From the sequence record DRR723986_8739: DNA of 20,000 nt; one strand, written 5' to 3'. This document shows, in pieces, positions 1-20,000 of this stretch; position 1 is the first letter of the stretch, and each line of letters starts with the position of its first letter. Both the position numbers and the translations under genes were made by a program. The notes below the pieces were generated by a model. The model saw only the letters and a program-made list of their open reading frames with translations, searched no databases and was not told the DNA's origin.

Positions 1-2465
1 GGGTTAGGGGATATAAGGTATCTGACTTCCATCACATATTTATTATATACAATCCCTCCATAAGGCTCTGGATTAGCTGTACCTCTACTATCTCTACCAG
101 GAGTAATCGATTGATCCTCGTAGCCACGTAGGCCGATGATTTCTTGTCCTAGCGCAAAGTTGTTCATAGACATACCATTTCCACCCATCACGAATCTTTC
201 CAAAGGAATAACGCCTATCTTTTGGCTGTATGATCCAAGAAAGCCCATGTGAGCTCTTGCACTGGCTACTAACTTGTTTGAGCCAAAAAGAGGGGTGTAT
301 ATAGATGCGTCAAACATCCATTTATGATATTCCAACCACTTATATTTTTCCTGGTCGGTGGATTCTTCATCAATATTTTTATTCAAAGAAGAATACGGAG
401 GCGTGAAAGCTGTAGAGAGGATAATATTGGATCCAAATCTAGGGTATGTTGGATTGTCCAAGTTATACCTTGCAATTGTAGTATTCCAAGTAATACTGTT
501 AGATGTACCAGTTGGGTAGCTCAAACCAAAGGAGGTACCGAATTGATCAAACTCATAAATTTGGAACTGTAAGGAATTACTTATGCTAAAGTTATCATCC
601 GGCCAGGTAACTCGCTTGGCTAGACCTAGCGTTACTCCTGTAATTTTGAAGAAGCCTAATTCATCTCCGAAACTGGCCTGATTATAAAAATCTACTTGGC
701 GCTGTACAGAATGGTTAAATGAGAAGCTTAATGCATTTGGCTTTTTGCCACCGAACCAAGGTTCTGTCAAGGATACTGAATAGTTCTGGAAGGAACGACC
801 GTTGGCCTGCACTCTAAGTGATAGCTTTTGACCATCTCCTACGGGAAGTGGATCCCACTTAGAGAAGTCTTTTATGTTTCTGATCGAGAAATTGTTAAAT
901 GAAAGGCCGACTGTTCCTACGAATCCGTAGAAACCGCCCCATCCGCCTGATAGCTCAATCTGGTCATTTGGTCTTTCCTCCAATTCGAATGTAATATCAA
1001 CAGTCGCTGCTTCGAAGTTTGGTCTTAGATCAGGATTGATTTTCTCTGGGTCAAAATAACCTAAAGTAGAAAGTTCACGAATGGTACGAACCAGAAGTTC
1101 TCTGTTGAACTTTTGACCTGGAAGAATACGGATTTCACGCATGACGACATGATCAGACGTACGCTCATTTCCACTGATATTTACACTGTTTACAGTTACT
1201 TGAGGTCCTTCAAAAATCCTCATTTCCAAATCAATGGAGTCTGCAAATACATTTACCTCAACTGGGTCAATCTGAAAGAAAAGATATCCGTCATTCTGGT
1301 AAAGGGAACTAACATCATCCCCCTTAGTTGGGTCGTAGTTTAGTCTTTTATCAAGCTTTTCCTTATCGTAAACATCACCTTTTTGGATACCTAGTTTGGC
1401 TAAAAGGACTTGGTCTGGATGAATGAAGTTGCCGTTGAAAGTAATATTTCTATAGTAGTACTTTTTGCCTTCTTCCAGCGCGATGTCAATGTTTATTTTA
1501 TCTTCACCAAAGTTGTAGATAGAATCTGCGACAATTTTAGCATCTCGATAACCTCTACTTTGATAGAAATTAATGACATTATCTTTGTCGTTTCTGTATT
1601 CCTTAGGAATGTACTTTGAGCCGTTAAAGAAATTAAGTTTGAAGTTTTTGTTGATGTATTCCTTTACATCGTCTTGAGATGCAGAATCTGTGTAAAGTAT
1701 TGTGTTCTTAATATCTTCTGCTGAAGCATTTGTCAACCGGGAATATCCATCTTTAAAAACGCTTACTCGTGCGTGTTCTTTGGTTTTTTTAAGCTTCTTT
1801 TTGAGTTTAGTATCATTCAGTTCCTCATTGCCATAGAACTCAATCGCGTTGATTTTAACTTTAGAGTTTTGCTGAACGTCGAAAATTAATTTAACTGAAT
1901 TAGGTAGAGTGGTGTCTCTTTCTTGTTTGATTTTAACATCCGCGTTCATGAAACCTTTGTCCAAATAATATTTTTCAATATTTCTTTTGGCATTATTCAG
2001 AACATCATCTCTAACGACACGTCCACGGATATTTACTTTGTCGCGAAGCTCACTTTCCTGAGTTTTATTCATTCCGGTAAATTCTACTCTTGAGAATCTA
2101 GGTCGCTCAGTCAAATCAAGAAGTAGCGAAATGTCATTTCCTTCTATTTTGGTCACTAAGATTTTTACATCCCCAATGATTCCTTGCCCCCAAAGCTTTT
2201 TCAACGCATTAGAGATAGCATCTCCCGGTACCTCGATTTCATCATCTACTTTCAATCCTGATAAGGAAAGAATGGCGATTTCATCCAAGGTGGTAAGACC
2301 TACAGCTTTTATTTCTGCGATTCTATAGGTTTGAGGCTTAGCGTAGTTCAGCTCCAAAATATCGATTGGCTTGCTTGTGGCATAGCGACTTTGGCCCAAA
2401 CGTATTTGCGCCATTGCTGAACTTGCCCAAACCAGACAAAACAGAATCAGTAAACTTTTTTTCAT
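1..2465 (-). CDS. bamA: Outer membrane protein assembly factor BamA (Omp85/YaeT); 3' end lies outside the window
   Basis: Not in the ORF track because there is no stop codon in the window. Manual translation from ATG at 2465 gives the signal peptide MKKSLLILFCLVWASSAMAQ and POTRA-like segments (LSGLKVDDEIEVPGDAISNALKKLWGQG). The barrel start EERPNDQIELSGGWGG (~960) and the loop-6 motif IGLRGYED (~120) are in the same frame. Lies directly downstream of uppS, as is typical in Bacteroidota. Confidence 0.95.
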   Translation of the reverse strand, partial: MKKSLLILFCLVWASSAMAQIRLGQSRYATSKPIDILELNYAKPQTYRIAEIKAVGLTTLDEIAILSLSGLKVDDEIEVPGDAISNALKKLWGQGIIGDVKILVTKIEGNDISLLLDLTERPRFSRVEFTGMNKTQESELRDKVNIRGRVVRDDVLNNAKRNIEKYYLDKGFMNADVKIKQERDTTLPNSVKLIFDVQQNSKVKINAIEFYGNEELNDTKLKKKLKKTKEHARVSVFKDGYSRLTNASAEDIKNTILYTDSASQDDVKEYINKNFKLNFFNGSKYIPKEYRNDKDNVINFYQSRGYRDAKIVADSIYNFGEDKINIDIALEEGKKYYYRNITFNGNFIHPDQVLLAKLGIQKGDVYDKEKLDKRLNYDPTKGDDVSSLYQNDGYLFFQIDPVEVNVFADSIDLEMRIFEGPQVTVNSVNISGNERTSDHVVMREIRILPGQKFNRELLVRTIRELSTLGYFDPEKINPDLRPNFEAATVDITFELEERPNDQIELSGGWGGFYGFVGTVGLSFNNFSIRNIKDFSKWDPLPVGDGQKLSLRVQANGRSFQNYSVSLTEPWFGGKKPNALSFSFNHSVQRQVDFYNQASFGDELGFFKITGVTLGLAKRVTWPDDNFSISNSLQFQIYEFDQFGTSFGLSYPTGTSNSITWNTTIARYNLDNPTYPRFGSNIILSTAFTPPYSSLNKNIDEESTDQEKYKWLEYHKWMFDASIYTPLFGSNKLVASARAHMGFLGSYSQKIGVIPLERFVMGGNGMSMNNFALGQEIIGLRGYEDQSITPGRDSRGTANPEPYGGIVYNKYVMEVRYLISPN

Positions 2466-2472
2466 TAATTAC

Positions 2473-3210
2473 TTAAGATTTAACTTGCTCACCCGTTTTG
2501 CCAAATCTCCTCTCCCGTGATTGGAAGTCGGAGACCGCAGCAAAGAGATGCTCTCTTCTAAAATCCGGCCATAATACAGGTGTAAAATACAACTCTGTAT
2601 AAGCCAATTGCCAAAGTAGAAAATTGCTTATTCGGTATTCCCCGCTAGTTCTGATCATTAATTCTGGATCAGGATAGGCAGTTGTTTCCAAATGCTCAGC
2701 CATTACTTTTTGTGTAATGTCCTCCACATTCAATTTTCCTTCTGAGACTTTTTGAGCAATGTGTTTAGCGGCATGAGTGAGCTCCCAGTGACCACTGTAG
2801 CTTAACGCCAAGATCACTTTGAGGCCTGTATTTTTAGAGGTGATTTCCTTTACTCTCATCAGCGTTTTGTATGCTGAGGGTGGTAAACTTTCTACATCTC
2901 CAATACTTTCTAATTTGAAGTTGCCATTCATCAGCATAGGGATCTCATCGGACATGGTCTTCACCAATAGCTCCATCAATCCATCGACTTCAGCTTTTGG
3001 TCTGGACCAGTTCTCAGTAGAAAAAGAGAATAAGGTCAGGTATTTGACTCCTAAACTATCTGCTCCTTCTATAGCTTCTCTTACTGCCTTAGTGGCGTTC
3101 TTATGCCCAAATATCCGCATAGCGCCTTTTTTAGTGGCCCAGCGTCCATTGCCGTCCATGATAATAGCAATATGCTTTGGGATGTTGTTATTTTCAGATA
3201 CTTCCTTCAT
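2473..3210 (-). CDS. uppS: Undecaprenyl diphosphate synthase (cis-isoprenyl transferase)
   Basis: Motifs IPKHIAIIMDGNGRWA, FSTENWSRP, IRTSGEYRISNFLLWQ and RERRFG. Start reassigned to ATG at 3210 (MKEVSENNN, 245 aa), because the ORF-track extension to 3360 overlaps the upstream gene. Confidence 0.95.
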   Translation of the reverse strand: MKEVSENNNIPKHIAIIMDGNGRWATKKGAMRIFGHKNATKAVREAIEGADSLGVKYLTLFSFSTENWSRPKAEVDGLMELLVKTMSDEIPMLMNGNFKLESIGDVESLPPSAYKTLMRVKEITSKNTGLKVILALSYSGHWELTHAAKHIAQKVSEGKLNVEDITQKVMAEHLETTAYPDPELMIRTSGEYRISNFLLWQLAYTELYFTPVLWPDFRREHLFAAVSDFQSRERRFGKTGEQVKS

Positions 3211-3293
3211 TCCAGCCGTCTCCGGTTCCTTACTTTTTTGGAGGTACAAAAATGCCATTTCTTTTCCAAATATTAGCCCTAGGGCTCGATTTA

Positions 3294-4043
3294 TTAATAT
3301 GCGTAGCATTTGGTAGTCGTGATAGTATAGCTGATCGTTACGCCTAAGAAGTAGTACCAATCCTTATCGTAAGCATTACCAAAGTTAATTCCATAGGGTT
3401 GATCTGGGTTATCAGGATCAGGAAACCTGGGAATTGTTGGTTCTTTACTATCTATTTTGTCTAGGTAGTCTGTAAAGGTAGGCCGAAAGCCTAATTCTGC
3501 GGCTAATGTCCATCGTTCATCAATCTGGTACTTGACTCCTCCTCCAAAAGGAATGACTACTGTACCCAAATTATATCTTGAGGATACATTATATTGGAAA
3601 GTATTTCCTTTTGCGAAAACAAATGTATAGCCAACACCAAAGAAAGCATATGGTGAGAAGCGAAACTCCGAGCTTAGCGACAGATAATCAAGGAAGTTAA
3701 ATTCCATTACTGCAGAAAACTCCAATACCCCAGCTCTAAACCTGCCGTCCCTAATGTATGCTAATTGATCTATAGGTTTAATACTATCTGCTCCATATAG
3801 GAACGCAGCATTTCCCCCCGCTCTAAGCGACCACACATTGTCAAAATTTCTCCTGCCAAACAACGTGACTTGGGACCCTAATTGGCCCGGGTCAATTTTC
3901 CTGATGATGTCACCTGAATAAGCAGCGACTCCTACCCCTCCTCCTATATCGTATTTCTGTGCGCTGATTTCTCCGTTAAGCCCGAAGAAAAGAAGCAAGA
4001 GTACAAGTAAGTAGTTGGAAATCTGAAAATTGACCTTTTTCAA
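3294..4043 (-). CDS. Outer-membrane beta-barrel protein, DUF6089 / PorG-PorT-like family
   Basis: Signal-peptide-like YLLVLLLLFFGLNGEISAQ, followed by GGGVGVAAYSGD, IPFGGGVKY, ELGFRPTFTDYLD and DWYYFLGVTISY. Position between nadK and uppS is typical in Bacteroidota. Start is uncertain (TTG 4043 chosen; ATG 4085 and TTG 4121 are alternatives). Confidence 0.75.
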   Translation of the reverse strand: MKKVNFQISNYLLVLLLLFFGLNGEISAQKYDIGGGVGVAAYSGDIIRKIDPGQLGSQVTLFGRRNFDNVWSLRAGGNAAFLYGADSIKPIDQLAYIRDGRFRAGVLEFSAVMEFNFLDYLSLSSEFRFSPYAFFGVGYTFVFAKGNTFQYNVSSRYNLGTVVIPFGGGVKYQIDERWTLAAELGFRPTFTDYLDKIDSKEPTIPRFPDPDNPDQPYGINFGNAYDKDWYYFLGVTISYTITTTKCYAY

Positions 4044-4147
4044 GACGCTGCAAGATATGAAGTACCTAACGTTTAAAAAACGCATCTCAGTATTTAGCGG
4101 GTTAATAATTGTTAAGCTCAAATTGACTTGGTCTTAAAGACATTGAT

Positions 4148-5023
4148 TCAATTTCTCATGTCAAAACCCCAATTCAGCTTTTGTCTTAATGTGTCAAAGA
4201 AATGATAATGAGGCAACTTTACCAATTTTGCTGAAAACTTTTCCTTCTTAACACTAAGCTTCACTTCCGAGGAAATTGACGTTGATCGTGAGTCCAAAGA
4301 TATTAAGAATTTTTCGGCCCTTCCCTCTATTTCAAAACTGATCTCACTTTCATCAGAAACAATGATTGGGCGCACATTTAAATTATGTGGACTTACTGGA
4401 GTAATCACTAGGTTTTTTGCCTCAGGTGAGATTAATGGCCCTCCGCAACTTAAAGAATAGCCTGTAGATCCAGTTGGGGTAGAGACGATCAATCCATCCG
4501 CCCAATAACTGTTCAAATATTTGCCATCAATGTACGTATGAACTGTGATCATGGATGAGGTGTCCCGCTTATGAATAGTAAATTCATTCAAGCCAAAATT
4601 TAACCCATTAAATAATTTCCGATGACTTTCCAGAGAGATTAAGGTCCGGGTTTCCAATTGGAAATTACCCGTAGCCAAATCAGCTATGGCATCTGAAATT
4701 TTTTCTGTCGCTACTGTAGCTAAAAATCCAAGTCTTCCTGTATTCAGGCCTAAGATGGGAACTTCAAGATCACCTACTTGGGTAACTGCGTCTAGCAACG
4801 TGCCGTCTCCACCTATGGAAATCATAAAATCCATAGCAGCCATGTCCTCTCTGCTTTCGAGTACCCAATAGTTTAAGACATTGTTGCCATGCATACGAAG
4901 CTGCCGATCAAATTGCTCAGTGGCGAAAATCTCGAATTGATGCTTGGTGAGTTCGTTAAAAAGTGACTGAACGTCTGAAAATAATTCTGTTTTCAGAGCT
5001 AAGCCATGAAGGGCGACTTTCAT
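4148..5023 (-). CDS. nadK: NAD kinase
   Basis: Signature motifs IGGDGTLL, NTGRLGFL, LNE and ADGLIVSTPTGSTGYSLSCGGP. Confidence 0.96.
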   Translation of the reverse strand: MKVALHGLALKTELFSDVQSLFNELTKHQFEIFATEQFDRQLRMHGNNVLNYWVLESREDMAAMDFMISIGGDGTLLDAVTQVGDLEVPILGLNTGRLGFLATVATEKISDAIADLATGNFQLETRTLISLESHRKLFNGLNFGLNEFTIHKRDTSSMITVHTYIDGKYLNSYWADGLIVSTPTGSTGYSLSCGGPLISPEAKNLVITPVSPHNLNVRPIIVSDESEISFEIEGRAEKFLISLDSRSTSISSEVKLSVKKEKFSAKLVKLPHYHFFDTLRQKLNWGFDMRN

Positions 5024-5026
5024 GTC

Positions 5027-5692
5027 CTAAATATCTAAAAATCTTAACAAGTTACCGATTCTGTCTTCTTCCCCGCTTACACCTGACTCTTCTTGATAAT
5101 GATCGATGATTTTATAGCCAAATCTTTCAAGCGTTGCTTTTATATGTCTCAACTCTGTTTGATCAAGTTTCAAAGTGAGCTTGATCTTGCTGTCATCTAA
5201 AGGGTCTGTTGTGATAAAAGAACTTAGAATCTTAGTGTTCTCAGATTCGATAATTCGAGATATTTCTGCTAAACTATAATCAGTCATTGCAAGAGAGAGG
5301 ATTACAACACTCCCTTGTGATTTGATGGAAAGACTATCTGCGAATGCAGAAATAGAATCTTCCATAGTTACAATGCCAAGGTAATTTGATTCTCTGTCTA
5401 AAACAGCTACAATATTTGAATTTTGCTCTGAGCTAACGCGCAAAACATCATAAATATGCTTGTCGGAATATACCCAGCAATTCGGATTGGAAGGTTGGAT
5501 ATCAGAGATTAAAGTTTCTGGATTGTTAACCTCAAAAATTGTTTCTTCTTTAATGAGGCCTAAAAAAACTCCTTTATCAATAATTGGAAGTACGTCAGTT
5601 CTGATTTCTTCCATCCATGCTAATGCCATTCCTGTTTTATCAGAAAGCTTCAGGGGTGGGATCAGATTGTTGATGTATTCGTAGGCGTGCAT
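5027..5692 (-). CDS. CBS-pair protein with C-terminal ACT-like domain (AcuB-like architecture)
   Basis: CBS-like segments (LPIIDKGVFLGLI; VAVLDRESNYLGIVT) and an ACT-like C-terminus (YSLAEISRIIESENTKILSS...TLERFGYKI). Ends 3 nt before the nadK start. Confidence 0.8.
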   Translation of the reverse strand: MHAYEYINNLIPPLKLSDKTGMALAWMEEIRTDVLPIIDKGVFLGLIKEETIFEVNNPETLISDIQPSNPNCWVYSDKHIYDVLRVSSEQNSNIVAVLDRESNYLGIVTMEDSISAFADSLSIKSQGSVVILSLAMTDYSLAEISRIIESENTKILSSFITTDPLDDSKIKLTLKLDQTELRHIKATLERFGYKIIDHYQEESGVSGEEDRIGNLLRFLDI

Positions 5693-5784
5693 AAAAGAAA
5701 GATAGGGAATGAATTTAGATTATGAAACGCCTGAACCCCTATTCTTGTTCCTTTTTAGCGAAATTAGCGATGGTTTCTTTAGTA

Positions 5785-6984
5785 TTACAAAAGGAAATAA
5801 TTATAAATTATCCCTAAAACCACACCACCTGCGATGATTATGGGCGATGAGATTTTGGTAAACTGTAGCAATACATAGGTGGCCAGGATAAAAAGAATAT
5901 TTAGGCCGTTTGCCTCCATAGGCTCAAAAAGTAAGTAGGCTGCTGCAATTAACATCCCACACGAAACAGCGTTGATTCCTTCCAATGCCGCTCTTACTGG
6001 GCGGTATTTTTTTAATTGATCCCAAAATCTGATGACAAAGAATATTAGGAAAATCCCAGGAAGAAAAATTCCTGCCGCTGCGATAAATCCTCCCATAAAA
6101 AAACCAGCAGTTCCAAATTCTTTCATCGATAATGCACCTACGTAGGAAGAAATGCTGAAAGTTGGTCCTGGAATACCTTGGGAAATTGCATACCCGGTAA
6201 GGAATTCCTCCGAGCTGAGAAAATGCTTAAAGTCAACAAATTCTGTGTATAAATAGGGGACAAGGACTTGGCCTCCGCCGAAGATCAAACTTCCGTTACG
6301 ATAGAAATTCTCGAAAAGTATCAGAGGTTGATATTTAGTAACAGCACCCAGTCCAGCTGCCGCTATCAAAACTCCCGCCCATAGGTAGAAGTTAGCCCAT
6401 TCAATTTTCAGAGGAGCATCTTTCTCAAGCTTGGGTTGCTGTTTGTATTTGATGGAAGTGCTCAGACCACCAATAATTAATAGAACTGGGAAAATATAAG
6501 GTGAACTATAGAAAAATGAAACAAAAGCTGAAATCAAAACCAGTACCATTGCCTCGGTAGTTTTGATTGTTTTACCAATTATTTTTTGCGCAGCAAAAAT
6601 GATAAAACCAATTGCCATAGGCTGAATAAACCGTGCAAAATCCAATGCTCCTGGTGTATTTTCCTGAAGAAAATAGATGAGCATTGCAGCAAAAATCATG
6701 AGAAGTGTTGCTGGTAAAATCCAAACTAGCAATGCGAGGTAGGCTAAATTCGGTCCTCCCACACGATAGGCAATCGCACAAACCAATTGTGTGGAAGATG
6801 GACCTGGGAGCATATTGCACAGTGCATTAAGCTCCCAAAGTTCATCTTCCAGAATGTAGGCTCTACGTTTTACCATACGCTCCAGCAACATCGCAAGAAA
6901 GGCCTGAGGGCCTCCAAAGGCTGTAAGAGAAAGCGTGATAGTGTCTTTCAAAAATACATAGTATCGGACTTTCTTTACCGACAT
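5785..6984 (-). CDS. chrA: Long-chain chromate ion transporter (CHR family)
   Basis: Two homologous halves, each carrying the CHR motifs: AFGGP...LCNMLPGPSSTQ and IFGGGQVL...AISQGIPGPTFS. Multiple hydrophobic helices. Confidence 0.9.
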   Translation of the reverse strand: MSVKKVRYYVFLKDTITLSLTAFGGPQAFLAMLLERMVKRRAYILEDELWELNALCNMLPGPSSTQLVCAIAYRVGGPNLAYLALLVWILPATLLMIFAAMLIYFLQENTPGALDFARFIQPMAIGFIIFAAQKIIGKTIKTTEAMVLVLISAFVSFFYSSPYIFPVLLIIGGLSTSIKYKQQPKLEKDAPLKIEWANFYLWAGVLIAAAGLGAVTKYQPLILFENFYRNGSLIFGGGQVLVPYLYTEFVDFKHFLSSEEFLTGYAISQGIPGPTFSISSYVGALSMKEFGTAGFFMGGFIAAAGIFLPGIFLIFFVIRFWDQLKKYRPVRAALEGINAVSCGMLIAAAYLLFEPMEANGLNILFILATYVLLQFTKISSPIIIAGGVVLGIIYNYFLL

Positions 6985-6987
6985 CCC

Positions 6988-7965
6988 TTATTTTCTCAGT
7001 CCCAGTTCGCGAAGTCTTTCTTCTAGGAATTCTCCTGCGGTAGCATCTTCAAACTGTTTTGGGTGGTCTGAATCGACACAGCTTTCCAGACAAGTAAGAT
7101 CCATTTCAGATCTTGGGTGCATAAAGAAAGGAATGGAATACCTACTTGTGTTCATTTTTTCCCGAGGTGGGTTGACCACGCGGTGGATGGTAGATTTCAA
7201 TTTTTTATTGGTTAGTCTTTCCAGCATATCACCTACATTCACTACGAGTTGGTCAGGCAGGGCAGTAATTGGTATCCATTTTCCATCCATACGCTTTACT
7301 TGAAGTCCATCAGCACTTGCTCCCATTAGCAAAGTAATCAAGTTAATATCGCCATGTTCGGCAGCTCTTACGGCATCGGCAGGTACCTCATCGGGGTTTT
7401 CAATTGGGAAATAATGGATTTGCCTCAAAATTGAATTTCCATAAGCAACCTTGTCTTCAAAATAATTTTCATTCAACTCCAAAGAAAGCGCAATTGCCTG
7501 AAGCATGGATTTTCCAGCGCTTTCAAGCGTACGGTATGCTTCATTTGCATCATTTTGAAATTCTGGAAGCTCAGTAGGCCAGATGTTTGGAGGATATTCA
7601 GATTTGATAGGGTCAGTGTCGGGAATTCGGCTGAGTTCTTGCCCTACATGATAAAATTCCTTTAAATCTCCAGTATTTCTGCCTTTGGCATGCTCTTTTC
7701 CCTTCCCAGTATAGCCTCGTTGAAATCCGATTTCCGGTTTCTCATATTTGGCTTTAACATTGTCTGGAAGTTTGAAGAAATTTTTGATCGATCCGTAAAG
7801 TCTGTCTTGAAGATCCTGGGATAAGCCATGGTTCTTAATAGCTACAAAACCAATGTTTTGGTATGCTTCCCCAAGCTTTTGTACAAATGCAGCTTTTTGA
7901 GCAGGCGTACCCGCCGTAAAATCAGCTAAATCCAAACTTGGGATCTCATCAAATAGGATGTCCAT
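6988..7965 (-). CDS. 2-oxoglutarate/Fe(II)-dependent dioxygenase, isopenicillin N synthase-like (DIOX_N + 2OG-FeII_Oxy)
   Basis: N-terminal IPSLDL...GFVAIKNHGL, metal triad HGD...IHRVV, NVGDMLERLTN, and the 2OG-binding RYSIPFF motif. Confidence 0.9.
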   Translation of the reverse strand: MDILFDEIPSLDLADFTAGTPAQKAAFVQKLGEAYQNIGFVAIKNHGLSQDLQDRLYGSIKNFFKLPDNVKAKYEKPEIGFQRGYTGKGKEHAKGRNTGDLKEFYHVGQELSRIPDTDPIKSEYPPNIWPTELPEFQNDANEAYRTLESAGKSMLQAIALSLELNENYFEDKVAYGNSILRQIHYFPIENPDEVPADAVRAAEHGDINLITLLMGASADGLQVKRMDGKWIPITALPDQLVVNVGDMLERLTNKKLKSTIHRVVNPPREKMNTSRYSIPFFMHPRSEMDLTCLESCVDSDHPKQFEDATAGEFLEERLRELGLRK

Positions 7966-8040
7966 ATGTTTAATGTATTATAGTTCTATTTCTAATTTAT
8001 CTTTAAAATTAAATATCTTTAATCTCAATTTACACGCTGT

Positions 8041-8808
8041 ATGAATAAAATCCTGACTTTACTCTCATTCATTTGTCTTTTTTCAGCTTGTAGTTCCGAG
8101 AAAGAGAGGGTTAATGAGGAAGTAGTTGAATTACCGAATAGTCAAGGCACAGAAGATGTAGCTACTCCTCAGGTAAAATTCTTTCAATATGAGGGGCAAG
8201 CTGCCTACCCTGATGCAATTCTTGAATTATATACACCTTTAGGAAATCAAATTTTTAAGCCAGGAAAAGTTCCGTTCGAGTTTAATGTCAAAAACTTTCC
8301 TTTCGATCTAAACGAAACTAAGGAATTTAAGCTTTTCAATATTTTAAATGGAGGCGATCCTGCTGGGTTTTATTCTCCGATTTTTCAAAGAGATCTTACA
8401 GAAGGAAGTTACCGGGTCGTCGCTTATTTGGTAGATGAGGAAGGACTTGCTCTGAAAAATTTCGGAAATTATGTTGATAGAGATTTTCAAGTTGGAGACT
8501 CTAGACCTTTTCCATATTCAGCGGAGCCTTATTTGGCTTTGAATTATCCAAGGTCAGATCAGGTTTATGACTCTGGTAGCGAAGTAGTTATTGATTTTTT
8601 GGTGATCGGTGGAGATATGAAACTTGATGGACTTAAAGTCTCTATTCAGCTAAATGATCTAAGCTATGAAATTGATCACATGGCTCCTGTCCGAGTAGAA
8701 AATCTTCCTGTTGGAAATTACCAGGTGAAAGTGAGATTGCTACGATCCGATGGAAAAGAGCTTGACGGACCATTTTCAAGTGTGAGTAAAGACATCATTG
8801 TTCGCTAA
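8041..8808 (+). CDS. Hypothetical lipoprotein with two tandem beta-rich (Ig-like) repeats
   Basis: Signal peptide II with lipobox LFSAC, an acidic linker, and an internal duplication (LTEGSYRVVAYLVDEEG vs LPVGNYQVKVRLLRSDG). Confidence 0.75.
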   Translation: MNKILTLLSFICLFSACSSEKERVNEEVVELPNSQGTEDVATPQVKFFQYEGQAAYPDAILELYTPLGNQIFKPGKVPFEFNVKNFPFDLNETKEFKLFNILNGGDPAGFYSPIFQRDLTEGSYRVVAYLVDEEGLALKNFGNYVDRDFQVGDSRPFPYSAEPYLALNYPRSDQVYDSGSEVVIDFLVIGGDMKLDGLKVSIQLNDLSYEIDHMAPVRVENLPVGNYQVKVRLLRSDGKELDGPFSSVSKDIIVR

Positions 8809-8814
8809 CATGGT

Positions 8815-8822
8815 TATCTTTG
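8815..8822 (+). promoter_or_regulatory. Bacteroidota sigma-A -7 box (TATCTTTG) for serS
   Basis: Exact match to TAnnTTTG, 25 nt upstream of the serS ATG in a 39-nt intergenic gap. Confidence 0.65.
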
Positions 8823-8847
8823 AGACTTCAATTTCAACTATGTTAAA

Positions 8848-10122
8848 ATGCTTTTAGTTAATCAGATTCGTGAAAACTTCGCCGGCGTACTTGCCGGTCT
8901 ACAAAAGAGAAATTTCCCAAATGCAGAGGCTGTCTTAAATCAGGCAGTGGCTCTTGATGAATTGAGAAAATCCACTCAGTCGGAGCGTGATCAGATTCAA
9001 AGTGAATCAAATGCTATTTCAAAAGAAATCGGAACGCTTATGCGTGAGGGAAGAGCCGAAGAAGCAGTCAAGATTAAAGAGAAAACGGCTGAGCTGAAAA
9101 TTCAAGTGAAGGATCTTGAAGAGCAAAATTCGAAAGCAGAAGCAGATTTAATAGCCTTACTTTATACTATCCCTAATGTGCCACATATTTCTGTTCCTGC
9201 AGGGAAATCTGCTGAGGACAATGAAGTAGTCTTGGAGAATGGCGCTATTCCTACGCTGTATGAAGGCAAGCTTCCTCACTGGGACTTGATCAAAAAATAC
9301 GATATCATCGATTTTGATCTGGGCAATAAAATTTCTGGTGCTGGATTTCCAGTATATAAAGGAAAAGGGGCTAGGCTGCAGCGAGCTTTGATTAATTTCT
9401 TCTTGGATGAAGCACTCGAGCAAGGATATTACGAAATCCAACCGCCAATTTTGGTAAATGAAGACTCAGGCTATGGAACTGGTCAACTTCCAGATAAGGA
9501 GGGGCAAATGTATTATGCAGGTGCTGATAACTTGTATTTGATTCCAACTGGTGAGGTTCCAATCACCAATATTTACCGTGATGTGATTCTTTCTGAAAGT
9601 GATCTGCCTATCAAAAACGTGGGACATTCTCCATGTTTCCGTAGAGAAGCAGGAAGCTGGGGCGCTCATGTGAGAGGATTGAATAGACTTCACCAATTTG
9701 ACAAAGTGGAGATCGTGCAGATAACCCATCCTGATAAATCCTATGAGACATTAGAAAGCATGAGCACTTATGTGCAAGGACTATTGCAAAAGCTGGAATT
9801 ACCTTACCGTGTTTTGAGACTTTGTGGAGGTGATATGGGCTTTACGTCTGCGCTGACTTATGATATGGAGGTATTCTCTGCGGCACAGGAAAGATGGTTG
9901 GAAGTTAGTTCTGTTTCTAACTTCGAAACCTATCAGTCGAATCGCCTGAAATTGAGATTCCGTGGTGAAGATAAAAAAATCCAATTAGCTCATTCACTGA
10001 ATGGGAGTGCATTGGCATTGCCTAGAATAGTAGCTTCCATCTTGGAAAACAATCAAACTCCAGAAGGTATCATGATGCCAAAGGTGCTTCAGCCTTATTT
10101 AGGATTTGATAGGATCTCCTAA
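8848..10122 (+). CDS. serS: Serine--tRNA ligase
   Basis: N-terminal coiled-coil arm, GTGQLP, LIPTGEVP, motif 2 CFRREAGSWG...GLNRLHQFDKVE, EVSSVSN and motif 3 LNGSALALPR. Confidence 0.97.
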   Translation: MLLVNQIRENFAGVLAGLQKRNFPNAEAVLNQAVALDELRKSTQSERDQIQSESNAISKEIGTLMREGRAEEAVKIKEKTAELKIQVKDLEEQNSKAEADLIALLYTIPNVPHISVPAGKSAEDNEVVLENGAIPTLYEGKLPHWDLIKKYDIIDFDLGNKISGAGFPVYKGKGARLQRALINFFLDEALEQGYYEIQPPILVNEDSGYGTGQLPDKEGQMYYAGADNLYLIPTGEVPITNIYRDVILSESDLPIKNVGHSPCFRREAGSWGAHVRGLNRLHQFDKVEIVQITHPDKSYETLESMSTYVQGLLQKLELPYRVLRLCGGDMGFTSALTYDMEVFSAAQERWLEVSSVSNFETYQSNRLKLRFRGEDKKIQLAHSLNGSALALPRIVASILENNQTPEGIMMPKVLQPYLGFDRIS

Positions 10123-10140
10123 TGGATAGACCCTACTTAT

Positions 10141-10171
10141 AGCGTGAAGATTACTTCTTCACGCTTTTTTT
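10141..10171 (+). terminator. Intrinsic terminator of serS
   Basis: 10-bp stem AGCGTGAAGA / TCTTCACGCT with a 5-nt loop, followed by a T run, between the convergent serS and DUF3037 genes. Confidence 0.85.
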
Positions 10172-10199
10172 GTTACCCTCTTAAGCCTTGATTCTTTCC

Positions 10200-10583
10200 T
10201 TACCCTACATTTTCCTCAAAAAGGCATTCCAAAGTTTTCTCCAAGTCCTCGGCAGTTCCAGAATGGGGCCGTGAAGTTTGGATAATGGAGCTTCTTACAG
10301 CAGTTAGCCATCTAAACCTAGAGGCTAAATCCATGGATGCAATATTACCCCCTGCTTCTGAACCAGTGCATATTTTTTCAAATGAGGCCAAATTAAGTGC
10401 AATCATTTCAACATCAGCATGAGGATCCAGCATCAATAATTTTTGAGTGTTCAAATGTATCTTACAGGCAAGGAAATTTCTTTTCCAATGGCAGATCACT
10501 ACACCAACATTGATGAATTCCTCCCTTTCCACCCGTGGCACTACACGGATGATCGCGTATTCATATAAGTGCTGTTCTTGCAT
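10200..10583 (-). CDS. DUF3037-family protein (partner of the HipA-like kinase)
   Basis: Family-typical YEYAIIRVVPRVEREEFINVGV N-terminus and RFRWLTAVRSSIIQTSRPHSG. Start overlaps the kinase 3' end by 23 nt. Confidence 0.85.
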   Translation of the reverse strand: MQEQHLYEYAIIRVVPRVEREEFINVGVVICHWKRNFLACKIHLNTQKLLMLDPHADVEMIALNLASFEKICTGSEAGGNIASMDLASRFRWLTAVRSSIIQTSRPHSGTAEDLEKTLECLFEENVG

Positions 10584-11355
10584 CTTGAGCTTCTTTTATG
10601 AATTGATCAGAATAGGAAAGGCGAAGATTCAAAAAGTCTTGGTAAACCTTTCTCACTTCATCTGCATGCTCAGAATCGCCACCCGCTAGTAGCCATTCTT
10701 CTGGAATAGTATTTACAATTGCGCTGATTTTCTCTGGGGTCAAAACCTTTTTAAAAGTTGCATTTACAGTTTCTAGTTCTGAAGCCGCTGGAAGCAACAC
10801 ATGATTTTTAATTATAGGAAAAGGGCTTTCCGCATTTTTCTTCCAATTCACCCATGCATGTTGAAATAAGAAAGAAGCCCCATGATCGATTAACCAAAGC
10901 TCTCGATTCCAAATTAGCATGTTTGTGTTTCTAAAAGTCCGATCCACATTCGTGATGAACATGTCCAGCCAGACTATTTGCGAAGCTAGAAGAGGATCTG
11001 TATTCATGGCCACGGGATCGTAGTTGATCGCTCCAGATAAGAAATGCAGGGCTAGGTTAAGGCCTTGGCTACCTTTGAGCAGGTCTTGAATTTCTTCGTC
11101 TCCCTCAGATCTACCAAATGCTGGATCAAGGTTGGCGAAGACTAATTCCGGGACTTTCAAACTTAAAGCTCTGGCAATTTCCCCGCCCAGTAGTTCGGCG
11201 ATGAGTGCTTTTTCTCGCTGACCAGCTCCTCGGAATTTGAGTACATATTTAAACCCATCATCTGCATCAGCAAGAGCAGGCAGTGATCCTCCTTCTCGTA
11301 GGGGGAGAATATACCGGGTTACATTTACGTTGCGTAAACTTAATTTTTGATCCAT
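10561..11355 (-). CDS. HipA-like (PI3/4-kinase-fold) protein kinase, HipA_2 type
   Basis: Gly-rich loop LREGGSLP, catalytic Lys YVLKF, alphaC Glu LIAELL, catalytic loop NVDRTFRNTNML and Mg-binding LIDHG. Start placed at ATG 11355 (MDQKLSLR, 264 aa), because the ORF-track TTG at 11388 falls inside a promoter box. Confidence 0.85.
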   Translation of the reverse strand: MDQKLSLRNVNVTRYILPLREGGSLPALADADDGFKYVLKFRGAGQREKALIAELLGGEIARALSLKVPELVFANLDPAFGRSEGDEEIQDLLKGSQGLNLALHFLSGAINYDPVAMNTDPLLASQIVWLDMFITNVDRTFRNTNMLIWNRELWLIDHGASFLFQHAWVNWKKNAESPFPIIKNHVLLPAASELETVNATFKKVLTPEKISAIVNTIPEEWLLAGGDSEHADEVRKVYQDFLNLRLSYSDQFIKEAQDARTALI

Positions 11356-11385
11356 TTGATACTTATAATGCAAGCCTTGATTGTC

Positions 11386-11393
11386 CAAAGTTA
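11386..11393 (-). promoter_or_regulatory. Bacteroidota -7 box (TAACTTTG) for the kinase-DUF3037 pair
   Basis: Plus-strand CAAAGTTA reads TAACTTTG on the minus strand. It lies 30 nt upstream of ATG 11355, in the gap after the bestrophin stop. No clear -33 TTTG. Confidence 0.6.
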
Positions 11394-11404
11394 AAGAATC
11401 TGAT

Positions 11405-12286
11405 TTAGATCAGTTCTTCTACATGCTTTTGGATGTTTGAAGATAATTTCCCCATAGGTAGGTCATTGGCATCGGTGCCAAAAGGCTCTTCGATTTCTTC
11501 GGCTATCAATTCTAAACTGGCTAATACGTAAAATATAAAAGTCACGATCGGGGCAGCATAATATCCTAGTGAAAATACATATCCAAGAGGCAAAGTGACT
11601 ACATAAGCCAAAATGAATTTCTTAATAAAAGAGCTGTAAGAGTAGGGAATTGGTGTGTTTTTGATTCGTTCACATGCACCGCATATATCTGTGAATGACA
11701 TTAACTCCTGGTTCAAAACGATCAATTGATCGCCTGTAATTATTTTGGCTTTATACAGATCATTCACCTTAGCAAACATCAATTTAGCGACTTGGTTGGG
11801 AACATGTTTTTCTGGATCGATCTCGGGTTTTATATCCTCATCTTCCTTGTCATCCAGCATATAAAGTGTCACTTTGGATTGCAAATGTTCCTTTAGGGCG
11901 AAAGCATAAATGGGAATTGTTCTCCTGAAAAATTTTCTGGATTCTTCGTCAGAATTATCAAGCATTCCGGCCAGCTTTAGGGCTAGATTTCGGCTATTGT
12001 TTACCAATTGCCCCCATAGTTTCCTGCCTTCCCACCATCTGTCATATGCAGTATTCGTTCGGAAGACCAATAACATGGAAATCACAAAGCTCAGTAAACT
12101 GTGCATGATTGGGATATTTTTCACCCAACTGTTTTCGCTAATCTTTAAATAGTCAATTTCCAGCCAAGCCATTCCTATGGAATAAGCAAAAATCAGGAGC
12201 ATAAAAGGGCCTAACTTGACTAAGGTGTCAGACTTTTGAATAAAAAATAAAACTTTAAACCATTCCTTTGGATTATATCCTTTCAT
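11405..12286 (-). CDS. Bacterial bestrophin-family ion channel (YneE/VCCN-like)
   Basis: Motifs LLVFRTNTAYDRWWEGRKLWG, CERIKNTPIPYSY and EEIEEPFGTDANDLP, with hydrophobic helices. Confidence 0.9.
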   Translation of the reverse strand: MKGYNPKEWFKVLFFIQKSDTLVKLGPFMLLIFAYSIGMAWLEIDYLKISENSWVKNIPIMHSLLSFVISMLLVFRTNTAYDRWWEGRKLWGQLVNNSRNLALKLAGMLDNSDEESRKFFRRTIPIYAFALKEHLQSKVTLYMLDDKEDEDIKPEIDPEKHVPNQVAKLMFAKVNDLYKAKIITGDQLIVLNQELMSFTDICGACERIKNTPIPYSYSSFIKKFILAYVVTLPLGYVFSLGYYAAPIVTFIFYVLASLELIAEEIEEPFGTDANDLPMGKLSSNIQKHVEELI

Positions 12287-12362
12287 GTTGTTAGCAAAAG
12301 TGTTTTGAATGAGTTAGAAGAAAAGTGACAATTTACTGAGGCCTATTACAGCACGTGATAGT

Positions 12363-12968
12363 CTATTTGTTGGTAAGGAGATGCTGATGTATTTTTAAAA
12401 CCTGTGGGATGAGCAACTTATTGTCTGTGTTCTTGATCACAAAATCAGCTAGTTCATTTTTCTGCTCATCTGGAAGTTGCTGGTTGATTATCTGGTTTAC
12501 CTGCTCTTCCTTACGAAATGGATCACGCATCAATATTCTGGCAATACGGACTTTCAAGGGAGAACTAACATTGATGACTTTATCTAGCGTTTTTTCACCT
12601 CCAGTTTCAAAGATTAATGCAGCTTCTTTTAAGACATAAGGGGCATGTTGCTGCTCTGTCCAAGCAAAAAAATCTTTTCCAACGGCCGGATGTACCAGCG
12701 CATTAATCATTTTAACCTTCTCCGGGTCTGAAAAGACTTCATTAGCTAAGAAAGTTCTATTTAAGCTACCGTCAGCGGAGAAGGATTCTGGCCCAAAGGC
12801 ATTGGTAAGCTGCCTCTTCAATTCCTCATCATTTCCCATAAGCCACTTTGCTCGATCATCAGCTGAATAAATGGGAATTCCTAGTATAGAAAAAATCTTT
12901 GCAACAGTAGATTTTCCTGAGCCAATTCCACCAGTTATACCGACTAAGATGGGAGAGGTGTTACTCAT
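12363..12968 (-). CDS. coaE: Dephospho-CoA kinase
   Basis: VGITGGIGSGKSTV P-loop, ADDRAK, LNRTFLANEVF, ALVHPAV and EAALIFE. Confidence 0.96.
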   Translation of the reverse strand: MSNTSPILVGITGGIGSGKSTVAKIFSILGIPIYSADDRAKWLMGNDEELKRQLTNAFGPESFSADGSLNRTFLANEVFSDPEKVKMINALVHPAVGKDFFAWTEQQHAPYVLKEAALIFETGGEKTLDKVINVSSPLKVRIARILMRDPFRKEEQVNQIINQQLPDEQKNELADFVIKNTDNKLLIPQVLKIHQHLLTNK

Positions 12969-13923
12969 ACTTTAATTTTAAGATTTCTGGTTGAGCTACA
13001 ACTTGTTCGAGGTAGTCAGGCATTGGTTTTACCTGTACGGTGATAGTACTGTCCTCTTTATTCCTTTTGTAATAATCTAAAATTGCTTCGAATTCTAAGT
13101 CTTTTAATTCGGATGATTTACGTTCATCCACCAAATATGAAATCATGATTACGACTTCTTCATTTTGTAAAGAAACCGACTTTGGGAAGTTTAATTTTTT
13201 AATTTTTAGCCGCTTATTTCCTTCAAGGAATTCAACAACGTCAAATTTAACCTGGATATTTTCGACTTCAAGCGTCACATGATTTCCAAGATTTTCAGGG
13301 ATAGTAAGCGCTATTTCTTTATCAATTGACTTGTTAATACGGTTTTCCTCCAGATTAACTGGAAAACTTTTTAAACTGTCTAAAAGTGAGCTAGGCCCTT
13401 TGAGTGTAATGGTGCTTGGATTAAAAGTAACTGGTCCGATTGCTCTATAGTTTTTACTCATAGAAAAACCTGCCGAATCCAAGACAGGATTGAGTTTGAC
13501 TGTTTTGATTTTATCAATTTTAAATGTTAATGAATCCTGAAGGACAGAATTAAGCTGAGTTGGAGAAAGGAACTCCCCTAGAGACCTTTTAAGGTCGGCG
13601 GTAAGAATGTAATTCTTTGAGGCTGGATTTGATAGCTCTACAGGATAAGAGTCGCTGTTAAAGTTGAAATATTTCCTTAGTAGGTCCCAGCCGTTTCCGG
13701 ATATTTCTATTTCCAAAGTTTTTGGGAGACTGGCGACAGCTACATACTGATCTTTGTCGTAAACTAATTCAATTGGAAAATCGACAATAGTATTATAATC
13801 GTCCTTATTGAGGGCGTTTAAAATCCAAAAAGTGGTAGCTGCTGCGATGCAGAGGACTACCACTTTCAGATTAGAGAGTTTTTTTGGAGAAATCCTTTTT
13901 GAGGATTTTTTAGTTTCCGGCAA
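12961..13923 (-). CDS. YbbR/CdaR-like domain membrane-anchored protein
   Basis: Basic N-terminus, one TM helix (VVVLCIAAATTFWILNAL), and YbbR-like beta segments (EISGNGWDLL; PSTITLKGPSSLL). Conserved position between yajC and coaE. TTG start; overlaps coaE by 8 nt. Confidence 0.7.
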   Translation of the reverse strand: MPETKKSSKRISPKKLSNLKVVVLCIAAATTFWILNALNKDDYNTIVDFPIELVYDKDQYVAVASLPKTLEIEISGNGWDLLRKYFNFNSDSYPVELSNPASKNYILTADLKRSLGEFLSPTQLNSVLQDSLTFKIDKIKTVKLNPVLDSAGFSMSKNYRAIGPVTFNPSTITLKGPSSLLDSLKSFPVNLEENRINKSIDKEIALTIPENLGNHVTLEVENIQVKFDVVEFLEGNKRLKIKKLNFPKSVSLQNEEVVIMISYLVDERKSSELKDLEFEAILDYYKRNKEDSTITVQVKPMPDYLEQVVAQPEILKLKYE

Positions 13924-13931
13924 AATTCAAT

Positions 13932-14249
13932 TTATTTTTTTGTTTCAGTCTTCTTTGAGAAATCTAGAGAAATAGCAGATTTTTCAACTTTGACCTTCAT
14001 GCCTCTGTCAAGTTCAAGGATAACTGTGTCGCCTTCAACTGAGCTTACTTTTCCGTGAAGTCCGCCGATTGTTACTACTTCGTCGCCCTTTTTGATTTCT
14101 TCAATGAATTTTTTGCTTTCCTTTTGTTTTTTTTGCTGTGGTCTGATCATGAAGAAATACATAATCAGGATAATAGAACCGAAAAGGAAAACTTGTCCTA
14201 AAATTCCGCTACCACCTGCGGCAGCCTGGGCTAGTACTGTAGAAATCAT
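13932..14249 (-). CDS. yajC: Preprotein translocase subunit YajC
   Basis: YFFMIRPQQKKQK and KKGDEVVTIGGLHGKV. Confidence 0.95.
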   Translation of the reverse strand: MISTVLAQAAAGGSGILGQVFLFGSIILIMYFFMIRPQQKKQKESKKFIEEIKKGDEVVTIGGLHGKVSSVEGDTVILELDRGMKVKVEKSAISLDFSKKTETKK

Positions 14250-14251
14250 AA

Positions 14252-14794
14252 TTATCGTTTAACTGGGCCTACTGGAGTAGCTGCGCCTGCAATTTTTGGT
14301 GTAACTGTACCTTTCAATCTTAATCTGGTTACAGCCGGGTTAGTGTTTGCTTGAATACTTACTGTAGGAGCTTGTGCGCCTGATTTAGAAGTTGAGTTGA
14401 AAACTACCTTCACAAATCCTTCATCTCCTGGCTTAACAGGTGCCTTAGACCAATCTGGGCTAGTACATCCGCATGAAGCAGTGATGTTAGAAATAACCAA
14501 TGGAGCTTGTCCATTATTTGTGAATTTAAAGATATGTTCGACGACTTGACCTTCATTAATAGCGCCAAAATCATACTCCTCTTCTGGAAATGCAAAAGCA
14601 CCTAGAGTAGATGGATCAGCAACAGTCGCTGCTTGCGCATTCACTGGAGTAACTGTAGGGCTACTTGTTTCTAATTGAGCGATTTTTTGTTCAAGTGCAG
14701 CAATCTTTGCGTCTTGATCGCTTTTTGGGTTACATGAAGTTCCCAAAGCAAGCATGACGGAAAATACCGCCATATTCATTACGTTGATTTTCAT
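14252..14794 (-). CDS. DUF1573 (Ig-like, CGC motif) lipoprotein
   Basis: Lipobox LGTSC; YDFGAINEG, FKFTNNGQAPLVI and ASCGCTSP. Confidence 0.85.
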   Translation of the reverse strand: MKINVMNMAVFSVMLALGTSCNPKSDQDAKIAALEQKIAQLETSSPTVTPVNAQAATVADPSTLGAFAFPEEEYDFGAINEGQVVEHIFKFTNNGQAPLVISNITASCGCTSPDWSKAPVKPGDEGFVKVVFNSTSKSGAQAPTVSIQANTNPAVTRLRLKGTVTPKIAGAATPVGPVKR

Positions 14795-14887
14795 CTGTTT
14801 ATGTTTTTTTTAGTGGTCAAATGGAATCGTGCATTTCAGTTTTCTTTCTTCAATAGAAATGACACTGTACGCTCGATTTCATTCCGA

Positions 14888-15190
14888 TTAGTTGTTTCCT
14901 TGATTGATTTGATCTATTAATTTATTCACATCGCTAAGAAGGTTCTCAGCTTTGTTTTTCGCTTCGGATATTACTCTTTTTCCTTCGGTTTTAGCTTCGT
15001 TAAGGTGCATTTCCTTTCCGTCTACCAAATCGTCGATTAATTCTTCTAACTCCTTCTTATATTTTGAGAGTTTAAAAGAAAGTCGATCACGGGTATTTGT
15101 ACCAGCATCCGGTGCAAAAAGTACTCCAACTGCTGCGCCTACGCCTGCGCCTATTAGGAATGCGATGAGTGAATTACTGCTCTTGCTCAT
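14888..15190 (-). CDS. YtxH-domain protein
   Basis: AFLIGAGVGAAVGVLFAPDAGTNTRDRL followed by an amphipathic helical tail. Confidence 0.88.
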   Translation of the reverse strand: MSKSSNSLIAFLIGAGVGAAVGVLFAPDAGTNTRDRLSFKLSKYKKELEELIDDLVDGKEMHLNEAKTEGKRVISEAKNKAENLLSDVNKLIDQINQGNN

Positions 15191-15197
15191 AGTTAAA

Positions 15198-16382
15198 TTA
15201 TTTATTGTCTAAAAGTCCTCTACCGCTCTTACGGATTTCTCCGCTTTCGGTTAACTCTTTTGCCATCACATCTAGCAAACCATTAACAAATTGCTTGCTT
15301 TTAGGTGTACTATACGTTTTTGAAATATCGATATACTCGTTTATACTTACTTTAACGGGAATACTAGGGAAGTTTTTCATTTCCGCTATTGCCATCGAAA
15401 TAATTACTTTATCAGTGAAAGCAAGTCTATCAATGTCCCAGTTTTTTGTTTTTTGAGTAATGAGGGCCTTACTGTTTACATCATTTTCAATGGTGAAGTT
15501 AAAGATATTTTGAAAAAACTCCTTATCCTCGTCCCAGTTCATCGCGATCTCAGGCATTTGGCTTTCATTTTCCTCATTGAGATTAGCCGCATTTTTCAAG
15601 ACCTTGGAAGCTAAGCTTCTAACAACTGATTTGTCTTCTGTCCAGTTTAGATCTTTTTCAGAGAAGAAATTTAAGATCACTTCATTTTTGAATAGTACTT
15701 TCTTCAAAAGATCGTCAACTAGCTCAAAATCTTGAGTAACTGTTGGGTTTTCCAATTGCAAGTAAGTCTGATAAAATTCAGACGGCTTTATATAGTCTCT
15801 AAACCATTCTCTGATTTCAAGTTCTATATCATCCAGGTTAACATTGTTTCTTGCCACCGCAGCCTTGTAAGAATCTGATTCTCGAAGAGAGGCAAGAACG
15901 GTATTGTTCGGAAAATTCAGTTCGTTTCCAAATCCAACTGGATTGTTTGAAGCAAATTTTTTCTTCTTTTCAATTTCTTTTTCTACGTGCTTAGCAAATG
16001 CCTGTAAAAGCTCAATTGCTAATAAATAAAGCTGTGGAATTCGTTCTGCAGAAACCACCATATTTTTCAACAAAAACTGGTGATCCTTTTCGTTTGCTTC
16101 ATGATACTTTTTCAAAGCATCTAAAACAACCTGTTTGACTTTTCTATTTGCCTCGCTGGATTTTAGTAGATCTTTTGAAGTGAGATTCTCTTCAAACAGC
16201 TTAATTGCTTCCTCAGCTTCTTTGTTAAGTGCAGTTTTATCCTGGACTTCCATACTGTTCAGATCCGGCATGAACGAGGCTCGGATAAAATCTTTTGACA
16301 GGTTTAGGTTAGAACCTTTGCACTGCTCGTATGCATATAGGTTTTGGAAAGCCTTTACTCTGAGTATTCTTCTGTTTAGCAT
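15198..16382 (-). CDS. nusB: Transcription antitermination factor NusB (long Bacteroidota form)
   Basis: N-terminal RRILRVKAFQNLYAY and C-terminal NWDIDRLAFTDK...IPVKVSINEYIDISKTYSTPKSKQFVNGLLD. Confidence 0.92.
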   Translation of the reverse strand: MLNRRILRVKAFQNLYAYEQCKGSNLNLSKDFIRASFMPDLNSMEVQDKTALNKEAEEAIKLFEENLTSKDLLKSSEANRKVKQVVLDALKKYHEANEKDHQFLLKNMVVSAERIPQLYLLAIELLQAFAKHVEKEIEKKKKFASNNPVGFGNELNFPNNTVLASLRESDSYKAAVARNNVNLDDIELEIREWFRDYIKPSEFYQTYLQLENPTVTQDFELVDDLLKKVLFKNEVILNFFSEKDLNWTEDKSVVRSLASKVLKNAANLNEENESQMPEIAMNWDEDKEFFQNIFNFTIENDVNSKALITQKTKNWDIDRLAFTDKVIISMAIAEMKNFPSIPVKVSINEYIDISKTYSTPKSKQFVNGLLDVMAKELTESGEIRKSGRGLLDNK

Positions 16383-16399
16383 GTCTTCGAAATGAGTTG

Positions 16400-16407
16400 C
16401 AAATATA
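16400..16407 (-). promoter_or_regulatory. Bacteroidota -7 box (TATATTTG) for the nusB operon
   Basis: Plus-strand CAAATATA reads TATATTTG on the minus strand, 17 nt upstream of the nusB ATG and downstream of the dehydrogenase terminator. Confidence 0.65.
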
Positions 16408-16444
16408 GGTAATTTGAGGTGCCTATCATCTAGGTATATGAGAC

Positions 16445-16478
16445 AAAAAAACCACCGGAAGCCATTTCCGGTGGTTTT
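16445..16478 (-). terminator. Intrinsic terminator of the amino-acid dehydrogenase gene
   Basis: Stem AAAACCACCGGAA / TTCCGGTGGTTTT with a 5-nt loop. The A7 run at 16445-16451 gives a U tract on the minus strand. Confidence 0.85.
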
Positions 16479-16497
16479 GATGTTGGAGTTTGTAATC

Positions 16498-17598
16498 TTA
16501 GAAAGAAAGCTTTACTCTACCGATAGCTTCAATTCTGGCTTTAGCTGTCTCGATAGCTGCTTGTTGAGCTGGAATGTTTTCCTTTTCTGATTTATTCAAA
16601 ATGCCTAAACAGGTATCGAATATTTTTTCAGTTTGCTTATAAACTGTATCTCTATTGTATCCGCCGAAATACTCAGCGCCAACGTTGATGACACCGCCAG
16701 CGTTGATTAGAAAATCAGGTGCGTACACAATTCCTTTTTCCATTAGAATTTTGCCGTGCTTGGCTTCATCTTTCAGCTGATTATTCGCCCCTCCTGCTAT
16801 TACAGCACATTTCAAGCGGTCAATGGTTTCATCGTTGACGGTGGCTCCTAACGCACATGGAGAATAAATATCCATTTCCAAATCATAGATTACATTTGGG
16901 TCAACTACTTGAGCACCTGTTTTTTTGGCGACAGCTTGGAGCTTGTCTTCGAAAATATCCGTTACTAACACGTTGGCTCCTTCTTTCACCAAATAGTCAA
17001 TCAAATATTTGCCTACCTGCCCTACACCCTGAACGCCAATTCTTTTTCCAGCCAAGGATTCTGATCCAAAAGCTTTCTTAGCTGCTGCTTTCATACCCAT
17101 GTAGACACCATAGGCCGTAACCGGAGAAGGATCTCCACCGCCTCCTTTGATCTCAGGAAGACCCGTGACATGACGAGTTTCCAGGCCGATGAACTCCATG
17201 TCTGAGGTGTTCATGTTTACGTCTTCTGCGGTAACGTACCTACCACCTAAGCTCTGAACGAATCTTCCAAAGCGTCTTAGGTAAGCTTCATTTTTCAATT
17301 TTGGATCTCCCAAAATCACAGCTTTACCGCCGCCAAGATTCAACCCGGCAAGGGCATTTTTGAAAGTCATTCCTCTTGATAGACGAAGAACATCTGTAAT
17401 TGCTTCTTCTTCAGAAGCATAAGGCCACATACGGGTTCCGCCTAGCGCAGGGCCCAAAGTGGTGTTGTGAATTCCTATCAATGCCTTTAGGCCGGTAGCT
17501 TCATCATGGCAGACCACAAGTTGTTCGTGATCCATCGTAGTGATTTGGCCAAAGATTGAACCTTCACGTACTGTTTCGGTAGCTTTAATCTCTAACAT
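16498..17598 (-). CDS. Glu/Leu/Phe/Val dehydrogenase family, leucine dehydrogenase-like
   Basis: GPALGGTRM, LRLSRGMTFKN, LGGGKAVI, TAEDV, GDPSPVTAYGV, Rossmann QGVGQVG, PCALG, GGANNQL and PDFLINAGGVI. Confidence 0.92.
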   Translation of the reverse strand: MLEIKATETVREGSIFGQITTMDHEQLVVCHDEATGLKALIGIHNTTLGPALGGTRMWPYASEEEAITDVLRLSRGMTFKNALAGLNLGGGKAVILGDPKLKNEAYLRRFGRFVQSLGGRYVTAEDVNMNTSDMEFIGLETRHVTGLPEIKGGGGDPSPVTAYGVYMGMKAAAKKAFGSESLAGKRIGVQGVGQVGKYLIDYLVKEGANVLVTDIFEDKLQAVAKKTGAQVVDPNVIYDLEMDIYSPCALGATVNDETIDRLKCAVIAGGANNQLKDEAKHGKILMEKGIVYAPDFLINAGGVINVGAEYFGGYNRDTVYKQTEKIFDTCLGILNKSEKENIPAQQAAIETAKARIEAIGRVKLSF

Positions 17599-17623
17599 GT
17601 GAACTTAGCTTTTTAGAATGTGT

Positions 17624-17631
17624 TATATTTG
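17624..17631 (+). promoter_or_regulatory. Candidate -7 box (TATATTTG) for the ABC exporter
   Basis: Exact TAnnTTTG on the plus strand, about 110 nt upstream of the ABC gene start. Confidence 0.45.
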
Positions 17632-17657
17632 GGTACTCCTTGCGAAATTGACCGATA

Positions 17658-17687
17658 CAAAATTAAATACTTTTATTGGCCTTCAAA
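17658..17687 (-). promoter_or_regulatory. Bacteroidota promoter (-33 TTTG, 18-nt spacer, -7 TAATTTTG) for the dehydrogenase
   Basis: Plus-strand CAAAATTA at 17658-17665 and CAAA at 17684-17687, about 60 nt upstream of the dehydrogenase ATG. Confidence 0.6.
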
Positions 17688-17743
17688 GGATTAATATACC
17701 CAGTCTTCCTAATCTATTTCTTTCATTTTAAAATTTTTATTTG

Positions 17744-19534
17744 GTGAAACCACTTTGGCGACTCAATAAGTATTTGTATAAATACAAGGGCTTGATCCTT
17801 TTGGGGATAGTTTTTACGGTGATTTCTAACATTTTCGTAATTATACCTGCTCAGTTAGTAAGACTTGCAATAGATTATGTTGTTGAAAGTTTTTCGATTT
17901 ATCAGCCTTTAGAGCAGGGTGGTTTGGGTAATCAGGCCCAAGATATTTTTCTAAAATTCGTTTTTGTGTTTGGAGTACTGATCTTAGTAATGGCTTTACT
18001 GAGAGGTATCTTCCTGTTTTTCATCCGACAGACGCTTATCATCATGTCCCGAAAGGTGGAATATGATATGAAAAATGAAATCTATGATCACTACCAAAAA
18101 CTGCCACTTAGTTTTTACAGAAAAAATAGCACGGGAGATTTGATGGCAAGAATCACAGAGGATGTGAGCCGCGTGCGTATGTACCTAGGACCAGCGATTA
18201 TGTATGGTTTAAACCTGCTCATTCTTTTTCCCTTGGTGATATCCTATATGATCACGGTTAATCCCTTGCTGACACTTTATGCACTCTTGCCTCTTCCTGT
18301 ACTTTCGCTGAGTATTTATTATGTGAATAACATGATCAATGAGCGTTCTGAGAAGATTCAGCGCAGTTTGAGTGGGTTAAGCACGTTTGTGCAAGAAGCA
18401 TTTTCAGGGATTCGGGTGCTCAAAGCTTTTGTCAGGGAGAGTGATAGTGCTAATGACTTTGCGACTGCAAGCGAAGATTATAAGGTGAAGTCTATTCGGC
18501 TGACCCGGGTAAATGCGCTTTTCTTCCCGATCATCATGGCCCTTGTTGGTGTTTCAACAATTATCACTGTATATGTAGGTGGATTACAGGTGATCAGTGG
18601 AGAGATAGGGTATGGGGTCATTGCGGAATTTATTTTGTACGTGAATATGCTCACTTGGCCAGTGACTTCATTGGGCTGGGTGACTAGTATAGTCCAGCGA
18701 GCGGCTGCATCCCAAACTCGGATCAACGAGTTTCTTGATGAAAAGAATGATATTCTTAACACCAACGATATAGAGGCCAATATTACCGGAACGGTAGAAA
18801 TGGACAATGTTTCTTTCATCTATCCTGATTCAGGTATCACTGCGCTGAAAAATGTAAGCTTCAAAATCCAAGAAGGTCAAACACTTGGGATTATCGGTAC
18901 AACTGGATCAGGTAAATCTACGATCGCGAATCTGTTAATGCGGATGTACGATCCTAACTCAGGTGTGATCAAAGTGGATGGTAAGCCAATTGATTCGCTT
19001 TCTGTTTCAGATCTAAGAAGGCAAATAGGGTATGTGCCTCAGGACGTATTCTTGTTTTCGGATAGTATTGGGAATAACATTGCCTTTGGACTGAATGAGT
19101 CGGATCCTAAAATCATTGAACAAGCTGCTAAAGATGCTGATGTCTATCAGAACATTGTGGAATTTCCAAAGGGTTTCGAAACTATGCTTGGTGAGCGAGG
19201 AATTACCCTTTCAGGAGGGCAGAAGCAGCGAGTTTCTATTGCTCGAGCTATAGCGAAGGAACCTAAAATCCTCATTTTGGATGACTGCCTCTCTGCAGTA
19301 GATACCAAAACTGAGAATGTGATTTTGACAGCTCTAAAAAATATTATGCAAAATCGCACATCCATTATTATTTCCCACCGCGTATCATCAGCCAAACTAG
19401 CGGATCAAATTATAGTTTTGGACGATGGCAAAGTTATCGAAACGGGAAATCATAAGACACTGATGGAGCAGAAGGGAGTCTATGCTGAGCTATACGAAAA
19501 GCAGACTCAGTCAGGAGAATCTGTTGATAATTAG
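17744..19534 (+). CDS. ABC exporter, fused permease and ATPase (MdlA/MsbA-like half transporter)
   Basis: N-terminal TM domain with TGDLMAR, Walker A GTTGSGKST, Q-loop VPQD, signature LSGGQKQR, Walker B ILILDDCLSAVD and H-loop ISHR. Start GTG 17744 (or TTG 17741). Confidence 0.93.
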   Translation: MKPLWRLNKYLYKYKGLILLGIVFTVISNIFVIIPAQLVRLAIDYVVESFSIYQPLEQGGLGNQAQDIFLKFVFVFGVLILVMALLRGIFLFFIRQTLIIMSRKVEYDMKNEIYDHYQKLPLSFYRKNSTGDLMARITEDVSRVRMYLGPAIMYGLNLLILFPLVISYMITVNPLLTLYALLPLPVLSLSIYYVNNMINERSEKIQRSLSGLSTFVQEAFSGIRVLKAFVRESDSANDFATASEDYKVKSIRLTRVNALFFPIIMALVGVSTIITVYVGGLQVISGEIGYGVIAEFILYVNMLTWPVTSLGWVTSIVQRAAASQTRINEFLDEKNDILNTNDIEANITGTVEMDNVSFIYPDSGITALKNVSFKIQEGQTLGIIGTTGSGKSTIANLLMRMYDPNSGVIKVDGKPIDSLSVSDLRRQIGYVPQDVFLFSDSIGNNIAFGLNESDPKIIEQAAKDADVYQNIVEFPKGFETMLGERGITLSGGQKQRVSIARAIAKEPKILILDDCLSAVDTKTENVILTALKNIMQNRTSIIISHRVSSAKLADQIIVLDDGKVIETGNHKTLMEQKGVYAELYEKQTQSGESVDN

Positions 19535-19625
19535 GAATTTCTATCTATATTATTACTCAGTAAAGCGACGTCTTGAAAAAAGTAATTACCTTCAAGGGTA
19601 TCAGTTTACCTTAAAATTTTTAGTT

Positions 19626-19943
19626 ATGACAGATAAGAAATCAACCACCCAAGAAATAGAAAAAGTACTTAAGGAGATTGGGGATAAAATTGAAGAACTA
19701 GTAAAAAAAGGAGCTGATGCTGGTTCTGATGCAAAGGAAGAAATAGATAAGAAAATTCAGGATTTAAAGGAGAATAAAACAACTCTTGAAGCTGAATTTA
19801 AGAAAGGTAAGGAGATTTTAGAACGGGAATTTAAAGAGCGTACTGTCGATTTCAAGCCTAAATTGGAAGAATCTAAGGGGTTTCTGAAAGAAGGCTTGAA
19901 GCAAATAGGTTTAGCATTTAAGACTCTCTTAGCCAAGAAGTAA
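19626..19943 (+). CDS. Small Lys/Glu-rich helical hypothetical protein
   Basis: ATG at 19626 (MTDKKSTTQEIEKVLKEIG..., 105 aa) follows an AT-rich gap and is followed by a terminator. The ORF-track extension to 19482 overlaps the ABC gene and looks non-coding. Confidence 0.75.
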   Translation: MTDKKSTTQEIEKVLKEIGDKIEELVKKGADAGSDAKEEIDKKIQDLKENKTTLEAEFKKGKEILEREFKERTVDFKPKLEESKGFLKEGLKQIGLAFKTLLAKK

Positions 19944-19969
19944 AGTTAAATTCCCAATTCTATCTTATT

Positions 19970-20000
19970 AAAAAAGGCCCGAGATTAATCTCGGGCCTTT
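19970..20000. terminator. Probable bidirectional intrinsic terminator
   Basis: Perfect inverted repeat AAAGGCCCGAGATTAATCTCGGGCCTTT (19973-20000), with an A run on the left and a T run reaching the window edge. Confidence 0.8.

Follow-up and report, generated by a model that had tools for sequence, protein, structure and literature searches.

The question raised by this locus is what a HipA-like kinase does together with the DUF3037 protein whose gene lies directly downstream of its own. The first-pass annotation of the window, i.e., of the whole analysed stretch of 20,000 nucleotides, left the choice between a toxin-antitoxin, persistence, anti-phage or signalling module, and knew of no established function for such a pair. 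The latter view does not stand: the established function of the family is anti-phage defence, in the systems named HipAD, DS-6 or PDC-M66 (the HipAD paper is reportedly that of Brenes and Laub, 2025). For the copy in the window the signalling option fits best, while the toxin-antitoxin, persistence and anti-phage options are doubtful, because its branch of the family lies outside defence islands and phages and because, in the available data on a presumed ortholog, the partner is dispensable and the kinase beneficial in bile. The earlier interpretation is therefore partly supported.

Genes, proteins and promoter box

The features of the pair are collected in Table 1. From an alternative TTG start in the open reading frame listing the kinase would have 275 aa; ortholog kinases mostly have 260-267 aa. 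The profile search that had been proposed for the two proteins places the kinase in HipA_2 (Pfam, E 5.7e-17) and its partner in DUF3037. All catalytic elements described in the first pass are intact, namely R20-EGGSLP26, VLK40, AE54L, N136-VDRTFRNTN145 and D157HG, and the five key residues K40, D138, R139, N145 and D157 are invariant in an alignment of orthologs (69/69). The position equivalent to S24 in the Gly-rich loop is the autophosphorylation site of HipA and HipT, according to the available part of PMC10627512, and S24 is, by analogy to HipA Ser150, a candidate site of the same kind. The kinase has its nearest relatives in Algoriphagus records, and the copy in the nearest of the genomes searched is 98% identical to it.

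Table 1. Features of the kinase-DUF3037 pair and its immediate surroundings, with positions counted from the first letter of the window
Feature	Position	Strand	Basis or remark
TAnnTTTG box TAACTTTG, candidate Bacteroidota -7 promoter element	11386..11393	(-)	30 nt before kinase ATG
HipA_2 (PF20613) / PDC-M66A-type kinase, short-partner branch	10561..11355	(-)	264 aa from ATG
Gly-rich loop R20-P26, invariant S24	11278..11298	(-)	Alignment of orthologs
Acidic segment, branch-specific, E84-x-D86-x-E88-x-Q90...S96-x-G98-x-N100	11056..11106	(-)	Invariant in 48/48 short-branch rows, including Streptomyces
Catalytic loop N136-N145; D138 aligns with DS-6A D139	10921..10950	(-)	Alignment
D157-H-G metal-binding motif, DFG equivalent	10879..10887	(-)	Same D157 in all rows, 48 short and 20 long
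Overlap of kinase end and partner start, 23 nt	10561..10583	(-)	Suggests translational coupling
DUF3037-only partner, 127 aa	10200..10583	(-)	All 118 positions of the DUF3037 profile covered, E 1.9e-45
Basic patch, branch-specific, R89-F-R-W92-L-T-A-x-R97-S98	10290..10319	(-)	R[FWY]xW in 143/146 short partners vs 0/13 long
Terminator-like hairpin between convergent serS and partner	10141..10165	(+)	Context

The structure model of the kinase (pLDDT 91) has the HipA/CtkA core, and chains of HipA align with it only from their residue 147-148, in agreement with the earlier statement that the protein is too short to include the HipA N-terminal subdomain. CtkA is the best match in the fold search (Z 14.7, rmsd 3.9, 205 aligned residues), followed by PI4KII-alpha (Z 13.8, rmsd 4.2, 227 aligned), CotH (Z 13.0), the lipid kinase MavQ (Z 11.6) and chains of HipA and HipT (Z 10.8-11.6), and the list also holds actin-fragmin kinase. 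Neither PDB chains with a sequence match nor NCBIfam matches were found.

The partner is the counterpart of the HipD/DS-6B N-terminal domain and has nothing equivalent to the last ~150 aa of that protein, and when it is compared with this domain of the long partners the profile probability is 98.8% over 125 columns, i.e., over the whole short length. Its model (pLDDT 92) gave no fold matches at Z >= 5 and no Foldseek matches at E <= 0.001. As for a possible HipS-like fold of DUF3037, three HipS/HipA-N chains, one of which (7vkb_B) we take to be HipS, reach Z 2.6-2.7, which is within noise; the partner has no Pfam match to Couple_hipA, the domain of HipS, and its profile probability against 25 Couple_hipA domains is 0.1-0.5%. 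The short-partner profile matches at least 8000 clusters at 90% identity. An Atlas search with the partner retrieved DUF3037 clusters only, and one with the C-terminal half of the long partner retrieved only unnamed clusters, below 0.9.

The overlap between the two genes, reported in the first pass, is found in the window and has the same 23 nt in 116/134 loci, with 11-20 nt in the remaining 18. Its view of a recurring gene couple is likewise borne out, as the partner lies directly downstream of a close kinase (53-99% identity) in all 134 distinct loci, with a length of 124-135 aa in 133 of them and one copy cut by a contig end.

TAnnTTTG is the -7 promoter consensus of Bacteroidota, and the first pass took the box before the kinase as a sign that the pair has its own promoter. 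The box TAACTTTG is present, and taken alone it is weak evidence, since 0.05 such boxes are expected per 80 nt per strand in the window. As a class, however, boxes of this form are enriched: they occur within 80 nt upstream of 67/134 ortholog kinases, compared with 6/134 when the antisense strand is read, 7.2 on average in shuffled sequences and 26/1072 in coding windows. Upstream of TAACTTTG there is no TTTG (-33 element). The pair lies between serS, which is convergent and tail to tail with it, and bestrophin-coaE-ybbR-yajC, and since there is no terminator-like site between the upstream bestrophin gene and the pair, transcription may also read through from the former. None of eight window proteins scanned with Pfam has an HTH domain, as the first pass had noted for the neighbourhood, and the gene upstream of the pair encodes the bestrophin.

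The short-partner branch and its inheritance

In a tree of 70 kinases, quick, unrooted and with several long branches, 48 rows with short partners (Bacteroidota, one Streptomyces record and metagenome contigs) stand opposite 20 rows with long partners across one branch with an SH-aLRT support of 97, which becomes 100 when the private motif columns are removed. The ExDxExQ motif of the acidic segment occurs in 134/134 close kinases and in 0/20 long-partner kinases. As the branch-specific motif of the kinase is acidic and that of the partner basic, an interface is suggested, and the ExDxExQ segment and the RFRW..RS patch are, to judge from their residues, candidates for the surfaces by which kinase and partner meet. 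Short-branch kinases of Bacteroidia (35) have a median pairwise identity of 62%, and long-partner kinases of Bacteroidota (11) one of 21%, where the long forms are thinly sampled because the searches began from the short form and favoured it. Among 301 Bacteroidota genomes, DUF3037 is found in 41, in 33 of them as the short form and in eight in frames of 288-326 aa. B. thetaiotaomicron also gives a DUF3037 match, while a further family of genomes (f67) gave 0/83.

Within the genus, one full-length kinase is found in 61/84 genomes and the partner in the same 61; the other 23 comprise 22 genomes without DUF3037 and one with a weak long form only. In the family, the full-length kinase is found in 41/151 genomes and the short partner in 43/151, in tallies that include genome G296, and the two extra partners are explained by one assembly gap and one remnant without kinase (locus L308). 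A supposed broken kinase with an intact partner in genome G284 was rejected, the break being a 100-N assembly gap. Three N-terminal kinase fragments without partner occur in the family, while an intact kinase without partner was not seen in the genus, family or 134-locus sets. That a partner remnant occurs without kinase, and no intact kinase without partner, is the asymmetry expected of a toxin. In the class the kinase is found in 27/201 genomes. Presence is patchy above the genus level, and the locus keeps its form inside a genus and changes from one genus to another.

The pair is conserved like housekeeping genes, with dN/dS about 0.04. In comparison with up to 12 Algoriphagus relatives, the median dN/dS is 0.038 for the kinase and 0.053 for the partner, and in the same comparison 0.029 for serS, 0.027 for nusB and 0.071 for coaE, with dS values close to saturation and without those pairs that could not be computed. 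The identity of the kinase tracks that of core neighbour genes (Spearman 0.70-0.91), the GC3 of the pair is ordinary and like that of its neighbours, and the surface of the partner is conserved at housekeeping level. The pair resides on the chromosome, evolves slowly and is a sister form of HipAD with a half-size partner.

Defence genes occur within 5 kb in 1/24 short loci versus 5/11 long loci, where the 24 short loci were picked for different neighbourhoods, 197 of their 222 flanking ORFs were scanned (most of the other 25 are shadows or belong to families already scanned) and Vsr and Sir2 genes near short loci are not counted as defence. The single short locus with a defence system (L136) has an OLD-type ATPase with UvrD, and no R-M or integrase genes were found near the 24 short loci. 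Type I R-M occurs in four of the 11 long loci (82 ORFs) and Mrr in one, and two further long loci have integrase or RadC. Four viral scans, which require exact peptide words and in which enterobacterial prophages are probably over-represented, gave 0 matches to the short form; the HipAD kinase, taken as control, gave 45 loci. A set of 50,697 phage records gave only five distant matches (25-29% identity), and the sole Bacteroidota plasmid match with clear context lies among pyrE, argH and gltA. In the available part of DefensePredictor Table S4 (PMC13092281), 6/6 of the DUF3037-named rows among those listed have 267-290 aa.

Fitness of a presumed ortholog and the readings of the pair

In Bacteroides fragilis P207, the gene PTOS_001795 carries the InterPro id IPR046748, which we take to be HipA_2. 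It is 783 nt long, is labelled 'aminotransferase class I and II' and lies directly before PTOS_001796, a DUF3037 gene of 384 nt, in the available supplements of PMC10790697, from which all values for the two genes are taken. These genes are assigned by gene order, length and InterPro id, in a species of another order than the host of the window. The pairs of P. distasonis and B. finegoldii have the same lengths (783+384 nt), and their kinases, with the short-branch motifs present, are 65% and 62% identical to that of the window.

Both genes are expressed (RPKM 42-48 for PTOS_001795 and 14-17 for PTOS_001796), and 20 min of deoxycholate induces both, by log2 +1.78 (FDR 5e-55) and +1.46 (FDR 2e-15), respectively. 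In the second deoxycholate passage the mean fitness is -1.18 for PTOS_001795 (plain medium -0.50) and -0.12 for PTOS_001796 (plain medium +0.07). In the bile series the corresponding values are -1.76 and -0.53 at 0.08% bile, -1.57 and -0.04 at 0.16% bile, and +0.12 and -0.11 in plain medium, while a bile salt mixture gives -0.49 and -0.12. Across replicates and relative to plain medium, p is 0.016 and 0.0013 for PTOS_001795 and 0.30 and 0.20 for PTOS_001796. The former gene has a mild plain-medium defect in the deoxycholate series (-0.30, -0.50), its effect stays well short of the -4 that the authors set as cutoff, and it is absent from the available portions of their text (PMC10790697).

The pair is followed by fadD, an extreme case of a bile-sensitivity gene, with log2 -2.9 in deoxycholate, and a neighbour effect on the fitness of PTOS_001795 is for this reason possible. 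The regulation of fadD is opposite, and insertions in PTOS_001796 are closer to it yet near neutral, two observations that run against such an effect. Both PTOS genes are called non-essential, with hits in 6/18 TA sites and three strains for PTOS_001796; since a HipS-like gene in the same library gets the same call (7/27 TA sites, one strain), this call is not a sharp test for an antitoxin. A kinase loss that is costly in bile, combined with partner mutants that are near neutral, hints at the reverse of a toxin-antitoxin pattern, by a modest effect and in a presumed ortholog.

The reading that we prefer, giving it about even weight for and against, is that the pair consists of a chromosomal, vertically inherited kinase and its inhibitor, sister to HipAD, and works as a non-lethal switch in the response to stress. 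Membrane or detergent stress would increase transcription from the pair's own promoter, and the 23-nt overlap would couple the synthesis of kinase and partner. The DUF3037 protein would bind and damp the kinase, probably with its RFRW..RS basic patch against the ExDxExQ acidic segment, and candidate phospho-switches are, in the partner, the conserved T94, S98 and S104 and, in the kinase, S24. Free kinase would then phosphorylate a conserved host protein, which would help to sustain growth when the envelope is under stress. Were the partner an obligatory activator, its loss should have the same effect as loss of the kinase; since it does not, the role of inhibitor is the better fit. The inhibitor role, which the first pass had also proposed, is carried over by analogy from related long-partner systems, in which DUF3037 neutralises the kinase (available part of PMC12548924), and it fits.

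An extension of this reading, which we put forward tentatively and at somewhat less than an even chance, is that the commonest DUF3037 systems of Bacteroidota are not defence systems. They would form a conserved, non-toxic branch of kinase-inhibitor signalling, found in Bacteroidota and Streptomyces (and in Acidobacteriota by Atlas labels) and partly mislabelled 'aminotransferase class I and II'; when the envelope is stressed, this branch would phosphorylate a host target that is conserved. HipAD would then be the weaponised and the short branch the domestic version, differing by the DNA-binding-like half and the matched acidic/basic interface, and setting the two side by side would be a clean way to see how a toxin kinase triggered by phages and a housekeeping regulator turn into one another. 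Where PADLOC calls the short form PDC-M66, or where it is called HipAD, the locus might have no part in defence, and a first phenotype, bile fitness, would already be public under a wrong gene name. If the stress-switch reading is true, a widespread Ser/Thr kinase pathway of Bacteroidota has been named, including that of gut Bacteroides and Parabacteroides.

The first rival, which we consider rather unlikely, takes the pair as a minimal HipAD-type anti-phage toxin-antitoxin, in which DUF3037 alone is the antitoxin, a phage frees the kinase, the cell shuts down and the module is a stably kept chromosomal defence gene. Both proteins are homologous to DS-6A/B and match PDC-M66A/B, and the catalytic Asp on which DS-6 defence depends, by the available account, is kept in the window kinase; yet the short form has few defence neighbours and no viral copies in the sets scanned, and the DefensePredictor rows mentioned above are all of long-form length. 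The Bacteroidota long form in which deletion of DUF3037 is toxic and deletion of the kinase ends defence (PMC12548924, as far as available) would predict a toxic kinase here too, as would the kinase never seen intact without partner; this is countered by the presumed B. fragilis ortholog, with viable, near-neutral partner mutants and impaired kinase mutants. Patchy presence above the genus suits a defence gene, and Legionella provides the precedent of a HipBST that is conserved yet toxic (available part of PMC10653801), but the partner surface is conserved like that of housekeeping proteins. If this rival were true, the minimal antitoxin domain of HipAD would be defined, a result that is useful and less surprising.

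It is improbable that the kinase has a lipid or small molecule of the envelope as its substrate and that the partner is a subunit which regulates it or presents this substrate: PI4KII-alpha ties with CtkA in the fold search, where MavQ also appears, and the available bile phenotype of the presumed B. fragilis ortholog would suit such a substrate, but CtkA, CotH, actin-fragmin kinase, HipA and HipT in the same list are protein kinases, neither kinase nor partner has a membrane-spanning stretch (maximal hydropathy 1.18 and 0.91), and no lipid-pathway neighbours are conserved across genera. There is a slim chance that the pair is a HipBA-like dormancy or persistence toxin-antitoxin, in which the kinase, set free by stress, brings about a reversible growth arrest through phosphorylation of an aminoacyl-tRNA synthetase that might be SerS, as the HipA/HipT fold, the Gly-loop Ser, the stress induction of the presumed ortholog in the available data and the adjoining serS might suggest, but serS is present in only 20/80 wide loci, all of Algoriphagus-type arrangement and tail to tail, so that SerS was rejected as a target because the synteny is local, loss of the presumed ortholog kinase lowers rather than raises fitness during growth in those data, and neither an HTH antitoxin nor a DNA-binding half is found.

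Comparison with known systems

In the literature covered on this family, in which subscription papers are thinly represented, no paper separates the short form or assigns its function; short forms may be included in the HipAD paper and in the file with the DUF3037 tree and neighbourhoods that belongs to PMC12548924, and the supplements of PMC13114119 and PMC8121099 hold no DUF3037 rows.

CtkA of Helicobacter pylori, PI4KII-alpha and CotH are the best structural matches of the kinase (Z 13.0-14.7), with only 13-16% identity to it. To our knowledge none of them has a DUF3037 partner. HipBA differs by its upstream HTH antitoxin and by a kinase of ~440 aa with an N-terminal subdomain. HipBST of E. 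coli O127:H6 and Legionella pneumophila is closer in that it has a short kinase without this subdomain, with a fold at Z 10.8-11.6, and a small separate partner, but its order hipB-hipS-hipT is reversed here, where the kinase comes before the partner and there is no HipB/HTH gene. The Legionella form is also chromosomal and conserved, and is still a true toxin-antitoxin pair (PMC10653801, available part), an observation that runs against the stress-switch reading.

The HipA/DUF3037 pair of Retron-Sda1 from Sphingobacterium daejeonense has members of the same two families in the same phylum, and there the kinase is the toxin and DUF3037 the neutraliser: deletion of DUF3037 is toxic in E. coli, and deletion of the kinase ends defence (available parts of PMC12548924). 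It differs in that its DUF3037 protein has a C-terminal part resembling a retron DNA-binding protein and in that its Gly loop, read by eye from a row of the supplement, is without the REGGSLP signature of the short branch, and for these two reasons it appears to be of the long form.

DS-6, which is HipAD, has been validated as an anti-phage system of a HipA-like kinase and a DUF3037-DUF1829 protein; its defence needs the catalytic residue, with D139A as the listed catalytic mutant, and its AlphaFold3 complex has an ipTM of 0.76-0.79 (available part of PMC13092281). HipA and HipD of phage PhiR5_1 match the DS-6 sequences printed in the supplement of that paper, when compared by eye. Between the window kinase and DS-6A/HipA of PhiR5_1 the identity is 29% (E 4e-14), with the catalytic Asp in common, and the partner is 26% identical to HipD over residues 7-126 (E 2e-10). 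Both PADLOC models match, PDC-M66A with E 7e-25 for the kinase and PDC-M66B with E 9e-11 for the partner, over profile positions 3-128 of 281, which is likewise at odds with the stress-switch reading. Common to both systems are also the kinase-first order with an overlap, the DUF3037 gene directly downstream and the lack of HipB. In contrast, the window partner has 127 aa instead of about 275 aa and is without the DUF1829 domain of DS-6B (residues 163-260), and its kinase falls outside the long-partner kinases in the quick, unrooted trees (support 97 and 100). The pair lies between serS and bestrophin-coaE-ybbR-yajC and not in a prophage or defence island, both of its proteins carry private motifs, it evolves slowly and is present in single copy, and the available data on the presumed ortholog suggest that the partner can be dispensed with and that the kinase is of benefit. 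The window pair resembles HipAD at least structurally, and departs from it in partner architecture, branch and location.

Surroundings of the Algoriphagus pair

When the window is compared with L060, another Algoriphagus locus, the kinase, the partner and SerS are 98-100% identical, while CoaE and YbbR reach only 76-79%, and this drop in identity suggests that a local recombination event took place immediately upstream of the kinase and partner genes. The bestrophin gene that precedes the kinase is found in some Algoriphagus loci and absent from others. Beyond serS, the genes for a 2OG-Fe(II) oxygenase and a 255-aa protein, for which the Pfam scan gave no significant match, are both common among syntenic Algoriphagus loci. 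The Algoriphagus gene order also occurs in two records titled Limnohabitans (L077) and Planctomycetota (L080), and at least the former title looks wrong, because the phylum sample drawn around L077 is the Bacteroidota one.

Features discussed in this part, with their positions
Feature	Location	Strand
2OG-Fe(II) oxygenase (DIOX_N), beyond serS	window 6988-7965	-
255-aa protein, beyond serS	window 8041-8808	+
Bestrophin-family channel, directly upstream of kinase	window 11405-12286	-
OLD/TOPRIM ATPase + UvrD helicase pair	L136:1393-5236	
Second pair, long-partner, 283 + 289 aa, very divergent	L185:475-2194 (G001:C17)	
Long-partner pair + R-M surroundings	L182:3323-12422	
Long-partner pair + R-M surroundings	L183:1670-10866	
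Long-partner pair + R-M surroundings	L178:970-8012	
Long-partner pair + R-M surroundings	L176:6078-12275	
Kinase N-terminal fragment without partner	L305:2681-2908	
Kinase N-terminal fragment without partner	L306:2764-2946	
Kinase N-terminal fragment without partner	L307:2736-2870	
Partner shortened at N-terminus, kinase almost wholly gone	L308:2884-3272	

Defence genes near long and short forms

Type I restriction-modification (R-M) operons often enclose or directly precede long-partner (HipAD-type) pairs of Bacteroidota, as in loci L182, L183, L178 and L176; in the first two, hsdS and hsdR flank the pair and an OLD or KAP NTPase gene adjoins. From this placement in or after such operons, a guard role of long-partner pairs for the R-M system is suggested. 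Near the short-form loci scanned, the sole defence system found is the Gabija-like ATPase and helicase pair of L136. The genome nearest to the window (G001) carries a second, long-partner pair on a 2.6-kb contig, and therefore short and long forms co-exist within one genome.

Remnants, misleading labels and a HipBST-like locus

At three loci only an N-terminal kinase fragment is left and the partner is absent; at a fourth, it is mainly the partner that persists. In some annotations, kinases of this family carry the label 'aminotransferase', either alone or as 'aminotransferase class I and II', as for phage hit H12 and, in PMC10790697, the presumed B. fragilis ortholog PTOS_001795, and are thereby concealed in omics tables. 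In the transposon library of that study, which also covers PTOS_001795, all three genes of the HipBST-like B. fragilis locus PTOS_000661-000663 are called non-essential.
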